DNA of 64,000 nt from Candidatus Zipacnadia bacterium (GTDB taxonomy: Bacteria > Armatimonadota > Zipacnadia > JALGUG01): the NCBI GenBank assembly GCA_029820995.1, contig JALGUG010000010.1:9878-73877 (forward strand), in the 5' to 3' direction. The notes under the pieces were generated by a model that made no database searches, was not told the origin of the DNA, and saw nothing but the letters and a program-made list of their open reading frames with translations. Below, one piece after another: positions 1 to 64,000 of this stretch; position 1 is the first letter of the stretch; every line of letters starts with the position of its first letter. The position numbers were made by a program, and so were the translations under genes.

Positions 1-1525
1 AGAACAGGCCCATCCCCGTGCCGGATTCCTTGGTCGTGAAGAAGGGCTGAAACAGACGGGGCAACAGCTCGCGCGGGATCCCGGGCCCGGTATCGGCCAC
101 GGCGATCGAGACCTCGTCGGGCTCTTCGCCCACTTCCACGGTGAGCGTGCCCCCTGTGTTCTCCATCGCCTGGATGGCATTCAGCGTAAGATTGAGCAGG
201 ACGCGCTCCAACTCAGTTCGGTCGGCGACCACGGTGGGTGACGCCGGATGCGGCTCGAACACAACATCCACCTTCTTGTGGTGCGCCTCAGTTCGGATCA
301 GAAACAGCGTCCCCTCGACCACGGCGTTGATGTCGGTCGGCTGCAAATCGAGCTCGTGGTCGGCGGAGAAGGACAGAAGCCGACGAGTGTACGCGACGAG
401 TTTCGGCAATTGATTGTCCAACAGGCGGCGGACGTTGGGATCAATATCAACGTCGGCCGTGGCCAGCTCGACCAGCGAGAGCAGAGGTGTGACGATGTTC
501 CCGACATCATGGGCGATGCTGGCCGAGAGGGTTCCGATGGCGGAGAGCTTCTCAGACACCAGGAGCTGCTCCTGAGCTTGCTGCAGCTCCTCGTAGGCCT
601 TCCTCAGGTCGGTGTACAGCCGCGCGTTCTCAATCGCCACTGCCGCCTGGCTGGCCAGGCCCGTGAGCAAGCCCAGGTCGGCTTCCGCAAAGGCATTGGG
701 AACGGCCTGAGTGTCCAGGTGAATGACGGCCAGGACCTTTTGGTGCCGGATCAGGGGCACACAAATGGCGGAGCGAATGCGAAAGGCGGCTACGCTGGCG
801 CGTTCACGAAACCGCTCATCCTGCATGGCGTCCGAGGTGACGATGGCAACGCGTTCCTGGATTGCCCGGTCCACCAGCGCCCGGCTGATCGTGATGTCGC
901 CGCTAGGCGAGCCGTCGGCGTGGCGCACAACCTGGGGGCGCAGCTCGTTGGTCTCCTCGTCCACCAGCATCAGGAAGCCGCGCTGGGCCGGCGTGACCTC
1001 CATGATAATGTCCATTAGCCGTTCCAGCAGCGGCTCCAGTTCGAGCAGGCTGCTCACCGACTCCCCGAACTCGTGGAAGACGCGCAGGTAGCGCTGCAAA
1101 GCCTCGACGGTTTGTGGCTCCGCCTCGGGGCGCCCAGTTTCCACGCGAAAGGGCTGATCGGCCCGCGCGATGGCGGTGACCTCCTGCTGGTGCTCCGTGA
1201 CGAAACGCACGCCCGCGGGCACTGCCGGCGCCGGCGTCTCCTCGGCCAACTTCAGGAACGTCCGCCCCACGCGGATGCGGTCGCCGGTCCGGATCTCCGT
1301 GGGCGCAAACACCCGGACGCCGCCGACAAACGTGCCGTTGCCGCTGCCCGCGTCGGAGAGCACGCAAAAGCCTTCCTCAATCTTCAACTCGGCGTGCCGC
1401 CGGGAAATACGAGGGTCCAACGGGAGGCAAACGTCGCAATCGGAGCGGCGTCCGATCGTCGCGATCGGTCCCTCCAGGGAGAACTCCAGCCCTTGCATGG
1501 GCCCGTTCAAAACCACCAACTTCAT
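1..1525 (-). CDS. FHA-GAF sensor histidine kinase (3' end runs off window)
   Basis: Manual translation, absent from the ORF track because there is no stop in the window. FHA: MKLVVLNGPMQG..TIGRRSDCD..ISRRHA..DAGSGNGTFV. GAF: SAICVPL..LASQAAVAIENARLY. Kinase: H-box SIAHDVGN, N-box LNLTLNAIQAM, DTGPGI, FQPFFTTKESGTGMGL. GTGAGG SD before ATG 1525. Confidence 0.9.
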   Translation of the reverse strand, partial: MKLVVLNGPMQGLEFSLEGPIATIGRRSDCDVCLPLDPRISRRHAELKIEEGFCVLSDAGSGNGTFVGGVRVFAPTEIRTGDRIRVGRTFLKLAEETPAPAVPAGVRFVTEHQQEVTAIARADQPFRVETGRPEAEPQTVEALQRYLRVFHEFGESVSSLLELEPLLERLMDIIMEVTPAQRGFLMLVDEETNELRPQVVRHADGSPSGDITISRALVDRAIQERVAIVTSDAMQDERFRERASVAAFRIRSAICVPLIRHQKVLAVIHLDTQAVPNAFAEADLGLLTGLASQAAVAIENARLYTDLRKAYEELQQAQEQLLVSEKLSAIGTLSASIAHDVGNIVTPLLSLVELATADVDIDPNVRRLLDNQLPKLVAYTRRLLSFSADHELDLQPTDINAVVEGTLFLIRTEAHHKKVDVVFEPHPASPTVVADRTELERVLLNLTLNAIQAMENTGGTLTVEVGEEPDEVSIAVADTGPGIPRELLPRLFQPFFTTKESGTGMGLF

Positions 1526-1688
1526 GACCGGCCTCACTGCTCTGTGCCACGACCCATAGTCCGAAGTACCTTCTGCGCCTGGGCGAGGTTCCCTTCCAAG
1601 AATCACACTTCCTGCCGGCGAGGGACCCGATGGTCCAGCAGGAAGCCCCCCTGGCGTCCCGGGAGGCAACAGTAGCTCAAAGCATTGC

Positions 1689-2447
1689 TCATACAGGCCC
1701 GCCCGGGCGCGTCACCACGACCAGCGTAACCCCCCACGGCAAGGGTAACCGGCAAGCCAGCCAATTCTCGAAGTCGTGCAAGAGCACTAGCAGTGTATTC
1801 AAAGGTCCCGGCGCGGGCGGAATGTCCACCTGAGGAGGCTCCCGAGACGGGAAGAGCCTCTGTTGCAGCCGTTGCACCAGACGCACGACGGCAACTACCG
1901 GAAACAGGAGCCACAGTACGTGGGTCTGGTACTCCAGCGCCAAGCCCGCGGCGGCTAGCTTACTACGTAGCTCGCGAGCCGAGTACCGGCGTAGATGGTG
2001 CAGCGCCTCGTCGCGCCGCGTCCACAGAAACTGGCAGGCTGGCACGGAGATGATAGCGCGTCCCTCCGGCTTGAGCACGCGCAGCATCTCTCGCAGCGCC
2101 GCGCTGTCATCTTCAACGTGCTCCAAAACATCGCTGGCCACGATAAGGTCCACGCTGGCGCGCCGGAAGGGAAGCCGCTCGCCCGTTGCTTGCACCAACA
2201 GACGCAATCCACGCTCGCGCGATAGTGTGAGCGCAACGCTAGACGGGTCACAGCCGATGGCCCGCCCGCGTTCGCTCAGCGCCTCCAGGGTGGCTCCCGT
2301 GCCGCACCCGACATCCAAAATGACGAGCGGCTCCGGCACAGCCAAGGGCACTCGCTGCGCCAGTGCAAGGATCAGCCGCCGGCGAGCGGCGAACCACCAG
2401 TAGCTGTCTTCGAGTTGGCGCATCTGCCGCTGCTCAGCATCGAGCAC
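1689..2447 (-). CDS. Class I SAM-dependent methyltransferase (Methyltransf_11-like)
   Basis: ILDVGCGTG motif I, ERLPF, DVLEHV, LRVLKPEG, HLRRYS. Confidence 0.9.
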   Translation of the reverse strand: MLDAEQRQMRQLEDSYWWFAARRRLILALAQRVPLAVPEPLVILDVGCGTGATLEALSERGRAIGCDPSSVALTLSRERGLRLLVQATGERLPFRRASVDLIVASDVLEHVEDDSAALREMLRVLKPEGRAIISVPACQFLWTRRDEALHHLRRYSARELRSKLAAAGLALEYQTHVLWLLFPVVAVVRLVQRLQQRLFPSREPPQVDIPPAPGPLNTLLVLLHDFENWLACRLPLPWGVTLVVVTRPGGPV

Positions 2448-2481
2448 GTTCGGTCTCCCATGAGAAAACGCAGGAATCTGT

Positions 2482-2520
2482 AGAACAGGTGTTGCACTGT
2501 ACGAAGGTTTGTGCTATGCT
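2482..2520 (+). promoter_or_regulatory. lexA sigma70 promoter overlapped by a Gram-positive-type SOS box
   Basis: TTGCAC (2492-2497), 17-bp spacer, TGc-TATGCT extended -10 (2515-2520). AGAAC-AGGT-GTTGC (2482-2495) resembles CGAAC-N4-GTTCG. A weaker site CGAAG-GTTT-GTGCT lies at 2502-2515. Confidence 0.75.
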
Positions 2521-2586
2521 GACCGTCGAAAGCTCAACAAGAGCAGGGGCGAGTATGTCCCTTGCTAGTTGGAGAGGAGGCCACCA

Positions 2587-3207
2587 ATGAAGCGACAGGA
2601 CCTGACGGCGCGCCGCAAGCAGGTACTGGCAGCGATTGACCGTCTCACCAAGGAGCAAGGGTATCCTCCCAGCGTGCGCGAGATTGGGGAGGCTCTGGGC
2701 CTCAAATCCACGTCTAGCGTTCACTTCCATTTGAAGGCGCTGCAGGAGCGCGGGTATCTGACGCGGGACGGATCGCTGACTCGGGCTCTGCGTCTGCACA
2801 ACAAAGTGGACGAAGTCATCAAGCGCTCAGAACCCGTGTACGTGCCGCTCGTGGGACGGGTGGCTGCAGGCGAGCCGGTGCTCGCGGCGGAGAACATCGA
2901 GGGCTCGGTGCCGCTCCCCGAAGAGTTCGTCGGTCCGAACTCGTTCTTGCTCGAGGTCAAGGGCGACAGCATGATCGAGGATGGCATTCTCGAAGGCGAT
3001 TATGTGATTGTGACCCAAACCTCGACAGCCGAGAACGGCGATACGGTGGTCGCCTTGATGGGCGATGAAGCCACCGTAAAGCGCTTCTATCGTCATCCGG
3101 ACCACGTGGAGTTGAGGCCGGCAAACTCGGCCATGGCGCCGATCTATGCCAAGGATGTCGAGATCATCGGCCGCGTCTGCGGTGTGCTGCGGTCGTATAA
3201 GCGCTAG
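2587..3207 (+). CDS. lexA: SOS transcriptional repressor LexA
   Basis: GYPPSVREIG..STSSVHFHL wHTH, VAAG cleavage site, GDSM catalytic Ser, TVKR catalytic Lys; GGAGAGGAGG SD. Confidence 0.97.
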   Translation: MKRQDLTARRKQVLAAIDRLTKEQGYPPSVREIGEALGLKSTSSVHFHLKALQERGYLTRDGSLTRALRLHNKVDEVIKRSEPVYVPLVGRVAAGEPVLAAENIEGSVPLPEEFVGPNSFLLEVKGDSMIEDGILEGDYVIVTQTSTAENGDTVVALMGDEATVKRFYRHPDHVELRPANSAMAPIYAKDVEIIGRVCGVLRSYKR

Positions 3208-3267
3208 GCCCGTCCGTGCCGGTGCCGTGCCATAGCGTTGCGCATCTCTGGCGGGAGCGAGCAGCAT

Positions 3268-3737
3268 CATCGCCGGGTTCTCCGCCCGGCGAGGCGGATG
3301 CCCTTCTCGACGACCTCGAGAACGAGGAAGACAGACCATATGGCGACGAGGTAGCCGAGGCAGCAAGAACGCCAGCAGAGCACGGCCGTACATTATGCCG
3401 ACACATACCGCCATCAGCGAAAAGGCCACGAGGGCTTCCGGCATCACCGAGACCAAGCGTATCGCGGTGCTTCCAGGCCGTTCGGCGGTCAGTGTGTCTT
3501 GTCTTTAAGACTGGACAACTGCCAGTCGAGGATCGCCGCCCCGGGCAAGAGCACACAAAAGACCATCCAAGCAACAACAAGCTTATGATCGTGAGCGGCT
3601 ACCCCAAGCAGTAGCGGCAACAGCAGCACCCAGCCGACAAAGAGGGCGCACAGTGCACAAACGCCGCGCCCGGAGCGGACCCGTTTTGTGTCGCTCCTTC
3701 GCCTGACATCAGGCTCACCCCGGCGGATCCTGTGCAA
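3268..3737 (-). pseudogene. Possible frameshifted multi-TM membrane protein
   Basis: Hydrophobic segments continue across three frames: LFVGWVLLLPLLLGV / ALVAFSLMAVCVGIMYG / LGYLVAIWSVFLVLEVVEKG. Confidence 0.3.
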
Positions 3738-3762
3738 GGGATTTGCCGTGGCAGCCGGGGTC

Positions 3763-6417
3763 TCACTCGCCGCTGCGCTCGAAGCTGATCCGGGCGCGAG
3801 CGATCAAGAGACCATTGTTGAAGCTCCACAGGCCCATGCGGCCACCAGATAGTGGAGCCGGGTCCGTGTACTCCAAGATCTGCTTGCCGTCCACGACGAA
3901 GGTCAGGCGCGGGCCGAGCTTGCGGACGCTGACATGGAACCAGTGCCGGTGAAAGGCAGCATTCGAACTCGTCGGATTGATGAACTTCGCGGCGGTATTC
4001 TCGGCAACCACCTGATCGCCCCTGAGGATCTTGCTGCGCGTATTGTTGTCTCCTGCGAAGATGAAGCTGTAGCCGCGGCAGAGCTGCGTGCCGTCGCCGC
4101 ACAAGATGCAGTTGATGTCGCTGGGGTGCGAGTACCCGGGCCGCCCAGGTAGGTCCATGGGCAGGGCGGCCCAGAAGTCCAGCGTCTGGTCGCCGAAGAA
4201 GTCCCGCTTCGTCCAAAGCAGCGGCGACTTGTGCTTCGTGCCGCCGAACCACGCCCACCCGGGCGAGCAAGCCCAGCGATCGGTCACTTGCCACAGGCCG
4301 AATCCGGGCTGCCAGGCTGTCGGTGCACGGGAAAAGGTATAGTCCAGGCTGTGGCTGCTGGTCAAGGACGCCTGATTGAGGTCCAGCGTCAGCCCCTCTT
4401 GCTGGAGGCCCACCCGTCCGCCGTGCAGCGGCTCGCACCCGGCAGCCGCCAGCAGCAAGGCGTTGTTCAGCTTGAGCTGGACGCATCCGGCAGCCTGCTC
4501 CAGACGCAGTACGCTGTCCGGAGCGGCAGTAGCGTGGGCCTGGGACAGGACCGTGTCGCCGCGTGTGAGCTTGGCTTCGACCACATCGGAACCGGCAGCA
4601 GTACGGAGGTCAACGTTCAGCGCACGGGCTGCATCGGCCCCCGGCGCCAGGACGATCTTCACGCCTCCGGCAATGGGCTTGACGTTCGGGAGGCGCGTTA
4701 GCAGCCGCATGTCGTGGAAAAACAGGTCACGATGCCACAGTAAGCCTCCGTCCCCCGTTTGCCAGGCCGAGGAGCCACGCGCCCAATCGCTCATCGTGTC
4801 CTCGCGCGTGAACTGCTCGGTGATCGGCGGTTCCGACGGAGGCGGCGGCCAGAAGCGCGCGGCGACGTTGTCGAAGGTCACCACGCCCGAGCCCCTCGCC
4901 CACAGACCGGCGCGTCCCTGCCGGAAGGTCACGTCCACCGTCTCAACCAATCGTTGGCCGTTGGCATAACCCGCCAGGTGCCCGTCCGCTAGGGACAACT
5001 TGAGCCGTCGCACGCGCGCCGTCAAGGGCGCTCGAGCCAGCTCTACGAGATTGCCCTGCTGCATCCGAGCCAGTGTGCACAGACCGTGCGGCCCAGGTTG
5101 CTCGGGCGTCACTGCCAGCAGATAGCCGTCGCCATTGGGCTGCACTGCCAGGCAGATCCCGCCGGAGTCCGATCCGCGCACCGAAATGTCGGCCCCGACG
5201 GCGTAGTTATTCCAGGAGGGCGCCCCCGTGAGCGCCAAGGCGGATCCGGACGCCGAGGCCTGGGCCAGCAGGCGCCCCTTCTTCTGATGCCACTTGCCTC
5301 GCACGGTCGTCCAGCGATCGTGGATTGCGCGGCTGAAATCCTCGTCGAAAGCCAGCCACGGTGAGACGGAGGCGTCGTCGAAGTTCACCGCCGGCGCGCA
5401 ATCGGCATACAGTGCGATGCGTCCCTGCGCAAAGGTCTCATCGCGGGCCCGTAGCACTGGGACGCCGTCCACCAGGCACTCGAGATGATCGCCGTCGGTG
5501 CGCACGCCGAGCTGATACCAGACGTTCGCCCGGTAACCGCGCGGCTTTTCCGCGAGCACGTACCAGCGGCCCTGCACGGACTTGATCAACTGCAGCCGTC
5601 CTCGGGGCTCACCAGTAGCATCCTGCCCGGTACGCGTCCAGCGGAAAAGGTAGAAATTCGCCTGGTCCTGCAAGCAACAGCAGAGGCCCAAGGCCCCCTC
5701 CGCTTCTCCTCGCGCCGCGGCGCGGAAGTCGTACCGGTCCCAGAACCAATAGCCGGCAGCGCTCAGTGCTCGGCCCAGCGCGACGGCGCGCAGGCTAAAC
5801 GGATTGGCCGCTTTGGTCGGTGTTGGATTGGGACCAGTCAGGCCCTGCTGTTCCCACTGGCCGCTCAGACGCTCCCAGGTGCCGGAAGCGCCGGTATCGC
5901 GCATGAAGTTGTCGCCGAACCTAACCGGGGCCACCGGTTGCAGACGCACGTCCTCCAGCGACAGACCGCCTTCGGAGGCATAGCCGACTCTACCTTGGGA
6001 AGATGTTATGTCGTGCGCGCGGCATACGACGGCTCCGTCGGCCAGCAGGGTGATCTCCCAGGAATGCCGCTGAAGGGTGAGCGCCACTGTCGGCCGGTTG
6101 CGGGGCAGCGTGCCTTCGGAGCCGATGGGCTCCTTCTTGCCGCGCTGACAACGAATGAACTGGGCCTTACTCTTGCGGAGACGAAGAGCGAGGAAGTGGG
6201 ATTCGTCTCGGTAGTTGAACACCAGCCGGGCCTCGGCACCGCGCGGCCAGGAAGCCGGCGCGTGCAGGTCGCAGGTCACGTCGAACTCGCCCTCCCCCTC
6301 ATCTTGCAGGAAGGTCAAGGGAGGCGGATCGGCTGCCCAGACGGCACCGGCCAGGCACAGGAAAACCGTCAGTGCGGCGGTTGTCGCTCCAGTCGTCCTT
6401 GGGCCATGATCACGCAT
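3763..6417 (-). CDS. Large secreted protein with repeated ConA-like / DUF1080-like beta-sandwich domains
   Basis: Signal peptide ending AVWA. Repeated W..L.V..DG..V....D....G.G.....V.FDNV patterns. Start moved to ATG 6417, which has an SD. Confidence 0.7.
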   Translation of the reverse strand: MRDHGPRTTGATTAALTVFLCLAGAVWAADPPPLTFLQDEGEGEFDVTCDLHAPASWPRGAEARLVFNYRDESHFLALRLRKSKAQFIRCQRGKKEPIGSEGTLPRNRPTVALTLQRHSWEITLLADGAVVCRAHDITSSQGRVGYASEGGLSLEDVRLQPVAPVRFGDNFMRDTGASGTWERLSGQWEQQGLTGPNPTPTKAANPFSLRAVALGRALSAAGYWFWDRYDFRAAARGEAEGALGLCCCLQDQANFYLFRWTRTGQDATGEPRGRLQLIKSVQGRWYVLAEKPRGYRANVWYQLGVRTDGDHLECLVDGVPVLRARDETFAQGRIALYADCAPAVNFDDASVSPWLAFDEDFSRAIHDRWTTVRGKWHQKKGRLLAQASASGSALALTGAPSWNNYAVGADISVRGSDSGGICLAVQPNGDGYLLAVTPEQPGPHGLCTLARMQQGNLVELARAPLTARVRRLKLSLADGHLAGYANGQRLVETVDVTFRQGRAGLWARGSGVVTFDNVAARFWPPPPSEPPITEQFTREDTMSDWARGSSAWQTGDGGLLWHRDLFFHDMRLLTRLPNVKPIAGGVKIVLAPGADAARALNVDLRTAAGSDVVEAKLTRGDTVLSQAHATAAPDSVLRLEQAAGCVQLKLNNALLLAAAGCEPLHGGRVGLQQEGLTLDLNQASLTSSHSLDYTFSRAPTAWQPGFGLWQVTDRWACSPGWAWFGGTKHKSPLLWTKRDFFGDQTLDFWAALPMDLPGRPGYSHPSDINCILCGDGTQLCRGYSFIFAGDNNTRSKILRGDQVVAENTAAKFINPTSSNAAFHRHWFHVSVRKLGPRLTFVVDGKQILEYTDPAPLSGGRMGLWSFNNGLLIARARISFERSGE

Positions 6418-6449
6418 TGTCGCCCCCTCCCCTCCAGGCAATGTCCGCG

Positions 6450-7586
6450 TCACTGCTTCGTCAAGAAGCCCAGTTCGTCCAGCCACAACGTGCCCAAGCC
6501 CTCTACACCGACGCCGGCGTCGAAGGTGTCCACGACGAATACGACGACGCGAAGCTGCTCAAGATCAAGCTGGTCGTTCTCGTCCGTGGTTGACGGGTCA
6601 CGAACGAACCCGCCCAGAGGGATCTCCTCGGTGCGCCACTCGTTGCGCCCGTCCAGCGTGACCATGTGCCGGTACTTGCTCCCGTCGCGCTCCTCCAGCA
6701 CCATGGCGGCCGCGCCCTGGTGCGTCGAGCGGAGGTGGCACGTGACGGCCGCCGTGTCCACCAGGTTGAGGTGACCAGCGCCGCAGACCACGCCCGCCCA
6801 CCGATGCTGCCCCAGGCGATAGTCCAGTCGCAGTGCCTTACGCCCCGCCACCCCCGGCGCACCCGGACCGTGGGACACAGCCACTCCTCCTAAGGGTAGG
6901 CAGAAGTTCACTGGAGTCTCGAAGCCGTCCAGCCGGATGAGCCGCCCACCCAGCGACCGACTGGAGCGCCCAGGCACCGTCTCGGGGCTGAGCTCAATGG
7001 CATCGAGCCACATTTTCTGCGGGCCCGTCTTGTGGCCGAAGGCATTCCCGACCTCACCGGGCAAGTTCGAAAGATCGGCAATCGTAAGCTCAGTGATCTG
7101 TCCCGTGTCCAGCCCGCCGTTCTCGTCTTGGGTATCCTCGGTCAGCATCATTTCAGCCAGGTCAATCTCCACGCGCTGCCACTGGTCCGCCGGAGCAGCG
7201 ATAAAGGCGTGGTAAGAAGAACCGTCCGGCTCCCTCACGGAGATGACGACAGGGGTCTGCTCTTGGGTCTTGAGAGCCAGGCGAAGCGACCGGCATGGGC
7301 GCGGAGCCAGGTTGCGCGCTCCGAAGAGGTTAAAGACACCGTCCCGCGGCGTGTACGTGATCTCCAGGGCGCATTTGCCCTGCGCGACGTTTGCGCGCTC
7401 GCGTGTGATCTCAAGCGTTGCCTCTTCATCGAGCGCATACCACAACGACGCGGTTGTAGGGTCCTCGAAGTCGAAGCTCGGCGGAACCAGGACCTGGGGT
7501 GTCGGCGGAGCCGTCTCCTCCTGCGCCCCCACGCTGCCCACACACCACAGACCGCAGAGAACCAGGCAACGCACTGAGCTCCTCAT
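6450..7586 (-). CDS. Secreted protein with two CBM11/CIA30-like carbohydrate-binding domains
   Basis: Signal peptide; duplicated domain (FDFED..E.DGS.Y..W..V.I.L..DENG.LD..I..LWLD). Confidence 0.65.
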   Translation of the reverse strand: MRSSVRCLVLCGLWCVGSVGAQEETAPPTPQVLVPPSFDFEDPTTASLWYALDEEATLEITRERANVAQGKCALEITYTPRDGVFNLFGARNLAPRPCRSLRLALKTQEQTPVVISVREPDGSSYHAFIAAPADQWQRVEIDLAEMMLTEDTQDENGGLDTGQITELTIADLSNLPGEVGNAFGHKTGPQKMWLDAIELSPETVPGRSSRSLGGRLIRLDGFETPVNFCLPLGGVAVSHGPGAPGVAGRKALRLDYRLGQHRWAGVVCGAGHLNLVDTAAVTCHLRSTHQGAAAMVLEERDGSKYRHMVTLDGRNEWRTEEIPLGGFVRDPSTTDENDQLDLEQLRVVVFVVDTFDAGVGVEGLGTLWLDELGFLTKQ

Positions 7587-7743
7587 GGCTCACTCACCTC
7601 CGTCGGTGCCCGCCACCCCCTCTAACTTCGACGACCCGCAGGCAACCTCCTCCTGCTTGCTCTGACTACTGAGGTAGGTATCGCACTCCTGGCGGGGAAA
7701 CTGCGCGAAACAATAGCTCTGCGACAAGAGGATTCACACAACA

Positions 7744-9354
7744 ATGCTGCACAACGATTCCCGTGTGTGGCGCCTGCTAGTGGTGCCGGCTGCGCTGGCC
7801 CTTACTGTCACAATTGGCGCTGCGCAAGATGAGGACCGGGCTGGGGAGTTGCGCGCGAAGCTGGAAGCCGGCCGACCGGTGCGGATTGTGGCGCTGGGCG
7901 ACTCACTCACAGACGGGATGGGTGTGCGGAGGCCGAATCTGAACGCCTTCCCGCAGATCTTCACAGCGGCCCTCGGCGAGCGCTATCAGAGTCCGATCGA
8001 GCTACTCACAGCCGGGGTGCCGGGCGACACGAGCCAGGGAGGCCTCTGGCGCCTGGCCGACGATGTACTGAACCGCCGGCCCGATCTGGTGACGGTGCAG
8101 TTCGGCGGCAACGATCAATCCAGTGGCCGAACCCCCGAACAGTACGCCGAGACGCTGGAGCAGATCGTGACCACGATCCGCGACCAAACCCGCGCCGCGA
8201 TTATCCTGTGCACCCCTCCCATGGGCGACACTGCCGAGGAAGCCCGGTTCGTGACCGCTGCAAAGCAGCTTGGGCGGCGGTTGGGCCTTCCTGTGGCGGA
8301 CCTCGATGGCGCGATCCGTCGAGGACCGCACGATTATCGGGGTCCCTTCCCCTACGGCAGCCATCCGGCCGACTTCACGCACGTTATCATGGCCCAAGAG
8401 CTCTATCGCGCCTTCGATGAACTGCTCGGAGCTTCGCCCAGGTTTCGCGTAGAGTTAGTGCGCGGTGGGCGCGTCATTGCCGCGGGGTCCGAGCTGCGAG
8501 TCCGGGTCAAGGTCGTGAGCCAAAGTGAGCAGACCGAAACAGGCCAGGTGACGGTCGCCTCGGGGCTGTTCCGCGAGACGAAGCACTTTGAGGTGTCCGC
8601 GGGCAGCACGGAGGGCCTTGAGTTTGCATTGCGAGCACCAGCCGCCCGCGAGGTGGGGCGCGCGCAGGAACACCGAGTTTGGGTCGTCGCAGTCGGCAAG
8701 GACTACTGCGCCTTCGATCTGGGCTGGGTTGTGTTCGCTCCCGTGGTGAGCCTCGACGCGGAAGGCGTGAGCCTGGACAGCCGCTGTCTGGTGTTGGGCA
8801 GTTCGAACTGGCGGGGCTCCGCTGACCTTTCGGCGAAGTTCCGGGTGCGCTCCCTGGAGGGCGGGCTTGCCTTCGAGATTGCAGTCACAGATGACGACCT
8901 GAGCGTCGGCCGGCTGTCCGATCCTGCCCAGGGCGACTGCGTGGAATTGTATCTGGACTTGCGCCCCCCGGTCGCCCAGGGCCGGCCAGTGTACAGTCCC
9001 GAGGTCCTAGCCCTGCAGGTTATCCCCGCGGAGGATCGCGACCGTCATCCGCGGTGGCGGACCCTAGACGCGCCGCCCGACGGCCTCAAGGAAGTCCAGG
9101 TGTCGTCCCGACGAGCTATCAGCGGGTACACAATCGAGGTCTTCTTGCCGCGAAGCTTTGTGGCCAGGTACCGCGACGGCGACTGGTCCGGAATCGGCCT
9201 CGATGTGGGTGTGAACGATGCCGACGGAGGGGGATGGCGCAAGTCGCAACTGATGTGGTCGGGCTGTGCCCAAAACTACCTGATGGCGGGTTGGTTCGGC
9301 GGTCTGCGCGCGCAACCCGAACCGCGCGAGGCGCTGCGCCTCGTGGTGCAATGA
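7744..9354 (+). CDS. Secreted SGNH/GDSL esterase with C-terminal CBM9/DOMON-like domain
   Basis: LGDSLT, GVPGDTS, QFGGND, HP..H blocks; C-terminal VTDD..GDCVELYLD..GLDVGVNDAD. Confidence 0.85.
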   Translation: MLHNDSRVWRLLVVPAALALTVTIGAAQDEDRAGELRAKLEAGRPVRIVALGDSLTDGMGVRRPNLNAFPQIFTAALGERYQSPIELLTAGVPGDTSQGGLWRLADDVLNRRPDLVTVQFGGNDQSSGRTPEQYAETLEQIVTTIRDQTRAAIILCTPPMGDTAEEARFVTAAKQLGRRLGLPVADLDGAIRRGPHDYRGPFPYGSHPADFTHVIMAQELYRAFDELLGASPRFRVELVRGGRVIAAGSELRVRVKVVSQSEQTETGQVTVASGLFRETKHFEVSAGSTEGLEFALRAPAAREVGRAQEHRVWVVAVGKDYCAFDLGWVVFAPVVSLDAEGVSLDSRCLVLGSSNWRGSADLSAKFRVRSLEGGLAFEIAVTDDDLSVGRLSDPAQGDCVELYLDLRPPVAQGRPVYSPEVLALQVIPAEDRDRHPRWRTLDAPPDGLKEVQVSSRRAISGYTIEVFLPRSFVARYRDGDWSGIGLDVGVNDADGGGWRKSQLMWSGCAQNYLMAGWFGGLRAQPEPREALRLVVQ

Positions 9355-9355
9355 A

Positions 9356-11695
9356 GTGGCGACAAGCCCCGGAGCGGCAGTGAGCAGCCAAGACGCACCC
9401 GATAGGCCTGCGGACGGTCGGTGGGTGGGCTGGGGCGCAATCGGTGTGTACGGCGCAAGCTCGATGGCGGGCCAGGTCCTGCTGATGCGGGAGCTGGTCA
9501 ATGTTTTGTACGGCAACGAGCTCTCGTTGGGAATCCTATTGGGCGTCTGGCTGCTGCTGACAGCCGTCGGAAGCGCCTTGGCCTCGCGTCCCCTGTTACG
9601 GGTGCGGAGGGCCCGTGCTGCGCTGGCGATCAGCCAAGTTTGTTTCGCACTGCTCCTGCCGGCTGCGATCTACGGCGTGCGTGGTGCGCGGGGGCTGCTG
9701 TTTCCGGATCTGTTGCCGGGGGAGCTGATCGGGCTGGGCGGCATCTTGGCCGGAGCCTTGGGATTTCTGGCGCCTATCTGTCTGCTGTCCGGCGTACAGT
9801 TCGCCCTGGCCTGTCGAGTGCTGGGCGGAACCCGTGGGGCGGCCGCCGCCGGGCTTGGCCAGACGTACGCTGCGGTAGCCGTCGGAGACATCGTGGCCGG
9901 CGGGCTGCTGAGCAGCGCCGTGGTGATGCAGCTTAACCCCTTCTGGATCGCCTTCGGCCTGGCCGTCCTGAATCTCATTTCGGCTACCGCACTGTTCTCG
10001 CCGGCGCCACGGGTCCTGCTCGCCGCCGCCGGAGCGGTTGGGCTGGTGGCCGCGGGAGTGCTGGGCGTGCCGCGGACACTGGATCGCGACTCGGCGCGGC
10101 GCCAGTGGCGAGGGTTTAACCTGGTCGTATACCGCAACTCCCTGTATGGCAGCATTGCCGTCACCCGGGACGGCGAGCTGTATAGCTACTTCCAGAGCGG
10201 CCATCTGGCCTTCTCTTCTCCCGATGCGTACTCCGCTGAAATGAACGCTCAGATTCCTCTCCTCGCGCACCCGGACCCGCAGCGCATTCTGATGATTGGC
10301 GGAGGTGTGGGCGGAGGCCTGCACGAGGCCCTGAAGTACCGCCCCAGGCAGCTAGATTATGTGGAGCTGGATCCCGTGCTGCTGGAGGTTGCCCAGGACT
10401 GCATCGCTCCCCGGGACCTGGCAGCGCTGCAGGCACCACAGGTGAGTATCTATCACGGCGACGGTCGCCTGTTCGTGAAGAAGGCCCAGCCGGAGAGCTA
10501 CGACGTCGTCATGCTCAACGTGCCGGACCCCTTCACCGTTCAGCTCAACCGGTTCTACACTCTCGAGTTCTTTCGCGAGGTGCGGCGAATTCTGGCGCCG
10601 CGCGGCCTGTTGTCCTTGCGCTTGACCTCCAGCGGCTCGTACCTGGATACCCGTTCGGCGGAACTCGATGGCGTAGTATTCCAAGCTCTACGCCGGGTAT
10701 TCCGCTTTGTGCTACCTCTGCCGGGCGAGTCCGTGTTCATGCTGGCCACGGACGAAGCTGCCTTCCTGGCGCGCAACCGTGAGCAGTTCGTCCGGCGTCT
10801 GGCCGAGCGCCACCTGCAAAACGAGTATGTGGACGAGTACTACCTGGGGACGACCGAGCGGCTGGACCCCCAGCGCATGCAAGAGCTGCTGGACACGCTT
10901 GCCGCAGCGCGACCGGACCGCATCAACACCGATCTGCGGCCGGTTGCTTGCTTTTATCAGATGTCGCTATGGAACTTCATGCTGCGCGGCAAGGAGAATG
11001 GTCAACATCTGGCAGACTCGCTCCGGCGCGTGATGGATCTGGGTCCCTGGCCTTTGATCGTGACGTTAGTCGTGCTCGGCTCCGCGCTTTCGCTCTGGGC
11101 GCGACGCGGGTCCCGGTCATTGCGATTGCTGACGCTCTGGGCGCTGGCCGCTGCCGGTTTCGGCGGGCTGGTTCTCGAGGTCGGTTTGGTGTTCGCCTTC
11201 CAGGCACTATACGGTTACGTCTATCAGAAGGTCGGGCTCATCGTCGCTGCCTTCATGGTGGGGACGATCGCCGGCAGTCTCGGTATGACACGGCGCCTGC
11301 GATCCGTTCAGCACGAAGAGGCGCTGCTGGCCCGAACCGGCGTGTTCGGCGTGGCTTGCGCGGTCCTGGCTGCCCTCTGCCTGCCGATGATGGCGCGGCT
11401 GACCGGGGCGGCCGGGGATTTGGCGGCACAGGCGCTGATCCCGATTCTGGTGTGCCTGGGCGGTGTCGTGGTCGGCATGCAGTTCCCGCTCGGCGGCAGC
11501 CTCCTCCTGCGGGGCGGCCGTCCGCCGGCGCGGGCCGGAGGCCAGGCGTACGCCGCCGACCTCCTGGGAGCCTCGGCGGGTGCTCTGGTGACCACCGTCC
11601 TGCTGCTGCCGGCAGTCGGCATTGTCGGCACCTGCCTGGCGGCGGCCGGAGTCTTCTGCACGGGCGCCCTGCCGCTCCTGGTGCTGAAGAAATAG
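9356..11695 (+). CDS. Fused MFS-like / spermidine-synthase-like membrane protein
   Basis: About 7 N-terminal TM helices, central ILMIGGGVG..VELDP..DGRLFV..YDVVMLNVPDP..FYTLEFF domain, about 6 C-terminal TM helices. Start may be GTG 9380. Confidence 0.88.
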   Translation: MATSPGAAVSSQDAPDRPADGRWVGWGAIGVYGASSMAGQVLLMRELVNVLYGNELSLGILLGVWLLLTAVGSALASRPLLRVRRARAALAISQVCFALLLPAAIYGVRGARGLLFPDLLPGELIGLGGILAGALGFLAPICLLSGVQFALACRVLGGTRGAAAAGLGQTYAAVAVGDIVAGGLLSSAVVMQLNPFWIAFGLAVLNLISATALFSPAPRVLLAAAGAVGLVAAGVLGVPRTLDRDSARRQWRGFNLVVYRNSLYGSIAVTRDGELYSYFQSGHLAFSSPDAYSAEMNAQIPLLAHPDPQRILMIGGGVGGGLHEALKYRPRQLDYVELDPVLLEVAQDCIAPRDLAALQAPQVSIYHGDGRLFVKKAQPESYDVVMLNVPDPFTVQLNRFYTLEFFREVRRILAPRGLLSLRLTSSGSYLDTRSAELDGVVFQALRRVFRFVLPLPGESVFMLATDEAAFLARNREQFVRRLAERHLQNEYVDEYYLGTTERLDPQRMQELLDTLAAARPDRINTDLRPVACFYQMSLWNFMLRGKENGQHLADSLRRVMDLGPWPLIVTLVVLGSALSLWARRGSRSLRLLTLWALAAAGFGGLVLEVGLVFAFQALYGYVYQKVGLIVAAFMVGTIAGSLGMTRRLRSVQHEEALLARTGVFGVACAVLAALCLPMMARLTGAAGDLAAQALIPILVCLGGVVVGMQFPLGGSLLLRGGRPPARAGGQAYAADLLGASAGALVTTVLLLPAVGIVGTCLAAAGVFCTGALPLLVLKK

Positions 11696-11824
11696 CGCCA
11701 GGATTGTTACCTGTTCGTGTTCGGATGGCTGGAACAATTGGAGCAGGAAGGTGTAGAATCTTGGCGAATACGTAAAGGGACCTAGCATCGGCGGGCGAGG
11801 AACGCGACACAGCCGAGGGGTACT

Positions 11825-12931
11825 ATGGAGCGTCGCGAGTTCCTGCAAACTGTTCTCCGGGCTTCTCTGGGTGTGGCAGCGGCCTGTGCGCTCGTGGATG
11901 AGGCGATCGCTTCCGGCGTCCTGCGCGAGGCCCGGTATTACGTCAAGTCGAATCCTCCGGCCGTCACCTGTCAGCTCTGTCCCCGTCGCTGCTACATCGA
12001 GCCGGGCAGGACGGGCCATTGCCGCGTGCGGGTCAATCGGGGCGGCAAACTGTACACCCTGGCGTACGGCAATCCCTGCGCCGTGCACGTGGACCCCATC
12101 GAGAAGACCCCGGTGTTTCACGTGTTGCCCGGAGCAAGTGCCCTGGCGCTCGCCTGTGCCGGATGTACCCTCCAGTGCAAGTACTGCCAAAACTGGCGGA
12201 TTTCCCAGGCCAGCCCGACCGAGACGAAGAACTATGACCTACCTCCTCAGGCGGTCATCGCGCGGGCCAAGAAAGACGGCTGCCGGGCAGTGGTCTTCAG
12301 CTATACCGAGCCGACGATGTTCTTCGAGTACATGGTGGACATCGCGAAGCTGGCTCGCAAGAATGGCTTGAAGGCCGTCGTGAAATCCTGCGGGTACATT
12401 AACCCCGAGCCCCTGGCGGAGCTATCCCAGTATATAGACGCCGTGAACGTTGACATCAAGGGGTACTCGGAGAAGTACTACCGGGAGATCTGCGGGGCGA
12501 GCATGAAGCCTCCGCTGGAGGCGATTAAGGGCTACAAGCAGCAGGGCGTGTGGGTCGAGGTTACGAACCTGATGATCGGAGGCCTGAACGACAGCACGGA
12601 GATGGTGCGGGGCATGGTCCGGTGGATTAAGTCCAACCTGGGTTCCGCGACGCCGCTGATCCTGAGCCGTTTCTTCCCTGCATACAAGTTGGGCTCGCTC
12701 CCGCCGCTGCCGATGTCCAAGTTGGAGCGAGCACGCGACCTGGCGATCAAGATGGGCCTACAGTATGTCTACATTGGCAATGTGCCCGGGCATGAGGGCG
12801 AGAGCGTGATCTGTCCGCAGTGCAGCCGCGTCGTCGTACGCCGGATCGGGCATTTCCTGATTGACTATGATCTGACGCACGGCAAGTGCAAGTACTGCGG
12901 GTACAAACTTCCGGGGATCTGGCAGGCGTGA
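11825..12931 (+). CDS. amrS: AmmeMemoRadiSam-system radical SAM enzyme with twin-arginine leader
   Basis: CQLCPRRC..GHCRVR..DPIEKTP, CxxxCxxC (CTLQCKYCQNW), SYTEP, YVYIGNVPG..CPQC; N-terminal ERREFL. Confidence 0.9.
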   Translation: MERREFLQTVLRASLGVAAACALVDEAIASGVLREARYYVKSNPPAVTCQLCPRRCYIEPGRTGHCRVRVNRGGKLYTLAYGNPCAVHVDPIEKTPVFHVLPGASALALACAGCTLQCKYCQNWRISQASPTETKNYDLPPQAVIARAKKDGCRAVVFSYTEPTMFFEYMVDIAKLARKNGLKAVVKSCGYINPEPLAELSQYIDAVNVDIKGYSEKYYREICGASMKPPLEAIKGYKQQGVWVEVTNLMIGGLNDSTEMVRGMVRWIKSNLGSATPLILSRFFPAYKLGSLPPLPMSKLERARDLAIKMGLQYVYIGNVPGHEGESVICPQCSRVVVRRIGHFLIDYDLTHGKCKYCGYKLPGIWQA

Positions 12932-12932
12932 G

Positions 12933-15752
12933 ATGGCTCAAAGCAGACTGCTCCTAAGAGTCGTACTGTTGGCCGTGCTGACTGCCGGGCCGCTTTCTGG
13001 GGTCCTGGCGCAGCAGGGCGGCGATATTGACGCGCTCATCGAGCAACTCAGCGACGATCAGCCTGCGAAGCGTGTCGCTGCCGCCAGGGCGCTCGGAGCG
13101 CGCAAGGACCTGAAAGCGCTCAATCCCCTGTGTCTGACCCGCCGGGACCCCAATCGCAAGGTCCGTCTGGCGGCGGCAGAGGCACTGGGTCAGCTCGGCG
13201 ACCCCCGCGCCTGCCCGTACCTGATGGAGTTCTACTACTATCACGGCTCGCCGCCGTATCTGCGGAACACGATGCTCGCCATGCGCGTACTCGGCCAGAT
13301 CGGGGGCGAGCGTGCAGCACGGGCGCTGATCCAGGATCTCCGCCGTGAGTGCCATGTGGTCCACGGCGTCGTGCTCGACGGTCTGGCGCGTCAGGCGGCG
13401 TCGGCTCTGACGCAGGCGGGAGAGGAGGCGACGCCCGCGCTGTTGGAGGGGCTGCAGGACAAGGACCCGACCGTGCGCGTCATCTGCGCCAGCGCCCTGG
13501 AGCGTCTGGCTCCTGAGGCGGCTGTGCCCGGGCTGATCGAAGCACTCCAGGACCCCAGTGCGGACGTCCGCATTGTGGCGGTGCGAGCCCTGGGCGATAT
13601 TGCGGCGCCGGAGGCCGCAGCACCGATTGTGGCGCGCGTGAGCGACGACACCTCAATGCACTTCCGACTGGCTGCCGCGAGTACTGTTCGCGCGCTCGGC
13701 GAGGCTGCTGTGAAGCCGCTGACGGACGCGCTGCGTGCGGGTAATCCTCAGTCGCAGGTGTGGGCTGCCGAGACGCTGGGCGACCTGGGCCAGGCTGAGG
13801 CAGCCGGCGACTTGGTGGCGGCACTCAGCGCCAAGCGCAGCGAACTACGGGCCGCGGCGGCGGAGGCGCTGGGAAAGCTGGACGTCAAGACGGCCGAACA
13901 GAAGCTGGCCGCGCTCACCGAGGACCCGAGCGAGTGGGTGCGGACGCAAGCTTTCCGGGCGCTCGGCCAGATACAGGCGCAGGCCACGGACGTCGTCGCC
14001 AAAGGCCTGCAAGACCCGGACCGCTTGGTGCGCTGTGCCGCGGCGGAGGCTTTGGCGCAGGTAGCGGGACCCGCTGCCCCGCTGGTGCGGGCGCTAGAGG
14101 ATACCGATGCGCGCGTGCAGCGCAGTGCGGCTCTGGCGCTGGGGAAGCTCAAAGCACCCGAGGCAGTGGAGCCGCTGGCGATACTGCTTCGCGGGCGCGA
14201 CGAGACCGTCGTCGCGGCTGCGGCCGAAGCGCTGGGGCAGATTGCCACTCCACCGGCTGTTGAGGCACTGGCCGCGCACGTCCGCGACCGACAGGCTACG
14301 GCGCGACGACCGGCCGCTGAAGCCCTGGGCCGAACCGGTGATCTAGCCGCGGCCCGGAGTCTGATGGCGGAGGCCCTGCAGGGCGACGCCATTCACCTGC
14401 GCGAGCTGTTGCGCGTCTGTCTGGCGAGCATGGGGGCGCCGGCCATTCCACTCGCTCAGGAGCTCATCGCGAACAACGATGAACAGTTCCAGGAACTGGG
14501 GGCCGCGGCCCTGGCCGATATGGCCTGCCGCGAGGCCATGGCCGCACTCTTGGATAGTGTCGATCGGAAACTCCCCGACTCGGCGCGCGGCCAGATCATG
14601 CAAGGCCTCCAGCATCACGCTGCCGCCTTCGTGCCCGAGCTGCTGAACGGGCTGAAACACGAGCGGCCCGGACCTCGACAGGCCGCCGCCGCAGCCCTGC
14701 GACGCCTTCGAGCCGAGGACGTCCTGGACGCGTACGCGGAAGCGCTGAAGGACCCCGATGTTGCCTACCGCCGCCAAGTTGTCAACCTGTTGGCCCAGCG
14801 TCGGGAGCCGGAGGCGGTCCAGCCGCTGATCGCGGCGCTGGATGACGAAGACGTGGCCGTCAAAGTGCGGGCCATTCACGCCCTCGGTCAGCTCAAGGAC
14901 AAGGCCGCGATCGAGCCGATTGCGAAGCTCTACCCGAACTCGACCGGCGATCTGCGCTGGGCCTGTTTATGCGGGCTGGGTGAGTTGGGCGATCCGCGCG
15001 TGGCACCCGAACTGCTGCAGATCATGAAGGGCAACGCGAGCGACGAAGTGCGCGAAGACGCGGCCGGCCTCCTGGGCAAATGTGGCGATGCTAAGGTCGT
15101 GCCCGACCTGGTCGCTGCCGTAGAAGACCCGGCGCTACGAGCGGCGGCGCTGTACTCCCTCGGACAGATCGGCACGCCCGAGGCTTTGGCCGTCCTGTTT
15201 GACAAGCTCAAGAATGAACATGATCCGCACTTCCAGGTAATGGTGGCTGCCCTGGGCGAGTCGCGCAGTTCCCAGGCCGCTGACTGGTTGGTCGCGTACT
15301 ACTTGGAGGACAATGACCACCACCGCAACGCCGGGACGGTGGAGTACGCGCTGGGGCGCCTGGGGGAGCACGCACTGGAGGCCACCGTACGGCTGCTGAA
15401 CGATCGCGAGGCCGATCTGAGGCTGGCGGCGGCCAAGTCCATGGTGCAATGTGAGGGCTCGCGGGCGCTGGGCCGGCTGATGACGGCGACGCGGTTCGGC
15501 GATGACGCCTTGGACGAGTTCGCCCTGGACTGTCTGGCGCAGTGGGAAGCCCGTGAGCGGCTGAGGATGGTCACACAGATGGCCCTGGCGCACGATAGCG
15601 CCGCGGTCCGAGCCAAGGCCGCGCGCGTGGCCGTCCAGCTAGACCGCGACAGGGCCGAGCGAGCCTTTCGTGCGGCTAGCCAGAGCGAAGACCCCGGTCG
15701 CGCGGCAGCCGGCGCTGAAGCGCTGCAAGCCGCCGGTCTGGAGCAGGCGTGA
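12933..15752 (+). CDS. Secreted HEAT/PBS-lyase repeat protein
   Basis: Signal peptide (VLA|QQ); many L..D.D..VR.AAAEALG.LG repeats. Confidence 0.9.
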   Translation: MAQSRLLLRVVLLAVLTAGPLSGVLAQQGGDIDALIEQLSDDQPAKRVAAARALGARKDLKALNPLCLTRRDPNRKVRLAAAEALGQLGDPRACPYLMEFYYYHGSPPYLRNTMLAMRVLGQIGGERAARALIQDLRRECHVVHGVVLDGLARQAASALTQAGEEATPALLEGLQDKDPTVRVICASALERLAPEAAVPGLIEALQDPSADVRIVAVRALGDIAAPEAAAPIVARVSDDTSMHFRLAAASTVRALGEAAVKPLTDALRAGNPQSQVWAAETLGDLGQAEAAGDLVAALSAKRSELRAAAAEALGKLDVKTAEQKLAALTEDPSEWVRTQAFRALGQIQAQATDVVAKGLQDPDRLVRCAAAEALAQVAGPAAPLVRALEDTDARVQRSAALALGKLKAPEAVEPLAILLRGRDETVVAAAAEALGQIATPPAVEALAAHVRDRQATARRPAAEALGRTGDLAAARSLMAEALQGDAIHLRELLRVCLASMGAPAIPLAQELIANNDEQFQELGAAALADMACREAMAALLDSVDRKLPDSARGQIMQGLQHHAAAFVPELLNGLKHERPGPRQAAAAALRRLRAEDVLDAYAEALKDPDVAYRRQVVNLLAQRREPEAVQPLIAALDDEDVAVKVRAIHALGQLKDKAAIEPIAKLYPNSTGDLRWACLCGLGELGDPRVAPELLQIMKGNASDEVREDAAGLLGKCGDAKVVPDLVAAVEDPALRAAALYSLGQIGTPEALAVLFDKLKNEHDPHFQVMVAALGESRSSQAADWLVAYYLEDNDHHRNAGTVEYALGRLGEHALEATVRLLNDREADLRLAAAKSMVQCEGSRALGRLMTATRFGDDALDEFALDCLAQWEARERLRMVTQMALAHDSAAVRAKAARVAVQLDRDRAERAFRAASQSEDPGRAAAGAEALQAAGLEQA

Positions 15753-15789
15753 GCGCAAAACGCTATGTTGCGAGAGGAGAGTGCCTGCG

Positions 15790-16860
15790 ATGAGGTCTGC
15801 CAGCGTATGTCTTCTCGTTGTGTGCTTGATGGTCGGTGTGGCGGGCCTGACCTGGGCCGAAGGGGATAATTGCCCGGTCGAGCTGCAAACGGACGAGGGC
15901 AAGCCGGACGCGGTACTGATGGAGCGGACGCTAGACGCGGGCGAGCATACTTACGCCGCCACCCTCAGCGACCGCGAGGCCTTGACCTCCATGCTAGCGC
16001 CCAATCCGCTGACCAAGGTTGTGGCCAACGTGTTCATCAGGGAACATGCACCCACGGATTGGGACTGGAGCTTGGCCAGCGCCACACTGATGGCCGGCGT
16101 CATGGCGGCATGGGAGGAGACCCGTGAGCAGAGGTACTTCGACTACGTGAAACACTGGGCCGATTACCACCTGGAGCGCGGGCTGAAGCTCGACAGCATC
16201 GCCGCCTGCGTGCCTGGGGGGCTGCTACTGGCGCTCTATGAGCAGACCCAAGACCTGGAGTATCTCGAAGGCGCCAATCAGGCCTGCGCGGCGGCCGTGG
16301 CCTTGTCCACCGAGGGTGCTGAGCCACCGGCCAATTCGGGGCCCGAGGCCTTTTGCTATGGGACCTATCGGGACCTGGTCGTGGCCGAGTTCTGCATCGC
16401 GCCGTTCCTGGCGCGCATGGGCCAGCTCAACCACGACCGCAAGTGCTTCGACCTGGCCGCCGAGAAGAGCGTGCGCTACATGGACTACTTGCGCTTCTAC
16501 CGCCGGGATACCGGGCCGCTGAAGGAGCGAGTGCTCCGCGAGGAATTGTGCACCCACATGCTCAAGGAAGAGGGCAATCGGCTGTTTCCAAACCTGGACA
16601 AGCGCGGCGACGGCTGGCTGTACCTGAGCATGGGTGAGACCTTTGGCTTCCTGCCCGAGAACCATCCGCTCCGAGGGCGTCTCATCACCTTCCTGGAGAA
16701 CCAGGGCTTTCGCAGCCTGGATTTCTCGCCCATGGTGCTGGGGGCGGCGGCCGGATCGCTCAAGATCCAGTACACGCGCTCTCTGTACGTCTACGGCGCC
16801 GCCGAGCTCTTGGCCGTCCGGCCAGTGGAAAAGGCAGTGAGCGGGAAAGAGGGCTCCTGA
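15790..16860 (+). CDS. Secreted GH105/GH88-like (alpha/alpha)-barrel protein, divergent
   Basis: DWDW..GVMAAWEET.EQRYFDYVKHWAD, LLALYEQTQD..Y, APFLARMG, RGDGW..LPENHP.R; signal peptide from ATG 15790. Confidence 0.65.
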   Translation: MRSASVCLLVVCLMVGVAGLTWAEGDNCPVELQTDEGKPDAVLMERTLDAGEHTYAATLSDREALTSMLAPNPLTKVVANVFIREHAPTDWDWSLASATLMAGVMAAWEETREQRYFDYVKHWADYHLERGLKLDSIAACVPGGLLLALYEQTQDLEYLEGANQACAAAVALSTEGAEPPANSGPEAFCYGTYRDLVVAEFCIAPFLARMGQLNHDRKCFDLAAEKSVRYMDYLRFYRRDTGPLKERVLREELCTHMLKEEGNRLFPNLDKRGDGWLYLSMGETFGFLPENHPLRGRLITFLENQGFRSLDFSPMVLGAAAGSLKIQYTRSLYVYGAAELLAVRPVEKAVSGKEGS

Positions 16861-16887
16861 CGGCTGCTCCAGGAGGAGACCAAGCTA

Positions 16888-18057
16888 ATGAAGGCACTTG
16901 CTGTTGCCTTGTTCCTGAGCATGGGTGTAACCGGGCTTCTGGCCCAGGCCCCGGCCGAGCCGGACCAGGGACTGCCCACGCTCGTGGTGTTCCCCTTTGC
17001 CAACTCTACCACGGTGGCCCAAGCCGGTGTGATGGCCGCGGACGTGTTCATCCGCGAGCTCTTCCAGACCGGACGCTTTCAGCTCATCACGCCGACCAAG
17101 ACGCTGCCGATCCTGGTCCGGGAGAAGCTGGGATCGGTGGATGTGGATGAATGGGAGATCGGGACGCGTCTGGGCAACGAGCTGGGCGCGGACTACGCGT
17201 TGCTCGGCGCCGTGACTGCGCCGCCGGCGGTCGGCGGCGAGCAGGAGGAGCGCAAGCGGCCGGCCAGGCCCAACCGCATCGAGCTTTCGGCGCGACTGGT
17301 GAACATTCACCCCGGCGCCACGCTCTGGATGTGCTCCCGATCGGTCAGCCGGTTCGGTGGCCTCAATACGCAGGAGACGCTGCGGGGCTACGCGCGCGAG
17401 ATGACGCGGCTGATGTTCGAGGAGCTGGACGCCAAGCTCCCGCCGTACGCGCCGGCCGAGTGCGTGGCCCTTGATCTCAGCGCCGTGTGTAACACCGGCT
17501 TTCGCGACGACCAGAAGGAGGATCGGCAAGGCGGCTGGACGGATGACGGCCCCAACGACCTCCGGACCTTCCCCACGGGGCAGCAGACCTTCTGCGGCGT
17601 CAAGTTCAACATCCTTGACCCGGCGCAGAACGACTGGAAGTCCTGCCTCATTCTCAGGGGCAAGGATCGGCCTTATTTCCCGCCGGAGAGCGAGGCGATC
17701 CCCGTCGGCCAGGCGCTCAAGGCCGTGTACTTCTTGCACACGGCGGCCTGGTGTGCGCCGGATGGCACCGAAGTGCTGCGCTATGTGATCACCTTCGAAG
17801 ACGAGACCACTGCGGAGGTCCCCGTGATCGCCGGCTCGGGAATCGGCGACTGGTGGAACGCGACGCCGCTGCCGAACGCGCGCCTGGCCTGGAAGGGAGA
17901 CAGCCAGTACCACGACCCCGACGGCCTGCTGAAGTACGTGGGCGTGTATCTTTATCGGTGGAGCAGTCCGTCACCGGAAAAGGTCATCAAGACGATCAAA
18001 GCAATCTCCGCCGGCAGGGCGACGCCCATCGTTATCGCCATTACGGGAGAGAAGTAA
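16888..18057 (+). CDS. Secreted protein: CsgG/TolB-N-like domain plus glycosidase-associated beta-domain
   Basis: LVVFPFAN..LGADYALLGAV..LSARLVNI..G..LW; then LDLSAVCN.GF.DD..GGWTD.GPNDLR..GVKF.I.DP..LHTAAW..IGDWW. Confidence 0.6.
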   Translation: MKALAVALFLSMGVTGLLAQAPAEPDQGLPTLVVFPFANSTTVAQAGVMAADVFIRELFQTGRFQLITPTKTLPILVREKLGSVDVDEWEIGTRLGNELGADYALLGAVTAPPAVGGEQEERKRPARPNRIELSARLVNIHPGATLWMCSRSVSRFGGLNTQETLRGYAREMTRLMFEELDAKLPPYAPAECVALDLSAVCNTGFRDDQKEDRQGGWTDDGPNDLRTFPTGQQTFCGVKFNILDPAQNDWKSCLILRGKDRPYFPPESEAIPVGQALKAVYFLHTAAWCAPDGTEVLRYVITFEDETTAEVPVIAGSGIGDWWNATPLPNARLAWKGDSQYHDPDGLLKYVGVYLYRWSSPSPEKVIKTIKAISAGRATPIVIAITGEK

Positions 18058-18230
18058 CCGACCTGTCGGCCGCGAGGCGTGTCCTGCAGACGCGCCCGAG
18101 ATGCACATGGCCACGCCGGCGCCAGAGGAGCAAACGCCAGCGCGATGAAGGCGGGGTCGGAAGGGGTTAACCATGCCTTCCCGGGGTGCGGCGAGGCCCA
18201 GTCAGTGAGTACTCCTCCAGGGGGGCACTT

Positions 18231-19877
18231 ATGCCGGAAGAGCAAGCTGTTTGTCCACACTGCCAAGCCCCGTTGTCTGGCGGTGACACCACATGTTGGA
18301 ACTGCGGCCAAGTTGTCGCGAGTTCTGTGTTTTGCCCCGAGTGCGGGACCAAGCTGGGGCCAACTGGCCGCTGCCTTCAATGCGGCTACTGCGCTGCCCC
18401 GCAGCCGTCTCCGGCTGTGGCGCCGACTGCGACCCCGGCGGCGACAGGCACGCCCACGGAGGCAACCCCGACTGCGTCATCTGCCGAGTTCTGTGAAGTC
18501 TGTGGCCACAAGCTGCAAGCCGAAGCGAAGGAGCTGTGTCCCTCATGTCAGTGCTTCTACGCTCGGGGAACGAACTTCTGTGAAGTCTGTGGCCAGAAGC
18601 TCACGCCCGTGGCCGCTTGTAGCGCCTGTGACGCCCGCGCCGCAACGACCACCGAGGACGGCGCGCCCGACGATGAGCTGACGTCGCTGGCGCGGCGGGC
18701 AATCTGGTGGGCGAGTGCCGGGGAGTTTGACCGTGCGTTGACCGACCTCGGGTCGGTGCTCGACCGTTCACCGCAAGATACCAACGCGCGGCGCTGGGCG
18801 GCCCACTGCTATCTTTCCCTGGGACACATCGCAGACGCATGGCAGCAGTACGAGTATCTCTTGGCACTGGACCCGTCGGATCAGTGCGCCGCCGATGCCC
18901 TGGTACAGATTGACCCGTACCGGGCCGCCGTCGCGGCGGACCGCGCGGGGCGAGCTTTCGGCCGTGCCCTAAGCTGGCCGGAGGTCCAGGCGAGCCCTTG
19001 GGGCGATGTGCAACAACTCGAGCCCTGGCACTACGAGTGGCCCGCAGACCGGGAGATGCTCAACTACTGGGCTCAGAATCAAGCCATGACCGCTGCCGTC
19101 GCCGAAACACTCAGAGCCGTCGAGGCACCCCAAACGCAACGAGAACTTCTCCTGGGCTGCGTGCGCGTCGGACCGGACCAATTCCCGCAGATTCACGACG
19201 TGGCGAACCGCGCAGCCTGGATCCTTCAGATGCCGCTGCCGGAGGTTTACGTCAAGCCCGACCAGACATGGAACGCCATGGCTCTGGATGCCGGACGAAC
19301 CTTCGTGATCCTCCATTCCGGCCTGGTGGACAACATGACGCCCGAGGAGTTACTGTTCATTCTCGGCCATGAGATGGCGCACATCAAGAGCCGGCACACG
19401 CTCTATACAGCGGTCGGTCGGGAACTCGTCCATCGCCAATACAACCGAGCCCGCACCGTGAGCAGCATCGGGTCAGGCCTCATCGGCATCGCCACCGGAA
19501 TTGCGGGAGCCGTCATGAAGGCGCAGGCCGATCGGTTGGCTGTAGAGTGGCTGACCTGGCGACCCAACAAGGAACTCACCTGCGACCGGGCGGGCCTGCT
19601 CGCCTGCGGTGACGTGGACGTGGCCGCCAGGGCAAGTGCCAAGCTCATGTTGGAGAGCACCACGCTCAGCGATCAGCTCAACATTGGCGCGCTGCTGCGT
19701 CAATACGACGACGCTCAGGCCCAAGAGCTCGTGGCAGCGGTGGACCCCAGTGAGGAGCTGGAGAACAGCCATCCCTATACGTGCTACCGCATCCGCATGC
19801 TTCAGGCCTGGTCCATGACTAGCCAATACAAGTCCCTTGCGGCTCTGATCTCGGCGCGCGTCTCCGGCTCGGCCTAG
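18231..19877 (+). CDS. Multi zinc-ribbon, TPR and M48 metallopeptidase protein
   Basis: Eight CxxC pairs, a TPR pair, NAMA, LGHEMAHIK, ELTCDRAG, SHPY..RI. Confidence 0.85.
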   Translation: MPEEQAVCPHCQAPLSGGDTTCWNCGQVVASSVFCPECGTKLGPTGRCLQCGYCAAPQPSPAVAPTATPAATGTPTEATPTASSAEFCEVCGHKLQAEAKELCPSCQCFYARGTNFCEVCGQKLTPVAACSACDARAATTTEDGAPDDELTSLARRAIWWASAGEFDRALTDLGSVLDRSPQDTNARRWAAHCYLSLGHIADAWQQYEYLLALDPSDQCAADALVQIDPYRAAVAADRAGRAFGRALSWPEVQASPWGDVQQLEPWHYEWPADREMLNYWAQNQAMTAAVAETLRAVEAPQTQRELLLGCVRVGPDQFPQIHDVANRAAWILQMPLPEVYVKPDQTWNAMALDAGRTFVILHSGLVDNMTPEELLFILGHEMAHIKSRHTLYTAVGRELVHRQYNRARTVSSIGSGLIGIATGIAGAVMKAQADRLAVEWLTWRPNKELTCDRAGLLACGDVDVAARASAKLMLESTTLSDQLNIGALLRQYDDAQAQELVAAVDPSEELENSHPYTCYRIRMLQAWSMTSQYKSLAALISARVSGSA

Positions 19878-19911
19878 AGCTGTGAGGGCTTTCCTCTCCT
19901 TGCGGCCTGCG

Positions 19912-22770
19912 CTACCTCACGAACCCCGCCTCCACCCAATCCGCGTGGTCGCAGTTGATGCCGTCCTCCGCGTCGCTGACCACGAGCTTGAGCTCCCTCG
20001 CCTGGCCCAGCGGCACATTTATCGGCGTGGGCTCCTGATCCGCCCTCACCACCGGGCTCTCGAAGACCTTCTTCCCATCCAGATAGACCTCAAACACGAT
20101 GCTAGCCGTCTTGTCGTGCCGCTTCTCGTCATCAATGCCGCCCCAGGCGACAAACCGCTTGTAGCTGCCGTCTAGCTCGTATACGATTTCGGAGTGCGCA
20201 TGCGTGCCGATGCCGTGCTCGTACTTGTGGCCCTTGATGCTGAGCGGCTTGCCCTCGACGCTACGGTCGAAATGCAGCTCGCCCCACTGTTGCGAGTGCT
20301 TCTTCGGCTTAAGCACCGTGATGAACACATCCGGTGGAGGTGGCGGCTCCGGCGGCGGCAGCGTTTTCGCTGTCACCGGAGCGCCGGCGGCGAATTCTCC
20401 CTCCCAGTCGTACGCTGCGACCTGGTACGAATACTCCGTGTCGGCCTTGAGCCCCCCGTCTTCGGCCCTCAGGTCCGTGGTGACACCTAGGCGCTTGCCG
20501 TCTCGGCGCACCACGTACCCCAGTGCGCCGGGGACCTCCTTCCAACTCAGCCCGATTCGGTCTTGCCGGGCCACCTCAGTTTCCAGAGCGATCGCCGGGG
20601 CGGGCGGCCGTGGTGGCGTCTGACCCGGGCCCACGGTGAGGCTCCACGCGACCTCGCCGGAAGTCGGGCGCATGAAGCTCAGACTACCGGCATACCGGTC
20701 CTGCGTGATCCGGCAAGGCAAATCCCCGGCCTGGCCGCCCGTGAGGCGCCAGCCGGGCGGCAAGCTGACCGTGACGGCATAAGGATCGCCGCCGACCACG
20801 CGCGAGCGGCCCGACAACCGGCGGCCGCCCCGGTCCCAGGCGCATTGCACCAGGTCCACCGCGCCCTGAGCGATATGCCGGCTGGTAGCGAGCAGTTGTG
20901 GCCGGTGGTTGTAGGGGCGAAGGATATACGCCCGGCAAGAAGTCGGCGGGATCAGCAGGTTAAAGCCGTCTTCGAAGACGCCGACCACGCGCTTGTCCCA
21001 GAAGTCGTACGCGATGTGCGGCTGGTCGGGCGGCAGGCCCAGGTCCGTCCAGGTAACCGCCGCCCGGTACGGCCGTCGTTGCCAGTTGTAGAACGCAACG
21101 ACATCAAACTGCCCGGCCGCGTTGGCGACCTTGAGGTCCCAGATCGGCGGTCGGTCGGTTCGGGGGAACAGGTCCAGTGGCTGGATGTCGGTCGCCGGGA
21201 ATACGCGGCGGAGGACCTCGACGCGGTCCTCCGGGAGGTCGTACATCTTGTCGCTGGCCATCAGCAACTGGCCGGTCAAGCCCAGGAGCGTGGCCCACGC
21301 CCGCGCTTGAGGCAGCGTAAGCGGCGGCCGCACGTTTAGGACGTCCGGATCGGCATACCAGGCGATATTGTGGGTGAAGTACCACCGTTGGGTGGCTTGC
21401 AGTGCCGTGATGGCGCCCTTCCAGTGGGCGCCGACGTCTCCGCCCGTGCGGCTGCCGTTCATGATGCCGATGCCCGCGGTCGGGCAGCCCCAGCAGCCGA
21501 GCAGAAACCGGTGGGGCCCGATGGCCTCGCGAATCGCGCGCAGACCATCCCGGTAGGCCTCGACCGGATCGGCATTCTTCCGGCGGAAGAAGCCCCGGTT
21601 GTCCCGGTAGTGGTTGATTACCAGCGGCTGGCCGTCAATCTTGAAGTACTCGTAGCCCCAGTCCTCCCCCAGCCGGCGAAATAGCCACTGCAGGTACTCG
21701 CGCCCCTCGGGCGCCGTCGCATCCACCAGGTAGCGGCCCTCCCAGGTGCCATCCACGTAAGCCCCATCGGGCTTGAGCATGAATGCCCCGGGACGCCTCT
21801 TTACGAACTCCAGATCGCTCTGGCCGAAGGGCGTCAGCCAGATCCCGGCCTTCAGGCCGCGCTGCCTAATCTGGCTCGCCAGCCACTTCATGTCATGCGG
21901 GAACTTGTCCGCTGGCCAACGGTTCCAGTCGCGGTTGTCGCCGCTCCCGTGGCCCCGCCCCTGCCAGCCGTCGTCAATCTGGACATACTCGGCGCCGAAC
22001 GGCTTCAGGTGCCGAGCAATCCACTCGGCGTTCTTCACCGTCTCAGCCTCAGTGATCCCTTGATAATAGTAGTACCATGAGCACCACCCCGACGGCGGAA
22101 GCTTGAACACGCTCTTGTCGAGGGGCTTGAAGTAGGGGAGCTTCTGCGTCTCACGGTACCAGGCGGGATGGACCCTGAGCCGAAGGACCTCCTGCGCCTT
22201 GCCTGACGCCCGCCACGCGGCGGCACGCCAGCGCCAGGTCAGCGGCTCGGTACCCGGGGCCGTCAGACCTAAGTGGTCGCCAACGATCTCGACTGCCGTG
22301 TCGCTCGCGGGATGAAATACCGCGTTACACAGGCGGCTGACGGCCTTTCCCAGGCGCATCTGCACCACGCGCGGGCTGTTCTGGGCCGATAGTCGGCACG
22401 GAAAAGCGCCGGGCGGCGCGACGAGTGCGCCTGAGGGCCTCAAGCCCAAGTCCGGACCGGCTGTGCGCGCCGACACCAGCAGCCCCCGCTTGTCGTCCGA
22501 CGCCGAGCACTTCAGCTCCAGTGCCCCCCAGCGGGCCACAGCGGCAGTGTCGTCCAGCTTGCGCAGCGAGGCGGACGCCCGCTTCTGCGCAGCCCACTCG
22601 TCCAGCGCCAGAATGGCCAAGGTGCCCCAGGGGTCGTACCGGCAGGCCAAATCGCCTGTTTCGCTGTCAAGGGTCAACTGCCACGGCCCGATGTCTTCTC
22701 TGACACGTTCCGCGGAGACCGCGGAGGTTCCGAGACACACGCAGAGCGCGATCAACCTAATATGTCGCAC
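19912..22770 (-). CDS. Secreted alpha-galactosidase (GH27/GH36, clan D) with FN3 and NPCBM domains
   Basis: GWCSWY, QIDDGWQ, YFKIDG nucleophile, RTGGD, DPD; NPCBM GIGTHA..DHADW; GTG start with GGGGAGGT SD. Confidence 0.9.
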   Translation of the reverse strand: MRHIRLIALCVCLGTSAVSAERVREDIGPWQLTLDSETGDLACRYDPWGTLAILALDEWAAQKRASASLRKLDDTAAVARWGALELKCSASDDKRGLLVSARTAGPDLGLRPSGALVAPPGAFPCRLSAQNSPRVVQMRLGKAVSRLCNAVFHPASDTAVEIVGDHLGLTAPGTEPLTWRWRAAAWRASGKAQEVLRLRVHPAWYRETQKLPYFKPLDKSVFKLPPSGWCSWYYYYQGITEAETVKNAEWIARHLKPFGAEYVQIDDGWQGRGHGSGDNRDWNRWPADKFPHDMKWLASQIRQRGLKAGIWLTPFGQSDLEFVKRRPGAFMLKPDGAYVDGTWEGRYLVDATAPEGREYLQWLFRRLGEDWGYEYFKIDGQPLVINHYRDNRGFFRRKNADPVEAYRDGLRAIREAIGPHRFLLGCWGCPTAGIGIMNGSRTGGDVGAHWKGAITALQATQRWYFTHNIAWYADPDVLNVRPPLTLPQARAWATLLGLTGQLLMASDKMYDLPEDRVEVLRRVFPATDIQPLDLFPRTDRPPIWDLKVANAAGQFDVVAFYNWQRRPYRAAVTWTDLGLPPDQPHIAYDFWDKRVVGVFEDGFNLLIPPTSCRAYILRPYNHRPQLLATSRHIAQGAVDLVQCAWDRGGRRLSGRSRVVGGDPYAVTVSLPPGWRLTGGQAGDLPCRITQDRYAGSLSFMRPTSGEVAWSLTVGPGQTPPRPPAPAIALETEVARQDRIGLSWKEVPGALGYVVRRDGKRLGVTTDLRAEDGGLKADTEYSYQVAAYDWEGEFAAGAPVTAKTLPPPEPPPPPDVFITVLKPKKHSQQWGELHFDRSVEGKPLSIKGHKYEHGIGTHAHSEIVYELDGSYKRFVAWGGIDDEKRHDKTASIVFEVYLDGKKVFESPVVRADQEPTPINVPLGQARELKLVVSDAEDGINCDHADWVEAGFVR

Positions 22771-22964
22771 AATCAGTACCTCCCCGATGACCGTCGGCCC
22801 ACTCACCCAGTGCCGTCGAGCAGGTTGCGTGATCGTTCCACGCCGAGATCGCCATTCCTTTGCACTGCACGTCTGGGCAGTCGCACGGTCTTTCGTGGGC
22901 GGCCTGTCACACCACACCGCAGGCGGCTGACGCCAAGGGCCGCGGAGGTGGCTGCCAGTGGGTC

Positions 22965-22981
22965 CGGCAAGTACGTTGCAA
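22965..22981 (+). promoter_or_regulatory. sigma54 (-24/-12) promoter upstream of pspA
   Basis: CGGCAAGTACGTTGCAA: GG (22966-67), N10, GC (22978-79) with TTGCA, about 80 bp before pspA. Confidence 0.65.
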
Positions 22982-23058
22982 TGGGTACATCGGATGGTCA
23001 AGTATTTGCCCGGAAACTGCTCGGGCAGCAGACGACCGGTAATCGGGAGGCGAGCGAG

Positions 23059-23739
23059 ATGGGAATCCTGCAACGGGTAAACCGGATTGTCAAGTCAAAT
23101 ATCCACGACTTAGTGGATCGGGCGGAGAACCCTGAAAAGATGCTCAAGCAGCTCATCCGCGAGATGCAGGGCGCTGTCAAGGAGACACAGACTCAGACCG
23201 CCCACGCCATTGCGACGCTGAAGAAGCTGGAAAAGAAGGCCAGCGAGAACAGCGCTCAAGCAAAGCTGTGGGAGGATCGGGCGGTGATGGCGCTGGAGAA
23301 GGAGGACGAGGACCTGGCGCGGCAGGCGCTGCGCCGCAAGAGGCTGCACGCGGATCAGGAGGGCGAGTATGCCGCCCAGATCGAGAGCCAGAAGCGGTCG
23401 GTGGACACCCTGAAGACCACGTTGGCCGCGCTGCGGGCGAAACTGGATGAGGCCAAGGTCCAGAGCAAGCTCCTGATCTCGCGCGCCCAGCGGGCGAAGA
23501 CGCAGCAGCGCGTGCAGCAAGTGGTTGATCGCGGCACCGATACCAGCGCCTTCGAGGAGTTCAATCGGATGGCCGAGAAGATCGAGGAGCGCGAGTTGGA
23601 AGTCGCCGCGGCGGCGGAACTGCAGGTAGATACGCTGGATGAGCGCTTCAAGCACGAAGAGCAGGAAATAGACGTGGATTTCGAGCTTCAGCAGCTTAAG
23701 GACCGTATGGCCCAAGAGGCTCAGAGCACTGAGGGGTGA
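23059..23739 (+). CDS. pspA: PspA/IM30 family protein 1
   Basis: MGILQRVNRIVKSNIHDLVDRAENPEKMLKQLIREM..A..AL....EDLARQAL.RK; coiled coil; GGGAGG SD. Confidence 0.93.
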   Translation: MGILQRVNRIVKSNIHDLVDRAENPEKMLKQLIREMQGAVKETQTQTAHAIATLKKLEKKASENSAQAKLWEDRAVMALEKEDEDLARQALRRKRLHADQEGEYAAQIESQKRSVDTLKTTLAALRAKLDEAKVQSKLLISRAQRAKTQQRVQQVVDRGTDTSAFEEFNRMAEKIEERELEVAAAAELQVDTLDERFKHEEQEIDVDFELQQLKDRMAQEAQSTEG

Positions 23740-23744
23740 GGCCC

Positions 23745-24443
23745 GTGGGTCTCCTGGAGCGAATCAAAAACCTCGTGGCGGCCAACCTCAATGAGCTGCT
23801 TGACCGCGCCGAAGACCCTGAACTGGCGCTGACGCAACTCATTCGGGACATGGAAGATGACCTGGGCGAGGCCCGGCTGGAGGTAGCGGCGACAGCCCGA
23901 GAGGAGCGCCGCCTTTACGAGGACCTGGCCGACCACCGCCGCCAGGCCGAACGGATGGAGGGCAAGGCGGTCCTGGCTGTCAAGCAGCAGGAGGACGACC
24001 TGGCGCGGGAGGCGCTGCGGCGGCGCCGGATGCACCTCCGACTAGCCGATAGCGTCGCTGAGCAATGGGAGACGCAGCGCGCAAGTGTGGACCGCCTCCG
24101 CCAACATCTCCAGGACCTCGAGCTGAAGATCGAGGAGGCGCGGCGCCGAAAGGACTTGCTGATCGCCCGCAAGCGACTGGCCCGGGCCAAGAAGGGCTTT
24201 GAAGTCACCCTGGCCGAAGCAGGTGAGCTCGAGACAGCCGATGCCTTTGAGCGCGCTGCAGATCAGGTGGATGATTTGGAGGCTGCCGCCGACGCGCTGG
24301 CTGAACTTCACGAGGACGATACCGGCACGCGGCTGGAGCACTTGAGGCGCGAGAAGCTGGAGCAAGAAGTCGAAGCAGACCTCCAGCAGATCAAGAAGCG
24401 CTTGCGCCAGAAGCCCAAGCCCGATCACAAGCCTCCCGGCTAG
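23745..24443 (+). CDS. pspA: PspA/IM30 family protein 2
   Basis: GLLERIKNLVAANLNELLDRAEDPE..L.QLIRDM..EDDLAREAL; abuts the pspA1 stop (alternative start GTG 23736). Confidence 0.92.
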   Translation: MGLLERIKNLVAANLNELLDRAEDPELALTQLIRDMEDDLGEARLEVAATAREERRLYEDLADHRRQAERMEGKAVLAVKQQEDDLAREALRRRRMHLRLADSVAEQWETQRASVDRLRQHLQDLELKIEEARRRKDLLIARKRLARAKKGFEVTLAEAGELETADAFERAADQVDDLEAAADALAELHEDDTGTRLEHLRREKLEQEVEADLQQIKKRLRQKPKPDHKPPG

Positions 24444-24597
24444 CTCTGGGGCCCTTGGACTCGGCGGAACCTTGTAAACCGACAGGCGCTGGGCCCGGCT
24501 CTCTTTGCGGCCGGTCCAGCGGTCAAAGCAGGAACGCGCCGGAGAATGCCGAAAGAGCGCCTAGGGGTTGGCGCTGGGCAGGAGGTGCCCAACCAAA

Positions 24598-25407
24598 ATG
24601 GGTATCAGCCTAACGAGTGCGATGTACTTATTCTGCCTGGTCTTTGGACTGGGCCTGGCCTTTGTCAGCGGGTTCCTCGGTGAGATCCTCGGCCATGGCG
24701 GCGGCGACGGTGACATCTCCGTGGATCACGACATCTCACTGGATCACGACATCTCGCTGGACCACGACGTCGGCGCTGGCGTGGACCATGACGTCGGGGG
24801 CGGAGACGTGCATCTTTCTCCCGTCAGTCCGCCCATCCTGTCTACCATGCTCGTCGTGTTCGGTGGCACCGGGCTGATCTGTGAGAACATGTTCCACTTG
24901 CCGGCGTTTCTCAGTGTTCCAGTCTCGGTGGGGTCCGCTTTGGCCGGTTCGATCATCGTGTTCTTTCTCGTTGCCAAAGTGCTCAGCGCCGTCACCAGCA
25001 CCAGCCATGTTGCGCTACGCAATGCCGTGGGCTCCGAGGCGCAGGTCGTCACGCCGATCCCAGCGGACGGCGTCGGTGAAGTTAGCTATGTGACGCCGTC
25101 GGGTCGGCGGACCAGTCCCGCGCGCTCGGAAGAGAACGTGATGATCCCGAAACATTCCATCGTGCGGATCTCGAAGTTCGTCGGCGGAACTGCCGTCGTC
25201 CGCGAGCAGATAGACGAACGTCTCCGCTCGCTGAGTGAGGCGACGTTGCCCGTATCTGAGCGGACTGAACCCGACGAGACGGAACCAGCCGAGGACACCT
25301 CGACCGAGGCGGCGGCAGAAGCTACCGAACACAAAGCGGAGCCCGAGGCGGCGGGCCCCGCGGATGAGCCGCAGGAGGGAGCGCAGGAGAGTTCGAAGGA
25401 GAGTTAA
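24598..25407 (+). CDS. NfeD-like (YuaF/YqiJ-type) membrane protein, flotillin partner
   Basis: 3 TM helices, Asp/His-rich loop, C-terminal OB-fold VG..A.VVTPIPADGVGEV; directly upstream of an SPFH gene. Confidence 0.85.
   Translation: MGISLTSAMYLFCLVFGLGLAFVSGFLGEILGHGGGDGDISVDHDISLDHDISLDHDVGAGVDHDVGGGDVHLSPVSPPILSTMLVVFGGTGLICENMFHLPAFLSVPVSVGSALAGSIIVFFLVAKVLSAVTSTSHVALRNAVGSEAQVVTPIPADGVGEVSYVTPSGRRTSPARSEENVMIPKHSIVRISKFVGGTAVVREQIDERLRSLSEATLPVSERTEPDETEPAEDTSTEAAAEATEHKAEPEAAGPADEPQEGAQESSKES
24721..24798 (+). repeat. Tandem ~18-bp coding repeat (DHDI/V) in nfeD
   Basis: gtggatcacgacatctca ctggatcacgacatctcg ctggaccacgacgtcggc ... gtggaccatgacgtcggg. Confidence 0.8.
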
Positions 25408-25483
25408 TCCGGTCCGGGAATGTTCCCGGAGGGCCTAATGGCGGGCCGCGGACAGCCCGCGAATCTTGCAGGGGGTGCCTGAG

Positions 25484-26986
25484 ATGCCGACACAGTTTGA
25501 GACCAGTTGGGTGGTCATCGCCGCAGTTGTGGGCGTGTTCATGTTGGTCTGCTTCATGGCCTGGGCGGCGAGTCGATACAAGAAGGTCGGGCCCAATGAG
25601 GCCTTGATCGTCTTCGGCGGCGGCCGGATGAACATCGTCGTCGGCGGCGGCAGAATCGTTTGGCCCTTCGTCAACGAGGTGCAGCGGCTTCCGTTGGAGA
25701 TCATGACGCTGGAAGTGACGACACCCGAGGTATACACGGCCCAGGGAGTGCCGGTAATCGTGGACGGCGTGGCCCAGGTGAAGATTGATGAATCGGAGGA
25801 GAGCATTCGGACCGCCGCCGGGCAGTTTCTGGGCCGGCCGGTCCAGGAGGTCCGGAATGTGGCGTTGCAGACCATGGAAGGCCACCTGCGTGCAATCCTG
25901 GGCACGATGACCGTGGAATCAATCTACAAGGAGCGAGACGAGTTCGCCAAGCGCGTGCAGGAGCAAGCCGCTCCGGACATGGCCAACATGGGCATGCGTA
26001 TCGTGTCCTTTACCATCCGCGATATCCGCGACAATCAGGGCTATCTGGACGCCCTGGGCAAGCCGCGAACCGCACAGGTCAAGCGCGACGCGACCATCGG
26101 TGAGGCCGAAGCGCAGCGGGATGCCATGGCCCGTTCGGCGCAGGCCAACCAGGAAGGGCAAACCGCGCGGTTCGTGGCCGAAACCAAGATCCGGGAGGCT
26201 GAGCGGGACTACGAGACCCAGGCGGCGCAATACAAGGCCGCGATCGCCACGCAGCAAGCCCAGGCGGATCTGGCCTACGACATGCAAAAATACACCACCG
26301 AGCAGCAGGTGAAGAAGCAGCAAGTGCAGGTCGAGGTCGTTGAGAAGGAGATGCAGACCGAGGTCCAGGTGCGGGAGATCAAGCGCAAGGAACGTGAGCT
26401 CGAAGCCCAAGTCCAAAAGCCGGCTGATGCCGAGCGCTACCGCATCGAAACCCTGGCCAGTGCGGAACGGCAGAGGACAATCGCAGAGGCCGAAGGTCAG
26501 GCCAAGGCGGCGGAGAGCATCGGCGTCGGCAAGGCCGCAGCCGCCCGAGCCGAAGGTCTGGCGCAAGCCGACGTTATTCGCGCGCAGGGACTGGCCGAGG
26601 CCGAAGTCACCAAGCAGAAGGGCTTCGCGGAGGCCGAAGCCATGATGAAGAAGGCCGAAGCCTGGCAGAACTACAACCAGGCGGCCATCACCGAGAAGGT
26701 CGTCGAGGTCCTGCCGGCCGTGGCGGCAGCCATTGCCCAGCCGCTGGCCAAGACCGAGCGGATCGTCATGGTCAACACTGGTGGCGGCGACAGCGGGATC
26801 GGCGCCAGCAAGATTACGAACGACATCACAAAGGTCATCGCCGAGCTGCCGCCGATCGTGGAGGCGCTCTCCGGAGTGGACTTCCACGACCTGCTGAGCA
26901 GGCTCCCACAGATCGGCGAGAAAGTTGGCCAGCCTCCCGCCGAATCCGAGGCGCCCCAGGCGCCGCAGCCGCCTCCACAATCCTGA
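25484..26986 (+). CDS. Flotillin (SPFH domain, FloT/YuaG-like)
   Basis: N-terminal TM, YKKVGPNEALIV, LEVTTPEVYT.QGVP..VDGVAQVKI, EGHLRAILG.MTVE, GYLDALG, EA-rich coiled coil. Confidence 0.93.
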   Translation: MPTQFETSWVVIAAVVGVFMLVCFMAWAASRYKKVGPNEALIVFGGGRMNIVVGGGRIVWPFVNEVQRLPLEIMTLEVTTPEVYTAQGVPVIVDGVAQVKIDESEESIRTAAGQFLGRPVQEVRNVALQTMEGHLRAILGTMTVESIYKERDEFAKRVQEQAAPDMANMGMRIVSFTIRDIRDNQGYLDALGKPRTAQVKRDATIGEAEAQRDAMARSAQANQEGQTARFVAETKIREAERDYETQAAQYKAAIATQQAQADLAYDMQKYTTEQQVKKQQVQVEVVEKEMQTEVQVREIKRKERELEAQVQKPADAERYRIETLASAERQRTIAEAEGQAKAAESIGVGKAAAARAEGLAQADVIRAQGLAEAEVTKQKGFAEAEAMMKKAEAWQNYNQAAITEKVVEVLPAVAAAIAQPLAKTERIVMVNTGGGDSGIGASKITNDITKVIAELPPIVEALSGVDFHDLLSRLPQIGEKVGQPPAESEAPQAPQPPPQS

Positions 26987-27005
26987 CCGACCACATCGCC
27001 AAGAC

Positions 27006-27038
27006 CACGCAGCCGAGGCCCCACGCCTCGGCTGCGTG
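27006..27038. terminator. Perfect 14-bp inverted repeat between convergent genes
   Basis: CACGCAGCCGAGGC-cccac-GCCTCGGCTGCGTG, 20 bp after the flotillin stop; no U-tract. Confidence 0.55.
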
Positions 27039-28369
27039 CCGTACGTCCAGTCGTGGGCCTCGAGGCTGTCCAGCAATAGCCGGCGTTCGTACTGTTCCAC
27101 GCTCGTTTCGAAATTGCCGCCCTCCTGTTCGGGCGGCTGCTCAAGCGCCGCACGCCGCAGTTCCAGCGGCAAGTGTCGCGCCTCCAAGGTGTCGCCCTCC
27201 GCGCGGCAGACGGCGCCCTCGATCACGTTCTTCAGCTCGCGGGCATTCCCGGGCCAATCGTGCCGCTCCAGCAGTTCGATCGCCTCGGCTGACAGCTCCT
27301 TCGGCTCGATGCCGGCGATCTCCTCGGCGAAACGCTCGATAAAGTGCCGGGCCAAGGGCACAATGTCATCGCGGCGCTCGCGCAAGGGCGGGATCTCGAT
27401 AATCCAGCCGCTCAGCCGATCGTACAGGTCATCTCGGAACCGCCCCTGCTCGATCGCCGCCCGCAGGTCCGTATTGGTCGCCGCGACGATGCGGACATCC
27501 ACCTCCAGCGTGTCGGTGCCCTGGACGCGCTCAAAGCGCTGGTACTCGATCACACGCAGGATCTTGGCCTGGAAGTCCAGGGACATGTTGCCGATCTCGT
27601 CCAGGAACAGCGTCCCACCGTCGGCGATCTCGAACCGCCCGTGCTTGAAAGGTGCCCCGTCAAAGGCGTTCTCCTCTTGCCCAAACAGCTCACATTCCAG
27701 CAGCCCCTCGGCCAGAGCCGCGCAGTTGATCGTCACAAAGGGCCCATCACGGCGGGCGCCGTCTTGGTGAATGGCCGCGGCCACGAGCTCCTTCCCGGTG
27801 CCGCGCTCGCCGACAATCAGCACCGGCCGGGGCAGTGAGGCCACCTGCCGAACGGTTTCCATCACCTGCGCCATGGCTCGGCTGGCCCAGACGACCTCGT
27901 AGCCGTGGAGAAGCTGCTGGCGCATGAAGTCGCGCTCGCGCTGCAGCGCCGACGCACGAGCCTCGATCCGTCGGCGTTCAGTGAGCACGCGCAGGAGCCG
28001 CGCCGCCTTTTCCATGCTGATGTCGAGCTGCTCCTCCATATAGGCATCCTTCTCGATGAAGTCCTCGGCTCCAAGCTTGATCGCCTGCACGACGGAGCTG
28101 GTAGTGCCCTTGCCGCTGAGCATCACGACCGGCAGATCTGGCGCCAGGACCTTCAGCCGCTGCAGCGCCTCCAGGCCATCCACACGGCCCTCTCCGAAGT
28201 CGAGGTCGAGAATAACCAGCGCGTATTCATCCGGGCGAGCCGTCACGAGGTCCAGAGCTGCTTCGGCATAGGCGGCTGTCTCGACCTGATGGCCGCGGCG
28301 CTTCAACAGGTCCTCCAGCAGGTCCCGAACCTCCGGTTGGTCGTCTACGACGAGAATCGGTGCCTCCAT
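27039..28369 (-). CDS. Receiver plus PspF-like AAA+ sigma54 activator; HTH and stop disrupted (frame open to 25919)
   Basis: REC: ILVVDD..LDLDF..LSG..FIEK. AAA+: GERGTGKELVA, INCAAL, ENAFDGA, LFLDEIG, LRVIEY, FRDDLYDRL, WPGNARELKN. Similarity ends at LEAHDW. Confidence 0.88.
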
Positions 28370-28404
28370 GTTGTCACTCACGGCTCTCCGAGCCGCCAAT
28401 CGCT

Positions 28405-30318
28405 TCAAAACTCCTCCAGTTCGGCCTGGATCAGCTTCCCCGGGTCCTCGGACAGAATGGGCCGCAATCTCAGCCGGGCCCGACTACGGGCCACATCGAG
28501 GTTTAGCGGGAGCTCAACTGTCGCACGGGTGCCGCCGCCGGGCGCGCCCTCCAACCGAATGGAGCCCCGGTGCTCATGTGCCACCTGCTCCGCAATGGCC
28601 AGTCCGTACCCCGAGCCGCCCGGTTTCGTCGTATACCCTGGCCAGCCGAGAATCTGGGCCTGTTCGGGCGGGAAGCCGACGCCCGTGTCGGCTACGATCA
28701 GCCGTACGCCCCAGACATTGGGGCCCCCGCTCGTGGTCGCGTGGTCCTCTATGGTCTCGGCTGTCAGCGTAAGCCGCCCGCCGTCGCACATCGCCTCCAG
28801 GGCGTTGTTGACGAGATTCTGGATCATGTTCCGGAGTCGGCCCGGATCGCCGCGGATTTCGGGCAGCCCGGGGGCAATCCGCAGCTCGACCTCCAGACCC
28901 TCCGCTCGCTGGCCTCGCGCCTGGCCGGCCGCCGTCTCGAGCAGCTCCGCACAGTTGACCACCTGGAAGTCTAATTCCTCGTGATGCAACGCGCTCAAGA
29001 AATCCTGCATGCCGGAGAAGATGCGCTCCTCCAGAGCCAGGAGTTCGTCCAGGCGCTGCGCCGCTTCCGGTTCGTGTTCTGCCAGGTCGCGGCGGAGCCC
29101 GCGCATCCGGGTGGCATGGACCGCGAGCGAGTTCTTGAGCTGGTGGATCTGGTGATAGCTGGCTCGGTGAGCCTCGGCACGGGCGACGTCCACGAAGGCG
29201 AGCACCAGTCGAAAGGCCACAGTGCTGGCCGTTTCGGGAAGCCGGTCCAGCAGGCGTCTCAGCAGGTCCTCCAGGAACTCGTGGGGTGCGTCATAGCACA
29301 GGCGGGCCAAGTTCTGGTACGCGTTGCCGTAGTCGGGGTCGGCCACCAGGGCGCGCAGAAACTGCTGCGCCGCCTCCTCCGGACGTCCGCGACGGCGACT
29401 GATGATCCCAAGGTTGTTGTGCGCGGGCGCGAAGTTCGGCTGCAACCTGAGGCAACGCTGATACTCCTCAACCGCACGGTCATAGGTCTCCGGCCGGTCG
29501 TCATACAGACAACCGAGGGCGAAGTGCACCAGGTGCGCCTCGGGCAGCAGCCGGTCCACGTGCGGCTGCTCGGCCAGTTCCTCCAGCACTTCCAGCGCCC
29601 GATCACGGCAGGAGGGATCCCGGTATTTCGCCTTGGCGTAGAGAATGCCCAGTCGTAGCCGAGCCGGGAGATGATCCGGGTTGATTTCGATAGCCTTCCG
29701 GAAGGCCTCTTCCGCCGCGGCATCGGGCGTGCGGACGTCCTGGGCATGAACCAACCCCAGGTTGTAGTACGCGTCAGCATTACCAGGCTCCAACTCCGCG
29801 GCGCGCGCCAGCGCTTCCTCCGCCTCCGCCCAGCGCTCGCACGCGCTGTAGGCAATCCCCAGGTCGTACAGCGCATGCGCGCGCTGCGGATCGCGCCGCA
29901 GCACTTCCTCGAAGTCCGCGAGGGCCGCTTCCGCATCGCCCGCCTCGAAGGAAGTGTGCCCTCGATAGTGACGGGCGTCGAGGTGGTCAGGGTCCAGCTC
30001 CAAGGCTGTGGAAAAGCTGTGGAGAGCCGCCGCAAATTGCCGGGAATCCTTGTGGATCAGCCCCAAAGTGAAGTGGAAATCTGCATTCCGAGGAGCCAGT
30101 TCCAGAGCCTCCCGGACCTCTACAGCGGCGCGCTCGAAGGAGCCCTGCTTATACAAAGCGACCCCCAGGTTGTGCCGCGCGCGCGCGTACTTCCCGTCCG
30201 CCCGTAGCGCCTCGCCGTACTCCGCAATGGCCTCATCGAGATGCCCGGCAGCGAGCAGGTCATCGCCACGGTCGCAGTGGTGCCGAGCAACTAGCTGGTC
30301 CTGCCGCGCATCGCTCAC
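28405..30318 (-). CDS. Soluble TPR-repeat histidine kinase
   Basis: About 9 TPRs, H-box IHQLKNSL, NLVNNALEAM, DTGVGF, YTTKPGGSGYGL; no TM; GTG start with SD. Confidence 0.9.
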   Translation of the reverse strand: MSDARQDQLVARHHCDRGDDLLAAGHLDEAIAEYGEALRADGKYARARHNLGVALYKQGSFERAAVEVREALELAPRNADFHFTLGLIHKDSRQFAAALHSFSTALELDPDHLDARHYRGHTSFEAGDAEAALADFEEVLRRDPQRAHALYDLGIAYSACERWAEAEEALARAAELEPGNADAYYNLGLVHAQDVRTPDAAAEEAFRKAIEINPDHLPARLRLGILYAKAKYRDPSCRDRALEVLEELAEQPHVDRLLPEAHLVHFALGCLYDDRPETYDRAVEEYQRCLRLQPNFAPAHNNLGIISRRRGRPEEAAQQFLRALVADPDYGNAYQNLARLCYDAPHEFLEDLLRRLLDRLPETASTVAFRLVLAFVDVARAEAHRASYHQIHQLKNSLAVHATRMRGLRRDLAEHEPEAAQRLDELLALEERIFSGMQDFLSALHHEELDFQVVNCAELLETAAGQARGQRAEGLEVELRIAPGLPEIRGDPGRLRNMIQNLVNNALEAMCDGGRLTLTAETIEDHATTSGGPNVWGVRLIVADTGVGFPPEQAQILGWPGYTTKPGGSGYGLAIAEQVAHEHRGSIRLEGAPGGGTRATVELPLNLDVARSRARLRLRPILSEDPGKLIQAELEEF

Positions 30319-30519
30319 GGTGCACTCTCCTGAGGGGATTGTAGCCCAACAGCCGGAATCATTCAACAGTGCGGCGAGCGCTGTCCGGTCCTAAGGCAGG
30401 AGGACCACAGCTTTGGCGGAACCTTGTCGCTAAGTCTCAGCCGTCGCCGGTCATGCCGCCGAAAGCCTGGGACACCGGCGCTCCTCTCCTGCTCCGCTTC
30501 AACTCAAAGGGTGGTGACG

Positions 30520-31608
30520 ATGGGAAATACCGCCAAAGATATTGGTCTGGGGGTGGTCGGCATCGGGCTGGGCGCCGCCTTGCTCGACATTAATCACGTC
30601 GCTGATTCCCGTCTGCAGGTGCGGGCTGTCTACGACCCTCACCCGGATCGTCCCCACCAGCGTTATCAAGTCGGCAAGAGGCTCAGTTCGCTAGCCGAGG
30701 AGTTCGGCGTTGCTCATATCGCGGACACGTACGAGGCCCTGCTCTCGCGCCCCGACCTGGATTGCGTGGCCATCTTCTCGCCTTGCCCTTATCACTGCCG
30801 GCAAGTGCGGGCGGCCCTTCAGGCCGGAAAGAACGTCATCGTCACCAAACCGCTCGCGGTGTCATTGGAGGAGGCTCGCGAGTTGGTTGAACTGGTGGAC
30901 CGCACTGGCCTGAAGCTTCTGGTCGCCCAGAGCATGCGCTGGAACAGCCGGTTCCGCGCGATCTATGACCTGTTTGCCAGTGGCAGGCTGGGCGAGATCA
31001 GGTTGGCGGAAAGCTACTACGTTCATGACATGCGCCCCGTCTTCGACCGGTCCCCCTGGCGCTATCAGTTGCCCCAGGACTTCATGTATGGGGGTGTGTG
31101 TCATCCCGTGGACCTGCTGCGCTGGTTTCTCGGCGAGGCGGACGAGGTATTCGCCTATGGTAGCCACGGGGGGCTGGACGCGCGCTATCCAGCAGACAAG
31201 CATGATAACTTCATCATCTCGATCAAATATCGCAGCGGTGTCATCGCGCGGGTGCTGGGCGCCTTTGACCTCGTGCATCCGCCATCGCTTTGGAGCAGGC
31301 CCTCTCTGGTTGGAATTGCTCTATACGGAACGAAGGCTTCGGTGTTCAACGATCGGGTCGTGTATGATTCCTACGCCCAGAGCGCACCCCAAGAAGAAGC
31401 GATCGAGCCCAAGGGCGAAGCGCTCGACCACGCGGGGGAGATCATTGGCTTTCTGCGGCATTTCGAGGATTGCCTGGTGAACGATGACAAGCCCCTGGTG
31501 GACGTCCGGGATGGCGCCCAGGTCATCGCGATCTGTTCAGCCTGCTGGGAATCGATCCGGTCCGGCCAGCCCATCAGAGTTACGCGGGAGTTCGACCTCA
31601 GTCACTAG
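30520..31608 (+). CDS. Gfo/Idh/MocA family oxidoreductase
   Basis: GVVGIGLG, H..Q...ALQAGKNVIVTKPLA, GVCHPVDL. Confidence 0.9.
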   Translation: MGNTAKDIGLGVVGIGLGAALLDINHVADSRLQVRAVYDPHPDRPHQRYQVGKRLSSLAEEFGVAHIADTYEALLSRPDLDCVAIFSPCPYHCRQVRAALQAGKNVIVTKPLAVSLEEARELVELVDRTGLKLLVAQSMRWNSRFRAIYDLFASGRLGEIRLAESYYVHDMRPVFDRSPWRYQLPQDFMYGGVCHPVDLLRWFLGEADEVFAYGSHGGLDARYPADKHDNFIISIKYRSGVIARVLGAFDLVHPPSLWSRPSLVGIALYGTKASVFNDRVVYDSYAQSAPQEEAIEPKGEALDHAGEIIGFLRHFEDCLVNDDKPLVDVRDGAQVIAICSACWESIRSGQPIRVTREFDLSH

Positions 31609-31750
31609 CGCCGACCAAGAGGCGGCTGTCGAACGCCGATGACGTTGCAGGCAAGGATTCTTCGTGTGGTCGAAAACGGGCCTCTGAGGCGCTCAAGGCC
31701 CGCAGCGTCGGTTTGGCCGCATTTCATGTACGCAGCCTTGGCCCCACGCC

Positions 31751-31779
31751 TTGTCACAGGCGGGCGTTTGGGGTACAAT
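31751..31779 (+). promoter_or_regulatory. sigma70 promoter of murA-mreB
   Basis: TTGTCA-N17-TACAAT. Confidence 0.7.
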
Positions 31780-31956
31780 GTTCATCACCGCTCTGTAAGC
31801 CAGGCAAGGAGGTGACAGCGGCCGTTTTGTCACCAGGCTTCGACGGCAGAAGAGCGCACAGTTAAGAACGCAGGACACTGACGTTGCGTCGCAGCAAGGA
31901 TCAGAGTCAGGGCAGCACTTCGGCCTGGGCTCGACCGACCCTAGGACTGGGGGGAG

Positions 31957-33258
31957 TTGACATTGGAGACCATCCAAATCGTGGGTGGGACGCCGCTGAG
32001 AGGCGATGTGAGGGTCAGCGGCACTAAGAATGGCTCCCTGGCGCTCTTGGCAGCCTCGTTGCTTGTCCCGGGCGAGAGCGTTATTGAGAACCTTCCCGAC
32101 GTCAGCGACGTCGGGACAATGATTCAGATTCTCAGATCGCTGGGAGCCAAGTGCGACATGGTGGGGCCGCGGACGCTGCGTGTGAACGCGGCTCGGTTGT
32201 CAACATGTGAGGCCCCCGAAGACCTCGTACGCAAGATGCGGGCCTCCTTCCATGTGGCCGGCCCTCTCCTGGCGCGTCTGGGCGAGGCGCGCGTCCCGCG
32301 ACCTGGGGGATGCGTGATTGGTTCACGCCCCATCAACTACCACCTACAGGGCTTTGGGGCCTTGGGCGCCGAGGTGTCGGAGGAGCACGGGCTTGTGGTA
32401 ATGCGCGCCTCTCGACTGCGAGGAGGCCGCATGTTCTTGCATCCTCGTTTCCGGAGTGTCGGCGCCACGTTGAACATTATGATGGCTGCGACGCTGGCGG
32501 AGGGAACCACCGTCATCGAGAATGCTTCGCGCGATCCCGATGTGGTTGACTGCGCCCGGTTTCTGGTCGCCTGCGGGGCGAAGATCAGCGGCATCGGTGG
32601 AGCCGCCATGAAGATCACCGGTGTTCCCAGACTGCACGGCGCTCGTTTTGCGGCCTCGCCGGATCGGATGGAGGCCGGCACTCTGCTCCTGGCCGGTGCG
32701 ATTACCCAGGGGGACGTGACGGTTCGGGGCGTGCGCGTGGCCGACCTGCTGTTGACCCTGGATGCGCTGCGGAGCGCTGCCAGCAAGATCCAGACGGGGC
32801 GAGGATGGATCCGGATTCAGAGCGAGGGACGGCCGAAGCACTTTGACGTGATTACGGCGCCCTTCCCGGGGTTCCCGACCGACCTGCACCCGCTGACCGT
32901 CGTGCTGATGTCCCTGGCACAGGGACGCAGTGTGATGGAGGAGACGATCTTCGAGGCCCGATTCAACTATGTGGACGAGCTCTCGCGTATGGGCGCGCAG
33001 ATCCAATTGAAGGGAAACACAGCTATCGTCACAGGCGTTCCGCGACTGTCGGGAGCGTCAGTGATAGCAGTGGACCTGCGGGCCGGTGCTGCTCTGGGCC
33101 TGGCAGGGCTGGCGGCGGAGGGCGAGACGACAGTTGGTGGCTGGGAGCACGTGCGGAGAGGGTACGAGGACCTGGACCTGAAGCTGCGGTCCCTGGGCGC
33201 ACAGTTGACGGAGTCGGAGCGACCGACAGCGCGGCTAAGAAATGTTCAGTCTGGTTGA
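31957..33258 (+). CDS. murA: UDP-N-acetylglucosamine 1-carboxyvinyltransferase
   Basis: SGTKNG, KMRAS, PGGCVIGSRPI, SVGAT.N, DRMEAGT, PFPGFPTD, DLRAGA. Confidence 0.96.
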   Translation: MTLETIQIVGGTPLRGDVRVSGTKNGSLALLAASLLVPGESVIENLPDVSDVGTMIQILRSLGAKCDMVGPRTLRVNAARLSTCEAPEDLVRKMRASFHVAGPLLARLGEARVPRPGGCVIGSRPINYHLQGFGALGAEVSEEHGLVVMRASRLRGGRMFLHPRFRSVGATLNIMMAATLAEGTTVIENASRDPDVVDCARFLVACGAKISGIGGAAMKITGVPRLHGARFAASPDRMEAGTLLLAGAITQGDVTVRGVRVADLLLTLDALRSAASKIQTGRGWIRIQSEGRPKHFDVITAPFPGFPTDLHPLTVVLMSLAQGRSVMEETIFEARFNYVDELSRMGAQIQLKGNTAIVTGVPRLSGASVIAVDLRAGAALGLAGLAAEGETTVGGWEHVRRGYEDLDLKLRSLGAQLTESERPTARLRNVQSG

Positions 33259-34267
33259 GGACCTGGGGATTGACCTCGGCACTGCGAACATTGTGATCTA
33301 CGCGCGGAACCGGGGAGTGATTCTGCGCGAACCCTCAGTCGTTGCCGTTGCGAAAGACAGTCGGCGTGTTCTGGCGGTCGGCGAGGAAGCTCGATTGATG
33401 CTCGGCCGAACGCCCGGAAGCATCGTGGCCAGCCGGCCGCTGCGCGATGGTGTGATCGCTGATTACACCGTCACCCGCGAGATGCTGTCGCTCCTCATCA
33501 GCAAGATCTGCGGCCGCAAGGCTCGAATCTTCAAACCCATGGTCGTGGTCTGCATTCCCTCGGGAGCCACCGGCGTCGAAAAGCGCGCCGCACGCGATGC
33601 CGCGCGTGCCGCCGGCGCACGAGAAGCACACTTGATTGAGGAACCCATGGCGGCGGCCATCGGCGCCGGTCTCCCCATCGCCAGTGCCGGCGGGAATATG
33701 GTGGTGGATATCGGCGGCGGCACAACGGACGTCGCGGTGATCTCGCTGGGCGGCATCGTTCTGAGCGATTCGGTTCGCTTGGGCGGAACCAGGCTGGACG
33801 ACGCCATCGCCCGCTACATCCGCCGCGTCCACAATCTGGCTATTGGAGAGCGGACCGCCGAGGATGTCAAGTTTCGCATTGGATCGGCCTCGCCGCTGGA
33901 GACGGAACTGACAACGGAGGTTCGGGGCCTGGACCTGATCAGCGGCCTGCCGCGCACCATCACGGTGAGCTCGGCTGAGATCCGCGAAGCAATGGCGGAC
34001 CCCATCAGTCAGATCGTCGGTCGAGTCAAGACGATCCTGGAGCATACGCCTCCGGAACTCGCAGCCGACATCATCGAGCGTGGAGTAACCCTCACCGGCG
34101 GCGGGGCCCTGATGCCGGGCATGGACCAGCTCCTGGAGCGCAGCACCGGCGTCCATGTTCAGGTGGCCGATGATCCCATGACGTCCGTGGCCATCGGGAC
34201 GGGCCGAGCCTTGGAAGAGCTGCCCACGCTCCGGCGGCAGAAGCAGCCCGTGCTGATGGTGGACTGA
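33242..34267 (+). CDS. mreB: Rod shape-determining protein MreB/Mbl
   Basis: IDLGTAN, EPSVVA, RPLRDGVIAD, EEPMAAAIGAG, VDIGGGTT, LTGGGAL. Confidence 0.95.
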   Translation: MFSLVEDLGIDLGTANIVIYARNRGVILREPSVVAVAKDSRRVLAVGEEARLMLGRTPGSIVASRPLRDGVIADYTVTREMLSLLISKICGRKARIFKPMVVVCIPSGATGVEKRAARDAARAAGAREAHLIEEPMAAAIGAGLPIASAGGNMVVDIGGGTTDVAVISLGGIVLSDSVRLGGTRLDDAIARYIRRVHNLAIGERTAEDVKFRIGSASPLETELTTEVRGLDLISGLPRTITVSSAEIREAMADPISQIVGRVKTILEHTPPELAADIIERGVTLTGGGALMPGMDQLLERSTGVHVQVADDPMTSVAIGTGRALEELPTLRRQKQPVLMVD

Positions 34268-34297
34268 AACTGCCCCGCATACCACACAGCAGCGGCG

Positions 34298-34334
34298 AAC
34301 GGCGCCCGCCCCGGTAGGCGCCGTTTCCTTGTTT
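34298..34334 (+). terminator. Rho-independent terminator after mreB
   Basis: AACGGCGCC..GGCGCCGTT stem followed by TCCTTGTTT. Confidence 0.6.
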
Positions 34335-34343
34335 GCGGACACG

Positions 34344-35525
34344 CTACCCGCTGCCGTAGGTTCTCTGGAGTTCCCGAAGGGCGAAGGCTTGACGGAGACG
34401 GCGGACGGCAGCTTGTGCGGCTTCGTCGGGCGCTAGGCCGACCGCGTCGGCATCCTGGGGGTAAACTTTCAATAGACGACGATTGCGGGCGACCACAACG
34501 GGTATTCCGTGGTCCTCCTCCACGCGCACTTCGTAACCTCTAAGCCCGGCGCGAAGAGCGGCATTGAGCTGATCGGCCGCGGCCTGCAGCCGCGCCAGGG
34601 GCGCAGCGCCCTCCGGCGATGAAGCCGCAGCAGTAAGCAGCGGCTGTCCCCAGAGCCAGAGCTGGGCCTGCAGTTCCCCGCCGTCAAAGCAGTCCAGGGC
34701 TTCAGCTCGTTCCCAGTAGGTCACACTCAGCCGGTTGATGTCCACATCCAGGCGTTCGAGCTTCGCCCGGATGTTGCGCAAGCGCTCGTCCGGGTACGGA
34801 TGCGTCTGAAAGATGCCCAATTCGGGCTTGGGCTGCAGCCGTGTCTCCCGCGACAGCTTCTCCATCAGCGTCAGCAATCCGACGGGATTGTACGGGCTCT
34901 CATTCACGATCAGCAAGCCGAGTTCGTCGGCCTCCGTCTCGTCTTCGATTGAGTAGCCGCTCAGAAGGCCCATGCGCACGTACTGCGCGCCATAGAAGAC
35001 CGTTGCAGCATCACCGATTCTGGCGCCCAGCAGCACCGCGGCTGCCGCGGCCGCCAAGGTTCCCACGAAGGCCTTCTTGTTCTTTTTGGCCTGATCCAGA
35101 GCATGGTATAGCAACGTATGAGCCATCTCGTGGGCCAGCACGCCGGCTAGCTCGTCGTCGGACTCAACAGTCTCCAGCAAGCCCCGCGTGACGTAGATGT
35201 ACCCGCCGGGAAGCGCCATTGCGTTGACCATTTCCGTGTCGAGCAGCTTCACGGTGAACTTCACCGGCGGGTGCCTGACCGGCTTGACGCTGAACCGCCG
35301 CTGGGATGGGCGCTGGTGCTCCGCCAATTTCGCGACAATGCTCTCGACGCGCTCCTGAGCCTTCTGATCGTGATAGAGCTTGAAGATGTGCTCCACCTTC
35401 TCCGCGGCTCGACGACCCACGCGAGCCTCCTGCTCCGGCGACCACGGCGGACGAGCCGCGGCCGGCACCAGCAAGCCGAAGAACTGAATCCACGCCACCA
35501 GCAAGAAGCATCGACGCCAAGACAT
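34344..35525 (-). CDS. Secreted M48 metalloprotease (BepA/YfgC-like)
   Basis: Signal peptide, NAMALPGGYIYV..GLL, LAHEMAH, YS..ETEAD, THP..ER. Confidence 0.9.
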   Translation of the reverse strand: MSWRRCFLLVAWIQFFGLLVPAAARPPWSPEQEARVGRRAAEKVEHIFKLYHDQKAQERVESIVAKLAEHQRPSQRRFSVKPVRHPPVKFTVKLLDTEMVNAMALPGGYIYVTRGLLETVESDDELAGVLAHEMAHTLLYHALDQAKKNKKAFVGTLAAAAAAVLLGARIGDAATVFYGAQYVRMGLLSGYSIEDETEADELGLLIVNESPYNPVGLLTLMEKLSRETRLQPKPELGIFQTHPYPDERLRNIRAKLERLDVDINRLSVTYWERAEALDCFDGGELQAQLWLWGQPLLTAAASSPEGAAPLARLQAAADQLNAALRAGLRGYEVRVEEDHGIPVVVARNRRLLKVYPQDADAVGLAPDEAAQAAVRRLRQAFALRELQRTYGSG

Positions 35526-35597
35526 GGCACGCTCCCCTTAAGCTTTAGACACCCCCCAGCGTCCCAGTGTTGCGCGGTTGTGTGACGCCTGACGTCG

Positions 35598-37643
35598 TCA
35601 CCGCCGCGTGCGGCCCAGGATGCCTTTGGCCACGACGACAATGGCGATCCCAACCAGGACGAACAGCAAGATTGCGGCTCCAACCAAGTACGCCCAGGTC
35701 ACCCGGCCTCGCCTCGCGTGCGCAACCAGGCCCTGAGCCCCCGGCCCGGTCGTCGCTGACTGCGGCGCACTCAGTCCTCTTCGGCTCAACGCCTTGATGA
35801 TCCTGTCCTCCGTCTGCGCTCGGTCGCACAGGGCACGGAACTCCTCGCGGTTCAGCGGCTCGCCCTCGCCCTGAACCTCGATAAACCGCTCCGTGGGGAC
35901 CCAGTAGTCTACGTCCCCGAACATCGGCTGGACCTCGCCTTCTCCCCGTGCGAGGCGCACCTCAGGGCAGTCCACGAACCGCACGTGCAGTTTCGTCATC
36001 TTGACGCCAATCACCGCCCAAAACACATCGGGCGAGCGCGCTACCGGAATCATCATGCGTACGTCTCGCCTCATGTCGTCGTCCTGAGCCCAGGCGCTCA
36101 GCCACTGCTCGGCGCGAGCCATCGAGCGCCGGGCGGCATCGCCCGCGCGCTCCTCGCTCCACTTAGACGGCAGCTCTTTCAGCGGGGCGCCCACATCGCG
36201 CAAGGCCAGACAGTACGCACCGTACATCAGCTCCTGCAGATTGCTCAGCTCCTCACCCAGGGGCTGCGGGCGCTCCACGGCGCCCTCGTCGCGTGCGTGG
36301 AGCTGCGTCAGCGCCTCCGGCCCCAACTTGTTCCGCAGCACCCCACGGAGGAACTCATAGCCGTCCCCGATACGCAGGTACGTGCTCGCGATCGGCTCCA
36401 CCGCAAGATAGGGGAAAACCGTCACTTCCAGGAGCGGCGGTGCGGCCGCTTCGGTCAATTCTAGCTGCTTGACGTGCGTCTCGCGCACCTGCGCCATCAT
36501 GGACTTGAAGGCCTCGGCCAGCAGTTCCTTGTACTTGTCCGACAACTCCAGCTTGCGGCCCTCGGGCATCTTATCCGGCTTCAGCAGGGGCTCGAGCGCG
36601 TACTGCTGGTATTCGTACCATCCCGAGTCCCGATCGGGCTTAAGGTCAATCTTCCCGGAGCGGATCGCGTCAATGAAGGCCTCCATGCTCGAGATGCCCA
36701 TGGCGCCTGCCTCCCAGAGGAGGAACATCTCCTTGGACTCCGAGGGCGGCAGCAGCGCCAGGCCCAGTTGATGCTTGCTCCTGAGCTGCTCGGCGAACGC
36801 CGTCGCTGCCGCCTCATCGCCGATGGCCTTCTCTAGCCCTCCTGCTGCGGCGATCTCGGCCACCATGTCCGAGACTTCCATGCTTCGCAGCGGGTTGGTC
36901 AGCCGCGCGTACAGGTCCAGCAGAAGCTGCCGCTCTTGCTCCAGCTCGGGCTCGCCATGGATCACGTCAGCGAGGACAGCCGCCGCGGCCGTTTCTTGCT
37001 CGTCGTCCAGATTCAGCCGCTTCTGCAGCGCCGTGTCTCGCCGGAAGATGTTTGCCAGCTCCGGGCTCCAGGTATAGAAGCCCACCGGCTTGCGGCCCAC
37101 GTTGGGGTTAAGAGGCGGTCCGGGGAAGCTGAAGCCGGTGAGCTGACCGCCGACCGCCAGCGCGGAGGCCACATAACGCACAGCCTCGGCGCAAGCTCCC
37201 TGCGGATAGCCGCTCAGCTTGCCATGGCGATCAATCAGCGCCTGCAGCACCCGTTGCAGCAGCTCCCGCTTGCCCAGTTTCAGCTTCGATCCGAAGGGCC
37301 TCTCGGCGGCAAGCTCCACCGCCGCGTACATTCCGTCGTCGAACTTCTTGCCCTTCGCGGCCACCAGAGACACCGACGGCAGGAACTCAAAGCCCTGCTG
37401 CTGGGCCGCCTGGTAGGCCTCCTCATAAGTCCTGAACAGCCGCCGCGCGTACTGCGCCTGCTCGGGCTCATCCACGAACTCGTCCACCACATCAATGGCG
37501 ATTCGTGCCTTCGTATTGTCAATGGTGATCTCTCGGCCCTCCACCGTTGCCGTCCGGACGAATGTCACCTTCTGCGCCTGTGCCGGCGTGGCCGTCCCCA
37601 GCCCAACAGCCAGGACAATTCCCGCAAGTGCTCTGGTTGCCAT
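35598..37643 (-). CDS. Secreted, C-terminally anchored hypothetical protein (possible remote DUF3160-like)
   Basis: Signal peptide, PVGFYTWSPEL, GWYEYQQYAL, RETHVKQL, C-terminal TM with basic tail; GAGGAGGT SD. Confidence 0.6.
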   Translation of the reverse strand: MATRALAGIVLAVGLGTATPAQAQKVTFVRTATVEGREITIDNTKARIAIDVVDEFVDEPEQAQYARRLFRTYEEAYQAAQQQGFEFLPSVSLVAAKGKKFDDGMYAAVELAAERPFGSKLKLGKRELLQRVLQALIDRHGKLSGYPQGACAEAVRYVASALAVGGQLTGFSFPGPPLNPNVGRKPVGFYTWSPELANIFRRDTALQKRLNLDDEQETAAAAVLADVIHGEPELEQERQLLLDLYARLTNPLRSMEVSDMVAEIAAAGGLEKAIGDEAAATAFAEQLRSKHQLGLALLPPSESKEMFLLWEAGAMGISSMEAFIDAIRSGKIDLKPDRDSGWYEYQQYALEPLLKPDKMPEGRKLELSDKYKELLAEAFKSMMAQVRETHVKQLELTEAAAPPLLEVTVFPYLAVEPIASTYLRIGDGYEFLRGVLRNKLGPEALTQLHARDEGAVERPQPLGEELSNLQELMYGAYCLALRDVGAPLKELPSKWSEERAGDAARRSMARAEQWLSAWAQDDDMRRDVRMMIPVARSPDVFWAVIGVKMTKLHVRFVDCPEVRLARGEGEVQPMFGDVDYWVPTERFIEVQGEGEPLNREEFRALCDRAQTEDRIIKALSRRGLSAPQSATTGPGAQGLVAHARRGRVTWAYLVGAAILLFVLVGIAIVVVAKGILGRTRR

Positions 37644-37820
37644 TCTGATTACCTCCTCGGCCTTTTCCACTGAGACGTTGCGGGCAAGCCGCGCGTTCCG
37701 CCTCGCTCGCGCGCAGGCCGACCTTCACCGACGACGTGGTTCTCGTGCGCCCGCAGGACCTCGCCCCCTTGAGCGCGAATTGGCCTCTGCAACCGACAGG
37801 CTTCCAAGAGGCCTTCAATC

Positions 37821-38861
37821 ATGAAAGAGCGGAATGACTTTGCGCGCCTCCGACACGCGATCCTGCGTCAGGGGAAGCTGGATCGGGCGCCGCTGATTGA
37901 GCTACACGTGGACCTGCCGGTAAAGGAGGCCTTTATCGGGCGCAAGATCCAGACGGCCGCGGATGAAGCCGAGTTCTGGGTGACCGCCGGTTACGATTAC
38001 GCTCCCATCGCCACCGGGCTCCTGCAGGTCGGCGGCGTCATGTCGGGCGAGGCCACACAGACGTCCGAAGGCCGATACAGTCTGTACGAAGACCGCACGG
38101 AAATCAATTGGGCCGCGGAGGGGCAGGGCATTATCCAGACCGTGGAGGATGTGGCGGCCTTTCCATGGCCGGACGCCGAGACCCTGGACCTGTCACCAAT
38201 CACCGAGCTAGCCGACGCGCTGCCGGCCGAGATGCCCGTCATCGTGATTATCGGCAAGCTGTTCACTCCGGCCTGGATGCTGCTCGGCTTCGAGGGATTT
38301 GCCGAAGCCTCGCTCTTCAATCGGCCCCTGCTCGATGCAATCTTTGAGCGGATTACGGCCTTCCAATTCCGCGTCTTCGAGCGCGCAATCGAGCTGCCGA
38401 AAGTGGCCGGGATCTGGCATTCGGACGACCTGGCCTTCGGCACCGGGCTCCTGGTCTCGCCGGAGGTGTACCGTCACTACGTATTCCCATGGTACCGGCG
38501 GATGGGCGAGATCTGCCGCGCGCGCGACCTGCTGTACATCTACCACTCGGACGGCAACCTACATGAAGTGTTTGACGACCTGATTGCCTGCGGCTTCCAC
38601 GCGCTGCACCCCATTGAGCCGCAGGCCATGGATGCGCGGCAGGTCAAGGCACAGGTCGGCGATCATCTCTGCCTGCTGGGCAACATTGACGTGGACCTGC
38701 TCGCTCGCGGCACGCCCGATCAGGTGCGGAAGGCCGTGCGTGCCAATCTGCGCGACCTGACGGCCGACGGGGGATATTGCCCCGGCTCGGCGAACTCGGT
38801 AACACACTATTGCCGTCTGGACAACTACCGGGCGCTGATTGAGACGGCCTTCGAGGGCTAG
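37821..38861 (+). CDS. Uroporphyrinogen decarboxylase / MtaA-CmuA family protein
   Basis: DRAP..E, FPWPD, LLGFEGF, SDDLA, YHSDGN, LHPIEP, LLGNID, PGSANSV. Confidence 0.88.
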   Translation: MKERNDFARLRHAILRQGKLDRAPLIELHVDLPVKEAFIGRKIQTAADEAEFWVTAGYDYAPIATGLLQVGGVMSGEATQTSEGRYSLYEDRTEINWAAEGQGIIQTVEDVAAFPWPDAETLDLSPITELADALPAEMPVIVIIGKLFTPAWMLLGFEGFAEASLFNRPLLDAIFERITAFQFRVFERAIELPKVAGIWHSDDLAFGTGLLVSPEVYRHYVFPWYRRMGEICRARDLLYIYHSDGNLHEVFDDLIACGFHALHPIEPQAMDARQVKAQVGDHLCLLGNIDVDLLARGTPDQVRKAVRANLRDLTADGGYCPGSANSVTHYCRLDNYRALIETAFEG

Positions 38862-38904
38862 AGGTGCTTGCATGACCCTTGTACGAGCCCCTTCAGGCGC
38901 GACC
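38858..38904. mobile_element. Partial MITE-like element, copy A (left half)
   Basis: CTAGAGGTGCTTGCATGACCCTTGTACGAGCCCCTTCAGGCGCGAC aligns with copies B-D; overlaps the TAG stop at 38859-38861. Confidence 0.55.
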
Positions 38905-38963
38905 CTCGCCCTCCGAACAGCCCAGCCGGTCATCCGTTGGCCGGAAGCGAACAGGAGCTGACA

Positions 38964-39674
38964 ATGCCTCGTTCCCGCCGTGATGAGGTCCCGCCACATG
39001 ACTTCGTGCCCCACGATCGGACACGTCAGGCCATTGCGGACCGCGTGCTGGAAAGCCACCGCAGCAAGCCCACCTTCTACGTATCGCTCGATGTGGACGC
39101 CTCAGCGGTGCTCGACGCGCGCCAGGCCTTGAAGGCCGCCGCCGGCGAGGGCCAGACGGTGCCCACGGTCAACGACTACTTGCTCAAAGCGGCAGCCCTT
39201 GCGCTCCGCGAGCACCGACGGTTCAATTCCTGGTACTCGGACCAGGGATTGCTCGTGTTCCATGACATCAACGTGGGCTTTGCAGTGGGCACCCCCGTAG
39301 GCGTGCTGCTGCCCACGGTGTTTGCAGCGGACCAGAAGTCTCTGGTCGAGATTGCGGCCGAGACGCGCGAGATGGCCCAACTGGCACGCAACAACAGGCT
39401 GCGCGCGAGCCTACAGCGCAACGCCGGTTTTACGGTCTCAAACCTCGGCGGCTATGGGATTGAACGGTTCACGGCGATCATCTCGCCGCCGCAGACAGCT
39501 ATTCTGTCCGTGGGCGCCGCCCAACCGCGCCCGGTGGTGTGCCAGGGGGAGATCGCGGTCCGCCCGATGATGGACCTGACGCTCACCGTGGACCACCGCG
39601 TACACGACGGCGACCAGGCCGCGCAGTTCCTCCTGACAATGCAACAGGTCCTCGCTGATCCGGACTGGCAGTAG
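38964..39674 (+). CDS. Stand-alone 2-oxo acid dehydrogenase E2 acyltransferase catalytic domain
   Basis: RQAIA.R..S..P.F, INVGFAV, FTVSNLG, AIISPPQ.AIL.VG, DHRVHDG; no lipoyl domain. Confidence 0.88.
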   Translation: MPRSRRDEVPPHDFVPHDRTRQAIADRVLESHRSKPTFYVSLDVDASAVLDARQALKAAAGEGQTVPTVNDYLLKAAALALREHRRFNSWYSDQGLLVFHDINVGFAVGTPVGVLLPTVFAADQKSLVEIAAETREMAQLARNNRLRASLQRNAGFTVSNLGGYGIERFTAIISPPQTAILSVGAAQPRPVVCQGEIAVRPMMDLTLTVDHRVHDGDQAAQFLLTMQQVLADPDWQ

Positions 39675-39696
39675 GACCGATCGCGTTGCCGCGGGG

Positions 39697-40950
39697 TCAG
39701 GAGCCGCACCACTCGATAATCGTCTGCACCAAGCCCTGGGCGGCCTGCACCATTTGCGCGATCTCAATCTTCTCCCCGTCGGCGTGGGCGTCCTTGATCA
39801 GCCCCGGGCCGAACACCACCGTGGGCATCCCCCCCACGCGGTTGTACAGGCGAGCGTCGCAACTCACGTTCCAGCCGTAGACTTCAGACGCAAGATCCAC
39901 GCGCCGACAGGCCTGCAGCATCGTCGTCGGTAGCGGATGGTCGGCCGGAATGGCATAGGCGTCATTATGCAGTTTCGGGAACTCCAGGACGAAGTGTCCT
40001 TCCTGCTTGAGCCACTCGTTGTTCGTGCGCATCACGGCCTCGCGCAGCTCCTGCCTGATCTCCGACATGCGCTTGTTGGGCAGAAAGCCCACGCCCCCCT
40101 GTAGAGTGCATTCGCCGCAGACCATGGACGGCCACTCGCCCCCCTCGATCATCCCCAGACAAAGCTGAACCGGGTGCTCGTAGCGGTCGAACAGCTCCTG
40201 TCCGTGGCTGGCAGCGATCAGCTCCTCCTCGTACACGAGCAGCCACTTGATGACTTCCATCATCTGTTCAATGGCGTTGACCGCCTCGTGCCGCCGGCCC
40301 ATGTGCATCGGTGTGCCGAAGGTCTTGCAACGGAACCAGATTGCACCGCGGTTGCCCGGATGAATATCCAGCCCTGTGCCCTCCATCACAATGACCCCGT
40401 CGGCATAGCAGCCCTGTCGGATCAGGGCCAGCGCTCCGTTTCCGCCGACCTCTTCCTCGATGACGAACTGGAACTCGAGATCGCCCCGCACCTGGATCCC
40501 GAGGTCCCTCAGGACGGCCATCGTCGTGAGCAGTGTAGCAACCTGGCCCTTGCAGTCCGTGGCGCCGCGCCCGATGATGAGCCCCTCTTTGACTACGGGC
40601 GTGAAGGCCTCTTTCCAGGATTCGGCGGGCACGACATCATTGTGCGTCTGCAGAATCAGGCTGCGGCCGCTGCCGGTGCCCCGTTGCTGGACGACGATAT
40701 TGTGTCGGCCCTCGTATGAGGGCTCGACATCGGCATGGGAGTACTCTTCATCCTTCCGGAGACTCTCCGGAATCTCCCGGTACTGGGGATCGTAGCCGAG
40801 CTTCTTCAGCTCTGCGAACAGGTACGCCTGGGCCTCGGCCTCGTTGCCTTGCGTGCTGGGGAAGCGGATGAGGTCACAGGCCCACTGCACCATCTGATCG
40901 CGGAGCTGCTCGACACTCTCCTTGATCGCTTGCGGCGCGAATTCTGGCAT
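39697..40950 (-). CDS. M20 family deacylase (ArgE/DapE-like)
   Basis: HNDVVP, GRGATDCKG, EEEVGG, FGPG..AH..E. Confidence 0.9.
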   Translation of the reverse strand: MPEFAPQAIKESVEQLRDQMVQWACDLIRFPSTQGNEAEAQAYLFAELKKLGYDPQYREIPESLRKDEEYSHADVEPSYEGRHNIVVQQRGTGSGRSLILQTHNDVVPAESWKEAFTPVVKEGLIIGRGATDCKGQVATLLTTMAVLRDLGIQVRGDLEFQFVIEEEVGGNGALALIRQGCYADGVIVMEGTGLDIHPGNRGAIWFRCKTFGTPMHMGRRHEAVNAIEQMMEVIKWLLVYEEELIAASHGQELFDRYEHPVQLCLGMIEGGEWPSMVCGECTLQGGVGFLPNKRMSEIRQELREAVMRTNNEWLKQEGHFVLEFPKLHNDAYAIPADHPLPTTMLQACRRVDLASEVYGWNVSCDARLYNRVGGMPTVVFGPGLIKDAHADGEKIEIAQMVQAAQGLVQTIIEWCGS

Positions 40951-41048
40951 GGCTTTCTTTCTCTTTGCTCGGAGGCGGAGCCGACCGGCAGGGAAGTACG
41001 GTCGCGCGGCTCCCGTGCGGTACCGGCCTCCGGCCTTCTGGAATTAGG

Positions 41049-41180
41049 TCACTCGGGGGGCTTTCCCTGATCTGCGTCTACGCTCTGCGCATAGCCGCGG
41101 GCAACCCAGCCTACAATGAAGCCGATCACAAACAGCAGCGGAATGCCGATGAGGTGGTGAGCAGTCATCAAGGCTTCCAC
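41049..41180 (-). CDS. 43-aa single-TM small protein (below the ORF-track cutoff)
   Basis: GGAGGT-6nt-GTG; (M)EALMTAHHLIGIPLLFVIGFIVGWVARGYAQSVDADQGKPPE*; lies 18 bp after thrB. Confidence 0.7.
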   Translation of the reverse strand: MEALMTAHHLIGIPLLFVIGFIVGWVARGYAQSVDADQGKPPE

Positions 41181-41198
41181 GTAGTAACCTCCGTGCAT

Positions 41199-42113
41199 TC
41201 AATTCGTCGGGTCTGTCGCCCGAACCTCGGCTCCCGTCAGGTCCGGCTTGAGAACGTAAGCCTCGGCACGAACTCCCTCCTGGGCGAGCGCGTGTGCCAT
41301 TGCTTCGGCCGCGGCCGGGGCGGCATCACTGGCCAGAGCGACGATTGTCGGCCCCGCGCCGCTCAACGCTGCGCCCCAGGCCCCGGCCCGCAACGCCGCC
41401 TCGATGGCCCCTTGCATCCCCGGAACCAGGCGGGCGCGATAGGGCTGATGCAGGCGGTCTTCCATGGCGGCCCCCAAGTGCCGCAGGTCCCCTGACGCCA
41501 GTGCCGCCACAAACAGGGCGGAGCGCGACACATTGAACAAGGCGTCTTGTCGAGGAACCTCCGGCGGCAAGAGCGCCCGCGCCCGCTCGGTGCTGACGGT
41601 GTACTCCGGGACCGCCAGGGCGACACGCAACTCCGGCGGCGGTTCGAGCCGAATGTACCGCCACGCCTCTTCGGCCCGGTAGGACACAGTGACGCCGCCG
41701 CGCAGCGCCGGCACGACGTTGTCGGGGTGCCCCTCGACCTCGACGGCGACCCGCAGCAGAACCTCTTCCGGCGGGTTCCAGCCGAGCAGAGCCGACGCGC
41801 CTACCAGCCCACCCACGATGGCTGCGGCGCTGCTGCCCAGGCCGCGCTCCAACGGGATGCGGTTCACCTGCCGGACGCCGAGAACGGGAGCTTCACGGCC
41901 CAGCTCTGCGGCCAGGCGTGCGATAGCACGGCGCACCAAGTTCCGGTCGTCGCGCGGTAGCTCGTCCGCACCGAGGCCCTCGATTTCGATTGTCGGCCTC
42001 TCGGTCGTGCTCAGCTCAATCTCGTTGTACAGAGCCAGAGCCAGCCCGAGCACATCAAAGCCGGCGCCGAGATTCGCAGTGGTGGCGGGAACCTGGACGT
42101 GGACGCGAGCCAC
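41199..42113 (-). CDS. thrB: Homoserine kinase
   Basis: VPATTANLGAGFD, PLERGLGSSAAA, EGHPDN, EDRLHQPYR, LSGAGPT. Confidence 0.95.
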   Translation of the reverse strand: MARVHVQVPATTANLGAGFDVLGLALALYNEIELSTTERPTIEIEGLGADELPRDDRNLVRRAIARLAAELGREAPVLGVRQVNRIPLERGLGSSAAAIVGGLVGASALLGWNPPEEVLLRVAVEVEGHPDNVVPALRGGVTVSYRAEEAWRYIRLEPPPELRVALAVPEYTVSTERARALLPPEVPRQDALFNVSRSALFVAALASGDLRHLGAAMEDRLHQPYRARLVPGMQGAIEAALRAGAWGAALSGAGPTIVALASDAAPAAAEAMAHALAQEGVRAEAYVLKPDLTGAEVRATDPTN

Positions 42114-42117
42114 GAGC

Positions 42118-43215
42118 CTAACCGCCCTTGTATTCGCGGCTCAGTCGGCCGCTTATTTGTGTGGGCAGAGCGTGCGGGGCAACACCGGCGAGCTGGGCAA
42201 GTTCTTCGGCAGCGATGATCGCGCCGTCGTCGCGGCCGAGCAGCAGGACTTCGTCGCCGGGATGCACGTCCGGCACATCCGTGACATCGAGGCAAATCGA
42301 ATCCATGTTGACGCTGCCAACGACCTTGACCCGGCGACCGCGGAGGGCGGCAACCCCGCGGTTGGACAGCCCCGGCTGATAGCCGTCCGCGTAGCCGAAC
42401 GGCACCAGGGCGATGACGACGTCACGGGGCGCGCGCCAGGTTTGTCCATACCCGACTGGGTGGCCCGCCGGAAGGCGCTTGACCAGTGCCACTTGTGCCT
42501 GCAGCGACATCGCTGTGAGGAGCGTAGGCCGGACCTCTTCCGGCACCCCGAGGTGTAGGCCGTAGAGGAAGGCCCCGCAACGGACGGCGTCCAGGCGGGT
42601 CTCCGGTAAGACCGCGGTCGCCGCGCTGCTGGCCAGATGCCGCAGCAGCCCGCTGGGTAAACGGTCTGTGACCTCGCAAAACACGCGAAGCTGCTCCGCG
42701 CTGACGTCGCGGTCCAGCGGACAGGACAACTGCGAGCAAACGCCGACCAGCTTGAGACCAGGCTGGTTCTCCAGCGCCGTCAGCAGGTCGAAGACTTCGC
42801 CGGGACGCACGCCCTGGCGGCCCATTCCCGTGTCAATCTTCAGATGGATTCGCACGGCCCGCCGTACGCGCGAGGCCGCCTCCCCCAGCGCGCGCACCAT
42901 GGTAGCATCACTGACCACCACTTCAATCTGCTGCCGGGCCAAGGCCCGCGTCGCTTCCTCCGGAGGGGAGGTCAGCAGAATGATCGGCGCCGTAATGCCG
43001 GCCGCCCGCAGCTCCAGTGCCTCGTCCACCAGGGCCACGGCCAAGTAGTGCGCCCCGCCGCGCAGCGCTGCTCGGGCGGCGGGAACGGCTCCGTGCCCAT
43101 AGGCATCGGCCTTGATCACGGCGATGAGCTCGGTCGCATCACCCACGAGCTCACATACGGTCCGGGTGTTAGCTCGGATCGCGCCCAGATCAATCTCCAG
43201 CCGAACCGGCCTCAC
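42118..43215 (-). CDS. alr: Alanine racemase
   Basis: VIKADAYGHG (PLP Lys), KIDTGMGR.G, VGYG, GYADG; start uncertain (43215, 43224 or 43239). Confidence 0.92.
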   Translation of the reverse strand: MRPVRLEIDLGAIRANTRTVCELVGDATELIAVIKADAYGHGAVPAARAALRGGAHYLAVALVDEALELRAAGITAPIILLTSPPEEATRALARQQIEVVVSDATMVRALGEAASRVRRAVRIHLKIDTGMGRQGVRPGEVFDLLTALENQPGLKLVGVCSQLSCPLDRDVSAEQLRVFCEVTDRLPSGLLRHLASSAATAVLPETRLDAVRCGAFLYGLHLGVPEEVRPTLLTAMSLQAQVALVKRLPAGHPVGYGQTWRAPRDVVIALVPFGYADGYQPGLSNRGVAALRGRRVKVVGSVNMDSICLDVTDVPDVHPGDEVLLLGRDDGAIIAAEELAQLAGVAPHALPTQISGRLSREYKGG

Positions 43216-43335
43216 GTGGGCCACTCCTCTCCTCGCCAATCCAGCAAAACAAGCGCCCCGGTCAACGCACCAGGGCGCGGCAGTATTCTGCAGCGCAGCC
43301 CGGCCTCTGCCAGGTGCGGCCCCACCCTCGTGGCA

Positions 43336-43416
43336 CTAGGAGTGGTTTCAAAACCCTTGTAGCGGCGCGTTTACACGCGACTGTCGTGGCTCGTCGAGGT
43401 CTTGAAACCACTTCTA
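43336..43416. mobile_element. MITE-like element, copy B
   Basis: Terminal inverted repeats TAGGAGTGGTTTCAAAACC / GGTCTTGAAACCACTTCTA (17 of 19 match). Confidence 0.7.
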
Positions 43417-46400
43417 CCCGGATATCCGGGAAGCCCGTTCCGCCATCTTCTCCAACACCCCATAGAACTCGCCCGCGTCAGGGAAGCGCTCTTCCGGCTT
43501 CTTGGCCAGAGCTCGGGCCAGCATTTCGTCAACACCGGCAGGCGCCCGGGCCCTGAGATCGGCCAACGAGGGCGGCGGCTCGGCCACATGCGCCAGCATC
43601 ACTGCTATGGGATCGTCAGCCACGAAGGGTGGACGGCCGGCCAGGAGATAGTACACGATGCAACCGAGGCTGTAGACGTCGGTAGTCAAGCCGAAGGGTT
43701 CAGTGCGGCACTGCTCGGGAGACAGAAATCCGGGGTCGCCGAGAGCTTGAACCGGAGAGGTGGCAAGCCGTTGGACGGCCCGTTCGGCCGCCAGGAGCGC
43801 GTCATGGTCGGCCAACCGACAGGTGCGGTCGAAGCCCACCAGCCGGATACTGCCGTCCCGAGCGAACATCACGCTGCGGGGAGACAGATTACGATGCACG
43901 ATGCCCATTTCGTGCAGGCCATTGACGGCTTCCGCCAGTCCCGCCGCCACCCGCAACGCTTCAGCCGCGGGCAGGGCTCCCTCCAGCGCGATGCGCTGCT
44001 CCAGCGTCCGCTCCAGCAGTTCCATGCTGTAGGCGGGCGTACGATCGCCCTCCCCGGGCCACGTCTGAAACTGTTTGACCACCGCGGGCGGGCGGCGCAG
44101 CGTACCGGAGAGACTGGCGAGCAGATTGGTCTCGTTGCGGAACAGCCGCTCCAGGTTCCGGCGGCCGGCTTGCGCTTCTTCGGGATGCACTCCGGGCGCA
44201 ACCTGCGGCAAGTTCAGTTCTTTGATCGCGCGCACTTCGGAGAGCGCCCGGTCCACGCCTCGATAGATTCGGGCAAATCGGCCGGTCTTGACGAGCTCGA
44301 CTTGATCGAAGTGCTCCCACCACAGGCCGGGCTCTCCGCTCTCCGCCTCGGGAGGCTGCTCAACTGGTGTGCTCATCACGACGCGTGGGGAGGTGCGCGA
44401 CAGGCCGGCGGCTTCGATGATTGCCTCCCGAAACTCCGCGGCCGAACTGTAACGCTGCGCGGGGTCCTTGGCGAGAGCCTTCAAGGCCACCGGATCGGCA
44501 TCCGGATACAGGCTCTTACGCACATGGCTGGGAGGCTCCGGCTCACCGGTGACGTGCTGCATCATGGTGGCCAGGCGGCTGGCCCCTTCAAACGGCGGTC
44601 GGCCGGCGAGCAAGTGGTAGAGCAGGCAGCCGACCGCATAGATGTCGCTCTGGGGCGTCAGTGGCTCCTTCCGCACGCGCTCCGGCGGACTGTAATACTG
44701 GTCCCCGACCAGGGCGGCACGGCTCTCCCCGCTGGCCGCCTCAGCGATGGCGGCATAGCCGAAGCCGAACAGTAGGACGTGTTGATCTTCAGTCAGCAAC
44801 ACATTGCGCGGCGCCAGATCGCCGTGGAGAAACCCCGCCTCGTGAGCTGCCTGCAGGCCACGCAGCGTCTCCGCCACCAGCGAGCCGGCTTCCTGCAGCG
44901 ACAGCGCCTCTCGCTCTCGCAGTAACTGCGCCACCGTACGTGCCGCGGGCACTAGGTGCGCGATGTAGAAGGTCTCATTCGATTCGCCATAGGCAGCGAT
45001 GGGGGCGATAGTCTCATGCTTCAACTCCGACAGCGCAGCAACGTGTTCCGCGAACAGCTTCGGAAAGCGCAGAGCGTCCGAGTACTCGGGTTTGAAGACT
45101 GCGACCAGAGCCCGCTGCCCGCTGGAGGCCTGGGCCTGATGGATCGTATAGGTCTCCGCCTCCGCCGTCGGCTCCAAGAGCCGGTAGTCGCCACACTGCA
45201 GTTCTCGGGGCTGATTGCTTAGAGCGGCCAGGCGCTCCTGGACATCAGCATACCCCGGCTCGCGGAGGGCAACTTCCTGGAGGATCCGCGTGGCCTCTGC
45301 CAGTCGTCCCTCTTGCTCGCACCCCACGCCGGCGACGTACAGAACGCTGGTCGCTTCGTCGCTGGGCGGCAGATCGCGCAGGTAGCGGTACGCCAGGTAG
45401 AACTGCTCTTCGGTGACCAGAGACTGCCCCAGGAGAATAACTGTCTCCTCGTCGTCCGGCGCGGCCTCGGCGAGGGGCAGCAAGTACTGAACCGCCTTCT
45501 TGTTCAGACCGTGCTCATGGCACAGCCGACCCAGGAAGCTCTGCAGCCGCGGGTTGTCCGGTTCCACTTGTAGGGCCGTCTCGAGTACGGGAACCGCCTC
45601 TTCGGGAGCCTGCTCACCGTGCTGCATATAGTACCGGGACAACAGCGAGGCCATTTGCTGGACTTGCTCGGCGTTCTCGCACTGCCGGAACCAGGCGTGG
45701 TAGGCTTCGAGCGCGGGCGGACTGGTCGCGTTGGCGGACAGATACCCCTCGGCCAAGCGAGCTAGCGCCGAGATATTCTGTCGGTCTGCTTGCCACAGCC
45801 TTTGGTACAGGTCAACTGCCCTCTCGCTGCCCGGCTGCACCCGCCAGAACGCATCAGCCACTCCGGCCAGCAGCTTCTGATTGTCGGGGGAGCGCTCCAG
45901 CGCTCGCTCATACAAGCGAAAACTCTTCGGGTCTGTACGTCCCATCCGGAGAACCAAATGGGCCGCCAAGACGGGGAAGGGACGAGCGGCCAACTCGGCC
46001 AAGCTCGGCGCGAACAGTACCGCCAAAAGGACCAGTAAGAACAACAGGAGCTTGCCGTAGCCGTGGAGCGCGGCGCGTGACCAGGCAATCCACCGCGGAG
46101 GCGCCTCGCCGCCCAGCGCGTGCACCAGCACGGTCGCGCTGCCAACCTGTGCGGGCGTCTCGGCTAGCTGCAGGGCCGCGGCCGCATGCTTCAGGCCCCG
46201 AGCCTGGTCGCCTGACTTGGCATGGCAAAGCTGCGCCAGTGCGTACTGCGTCTCAAAGCGGTCGGGGGATTGCTCAAGGCTTCTACTCCAGTACTTCTCG
46301 GCCTCGTCGAGCTTCTCCGCCTTCGCGGCGATCAGCCCCAGTTCGTACCAGCACAGCGGTCCCTGCTTGTTGTGTGCTCGGAGAAAGTTCTGGAGCGCTG

Positions 46401-46821
46401 CTTTGGCCTGATCGGTCTTGCCCTGCTGCGCCCGGAGGCGTCCGTCCAGAGCAGCAAGCGCGTCACTGTCAGGCGCGTTCTTGCGCGCCGCCTTCACCAG
46501 CTCGCGGGCGATGTCGCTCCGGCCCTGCCGAAGCAGGCTCTGCCCCACTTCCGCCACGAGCTCGGCGTAGGCCTCCAAAGCGGCCTTCTGCCCCTCCGGG
46601 TCTGCCCCCGTCCGCTTCAGTTGCCGAACCGTCTCCAGGTGTTTCCCGGCAGCAGAAGCGATCAGATTGGAGCCCACGCCTGCGAGGCCGATTCTCGTCA
46701 GGCTGCGCCCCAGCCGAATCTCCATCGCGGAGACATCAAAGTGCAGTTGCACGCCTACAGCGAGCGCCCACAGGAGCAGCAGGACCAGCGCGGCGAGGAG
46801 GACTATCTTGGGCTTGGCCAT
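43414..46821 (-). CDS. Membrane TPR receptor with two tandem Hanks-type pseudokinase domains
   Basis: TM-TPR-TM-TPR; domain 1 HGDLAPRN/GFG/SDIYAVG; domain 2 RAIKE/HRNLSPRS/GFD/TDVYSLG. Confidence 0.88.
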   Translation of the reverse strand: MAKPKIVLLAALVLLLLWALAVGVQLHFDVSAMEIRLGRSLTRIGLAGVGSNLIASAAGKHLETVRQLKRTGADPEGQKAALEAYAELVAEVGQSLLRQGRSDIARELVKAARKNAPDSDALAALDGRLRAQQGKTDQAKAALQNFLRAHNKQGPLCWYELGLIAAKAEKLDEAEKYWSRSLEQSPDRFETQYALAQLCHAKSGDQARGLKHAAAALQLAETPAQVGSATVLVHALGGEAPPRWIAWSRAALHGYGKLLLFLLVLLAVLFAPSLAELAARPFPVLAAHLVLRMGRTDPKSFRLYERALERSPDNQKLLAGVADAFWRVQPGSERAVDLYQRLWQADRQNISALARLAEGYLSANATSPPALEAYHAWFRQCENAEQVQQMASLLSRYYMQHGEQAPEEAVPVLETALQVEPDNPRLQSFLGRLCHEHGLNKKAVQYLLPLAEAAPDDEETVILLGQSLVTEEQFYLAYRYLRDLPPSDEATSVLYVAGVGCEQEGRLAEATRILQEVALREPGYADVQERLAALSNQPRELQCGDYRLLEPTAEAETYTIHQAQASSGQRALVAVFKPEYSDALRFPKLFAEHVAALSELKHETIAPIAAYGESNETFYIAHLVPAARTVAQLLREREALSLQEAGSLVAETLRGLQAAHEAGFLHGDLAPRNVLLTEDQHVLLFGFGYAAIAEAASGESRAALVGDQYYSPPERVRKEPLTPQSDIYAVGCLLYHLLAGRPPFEGASRLATMMQHVTGEPEPPSHVRKSLYPDADPVALKALAKDPAQRYSSAAEFREAIIEAAGLSRTSPRVVMSTPVEQPPEAESGEPGLWWEHFDQVELVKTGRFARIYRGVDRALSEVRAIKELNLPQVAPGVHPEEAQAGRRNLERLFRNETNLLASLSGTLRRPPAVVKQFQTWPGEGDRTPAYSMELLERTLEQRIALEGALPAAEALRVAAGLAEAVNGLHEMGIVHRNLSPRSVMFARDGSIRLVGFDRTCRLADHDALLAAERAVQRLATSPVQALGDPGFLSPEQCRTEPFGLTTDVYSLGCIVYYLLAGRPPFVADDPIAVMLAHVAEPPPSLADLRARAPAGVDEMLARALAKKPEERFPDAGEFYGVLEKMAERASRISG

Positions 46822-46891
46822 GGGAGTGCACTTGCACGATGCGTCGCCGACGGACCACCCGTACCATGGGCCGTTCTTATCAGATGAGACC

Positions 46892-47341
46892 TCATTTCGG
46901 TGCCGCAGCCACTGTGAAGGTCAGCTTTGAGCCCCCAAACAGCGACCCCTGAGCCCCGATCAGGTCAATCTGGTACGTGCCTGGTGGGAGCGTGTCAGCT
47001 TCCGCTGGCCGCAGGGACACCTGAGCCGTACCATTCCCCGGCTTGAGAGTCTGTGTGATCGAATGGTCCGAGCTGTTGCCGCTCGGGTCAGTGTAAATGA
47101 CCTCGCACCGCACCTCACAGTTTTCCGGCGCAGCGACGTACCGAAACCACAAGATTGCCTCCGTGTCAGTGGGCAGGAAGCTCGTCTTCGTCGGCCCGGG
47201 CTTGCCGGTGGCGTTTACGCTACCCACGATCCGCTTCTCAAGCACCGCGAAGGATCGTTTCCTGCAACCGGCAGTGACACAGACCAGACCGAGCAGGATC
47301 ACCGCCGCAAGCAGTGGTACTGCGCTTCTCAGCCTTCTCAT
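46892..47341 (-). CDS. Putative lipoprotein (Ig-like fold)
   Basis: MRRLRS..LLGLVCVTAG|C lipobox; LPPGTYQIDL. Confidence 0.75.
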   Translation of the reverse strand: MRRLRSAVPLLAAVILLGLVCVTAGCRKRSFAVLEKRIVGSVNATGKPGPTKTSFLPTDTEAILWFRYVAAPENCEVRCEVIYTDPSGNSSDHSITQTLKPGNGTAQVSLRPAEADTLPPGTYQIDLIGAQGSLFGGSKLTFTVAAAPK

Positions 47342-47386
47342 GGGTAGGCACCCCGATCTCGCTGGGCCACGGCAAGAGCCGACCAG

Positions 47387-47395
47387 ATTATACCA
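47387..47395 (-). promoter_or_regulatory. Extended -10 promoter for the lipoprotein-pseudokinase operon
   Basis: TGG-TATAAT on the minus strand, about 45 bp upstream of the start. Confidence 0.6.
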
Positions 47396-47456
47396 CAGAC
47401 CCTCACGCCCAACAACGCGCCGCATGGCCTATATTCACGGACGGTCCTAGCCGGTG

Positions 47457-47485
47457 TTGTGCCCAGGGCTCCAGCGTGCTAAACT
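47457..47485 (+). promoter_or_regulatory. Divergent sigma70 promoter
   Basis: TTGTGC-N17 (ending TGc)-TAAACT. Confidence 0.5.
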
Positions 47486-47539
47486 ACACTTGTTCCCGTC
47501 CGCCTTGGCGACTCCTGAAGGGCCGTTGGAGGTTCGTTA

Positions 47540-48103
47540 ATGTCCTCTCGACCGTCTCGCAGCCGTGCTTTAGTCCTTTGCACCCTCTGCTGGTTGCTTT
47601 ACCCGGTCACCGGCGGCACACAACCGGGACCGCATCCCCCCACTACCCCTCTGAATGGCAGTTTCGAAAATCTAGACCCAACCACGGGTCTACCCGCACA
47701 GTGGACGCCCTGGACCAAACCCGTAACCTGCTCATACAGCCTGGCACGCGCCCACTCCGGCGTCGCCTGCGCGCAAGTCACGGACTTCAATCCTACGCAG
47801 AGCCAAGGCTTACGCTCGGCCCGAATGCCGATCAACAACGGCCGCCGGTATCGAGCTACAGCCTTCGTCTTCGTTGATGATCTCCAGGCCGGCGGGTTCG
47901 CACTGTACCTCGAGTTTTGGGCTGGAAGCCGACGCCTAACGAGCGTCAGCACGTACACCAGCCGGCGCGGTGCCTGGGTGCCCCTCAAGGTGGAAGCCGT
48001 CGCACCGCGTCGGGCCACGGAAGCAACAGTACTCATCTATGGCTCTTCAGCCACTGTGGGCCGAGCCTATTTCGATGACGTGCTACTGGCCGAACTCCCG
48101 TAG
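47540..48103 (+). CDS. Secreted CBM4/9-like carbohydrate-binding domain protein
   Basis: Signal peptide, LNGSFE..P..W, AHSG, W......AP..A..A.V, YFDDV.L. Confidence 0.7.
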   Translation: MSSRPSRSRALVLCTLCWLLYPVTGGTQPGPHPPTTPLNGSFENLDPTTGLPAQWTPWTKPVTCSYSLARAHSGVACAQVTDFNPTQSQGLRSARMPINNGRRYRATAFVFVDDLQAGGFALYLEFWAGSRRLTSVSTYTSRRGAWVPLKVEAVAPRRATEATVLIYGSSATVGRAYFDDVLLAELP

Positions 48104-48181
48104 AAGTTGTTTCACAACCCCGATGGGAGCGCCCTTAGGCGCGATTGTCCTTGGTCCCCGAGGTCATGAAGCCACCCCCAG
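48100..48181. mobile_element. MITE-like element, copy C
   Basis: TAGAAGTTGTTTCACAACC..GGTCATGAAGCCACCCCCAG; overlaps the TAG stop at 48101-48103. Confidence 0.6.
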
Positions 48182-48204
48182 GCCTCAGCTCGCCCAGGGC
48201 GTCA

Positions 48205-50310
48205 TCAGCGAGAACGTCGGCGTCGGCCGGTGCGACCGTAGTCGTAATAGTAGTAGTAATAGTAGTAGTAGTCGCTGCCGGTCAGCCGGAGCTTGTTCAG
48301 AACACCGCCCAGAATAGCACCGCGCGCATTTTCGATCAGGCGCCGCATCTCGCGCCCCGCCTCGCGTGTCACCTTCCCCGCCTCTAAGACAAACACGACC
48401 GTGTCCACTTTCGCCGCCAGGACACAGGCATCGGTGAGCACGATGGCCGGCGGCGAGTCCAGCAGCACGATATCGAAGCTCTCGCCGAGATGGGTCAGGA
48501 GCTGCGCCATTCGCTCCGAGTCCAGCAGCTCGGCCGGATTAGGCGGTAGCGGCCCGCTGGCCAGAAGCTTAAGGCCCGGAATCCCCGTTTCTTGCAGGAC
48601 GTCTGCATAGTCGAAGTCGCCCACAAGGACGTTGGTCAGCCCGCGGGAGGCGTCGAGATCGAAGTACCGGTGCAGCTTGGGCCGCCGCAGGTCCGTATCA
48701 ACCAAGAGCACGCTTTGGCCCGACTGGGCCATGACCACGGCCAAGTTTGCCGTCGTGCAAGTCTTGCCCTCGGCAGCGCCCGCGCTGGTAATCAGCACGC
48801 TGGTGACCGGTGTGTCCACGGTGGCGAAGTTGATGTTCGACCGCAGAGTGCGGTACGCTTCCGCAGGCGGCGACTTGGGCGAGGCCAGTGTGACCAGCTC
48901 ATCGCGGCCGCCCTCAATCAGGGGCACGATGCCCAGGAACGGAATCCCGAGGTCGCGGGTCACGTCCTCGGGCGTCCGCACCGTGTTGTCCATGATCTCC
49001 AGCAGGAAGGCCAGCCCTACTCCGAGCAAGACTCCGATGACCGCCGAAAAGATCAGCGTCCGCAAGAGTTGGGGGCCGACCCGGGTTGCAGTCGTCGCCC
49101 GATCCACCACGCTGGCCAGCCCCTTCTTCATGTGTTCGTCAATCAGGGCATCGCGCTGACTCGTCAGCAACGCCAGGAAGGTCTCCCGAGCCATCCTCGC
49201 CTGGTCTTGCAGCCGCCGGATCCGACGCTGCTTCTCGGGCAGGTCCCGATAATCTTCTCGATACGTGGCGATCACGTGGTTCAGCGCGGTGACACGCGCC
49301 CGCGCCTGCCGGACCGCCACCTGTGCTTGGAGGATCTGCGTCCGTAGTGCGGTGCTGAACGGGTTCCTTTGAGGTGCATCCACGGACACAACCGGTTCCT
49401 CAAAATCGTCAATGCGTTTCTGTAGCGCAGCCACACGCTCCTGCGCCGCCATCACGTCGGGGTGCTCATCGGTGTACTTGGAACGCAATTCGGCGAGCTC
49501 AACCTGCCGAGCCGCAAGTTCGCTGCGCAGCGCGGAAAGCACCGGGTTCATCGAATATGTGGATTCGGTCTCCTCAGTCGGCTCCGCCGCATACAGTCGC
49601 TCCAGCTCCGCCAATTGTGCCTCTGCTTCCTCCGCCGCCGCCTCGGCCGCCCGACGCTCGTTCTCATACTGGGCCAGCAGGTTCGGCGTGCCGCCCCCGT
49701 CTTCTCCGGGCAGCGTCAGCAGCCCGGTCTCTTCCTGGAATTGCGCAATGCGCAATTCAGCTTGTTCATACGCATGCTCTGCGCGCTTCAGCTCACTTTC
49801 GATGTACTCGCGGCCGGCACGGATGCTCGCCCGCCGGGCCTCCTCGTCCAGTTGACAGAAGGCCTCTGCCCCTGCATTCGCGAAGGCAATCGCTTTCCGC
49901 CGCTCGGAGTGTGTGGCGTGAATGCGGATTAGGTCCGGCTCGATCACCTGGGATTTGAGCGAGCCCAGGATCTCAGCCGCCGAAGCGTGAACTCGCTTGG
50001 CCTCACTCGGCTCCTTCTCGAGAAGCTGGGCGGCCCGCTGGGCCACCTCAGAGGTAGTCGCGAGCTTGGCCTGGGTCTCAAGGGAGATCATGTCCGGCAC
50101 AGCAGGGCTCTCGCCGGACACCCAGAAGAAACCCGGCGGGTTGGTCTTTACGCGAATCAGACTACTGGCCGTATAGAGCTGCGGGGCTGACAGGCTATAG
50201 AGGCCGCCTGCGAGGACGGTGCCGATAAACACCAGCGCCGTTAGACCCAGGCGTTTAATTACGATACGCGCGTAGTCGCGTGCTTCAAAGCGCCTCGGGC
50301 TTGTCTCCAT
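48205..50310 (-). CDS. Wzc-like polysaccharide co-polymerase / BY tyrosine autokinase
   Basis: Two TM flanking a coiled coil (KYTDEHPDV), AEAYRTLR, AEGKT Walker A, VDTDLRRP, LDSPP, C-terminal Tyr cluster DYYYYYYYYYDYG. Confidence 0.93.
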   Translation of the reverse strand: METSPRRFEARDYARIVIKRLGLTALVFIGTVLAGGLYSLSAPQLYTASSLIRVKTNPPGFFWVSGESPAVPDMISLETQAKLATTSEVAQRAAQLLEKEPSEAKRVHASAAEILGSLKSQVIEPDLIRIHATHSERRKAIAFANAGAEAFCQLDEEARRASIRAGREYIESELKRAEHAYEQAELRIAQFQEETGLLTLPGEDGGGTPNLLAQYENERRAAEAAAEEAEAQLAELERLYAAEPTEETESTYSMNPVLSALRSELAARQVELAELRSKYTDEHPDVMAAQERVAALQKRIDDFEEPVVSVDAPQRNPFSTALRTQILQAQVAVRQARARVTALNHVIATYREDYRDLPEKQRRIRRLQDQARMARETFLALLTSQRDALIDEHMKKGLASVVDRATTATRVGPQLLRTLIFSAVIGVLLGVGLAFLLEIMDNTVRTPEDVTRDLGIPFLGIVPLIEGGRDELVTLASPKSPPAEAYRTLRSNINFATVDTPVTSVLITSAGAAEGKTCTTANLAVVMAQSGQSVLLVDTDLRRPKLHRYFDLDASRGLTNVLVGDFDYADVLQETGIPGLKLLASGPLPPNPAELLDSERMAQLLTHLGESFDIVLLDSPPAIVLTDACVLAAKVDTVVFVLEAGKVTREAGREMRRLIENARGAILGGVLNKLRLTGSDYYYYYYYYYDYGRTGRRRRSR

Positions 50311-50450
50311 GGCTGTACCTTATCGTTCCTCCGCCGCCCAACCTGTTCGACGCGCGGCACGCGACGGAGGCGTCAGCATGCAACGCGCTGACGAACGCTG
50401 CGATTGCTGTTGCGACGCCCGATGCTTCCCAGTGCTGTTATCCCGAATGC

Positions 50451-50480
50451 AGTATAGCGGCTGGACCCGGAACCTGTCAA
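50451..50480 (-). promoter_or_regulatory. sigma70 promoter of the wzc-like gene
   Basis: TTGACA-N18-TATACT on the minus strand. Confidence 0.7.
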
Positions 50481-50601
50481 GACATCAACTGTCGCCCGGG
50501 GTCGAGGTGCAGACCCCGGGTGACCCAGACGACTGCCCGCTAGCCCGCACCTGCTATCGCTGCTGGAGTGGCGCCAGATTATGATGCGAAGCTCCGCTGA
50601 A

Positions 50602-50682
50602 CTGGAGGCTGTTTCATAACGCCTGTACGAGCCCTTTCAGGGGGATTGTCGTTGATCGTTGAGGTTATGAAACCACCTCTAG
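50602..50682. mobile_element. MITE-like element, copy D
   Basis: CTGGAGGCTGTTTCATAAC..GTTATGAAACCACCTCTAG; overlaps the minus-strand TAG stop at 50679-50681. Confidence 0.7.
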
Positions 50683-51134
50683 AGCGCCGCCCCGCACTCC
50701 TCGTAGTTCGTGGCCGAGATCGCTCGCCACCGGCGTCCCTCCCGCGCGAAAACGACGTCCATCGCCACACCGCGTACCGCCCGCTCGCCCGCGGAGAAGT
50801 CCACTTCCAGGCTAACGTAGGCCCGATCGCCCTCGACCCTGATCTGCATTACTGTGACCGTGAGGTTGAACGGCTCGACGTTTCGGAAGCCGGCGATTGC
50901 CTTCCGGTACAGCTCATGCTTGTCGTTGCCGTACTCGTCGTGGTAGCTCTCCGACACATGCTGCAGGCACCCGCGGACGTTCTTGGCTTCGACGGCTTCC
51001 TCCGCCTCACGCAAGACCTCCCGAATGCGCTCTTCGTCCGTCAGCGATGGCTTGTGGGTCATAAGGTACGAGGCCGCGGCCAGCGCCGCCAGCACAAGAC
51101 CAAGAGCAACGACACGCCAAGCCGATCGTCCCAC
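50679..51134 (-). CDS. Membrane-anchored NTF2/SnoaL-like protein
   Basis: N-terminal TM, DEERIR..L..A..AVE.KN..VSE.Y.D, I.VEGD.A, F.REG.RW.I; strong SD before GTG 51134. Confidence 0.75.
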   Translation of the reverse strand: MGRSAWRVVALGLVLAALAAASYLMTHKPSLTDEERIREVLREAEEAVEAKNVRGCLQHVSESYHDEYGNDKHELYRKAIAGFRNVEPFNLTVTVMQIRVEGDRAYVSLEVDFSAGERAVRGVAMDVVFAREGRRWRAISATNYEECGAAL

Positions 51135-51310
51135 CTCAAACACCTCCCTCCTATAGGACGCCTGACTGCGGTGAGATGTTTCGCCTCGCTGGCCGGCGCC
51201 AACGGTCGCACTGCAGGAGCAGCAGTCACCACTGCGCCGCCACAGATGAGTGCTGCACGCTGTCTTGGGCCAGGGCAGGAATAGCCCCAGTCTGGAGGGA
51301 ACCGACGAAT

Positions 51311-52414
51311 GTGCATCAGGATCAGACACCCCGTCGGTGCGTAAGTAGGCCTCATCCGGAGCTTCGGCACACAGCCGCGCGGGTGGCCGAGGCCGCTGTC
51401 CGGCAGGGACAGCGCTGTCCCTTGTTGATGGTCCTGGGGCCCTCGGACGCCGGAAAGACCACGCTATCATGGTGCCTAGCACGAGCTCTCACCGAACGCC
51501 ACAGACAAACGGCCTTCCTTGACGCCGATCTCGGACAGAGCGATGTCGGACCGCCAACGACCGTCGGCTGGACCTGGTACGTCCCGGACCTGGAGCGAGA
51601 ACGACCGGTTGAAGCCCGGGAGATCTACTTCGTCGGAGCAACCTCTCCTGCAGACTGCATTCTGGGTACTGCCATCGGAACGGCTCGGATGACTCAAGCC
51701 GCTCGGGCAGCAGGGGCCGAGGCCATTGTTATCGACACCTGCGGCCTGGTTAGCGGCCCCGTCGCCCGGGAGCTGAAGCACGCCCTAATTGATCTGCTGC
51801 GCCCATCCTTCGTTGTCGCCATCCAGCGCAAGAGAGAATTGGAGCATATTCTCGCGCCCTGGGAGCGCTGCCGCAGCATCACCCTCGAGCGCTTGCCGAG
51901 CCCCGAACATCTGGCTTCCAAGCCGCGCGGTCTCCGTCGCCGCCGGCGACAGGAGGCCTTCGCTGCGTACTTCCGCGACACCACGACCATGACGCTGGAT
52001 CTTCGGCACGTCGCTTTGCATGGGCTCCTCCCGGGCCTGGGCGAGCCCGTGGACGGGATCACGCGGTCGCTGGCGCAGAATTCGCTCGGCTCGAGGCTGA
52101 TCCACGCCGAGCGCAGCGACGCAGGGGTCCTCCTCGTCACCGAGCGACCCGTATCGTCGGAACGCGTGCGGACGCTGCAGGAACAGCTCCCGGAGGAGGC
52201 GGTAATCGTACGGGCGCAGTCGGAACTGGAGGGGCTGCTGGTCGCTCTCGTTGACCCGGAAGGCCGGCACACCTGCTTGGGGCGTCTCTTGTCCGTCGGG
52301 GTGTCCGCGCACGAGCTTCGCCTGGCAGTGCCCATCGTTCCGACCGAGGTCTGCGGGGTGATCGCAGGCCGCACGTCCGTGGATGCCGAGGGGCGCGAGA
52401 CCGACCAGAGCTGA
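51311..52414 (+). CDS. Clp1/Grc3-family polynucleotide 5'-hydroxyl kinase
   Basis: VLGPSDAGKTT, LDADLGQSDVGPPT, FVGATSP, VIDTCGLV, RRRRR..F..YF; GGAGGG SD. Confidence 0.85.
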   Translation: MHQDQTPRRCVSRPHPELRHTAARVAEAAVRQGQRCPLLMVLGPSDAGKTTLSWCLARALTERHRQTAFLDADLGQSDVGPPTTVGWTWYVPDLERERPVEAREIYFVGATSPADCILGTAIGTARMTQAARAAGAEAIVIDTCGLVSGPVARELKHALIDLLRPSFVVAIQRKRELEHILAPWERCRSITLERLPSPEHLASKPRGLRRRRRQEAFAAYFRDTTTMTLDLRHVALHGLLPGLGEPVDGITRSLAQNSLGSRLIHAERSDAGVLLVTERPVSSERVRTLQEQLPEEAVIVRAQSELEGLLVALVDPEGRHTCLGRLLSVGVSAHELRLAVPIVPTEVCGVIAGRTSVDAEGRETDQS

Positions 52415-52450
52415 TTCGCCTGCTGCAAAACCAGGCCCGGTCCCAGGTCC

Positions 52451-52556
52451 AAAAAAAGACCGTTGCGCGGACGGCGAGCTCCCCGAACGCCTCCAGGCAA
52501 CGGTTGCTCTCCGTAGAGAGCTGTGCTAAGGGGGGACAGCACACTCAATTGATACC
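52451..52556 (-). ncRNA. Candidate small RNA (~105 nt)
   Basis: Upstream TACGAT -10 (TTGTCA 19 bp further up). Hairpin UGUGCU-GUCCCCCCUU-AGCACA, then GCUCUC(UACG)GAGAGC, then terminator ACCGUUGC..GCAACGGU-CUUUUUUU. No minus-strand CDS feeds this terminator. Confidence 0.55.
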
Positions 52557-52764
52557 TCATTCATCGTAAATCCGTCTGTAGTATTTGTGACAACTTTGGT
52601 TGTTTTTTTCGCCATCCAGGGAAAGCTCCGCGTACTTTTTGCGTCATGGACGCTGAGACCAGCACGTTCCTGGCACCGACTGTCCCTAGGGCAGGGCGAC
52701 CGCCCATCCCAGGCGAAACTCGTCGTAAATGTGGCGCCGTCCTCCGCGAAATGGAGAATACCGC

Positions 52765-55700
52765 ATGAGATCACTTGCCCTGTCTGCCTGTTGCCTTGTA
52801 GCCGGCGCTTGGTGCTCGTTCGCTGCCGATACCTCCATCCGGGTCCTGAACCCGCCTGACGAGTTGGTCGAGGGACGGGCATTCAAGCTCGTCCTGAAGT
52901 TCGAGCTCCCGGACAAACTCGGCCGCGTCCGGTTGCACTGCGAGCTGAAGAACCCCAAACACATTGTGCTCAAATCGCAAGCAGTTGTGGTCCAGGGTGC
53001 CGGCACGCGCGAGTTCGAGTTCACTGCGCCGCAGCGGAGCCAGGAAAAGGAGGTCCTCTTCGCCGCATGGTTCGGCGAAGATTGGCGGAAATCCATCGGG
53101 CCCATTGTGCATACCGATACGGTTTCGATCGTTACCCCGGAGGTACTGGCCATGCAGCAGGCTCGGCACAAAGATGCGGAGGCCTGGGCGCAGCAACATG
53201 GCAAAGCCCTGCGTGAGGGCAGCAATGTGGCTCTGCTGGCGGACGATCTCCCCGGAATGGATCAGCGACTGGTCGCCGCGGTGCACGATAAGCTGAAGTC
53301 AGTCGGGCTCAATGTCGTGCCGCTGGACGCTCGGGCTGCTGCTAATGAGTTCATCCTCGACCCCGAACGATTCCAGCTTCTGGTGCTGACCAACTCGGCT
53401 GTTTTTCCCGCCACGGGCGACCGAGCTATCCGGAAGTTCCTCCGAGGCGGCGGTGACATTATCGCTCTGGGCGCGCCTGCCTTCACGACGCCGGTGGCCC
53501 CCATCGGCGACGAGTGGCTGAGCGAAGAGCAAATCCGGGAGCGCCTGGCTCAGGTCAAGCCGGAGCATATCCTAATCGACTTCGAGCAGGGCGGCCTGGA
53601 GGGATGGCATCGTTCCACCAACAGGCCTGAATCGCCCAGCAAGCTCAGCATCGAGCAGCCGGGCGCGGCGGGCTCGGGGCGCTGCCTCCACGCCCATCTG
53701 CCGGATTTCACCGGCTGGGACAACTGGAGCCCGCCGAAGCTCACTCGACCCTTCCCCGCGGACCACTCGCTGACCACCTTCTGGGCCAAGGGCGGACCGG
53801 ATACCACGTCACTCGCCGTCGAGTGGCGCGAACAGGACGGGTCGCGCTGGATCGCGACGGTTCCGCTGAGCACCGAGTGGCGCCACTATGCCGTTGCGCC
53901 GTACGAGTTCCGGTATTGGCACGATAGCCCCACGAAGAACCGAGGAGGAGCCGGAGACGAGTTCCGTCCCGAGCACGCCGCCAGCCTGAGCATCGGCCTG
54001 GCCACGACGCACACGCGCATCCGCACCGGCGAACACGACTTCTGGCTGGACCAGATTGGGACCGCGAGGAACCCCTTTGGCCCACTCCCTCGCCCCGCGG
54101 AGTTCGCGGTGCCGCCGGTCGAGATGCTCACCCCGGGCTACAAGTTCTATCCGGTCACAACTGCCGCCCGTCTTGCGACTAGCGACAAGCAGTGTCTGCT
54201 GGAGAACGCCGTCCTGCCCCTGCCGGACCAGATCGGCTCCGTCCACGCTCGGCCCCAGGCCACGGGATACCACAAAGAGCGCAAGTGGCGATTCATCCCG
54301 CTGCTCGAGGCTTTCGACCGCTCCGGAGAGGTCGTCGGCACGCCGGCCGCGCTCGTGCTGCATCGCACAGGGCGCTACGCGCAGGCGGCAATAGCCTCCT
54401 TCGCCTTTCCGAACCAGGACTTCTATCTCCAGAAGCCGCTTCCTGACCTGATTGCCGCCCTGGCTCGGCGGATGGTGGACGGTGCCTTTCTGTGGGAGGG
54501 CGGCGCCGAATACTACGCCTACTTCCCCGGCGAGCCGGTTCGCCTCGGCGCTCGCGTCGCCGAACTCGGTTCGACGCCTGCAGGCGACCAGCACGTGCGG
54601 TTCACCGTCATGGCCGAAGGCCGGAGCGTGTTCGAGCGATCGCTTCCCGTGCGGGATCATGTGGCCGAATGCGTCTGGCAACCGGGCCGCTTTGACAGCG
54701 ACACCTACCAAGTGACCGTCGAGTATCTCGTCGGCGATTCGCGGCGAGACCTGCTGCGCCATGAGCTGCTCGTTTGGCGACCCAAACAGCACCCCGAGTA
54801 CCTGCAAGTGCGCGACGGCGACTTCTATCTGCACGGACAGAAGTGGTACGCCCACGGCACCAACTACATGCCGTCCAGCGAGATCGGCATCGAAGACGGT
54901 GAGTACTTCGAGTACTGGCTCGACCCTCAGCCCTATGACCCCGTCGTCATCCAGCGCGATCTGCAGCGCGTCAAGGCGATGGGTATGAACATGGTGAGCA
55001 TCTTCTGCTACTACCGATCGTTGCAGAGCCGCAACCTCCTGGATATTCTTACCCGCTGCCGACGCCTGGGCCTGATGGTTAACCTGTCGCTGCGGCCGGG
55101 CACGCCTCTGGACTTCCGCTGGGAAGAGATGAAAGCGCTCATCGAGGCCTATCGCCTGGCCGAGAACGACACCGTTTTCGCCTATGACCTGGCTTGGGAG
55201 CCCCACTGGCGCGGCTACAATCAGCGCAAGCGCTGGGACGGAGCCTGGGAGAAATGGATCATCGAGCGCTATGGGAGCCTGGCGAACGCGGAAGCGGACT
55301 GGAAGATGCCGGCACCGCGGGCCGAGGGGAAGGTCACCGGTCCTTCGGACGAGCAGATCACGAAGGACGGTCCCTGGCGTGTGATGGTCGCCGCCTATCG
55401 GCGCTTCCTGGACGACCTGTTGGACCAAGCCCATGCGCGAGCCAACGGCCTCGTCAAGAGCATTGACCCCCACCATCTGACCAGCTTCCGCATGTCCATC
55501 GCCGGCGACCCGACCGCCAATCCGGTCTCTATGGGCTACGACTTCCGAGGCCTGGCGCGGACCGTGGACATCATGGAGCCGGAGGGCTATGGCCGCATCG
55601 GCGACTGGGAGCGCGTGAAACCGGGGCGGTTTACAGCAGCCTATGCTCATTGCGTCGCACCTGGCCGGCCGGTCCTGTGGGCTGAGTTCGGGTATTCGGT

Positions 55701-56532
55701 CTGGGACCGGGGCGTCATGGCGCCCGACGCCAAGCGCATGGAGTTCGCGGGCCGCTTCTACGAGGACTTCTTCCAGATGGTCCTGCAGTCGGGCGCGAAC
55801 GGAACCGTGAACTGGTTCTATCCCGGCGGGTACCGGTACGGCGAACGCAGCGACTACGGCATCATCAGCCCGGACGGTTCCTGGCGGCCGACCAGCCGCG
55901 CGATACGCAAGTACGCCCGGCAAATCACCGCACCGCGAGAGCGCAAGCAGCCCACCAAGTGGCTCGCCATTGATCGCGATCAGCACGTGGACGGCCTTCG
56001 AGGGATCTATCGCGAGATCGAGAGCCAATTTTGGGAGGCGATTGAGGCCGGGGAGGTGCCGGGCCTGCGCACGCCGGGCTTCGGCCTCACGTCGGCGACG
56101 GCGCCGCCGGTCGCAGTGGGCAACACGCCCTATACCGGCAAAAACCCGCACAAGTTCTTGAACGCGGCCTTTGACCGCATCGAGATCAGGGAGGCCGCTG
56201 GGAAGTGGACGGCGCTGGAGAGCGGTGCCACCGTCAAGGTGAGAGCCGGCGCGCCGGTCCTGTGTCGTGCGCGCATCGGCAACAATGGGGAAGCGACCTG
56301 GCTGGCCGGCGACCAGGAGGGCGCCGTCTTCCTCTCCTGCCGCGAGCCGTCAACCATCCGGTTCCGCCGCCCTCTGCCGCGAAACGTCGCCTACATGGAG
56401 ACGATTGACCTGCCGGAGTTCCAACTGGCGCAGGGCATCACCAAGCCCGAGACCGTGGTCTTTGAGCTCACCGCCCTCAACCGCGCCTGGTTCGGCCGGC
56501 GCGTGCTGGTGCAGTTGGAGCCCCGGCACTGA
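52765..56532 (+). CDS. Large secreted clan GH-A glycoside hydrolase (GH5/GH42-like) with a CBM11-like module
   Basis: Signal peptide; HGTNYMP, RDL.RVKAMGMN.V, YDLAWEP (acid/base), PVLWAEFG (nucleophile), DYGII.PDG. Confidence 0.8.
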   Translation: MRSLALSACCLVAGAWCSFAADTSIRVLNPPDELVEGRAFKLVLKFELPDKLGRVRLHCELKNPKHIVLKSQAVVVQGAGTREFEFTAPQRSQEKEVLFAAWFGEDWRKSIGPIVHTDTVSIVTPEVLAMQQARHKDAEAWAQQHGKALREGSNVALLADDLPGMDQRLVAAVHDKLKSVGLNVVPLDARAAANEFILDPERFQLLVLTNSAVFPATGDRAIRKFLRGGGDIIALGAPAFTTPVAPIGDEWLSEEQIRERLAQVKPEHILIDFEQGGLEGWHRSTNRPESPSKLSIEQPGAAGSGRCLHAHLPDFTGWDNWSPPKLTRPFPADHSLTTFWAKGGPDTTSLAVEWREQDGSRWIATVPLSTEWRHYAVAPYEFRYWHDSPTKNRGGAGDEFRPEHAASLSIGLATTHTRIRTGEHDFWLDQIGTARNPFGPLPRPAEFAVPPVEMLTPGYKFYPVTTAARLATSDKQCLLENAVLPLPDQIGSVHARPQATGYHKERKWRFIPLLEAFDRSGEVVGTPAALVLHRTGRYAQAAIASFAFPNQDFYLQKPLPDLIAALARRMVDGAFLWEGGAEYYAYFPGEPVRLGARVAELGSTPAGDQHVRFTVMAEGRSVFERSLPVRDHVAECVWQPGRFDSDTYQVTVEYLVGDSRRDLLRHELLVWRPKQHPEYLQVRDGDFYLHGQKWYAHGTNYMPSSEIGIEDGEYFEYWLDPQPYDPVVIQRDLQRVKAMGMNMVSIFCYYRSLQSRNLLDILTRCRRLGLMVNLSLRPGTPLDFRWEEMKALIEAYRLAENDTVFAYDLAWEPHWRGYNQRKRWDGAWEKWIIERYGSLANAEADWKMPAPRAEGKVTGPSDEQITKDGPWRVMVAAYRRFLDDLLDQAHARANGLVKSIDPHHLTSFRMSIAGDPTANPVSMGYDFRGLARTVDIMEPEGYGRIGDWERVKPGRFTAAYAHCVAPGRPVLWAEFGYSVWDRGVMAPDAKRMEFAGRFYEDFFQMVLQSGANGTVNWFYPGGYRYGERSDYGIISPDGSWRPTSRAIRKYARQITAPRERKQPTKWLAIDRDQHVDGLRGIYREIESQFWEAIEAGEVPGLRTPGFGLTSATAPPVAVGNTPYTGKNPHKFLNAAFDRIEIREAAGKWTALESGATVKVRAGAPVLCRARIGNNGEATWLAGDQEGAVFLSCREPSTIRFRRPLPRNVAYMETIDLPEFQLAQGITKPETVVFELTALNRAWFGRRVLVQLEPRH

Positions 56533-57010
56533 CTTACGATCGGTCGCATGGGGCAAGCTGATTGCAACGTCATGCTAGGTCGGCTGTTCCCCGCGGCCTA
56601 TCCGCTTTGCGCGCACCGGGTGCTGCGCGCTGCCAGCAGTGACTTCGCGCCGCATATCCGGCATCCCGAGGGCCGAGCGGACGGCACGAGGCGGAGGCTC
56701 CGCGCAAGAACAACAGCTCGTAGGCCAAGGGGAGCCTGGGAAGGCACGAGTACCGGATGTGCTCGTGGCGCGGGTGGCACCGTCACATCAGGTTGGTGAT
56801 TCTGGCTCATCATTCTCCTGGTCCGCTTCAAGCTCCGACACAAAAGGGGGCACCGGCGCTCAAGCTCAATCAAGCCTGCGCCCTGCCAAGGCTCGACCTG
56901 TCATGCCGGCTGCTAAGGCCGCCCGAGCCCATCGAACTGCTTCGCCACATCCAACGCCACAACCACAGGGCCAAGATCGCCCCTCTGACCGAGCCTTGTA
57001 CGGGGGGCGC

Positions 57011-57661
57011 TCAGGACTTCTGGGCGAGGAGGATGCACTCGTCGAGCCAGAAGCGGGCGACGAAGCGCATCTCTCTGAGCTCCAGGCCCGCGGCGGCCAG
57101 CTCGGCGCGCAGGCCCTCAGTACTGAGGGCCTTACGGCGGTGCTTGCGGCGTTTGCGGCCCCGAAACAGGCTCAGGAAGCGATTGAAGGCGTGCTCGAGC
57201 GAGAGCGAGTGATGCGCGTCCACGATGACCGGCCCCCGGGAGACGCGCGCCAGCTCGGAGAGCACCCGCGCGCGAACGGGGTCGGGCAGGTGGCGCAGCA
57301 AGCGGAAGGCGCAGACGGCGTCGAAGGTTCGGTCCGCGAAGGGAAGATGCTCGGCCTCGCCGCACAGCAGACCTGCAAGCATGCCTTCGCCCGCCAGCTT
57401 TTCGCGGGCCCGAGCCAACATGGCCTCCGAGATATCGAGGCCGATGCCGCGCCGATTCCGATCGAGAATTACCCTCAGCCCTTTGCCGGTCCCGCAGGCG
57501 ACATCCAGCACCAGGCCCCCCTCGGGCACTTCCGACAAGAACTCGGCAAGAGCTGCCTGTTCCTTGCGCCCGATCAGCCGATGGCGGAAGGAGGTTTCTC
57601 GATGGCGATCGTAGCTTCGGCCATCAGTGTAGCGAGTCCTGGCCGCATATTCGGGCGCCAT
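57011..57661 (-). CDS. Class I SAM-dependent methyltransferase
   Basis: VLDVACGTG, GLDISEAML, AEHLPFADRTFD, ELARVSR. Confidence 0.9.
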   Translation of the reverse strand: MAPEYAARTRYTDGRSYDRHRETSFRHRLIGRKEQAALAEFLSEVPEGGLVLDVACGTGKGLRVILDRNRRGIGLDISEAMLARAREKLAGEGMLAGLLCGEAEHLPFADRTFDAVCAFRLLRHLPDPVRARVLSELARVSRGPVIVDAHHSLSLEHAFNRFLSLFRGRKRRKHRRKALSTEGLRAELAAAGLELREMRFVARFWLDECILLAQKS

Positions 57662-57923
57662 GCATGACCCTCATCTCGTTTGAATACAGCCCATCTTCGT
57701 CAAGTTTGTAGTGGACGCCTTTGTTCGGGTTGGGCGAGGCGAAACCGGCCCTCGAAGCGCGATATCGCCTTCGAAGTCGACGAAAAAGACTCGGACCGCT
57801 ATTGCCTCTTGGTGTGGTTTAAGGGTATTATGCCACGGCGTGTCCGGCTGGTCGGGATGGCAGCCATCGCAAGGACGCAGCACAAACCGCAGCATACTAC
57901 ACAGACAAAGTGAGGGAAACGCT

Positions 57924-59144
57924 ATGGCAGCCGAGAGCAAGACTGCGCGGTGGTTGGTCCTCTTCTTCGTCCCCTTGCTCGCCTTTCCTGTGTTGGCCAA
58001 GACGGTTCTGAAGCCCCCGCCTCCCGTTACCGACTACCACACTGAGATCGTCAAGTCAAACGACCACACGACCGAAACGGTACTCACGTTCACCTCGCCC
58101 AAACCGTCAGGCGAGCCGGCTAACGACCGCGTGCGCGCCACGGTATTCCAGACAGCGGCGAAGGGGCCGACGCCGGCCGTAATCGTCCTTCACGGTTTGA
58201 AGATGGGCCGGACGCCGCTGGAAGAGCGGCTCTGCCGAGAACTGAACCGGCGGGGCATCACGGCGCTGCTGATGGAACTCCCGTACCACATGTCGCGCAC
58301 ACCCCCCGGCATGAAGAGCGGGGAGGTCTTCACCTCGGGCGAGTTCCGGGACACCAGCAAGGCACTGGAGCAGGCCATCGCCGACGTTTCCGCTTGCGCC
58401 GACTGGTTAGCGGATCAGCCGAACATTGACGGCTCGAAGCTGGGAATTGTCGGCATCAGCCTGGGAGCGATCGTCGGGCTGTCCGCCAGCCAGCATGTGC
58501 CGCGGATTGCGGCCTGCGTGTCGCTGCTGGGCTCGGGCGATCTGCCCTATATCTACAAGCGAGGTTGGATCACGGCGGCAAAGTATATCCAGGTGCGCAA
58601 GCGGGGCGTTACCACGGAGACGATGAAGAACTGGCTGGGCGACATTGACCCCTTGTATTGTGCGGGCAAGAACCCCAATTGCAAGGTGTACATGATCGCC
58701 GCCCGTCACGACCCGATCATCCCTCCCGCGGCAACGAAACGCACCTGGGTGGCCTTCGGACGGCCGCCGATTACCTGGCTGAATTCAGGCCACCACTCGG
58801 CATTTCTGGCGGTCACGAAAATGTTCGCGGCTGCGGGGAAGTTCTTTGAGTGCACCTTTGGCCTCGTGGACCAGGAATTCAAGGCGCCGACAATCCGCTG
58901 TCCGCATCTGCGTGTCGGGTTCATGCGCGACGACGACTGGAACATCAGTCCCAGCATGATTCTGGGCCTATACCCGGTGGACAAGAACGGCTGGGTGGTG
59001 TGCGACCTGGGTGTGTGGATTCAGGGCACCTTCGCCGGCGTCTCGCTGCACCCCTGGAAGCGCATATCGGTGGGCTACGGGTATCCGCTTACCGGGAAAC
59101 TGGACAATGGGTTTATCTACGCTGATACCAGTGTGATCTTCTAG
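57924..59144 (+). CDS. Secreted alpha/beta hydrolase with beta-rich C-terminal tail
   Basis: Signal peptide, VLHG, LPYH..R.P, GISLG nucleophile, HDPII, SGHH. Confidence 0.85.
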   Translation: MAAESKTARWLVLFFVPLLAFPVLAKTVLKPPPPVTDYHTEIVKSNDHTTETVLTFTSPKPSGEPANDRVRATVFQTAAKGPTPAVIVLHGLKMGRTPLEERLCRELNRRGITALLMELPYHMSRTPPGMKSGEVFTSGEFRDTSKALEQAIADVSACADWLADQPNIDGSKLGIVGISLGAIVGLSASQHVPRIAACVSLLGSGDLPYIYKRGWITAAKYIQVRKRGVTTETMKNWLGDIDPLYCAGKNPNCKVYMIAARHDPIIPPAATKRTWVAFGRPPITWLNSGHHSAFLAVTKMFAAAGKFFECTFGLVDQEFKAPTIRCPHLRVGFMRDDDWNISPSMILGLYPVDKNGWVVCDLGVWIQGTFAGVSLHPWKRISVGYGYPLTGKLDNGFIYADTSVIF

Positions 59145-59182
59145 TGCCGGCACCTGCTCGCGCGCTAGCAATTGCGTACCCC

Positions 59183-59221
59183 CGGGGAAGCCCACGCAGA
59201 TCGGGCTTCCCCGCCGCTTTG
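59183..59221 (+). terminator. Stem-loop, probable terminator
   Basis: CGGGGAAGCCC-acgcagatc-GGGCTTCCCCG with a weak T tail. Confidence 0.55.
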
Positions 59222-59396
59222 ATTCGGTGCTCGCCGGTTCACCCATGCACGAGCGGCAGGAACCATCGCCCCTGCCCTTGAATAGTCCGGACGACGAGAA
59301 CAAAAGCATGTGAGATGCCGCGAGCCATTTTCGGTTCTCCGCAAAGCGGAAGATCACGAGCGTGGAGTGAGTATGCTGTGTCTGGGGGTGGCGACC

Positions 59397-62300
59397 ATGA
59401 GGCCGCTGTATGTTGGCTTGTTGTGGTTAGTATGGACTGCCGGGACCAGCGCGGCGGACCTGGACGAGTTCTTGCAGGTCCGTGAGCCGGAAGCGCAGCC
59501 TGTGAGGCGCACCGCGATTGATCTGTCGGGACGGGAGACCTGCCGTGGCGGCATGCATACGGGTCACCAGGTGATGAAGGCGCGGCTGCCGCGGCTCAAG
59601 CTGGGACGGGTCCCGTACGGGCTGCGCTACAATCTGTGCTTCGACCGCCAGGCGCACCCCAGAATGCGCCAGTGCTGGCCGCGCGAGGGGTACAGCGGCC
59701 TGGGCCTGGAAGCGCCGACGGGCTGCAACTTCTATGGCGGAGGCTTTCTCGACGTGCTCCTGGACGGGGCTTCGGTCGGGCCGTACCTTGCCTCAGTCGA
59801 GCATCGCGTGTTCGAGGGGCGCGAGAGCCTCGTGTTCTCATGGGACCTGCCGGTCGGGAAGGTGGAGCTAACCTTCAGCGTGCAGGCGGGGGATGACCGC
59901 CTCCTCGTGACGGGACACCTAGAGCCTGCGAACCGCCGAGCGCGGGCACAGGTGCGGCTCAACTGCTTCCCCAGCGGCTTCAGGGAGCCCCGCGACCGCT
60001 GGATCACCACAGCGTACCGCGAATTGCGCCACAGGGCTACGGTCACGCTCCAGCCGGAGGAGTACTGGGTACTGTTCTGGGACAAAATCCTCGACGAGGC
60101 GCTGAGGCCCAAGGAATCCGCGGGGCCCGCGGGGCTGATGTTCTCGCCGACGGAGGTGCGGCGGGCGAAAGTGAAGGTCGGCGATTACGCCATCACCACC
60201 GAGCTCAATCTGGCGCCGTACTGTCGGGACTTCCATCTGGCACTGTGGGAATTCAAGGACACGCCCAACACCCGGGCGCTGGCGCGGCTGCAGGAGGTGA
60301 CGCGCGACTTGACCGTAGCTGAGACCAGTATCAAGGTCGCCGCCGGCCCTCCCCGGATGCTCGCCAAGGGCGGGCAGGCCACTGCGACCATCATCCTGCC
60401 GAAGGTGCCGCGCTCGGGCGAGCAACTTGCCGCCCAGGAGCTGCAGGACTACCTGTACGCAATCAGCGACGCCCTGCTGCCAATCAGACGGGGCGAAGTG
60501 CGAACGGAGGGCAACCGGCTGCTGATCGGGCGCACGGCGCAGGGCCTCCCGAGCAGGGAGCTCGGCCGGGAAGGCTTCGTGCTCAGGACCCGTGGACGCG
60601 ACATCATCGTGGCGGGAGGCGGCGACGCGGGGACGCTGTATGCCGCCTACGAGCTACTGGAGCGGCTGGGGTGCCGCTGGGTCATGCCGGGGCCGCTGGG
60701 CGAAGTCATCCCGCGGAAGGAGACCGTGCGTCTGCCCGAACTGGACGTCACGGAGCGTCCCGATTTCCCGATGCGCTGGGTCGGGCAGGGCCTGTGGTCG
60801 CTGCGCAATAAGGGCAATCACGCGGATGAGGGCTACCCTCGGTTCAACGTTCAGCCGGGCATCTATCACTCGCAATATCGGCTGCTGCCCCACAAAGAAC
60901 TTTTCCCAAAGCACCCGGAGTACTTCGCTCTATACAAGGGTCAGCGCCTGGACCATCCGGACGCCAAGCCGTGCACCTCGAACCCCGAGGTCGTCAAAGT
61001 CGTCGCCGCCAACATGGCCAAGATGTTGGATGCCGACCCCTCGATTGACCTGATTTCGCTGTCGCCCACCGATGGATCGTACTACTGCGAGTGCCCCAAC
61101 TGCACGGCCCTGGACGAACCCGACTGCCCGCACGACCAGAAGATGTCGCGGCGCATGCTGGTCTTCTACAACGCGGTGGCGCGGGAACTGGCCCGGACGC
61201 ATCCCAAGGTGAAGATCCTGGCGGGAGCGTACCACGTGTACAATCGCCCGCCCAAAGACCAGTCGCTCAAGGCCGACCCGCACCTGGCCGTGGTGATCTG
61301 TCATTACACCGACTACTGCTCGATGCACGCCATTGACGACGAAACTTGCCCGCGGAACGTGGAGTACCGGCGCTTGCTGGAGGCGTGGCAGAACCTGATC
61401 CCGGACGTGTACTTCTATGAGTACTACCACACGGACGGGTTCCGGCAGATGCCCTGCAATCTGGTGCACGCCATCCGCCGCGACATCCCTTTCTTTCACC
61501 GGCAGGGCTACAAGGGCCTCTACACCCAGTACGGATCACAGTGGACAACCTTCCTGAACTACTACATCGCCGCGCGTCTGTTGTGGGACGTGGACACCGA
61601 TGTGGACGCGGTGCTCGATGATCTCTACGGGAAGTTCTTTCGACGAGCTGCGGCGCCAATGAAGGCGTACTTCACGGCTGTGGACCAGGCTCTGGAGCAG
61701 ACGGAGCTGCATCTGTGCACCTGCTCGTTGGTGGGCCATGACCCGCGAAAGCTGTTCCCACCCGAGCTACGGGTGAAGTTTCGCGCCTGGGCGGCCGAGG
61801 CGCAGCAGCTTGCGCAGGAAGACCTGGTGAAGCGGCGGGTGGCGAAGGTGGCGGCGAGTGTGGAGTATGTGGACCGCTACTGTGACTACCTGAACTGGCG
61901 GGAGAAGGCCACTCAGGCGACGGATGCAGCGGAGCGGCGGACCGCGGCAGCAAAGGCCCTGGCGCTGATCGAGAGGCTGCATGAGGAAGTCCAAAGCGAC
62001 CGGGAAAAGTGGGGTGACGTGGTCAGCCCGGCATCGTACCATTGGCGGTACGATCTGAGGGCGATGCGGAAGTGGGCCGCCCGGTCGAACGCGTTGCCGG
62101 GAAAGAAGCTCGCTGAACTGCCGGCGGTCTGGCGGTTCAGTCTCGATCGCGAGAACGTCGGCGAACAGCAGGAGTGGTTCCAGCCCGGGCTCGACGACGG
62201 GTCGTGGGCGGAGATTCGCGTCGGCAAGCACTGGGAGGACCAGGGCTACGCTGATTACGACGGATACGCGTGGTACCGGACGACCTTCGTGGTGACGCCG

Positions 62301-62537
62301 GAGCAGGCACAGCAGAGGCTGGGGCTGTACTTCGGTGGTGTGGATGCGACGGCGTGGGTGTACTGGAATGGGAAGCTGCTGGGCCGGCACGAGGGGTGGG
62401 ACGAGCCCTTTCACCTGGCGCTACCGCCGCGAGAGATCCGGACCGACGAGCCGAACTCGATAGCGGTGCGAGTGTTCGACACCGCGGCCAAGGGCGGCAT
62501 CTATGCCCCTGTCTTGTTGCTGCGTCTCGATCGCTGA
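59397..62537 (+). CDS. Secreted DUF4838-domain protein with C-terminal GH2-like sugar-binding domain
   Basis: AAQELQDYL..ISDA.L, GTLYAAYELLE.LG.RW..PG, HPEYFAL, PTDG..CECPNC, ARLLWD; C-terminal W.F..D..YDGYAWYR..FGGVD. Confidence 0.82.
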   Translation: MRPLYVGLLWLVWTAGTSAADLDEFLQVREPEAQPVRRTAIDLSGRETCRGGMHTGHQVMKARLPRLKLGRVPYGLRYNLCFDRQAHPRMRQCWPREGYSGLGLEAPTGCNFYGGGFLDVLLDGASVGPYLASVEHRVFEGRESLVFSWDLPVGKVELTFSVQAGDDRLLVTGHLEPANRRARAQVRLNCFPSGFREPRDRWITTAYRELRHRATVTLQPEEYWVLFWDKILDEALRPKESAGPAGLMFSPTEVRRAKVKVGDYAITTELNLAPYCRDFHLALWEFKDTPNTRALARLQEVTRDLTVAETSIKVAAGPPRMLAKGGQATATIILPKVPRSGEQLAAQELQDYLYAISDALLPIRRGEVRTEGNRLLIGRTAQGLPSRELGREGFVLRTRGRDIIVAGGGDAGTLYAAYELLERLGCRWVMPGPLGEVIPRKETVRLPELDVTERPDFPMRWVGQGLWSLRNKGNHADEGYPRFNVQPGIYHSQYRLLPHKELFPKHPEYFALYKGQRLDHPDAKPCTSNPEVVKVVAANMAKMLDADPSIDLISLSPTDGSYYCECPNCTALDEPDCPHDQKMSRRMLVFYNAVARELARTHPKVKILAGAYHVYNRPPKDQSLKADPHLAVVICHYTDYCSMHAIDDETCPRNVEYRRLLEAWQNLIPDVYFYEYYHTDGFRQMPCNLVHAIRRDIPFFHRQGYKGLYTQYGSQWTTFLNYYIAARLLWDVDTDVDAVLDDLYGKFFRRAAAPMKAYFTAVDQALEQTELHLCTCSLVGHDPRKLFPPELRVKFRAWAAEAQQLAQEDLVKRRVAKVAASVEYVDRYCDYLNWREKATQATDAAERRTAAAKALALIERLHEEVQSDREKWGDVVSPASYHWRYDLRAMRKWAARSNALPGKKLAELPAVWRFSLDRENVGEQQEWFQPGLDDGSWAEIRVGKHWEDQGYADYDGYAWYRTTFVVTPEQAQQRLGLYFGGVDATAWVYWNGKLLGRHEGWDEPFHLALPPREIRTDEPNSIAVRVFDTAAKGGIYAPVLLLRLDR

Positions 62538-62610
62538 CGCACCAGCAAGCCGGAAATCAACGCCTGCGTGAGACGCCTGTCGCTGCGCGGAGTTGGGAGA
62601 CGCTTGCTCG

Positions 62611-63894
62611 ATGACGCCAAGTAGTACTGAGGAGGCGCGAGAGATCGGGGGGACCCGCGCCGGAGTGCCCCAGCCCTTGCTGTGGATCGCCGCGCTGGCC
62701 GTCGTGCTGCGAGTCGGCGCCTCTGTTGCTGTTTCAGACTTCCGAGAGCCACGGACCTGGGAGTCCGGCCGGATTGCCGAGTACCTGGTCGGGGGGCAGG
62801 GCTATGCCTTCGATTGGGTGCGGGATGCTGAGGGCAAGCCAACGCCCAGCGCCCTCATGGCCCCCGGCTACGTGTTCTTCTTGGCAGCCTTCTATGCCCT
62901 ATTGGGACTGCCCGGGGCCTATGGGCCCATCTACATGACCCAGGCTCTCCTCGCCGGGCTGGCGTGCCTCGCTCTGGCGCGGGCAGCCGACGCAACCCTT
63001 GGACGACGCCCGGCCCTCATTGCCGCCTTGCTCTTCGCGCTCGCGCCCAATCTGATCTACATCTCGACTCAAATCATCCAAACGAACGCCGTGATCTGGA
63101 CTGTGCCGCTACTCCTTTGGGCCTGGGCTGTGCATCGCAACAGCAAGCCGTGGCTGGTCGGTATAGCTGCCGGGATTGCGATTCTCTGCGAGCCGCCGAC
63201 GGTGGTGCTGTTCGCCTGCTTGGCTGTGGGGATGGTCTTGGAAGGGCGAACGGAGCGGTCCCGGCCCGCCTGGCGCCGAGCGCTCGTCGCGGCGGGCGTT
63301 GCCGCGCTCGTGCTTTCCCCCTGGCAAATCCGCAACCAACTCGTCCTTGGGAGGTTCGTCTTCGTAAAATCAGTCGGCGGGTTCAACTTCTGGATCGGGA
63401 ACAACCCCCATGCCTCCGGCACGCTGTTTCTCCGACCATTCACCGGTACGCCGCGCAAGATGGTCTCCACGTTCCCCCGGGAGCTGAAACACGCTGCCAC
63501 TAGCGAGGTGGAACTGGATCGACTCTACCTGAGGGAGGCACTCCGTTGGGTTCGCGCGAATCCCGCTGCCTTCGTCTTGAAGGCTCCCCGGGTGTTCTGG
63601 TATTTCTTGTGGTGGAGTCCCGACTATGAGAAGAACCACCCGGGACGGCCGCCGCTGTGGCCGCTGAAGGTTTACTGGGGCGTCTGCTTGCTCCTGGGCC
63701 TGCTGGCCCTGGTGCGCCATTATGATCGAGCCCGTCCGTTCCTGCCGGCCATTGCCGGCGTCGTTCTGCTCGGGTGCTTCTATGCCTTCGTCTTCGTACT
63801 GCCCCGCTACCGAGTGCCCTTTGAGCTGGTCTGGTTCTGCCTCGCGGCCCTGCCCGTCGAGCGAGTCCTCAGCTCCGTGCAAGCTAGGGCCTAG
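62611..63894 (+). CDS. GT-C fold glycosyltransferase (PMT/ArnT-like, GT39/83)
   Basis: Multi-TM; IA..L..G.GY, PGY..FLA, PW.IRN, GFNFWIGNNP, PRYRVP. Confidence 0.82.
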   Translation: MTPSSTEEAREIGGTRAGVPQPLLWIAALAVVLRVGASVAVSDFREPRTWESGRIAEYLVGGQGYAFDWVRDAEGKPTPSALMAPGYVFFLAAFYALLGLPGAYGPIYMTQALLAGLACLALARAADATLGRRPALIAALLFALAPNLIYISTQIIQTNAVIWTVPLLLWAWAVHRNSKPWLVGIAAGIAILCEPPTVVLFACLAVGMVLEGRTERSRPAWRRALVAAGVAALVLSPWQIRNQLVLGRFVFVKSVGGFNFWIGNNPHASGTLFLRPFTGTPRKMVSTFPRELKHAATSEVELDRLYLREALRWVRANPAAFVLKAPRVFWYFLWWSPDYEKNHPGRPPLWPLKVYWGVCLLLGLLALVRHYDRARPFLPAIAGVVLLGCFYAFVFVLPRYRVPFELVWFCLAALPVERVLSSVQARA

Positions 63895-64000
63895 CTCGGC
63901 TAAGTCGCGCTCAAGGCAATGCGGGAAACAACTGTAACTGTGCCCTGCGGACGCAGAAGGCGTCGTAATCAACCCCTTCGTGAGCCCGGCCCGAGAAGAC

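Follow-up and report, generated by a model that had tools for sequence, protein, structure and literature searches.

In this study, we analysed a 64,000-nt stretch of DNA from an uncultured Candidatus Zipacnadia bacterium of the phylum Armatimonadota (hereafter the window) and identified an operon of two pspA genes, a yuaF/nfeD-like gene and a flotillin gene, with a sigma-54-type promoter, that is tied by gene linkage and by a shared phyletic set to a TPR histidine kinase (HK) and a response regulator (RR) carrying receiver and AAA+ domains. PspB, PspC and LiaF-like_C had no match in the 95%-complete genome to which the window belongs. An earlier note on this DNA had proposed this combination, including the absence of pspB, pspC and liaF-like genes, and our results bear it out. 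We consider it reasonably probable that these genes form a membrane-stress module, in which the pspA operon would be switched on by RR under the control of HK. The features of the locus are as follows.

22966..22980, plus strand: sigma-54-type -24/-12 promoter, GGCAAGTACGTTGCA, 82 nt 5′ of the pspA1 ATG
23059..23739, plus strand: pspA1, 226 aa, PspA/IM30 family (PF04012, 154.9 bits)
23736..24443, plus strand: pspA2, 235 aa, GTG start (PF04012, 127.3 bits)
24598..25407, plus strand: YuaF/NfeD-like membrane protein (ortholog profile against PDB 2K14; alternative ORF start TTG 24568)
25466..26986, plus strand: FloT-like flotillin, 506 aa (Band_7, 117.7 bits; Flot, 26.1 bits; NCBIfam FloT NF058507)
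27006..27038, no strand assigned: hairpin of 14 perfectly paired bp and a 5-nt loop, in the gap that separates the convergent operons (-31.8 kcal/mol, z -5.3)
27046..27052, no strand assigned: 7-nt word (GACTGGA on the minus strand) where the RR frame loses homology, junction of an apparent 103-nt deletion
27046..28408, minus strand: RR, NtrC-family response regulator with REC, sigma-54 AAA+ domain and AAA lid (Pfam REC, Sigma54_activat and AAA_lid)
28405..30366, minus strand: HK, soluble TPR histidine kinase (Pfam TPR families; HATPase_c, 73.8 bits; likely start GTG 30318)

The two tandem PspA paralogues, already recognised in the earlier note, both exceed the PF04012 cut-off of 33.9 bits, and a genome search revealed that they are the only PspA genes of the window genome. 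The pspA1 stop and the pspA2 GTG start overlap by 4 nt. Orthologs of pspA1 (54-58% identity) were detected only in genomes G002, G010 and G007, each time with the promoter directly 5′, while pspA2 is the paralogue retained as the single pspA in genomes of families f15, f12 and f4. The naming of the third gene product as NfeD holds in part: the protein alone matched no Pfam or NCBIfam family, but a profile of eight orthologs reached PDB 2K14, the solved YuaF domain, as its sole match (E 2.6e-5), and five of the eight matched Pfam NfeD weakly. Two regions of the protein are strongly hydrophobic (KD19 window), a loop is rich in His and Asp, and a soluble C-terminal domain is accompanied by an acidic tail; its gene lies between pspA and the flotillin gene in every locus read. 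The flotillin was correctly named, with one N-terminal hydrophobic segment, an SPFH domain and flotillin repeats; its Pfam Flot score is slightly below the cut-off of 27 bits, and its match to NCBIfam FloT (E 1e-142, 476.5 bits) is below the 700-bit equivalog cut-off. The hairpin beyond the flotillin gene, which none of 200 shuffles matched in folding, is terminator-like and lacks a T tract. Together, the products of this operon would yield ESCRT-III-like PspA polymers, a flotillin scaffold and an NfeD-type partner.

The weight of the promoter call, which agrees with the earlier note, comes from conservation before pspA in seven genomes rather than from the count in the window (three exact GGCA-N6-TTGCA matches versus 0.63 expected, with 5 of 100 shuffles reaching three). 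The same motif is found 5′ of pspA1 in G002, G010 and G007, and TGGCA/TGGCC-N6-TTGCA 5′ of pspA in G068, G067 and G017; with the window genome included, the site is present in 7 of the 10 genomes with a readable pspA upstream region. By contrast, none was recognisable before the pspA-nfeD-flot operon of the family f4 genomes G003, G011 and G015 (all three examined), although these carry HK-RR elsewhere, indicating that the promoter wiring is not uniform. No shared upstream activator site was found 5′ of the seven promoters. Because the promoter is of the sigma-54-type -24/-12 class, the operon is expected to stay silent without an AAA+ enhancer-binding protein to remodel the closed complex.

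The earlier note had described the facing genes as a convergent pair of TPR kinase and receiver-AAA+ activator. Both are on the minus strand and their domains agree with this description, but past the flotillin gene the order is RR first and HK distal. The HK stop overlaps the longest RR ORF by 4 nt, and RR starts at TTG 28408 or ATG 28369. In HK, TPR repeats span roughly residues 30-360 and are accompanied by HATPase_c and by a DHp helix whose H-x-x-KN His (IHQLKN) is kept in 12 of 12 orthologs; the catalytic half has its best matches in ZraS and AtoS. We detected no membrane segment in HK (no 19-residue window reaches hydropathy 1.61) and no PAS or periplasmic domain by Pfam. Because HK has no membrane segment, the cue is probably cytoplasmic or membrane-peripheral and may be read through protein contacts of the TPR array; the state of PspA or flotillin, put forward in the earlier note, would be one conjectural candidate. 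The co-transcribed kinase would then phosphorylate the RR receiver domain, and the AAA+ ring whose assembly is thereby released would act to open the pspA promoter.

The translation of RR contains the expected receiver residues (DD, the acceptor D in VILDLDF, S in MLSGKG and K in AIKLG), and its AAA+ domain has the Walker A motif GERGTGKE. The L1 loop that contacts sigma-54 reads NAFDGA versus GAFTGA, and in all 11 RR orthologs it departs from GAFTGA at the Thr (D or N), so ordinary coupling of RR to sigma-54 is not certain. The PspF lineage that the earlier note had assigned to the activator was rejected, since NCBIfam ranks NtrX, NtrC, AtoC, PEP-CTERM RR and NifA above PspF and RR has a receiver domain, which PspF lacks. 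RR reached no NCBIfam cut-off (for the PspF equivalog, 304 bits versus 443.55 needed); judged by its sequence, it is a generic NtrC-family response regulator.

While REC and AAA+ are present as the earlier note had stated, the RR ORF in the contig has neither a C-terminal HTH nor a stop codon and reads on (829 aa) antisense into the flotillin gene. Contig record 3 of X1, a public run that may be the sample from which the window was assembled, is about 99% identical to the window and connects the 3′ end of the flotillin gene with the 3′ region of RR. Positions 1-256 of this record correspond to 26797-27052, and positions 353-460 correspond to 27046-27153, giving about 103 extra bases at the RR break, namely 96 unaligned bases, known by length and position and not by letters, and a second copy of the 7-nt word; the depth of this contig is only 2.9. 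P0002, the closest RR homolog (75% identity), has 31 residues and a stop after the same Trp, which amounts to 96 nt. RR orthologs run on for about 30 more codons of HTH past the break, and all eight orthologs read end in an HTH. As the independent public-run contig carries the extra bases exactly at the break, the 103-nt deletion that removes the HTH does not represent the lineage but is an assembly error or an allele in the minority. The earlier note mentions neither this broken HTH nor the NAFDGA loop, nor the co-distributed sigma-54 paralogue described below.

Linkage of HK and RR to pspA in relatives, as anticipated by the earlier note, is mixed but positive. RR orthologs were present in 11 of the 79 genomes of the class (E <= 1e-124, 49-58% identity), and in four of these RR adjoins the pspA operon, in two arrangements and in families f1, f3 and f8. 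RR is downstream of and convergent to the operon in the window, and directly upstream of and co-directional with promoter-pspA1-pspA2(-nfeD-flot) in G002, G010 and G007, with a gene for a 1113-aa restriction-modification methylase inserted between RR and the promoter in G007. HK and RR are adjacent in 6 of the 11 (G000, which is the window genome, G017, G011, G015, G003 and G013), while in G002 HK is on a different contig from RR (contig >400 kb). Flotillin orthologs of at least 57% identity occur in 11 genomes, 10 of which also have RR, and HK orthologs occur in all 12 genomes holding an RR or a flotillin ortholog; within the class, RR, HK and the flotillin operon are one phyletic set. These 12 genomes come from 6 of the 15 families in the class; since they may represent a single clade, their co-distribution is not independent evidence.

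A search with the AAA+ domain (tblastn) found only two enhancer-binding proteins (bEBPs) in the window genome, RR and one on contig C182 with the L1 loop GAFTNA. The second bEBP might fire the pspA promoter, with HK-RR controlling something else and being there as incidental neighbours, as could be suggested by the separation of RR from pspA in 7 of the 11 genomes with an RR ortholog, the f4 genomes that have HK-RR without the -24/-12 site before pspA, and the lack of an identified RR binding site upstream of the promoters searched. We nevertheless regard this as very unlikely, given that RR adjoins the same operon in two gene orders and three families, that the adjacency in G007 outlasts the methylase insertion, that RR and the flotillin operon occur together in 10 genomes, and that the other neighbours of RR and HK differ (PIN, rubrerythrin, topoisomerase, DNA methylase, GGDEF and DUF72 genes), none being conserved among the genomes compared. 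Most likely, the neighbouring NtrC-family RR activates the pspA promoter; that RR rather than the C182 bEBP does so, that HK passes phosphate to RR and that the signal is stress is what we infer.

Sigma-54-type genes number exactly two in the window genome, canonical rpoN on contigs C38/C336 and the following one.

G000, contig C406, 7394-8698: divergent sigma-54 paralogue, 434 aa

By sequence, the DNA-binding domain alone of this paralogue is detectable, and the RpoN box is kept (ARRTVAYHR); the best 30 Foldseek matches of its model are all sigma-54 over the full length (best E 1.4e-8). At E <= 1e-15 it was found in 14 of the 79 genomes of the class, comprising the same 12 that have RR, HK or the flotillin operon and two weak partial matches. 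It is directly upstream of HK-RR in G017, G011, G015 and G003, with a near-identical -24/-12 site, TGGCAAATTCGTTGCA, 5′ of the paralogue-HK-RR unit in G017, and in G000 the paralogue operon begins with an SBP gene that has a similar site 5′ of it. These findings, together with the presence of two sigma-54-type genes and two bEBPs in one genome, could mean that RR works with the paralogue and not with canonical RpoN; the changed L1 loop (x-A-F/Y-D/N-G/N-A) of RR and the changed N-terminal region in the paralogue would then make an orthogonal pair that drives the pspA promoter. There is a precedent in Cereibacter sphaeroides, whose sigma-54 paralogues RpoN1-4 each have their own bEBP (NifA, FleQ, AprX) and promoter subset, although, in the excerpted account, these paralogues are recognisable RpoN and their activators keep GAFTGA or GSFTGA (PMC11999139). 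However, the paralogue is unlinked to HK-RR in G000, G002, G007, G010, G065 and G068, and the pspA promoter looks canonical for sigma-54. Among 401 sampled genomes of the phylum, moreover, the paralogue is present in 56, while RR orthologs at E <= 1e-95 (4 candidates per genome scored) are present in only 8, all within the class; 12 paralogue loci from other classes have no RR, HK or pspA within about 8 kb, and the nine bEBPs of five such genomes have ordinary GAFTGA or GAFTDA loops. We therefore consider a dedicated sigma factor rather unlikely and favour activation of the pspA promoter by RR under HK.

In E. coli, PspF lacks a receiver domain and PspA keeps it inactive; sensing falls to PspB and PspC. 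The activator described here differs: its receiver domain is complete, it has a kinase as partner, and neither PspB nor PspC was found. Within the part of RR that was aligned, nothing corresponds to Trp56, the residue of PspF that PspA contacts. What the two systems share is a sigma-54 pspA promoter with the gene for an AAA+ enhancer-binding protein beside the operon, as excerpts on E. coli describe (PMC9239133, PMC11237479). The LiaRS-liaIH system of Bacillus subtilis is similar in that a PspA homolog is under two-component control. There, LiaF governs the membrane kinase LiaS, LiaR belongs to the NarL type and works at a sigma-A promoter, and SigW controls pspA-ydjGHI and yuaF-floT. In our module, by contrast, a soluble kinase with TPR repeats is combined with an NtrC-type regulator and a -24/-12 promoter, LiaF-like_C is absent from the genome, and the pspA, yuaF-like and floT-like genes share one operon. 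A functional tie of PspA to SPFH/flotillin proteins and a YuaF/NfeD partner is described for Bacillus in parts of the literature (PMC8581546, PMC13713150, PMC9239133). The effector half of the module is already known as a gene context, since the portion of the catalogue consulted lists PspA with a TM-band-7-flotillin and a YqiJ/YuaF-type membrane protein as conserved (Ravi et al. 2024, PMC11237479). The catalogued core, as given in that portion, also has a CesT/Tir-like chaperone and often a coiled-coil/beta-propeller AAA+ ATPase (PMC11237479), neither of which is seen here. The regulatory half resembles NtrB-NtrC, ZraS-ZraR and AtoS-AtoC in its REC-AAA+-HTH architecture and H-x-x-KN H-box, and differs from them in its long TPR input, its NAFDGA loop and its PspA-flotillin target, with no equivalog cut-off reached. 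For phage-shock systems, two-component sigma-54 control of a PspA-flotillin operon would be an arrangement that has yet to be described.

In the window, a tandem pair of pspA genes heads an operon that continues with a gene for a YuaF/NfeD-like protein and a flotillin gene, and facing it are the genes of an NtrC-family response regulator (RR) and a soluble TPR histidine kinase (HK). To judge from the metagenome-assembled genomes (MAGs) of uncultured Armatimonadota, this module is real and conserved. Its features are as follows.

22966–22980, + strand: −24/−12 element GGCAAGTACGTTGCA, located by pattern search and conservation
23059–23739, + strand: pspA1 (PF04012, 154.9 bits)
23736–24443, + strand: pspA2, starting with GTG and overlapping pspA1 by 4 nt (PF04012, 127.3 bits)
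24568/24598–25407, + strand: gene for a YuaF/NfeD-like membrane protein of 269–279 aa, assigned by a profile of eight orthologs
25466–26986, + strand: flotillin gene, 506 aa (Band_7, NF058507)
27006–27038, no strand assigned: perfect 14-bp hairpin (−31.8 kcal/mol, z −5.3), within the 59 bases from the RR break to the flotillin stop
27046 (end of homology) to 28408 or 28369 (start), − strand: RR gene, convergent on the flotillin gene, with REC, Sigma54_activat and AAA lid domains (Pfam)
upstream of the RR gene, − strand: HK gene, 637–653 aa, with TPR repeats at residues ~30–360 and a C-terminal HATPase_c domain (Pfam)

Both PspA proteins far exceed the PF04012 cut-off of 33.9 and cover profile positions 1–217 of 220, and no other PspA gene is present in the genome holding the window (G000), which bears out the tandem PspA genes described in the earlier note. 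Because neither protein reaches the NCBIfam equivalog cut-offs for PspA (TIGR02977) or LiaH, they are members of the PspA/IM30 family rather than equivalogs. The flotillin had also been correctly named: it has an SPFH domain (Band_7, 117.7 bits, above the Pfam cut-off), a C-terminal flotillin region and an N-terminal membrane anchor (one hydrophobic segment, residues ~10–38), and it matches the FloT model NF058507 over positions 4–475 of 477 (E 1e-142; 476.5 bits, below the 700-bit equivalog cut-off) and Pfam Flot at 26.1 bits, slightly under the cut-off of 27. The flotillin orthologs of two related genomes (G017:C39 and G011:C204) each contain one in-frame stop (TGA and TAA, respectively), which could reflect a sequencing error, a pseudogene or two genes. 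The NfeD assignment held only in part. The window protein matched neither Pfam NfeD at E ≤ 0.1 nor any NCBIfam family, and five of the eight orthologs matched Pfam NfeD weakly (best E 3.6e-4, under the cut-off); however, the gene lies between pspA and the flotillin gene at all loci read, and the eight-ortholog profile found one solved structure only, 2K14, the soluble domain of Bacillus subtilis YuaF (E 2.6e-5). On its position and this profile match, the membrane protein is accepted as probably YuaF/NfeD-like, less surely than had been implied. The reported lack of pspB, pspC and a LiaF-like gene was confirmed, with no PspB, PspC or LiaF-like_C domain found in G000; the genome encodes one unlinked DUF4097/Toastrack protein.

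Promoters recognized by sigma-54 carry GG and GC doublets 10 bp apart, with the consensus TGGCAC-N5-TTGCA. The candidate before the operon, cGGCAAGTACGTTGCA, lies 82 nt upstream of the pspA1 ATG. Its core pattern, GGCA-N6-TTGCA, has three matches in the window where 0.63 would be expected, a count reached by 5 of 100 shuffles; taken alone the element is only mildly unusual, and its weight comes from conservation. The identical pattern lies between the RR gene and pspA1 in three related genomes (G002, G010 and G007), and TGGCAAC(T/A)TCCTTGCA and TGGCCAAATCGTTGCA precede the single pspA of three others (G068, G067 and G017). A site is thus found before pspA in seven of the 10 genomes with a readable pspA upstream region; the three members of family f4 (G003, G011 and G015), in which no −24/−12 site was found at pspA, are a real exception. 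This conservation supports the sigma-54-type promoter predicted earlier and places it most probably at 22966–22980. Promoters were located by pattern search, because a MAFFT alignment of the regions upstream of pspA1 put the promoter in the wrong place in two of its four sequences. A second candidate, TGGTCAAGTATTTGCC at 22995–23010, has the correct spacing and lacks conservation, so the site at 22966–22980 was preferred; the pattern TGG-N9-TTGC was discarded, having the wrong spacing and occurring at chance level (10 matches vs 9.6 expected). The two other exact GGCA-N6-TTGCA matches in the window are at 3733–3747 (− strand) and 56552–56566 (+ strand). No inverted repeat that could serve as an upstream activator site was found in 22760–23060, and no dyad was common to more than two genomes among the seven promoter regions; local alignment of the pspA upstream region with that of the operon of a sigma-54 paralogue (see below) in G017 and G000 likewise stayed within the shuffle range. 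The divergent upstream neighbour (19912–22765, − strand) has no relation to the pspA module and encodes a large glycoside hydrolase that is secreted, resembles melibiase/alpha-galactosidase and carries an NPCBM domain at its C-terminus; its signal-peptide-like start is near 22765, and the longest ORF, which reaches 23073 and overlaps the pspA promoter, is probably too long.

The RR has the domains of a receiver-fused bacterial enhancer-binding protein (bEBP): a receiver (PF00072, 78.2 bits) with the acidic pocket, acceptor Asp, Ser and Lys all present, an AAA+ domain (PF00158, 202 bits) with Walker A (GERGTGKE) and a Walker B stretch (LFLDEIG), and AAA_lid_14 (88.9 bits). Its proposed descent from PspF was not borne out. 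PspF, which is regulated through PspA binding, is defined by the lack of an N-terminal regulatory domain, and the RR carries a receiver; moreover, the NtrX, NtrC, AtoC, PEP-CTERM regulator and NifA models of NCBIfam all outrank PspF, whose model (TIGR02974) comes sixth at 304.1 bits against a cut-off of 443.55, and no model reaches its cut-off, so that a PspF lineage is unsupported. The GAFTGA L1 loop of bEBPs contacts sigma-54. The RR of the window and eight orthologs have NAFDGA at this position, the G065 ortholog has GAYDGA and that of G017 DAFNNA; in all 11 proteins another residue replaces the canonical Thr, and the aromatic position is still Phe or Tyr. In more distant relatives, many of them labelled Candidatus Poribacteria, the loop is NAFTGS or NAFTNS, and the one other bEBP of G000, on contig C182, has GAFTNA.

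The kinase half of the earlier description was sound. The HK combines its TPR repeats with a HATPase_c domain (73.8 bits) and shows no hydrophobic window of the kind that spans a membrane. Pfam HisKA gave no match, but the ZraS and AtoS models match the DHp stretch of the HK, and 12 of 12 orthologs share the phospho-accepting His of the H-x-x-K-N box; the protein thus has both the DHp His and the ATPase domain of a two-component kinase. That the TPR array reads the state of PspA or flotillin is a reasonable idea for a soluble kinase; a complex prediction for the TPR region (residues 20–400) with PspA2, both supplied as alignments, scored 0.01 vs a mark of 0.32, the tool giving no answer either way.

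Unlike its orthologs, the RR of the window has no Fis-type helix–turn–helix (HTH) at its C-terminus. Homology stops at ...LEAHDW (27046), whereas all eight orthologs read continue for ~30 further residues of HTH, and PF02954 (HTH_8) is listed for P0002, the closest database relative (75% identity), and for others. The window ORF has no HTH_8 match and no stop codon there, running for 829 codons antisense through the flotillin gene. Neither alternative frame at the 3′ end yields an HTH or a timely stop, and tblastn with an ortholog C-terminus found no missing HTH elsewhere in G000. Since a perfect 14-bp hairpin lies within them, the 59 bases between the RR break and the flotillin stop are intergenic rather than degenerate coding sequence. 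When contigs of four public sequencing runs (X1–X4) were compared with this region, only X1 gave a listed contig across 26990–27060 (460 nt, ~99% identical, depth 2.9). Its first 256 bases correspond to 26797–27052 and its last 108 to 27046–27153, and between the aligned parts lie 96 bases that do not align and a second copy of a 7-nt word, so the window is short of ~103 nt flanked by a 7-nt direct repeat. After the same Trp, P0002 has 31 residues and a stop, exactly 96 bases. A simple frameshift, suggested by the string VRHAAEAWGL in another frame, was rejected: that stretch is the intergenic hairpin, no frame restores the HTH and the X1 contig shows the 103-nt gap. X1 is possibly the source sample of the window, which makes it a second assembly and not necessarily an independent sample, and the 96 bases are known by length only. 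The loss of the HTH coincides with this gap, and we conclude from the comparison that it would stem from an assembly error or a deletion allele and would not characterize the lineage. The same contig confirms that the convergent flotillin/RR arrangement is real.

The earlier note had expected the kinase and regulator to be linked to pspA and flotillin in relatives. The class comprises 79 species genomes; relatives are labelled Armatimonadota MAGs, and G000 itself is in 481 contigs and 95% complete. With orthologs set at E ≤ 1e-124 (49–58% identity; paralogs reach at best 1e-87), the RR is present in 11 of the 79, and the HK was searched for in 16 genomes plus the retrieved loci. The HK and RR genes are adjacent in six genomes (the window, G017, G011, G015, G003 and G013), and the RR gene adjoins the operon in four: in the window as the operon followed by a convergent RR–HK pair, and in G002, G010 and G007 as RR, promoter and pspA1-pspA2(-nfeD-flot), all in the same direction. 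Flotillin orthologs of at least 57% identity occur in 11 genomes, 10 of which also have the RR; the two sets disagree at G013, which is in 670 contigs, and at G067, which is 86% complete and in 1460 contigs. In several genomes the genes are apart. The HK ortholog of G002, G010 and G007 (49–51% identity) lies away from the RR, in G002 on a different contig of >400 kb; G017, G011, G015 and G003 have a single-pspA operon (pspA2-type, nfeD, flot) apart from HK–RR; in G065 and G068 the RR, HK and operon are on separate contigs; and in G013, with its 670 contigs, the operon was not found. The outcome for the expected linkage is mixed yet favourable: it stands on HK–RR adjacency in six genomes, RR–operon adjacency in four and the shared phyletic set. 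Because of these three observations, and because the loci read held no other conserved neighbour of the RR or HK, the best reading is a circuit in which the HK would act on the RR and the RR on the pspA promoter. The 12 genomes holding the RR, HK or operon come from six of the class's 15 families and could be a single clade, so that their co-distribution is supportive but not independent. In G007 the RR and the pspA promoter are separated by a gene (L015:11122–14463) for an Eco57I/MmeI-type restriction-modification methylase of 1113 aa, apparently inserted into a junction that is otherwise conserved. Near the separated HK orthologs, a GAF-GGDEF diguanylate cyclase gene follows in G002 (L039:11486–13186) and a DUF72 gene precedes in G007.

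Directly upstream of HK–RR in G017, G011, G015 and G003 is a gene for a protein of ~415–430 aa whose sole sequence-detectable domain is Sigma54_DBD. The G000 ortholog of this divergent sigma-54 paralogue is on another contig (C406:7394–8698; Sigma54_DBD 67.2 bits, TIGR02395 72.7 bits vs 277, RpoN box ARRTVAYHR), and the canonical rpoN is split across C38 and C336. An AlphaFold (AF2) model from eight paralogue orthologs (pLDDT 75) had only sigma-54 proteins among its top 30 PDB matches, aligning over ~440 columns with a TM of only ~0.3, as would be expected for a flexible multi-domain protein. These data raise the alternative that the RR needs the paralogue, the two forming a dedicated sigma/activator pair. 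The gene order in the four genomes and the sigma-54 likeness of the model are consistent with such a pair, as is the confinement of the paralogue within the class to exactly the 12 genomes with the RR, HK or operon, plus two weak partial matches. Outside the class, however, the association dissolves: of 401 sampled genomes of the phylum, 56 have the paralogue and only eight an RR ortholog, 12 paralogue loci from other classes have no RR, HK or pspA nearby, and five paralogue-bearing genomes of other classes have only ordinary GAFTGA or GAFTDA activators. The paralogue clearly does without this RR, and we consider a dedicated pair doubtful. The most novel possibility is a self-contained orthogonal circuit, in which the paralogue, the NAFDGA-loop RR and the TPR kinase would drive the PspA–flotillin operon insulated from the canonical RpoN regulon, with the TPR array reading PspA/flotillin scaffold assembly as feedback; we regard it as unlikely. 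The reading we retain is the simpler order of HK, RR and pspA promoter.

In G000 (L046, C406:6001–10959), the −24/−12-like sequence TGGCAGGAAGCTTGCA lies 16 nt before the first ATG, that of a solute-binding-protein gene (SBP_bac_8), which is followed by genes for the paralogue, an NTPase_1 protein and an FHA-GAF-adenylate/guanylate cyclase; these genes possibly form an operon behind that site. The paralogue gene also directly follows another gene in G010, G007 and G002. In G017 (L016:14630–15883), the promoter of the unit made up of the sigma paralogue, TPR-HK and RR genes is immediately preceded by a gene for a second histidine kinase, one that contains PAS. A four-row paralogue alignment found three related loci, all in Armatimonadota MAG records; a word-indexed protein search found 10 relatives and exhaustive HMMER 102 representatives at E ≤ 1e-30. 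Beyond ~60 full-length relatives, a larger set of ~350-aa proteins matches profile positions ~184–426 only, which suggests a related family of shorter proteins.

Little is known of how PspA/ESCRT-III-type membrane repair is turned on beyond the enterobacterial PspF–PspABC and firmicute Lia paradigms. The former, from E. coli, relies on sigma-54 and PspF, and in the latter a PspA homologue is under two-component control. The locus offers a concrete, testable third design, which would retain sigma-54 gating, replace the PspA-titration switch by a classical phosphorelay with a cytoplasmic sensor, and join PspA with a flotillin/NfeD scaffold in a single operon. If it is true that the TPR kinase reads the state of the membrane scaffold from inside, envelope stress would be sensed by a new principle, and the variant L1 loop with the co-occurring paralogue makes a natural case for activator–sigma specificity.

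A search of the full-text literature, with subscription journals and supplementary tables outside its scope, revealed no pspA–flotillin operon controlled by a REC-bEBP and TPR kinase and no sigma-54 control of pspA in Armatimonadota; the combination of the four features listed below was likewise absent from it, although the supplementary tables of Ravi et al. may contain such contexts. Popp et al. (2022) report band-7 genes adjoining pspA in several phyla and PspF-type control as described from Enterobacteriaceae only, and Kazakov et al. (2015) give the Desulfovibrio psp genes a PspF-type single-component regulator. The effector half of the module is shared with a context catalogued by Ravi et al. 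(2024, PMC11237479), namely PspA with a band-7/flotillin and a YqiJ/YuaF protein. Here, as predicted from the genomes, a sigma-54 promoter and a single pspA-pspA-yuaF-floT operon are combined with a soluble TPR kinase and an RR of the NtrC type whose L1 loop is a variant one.
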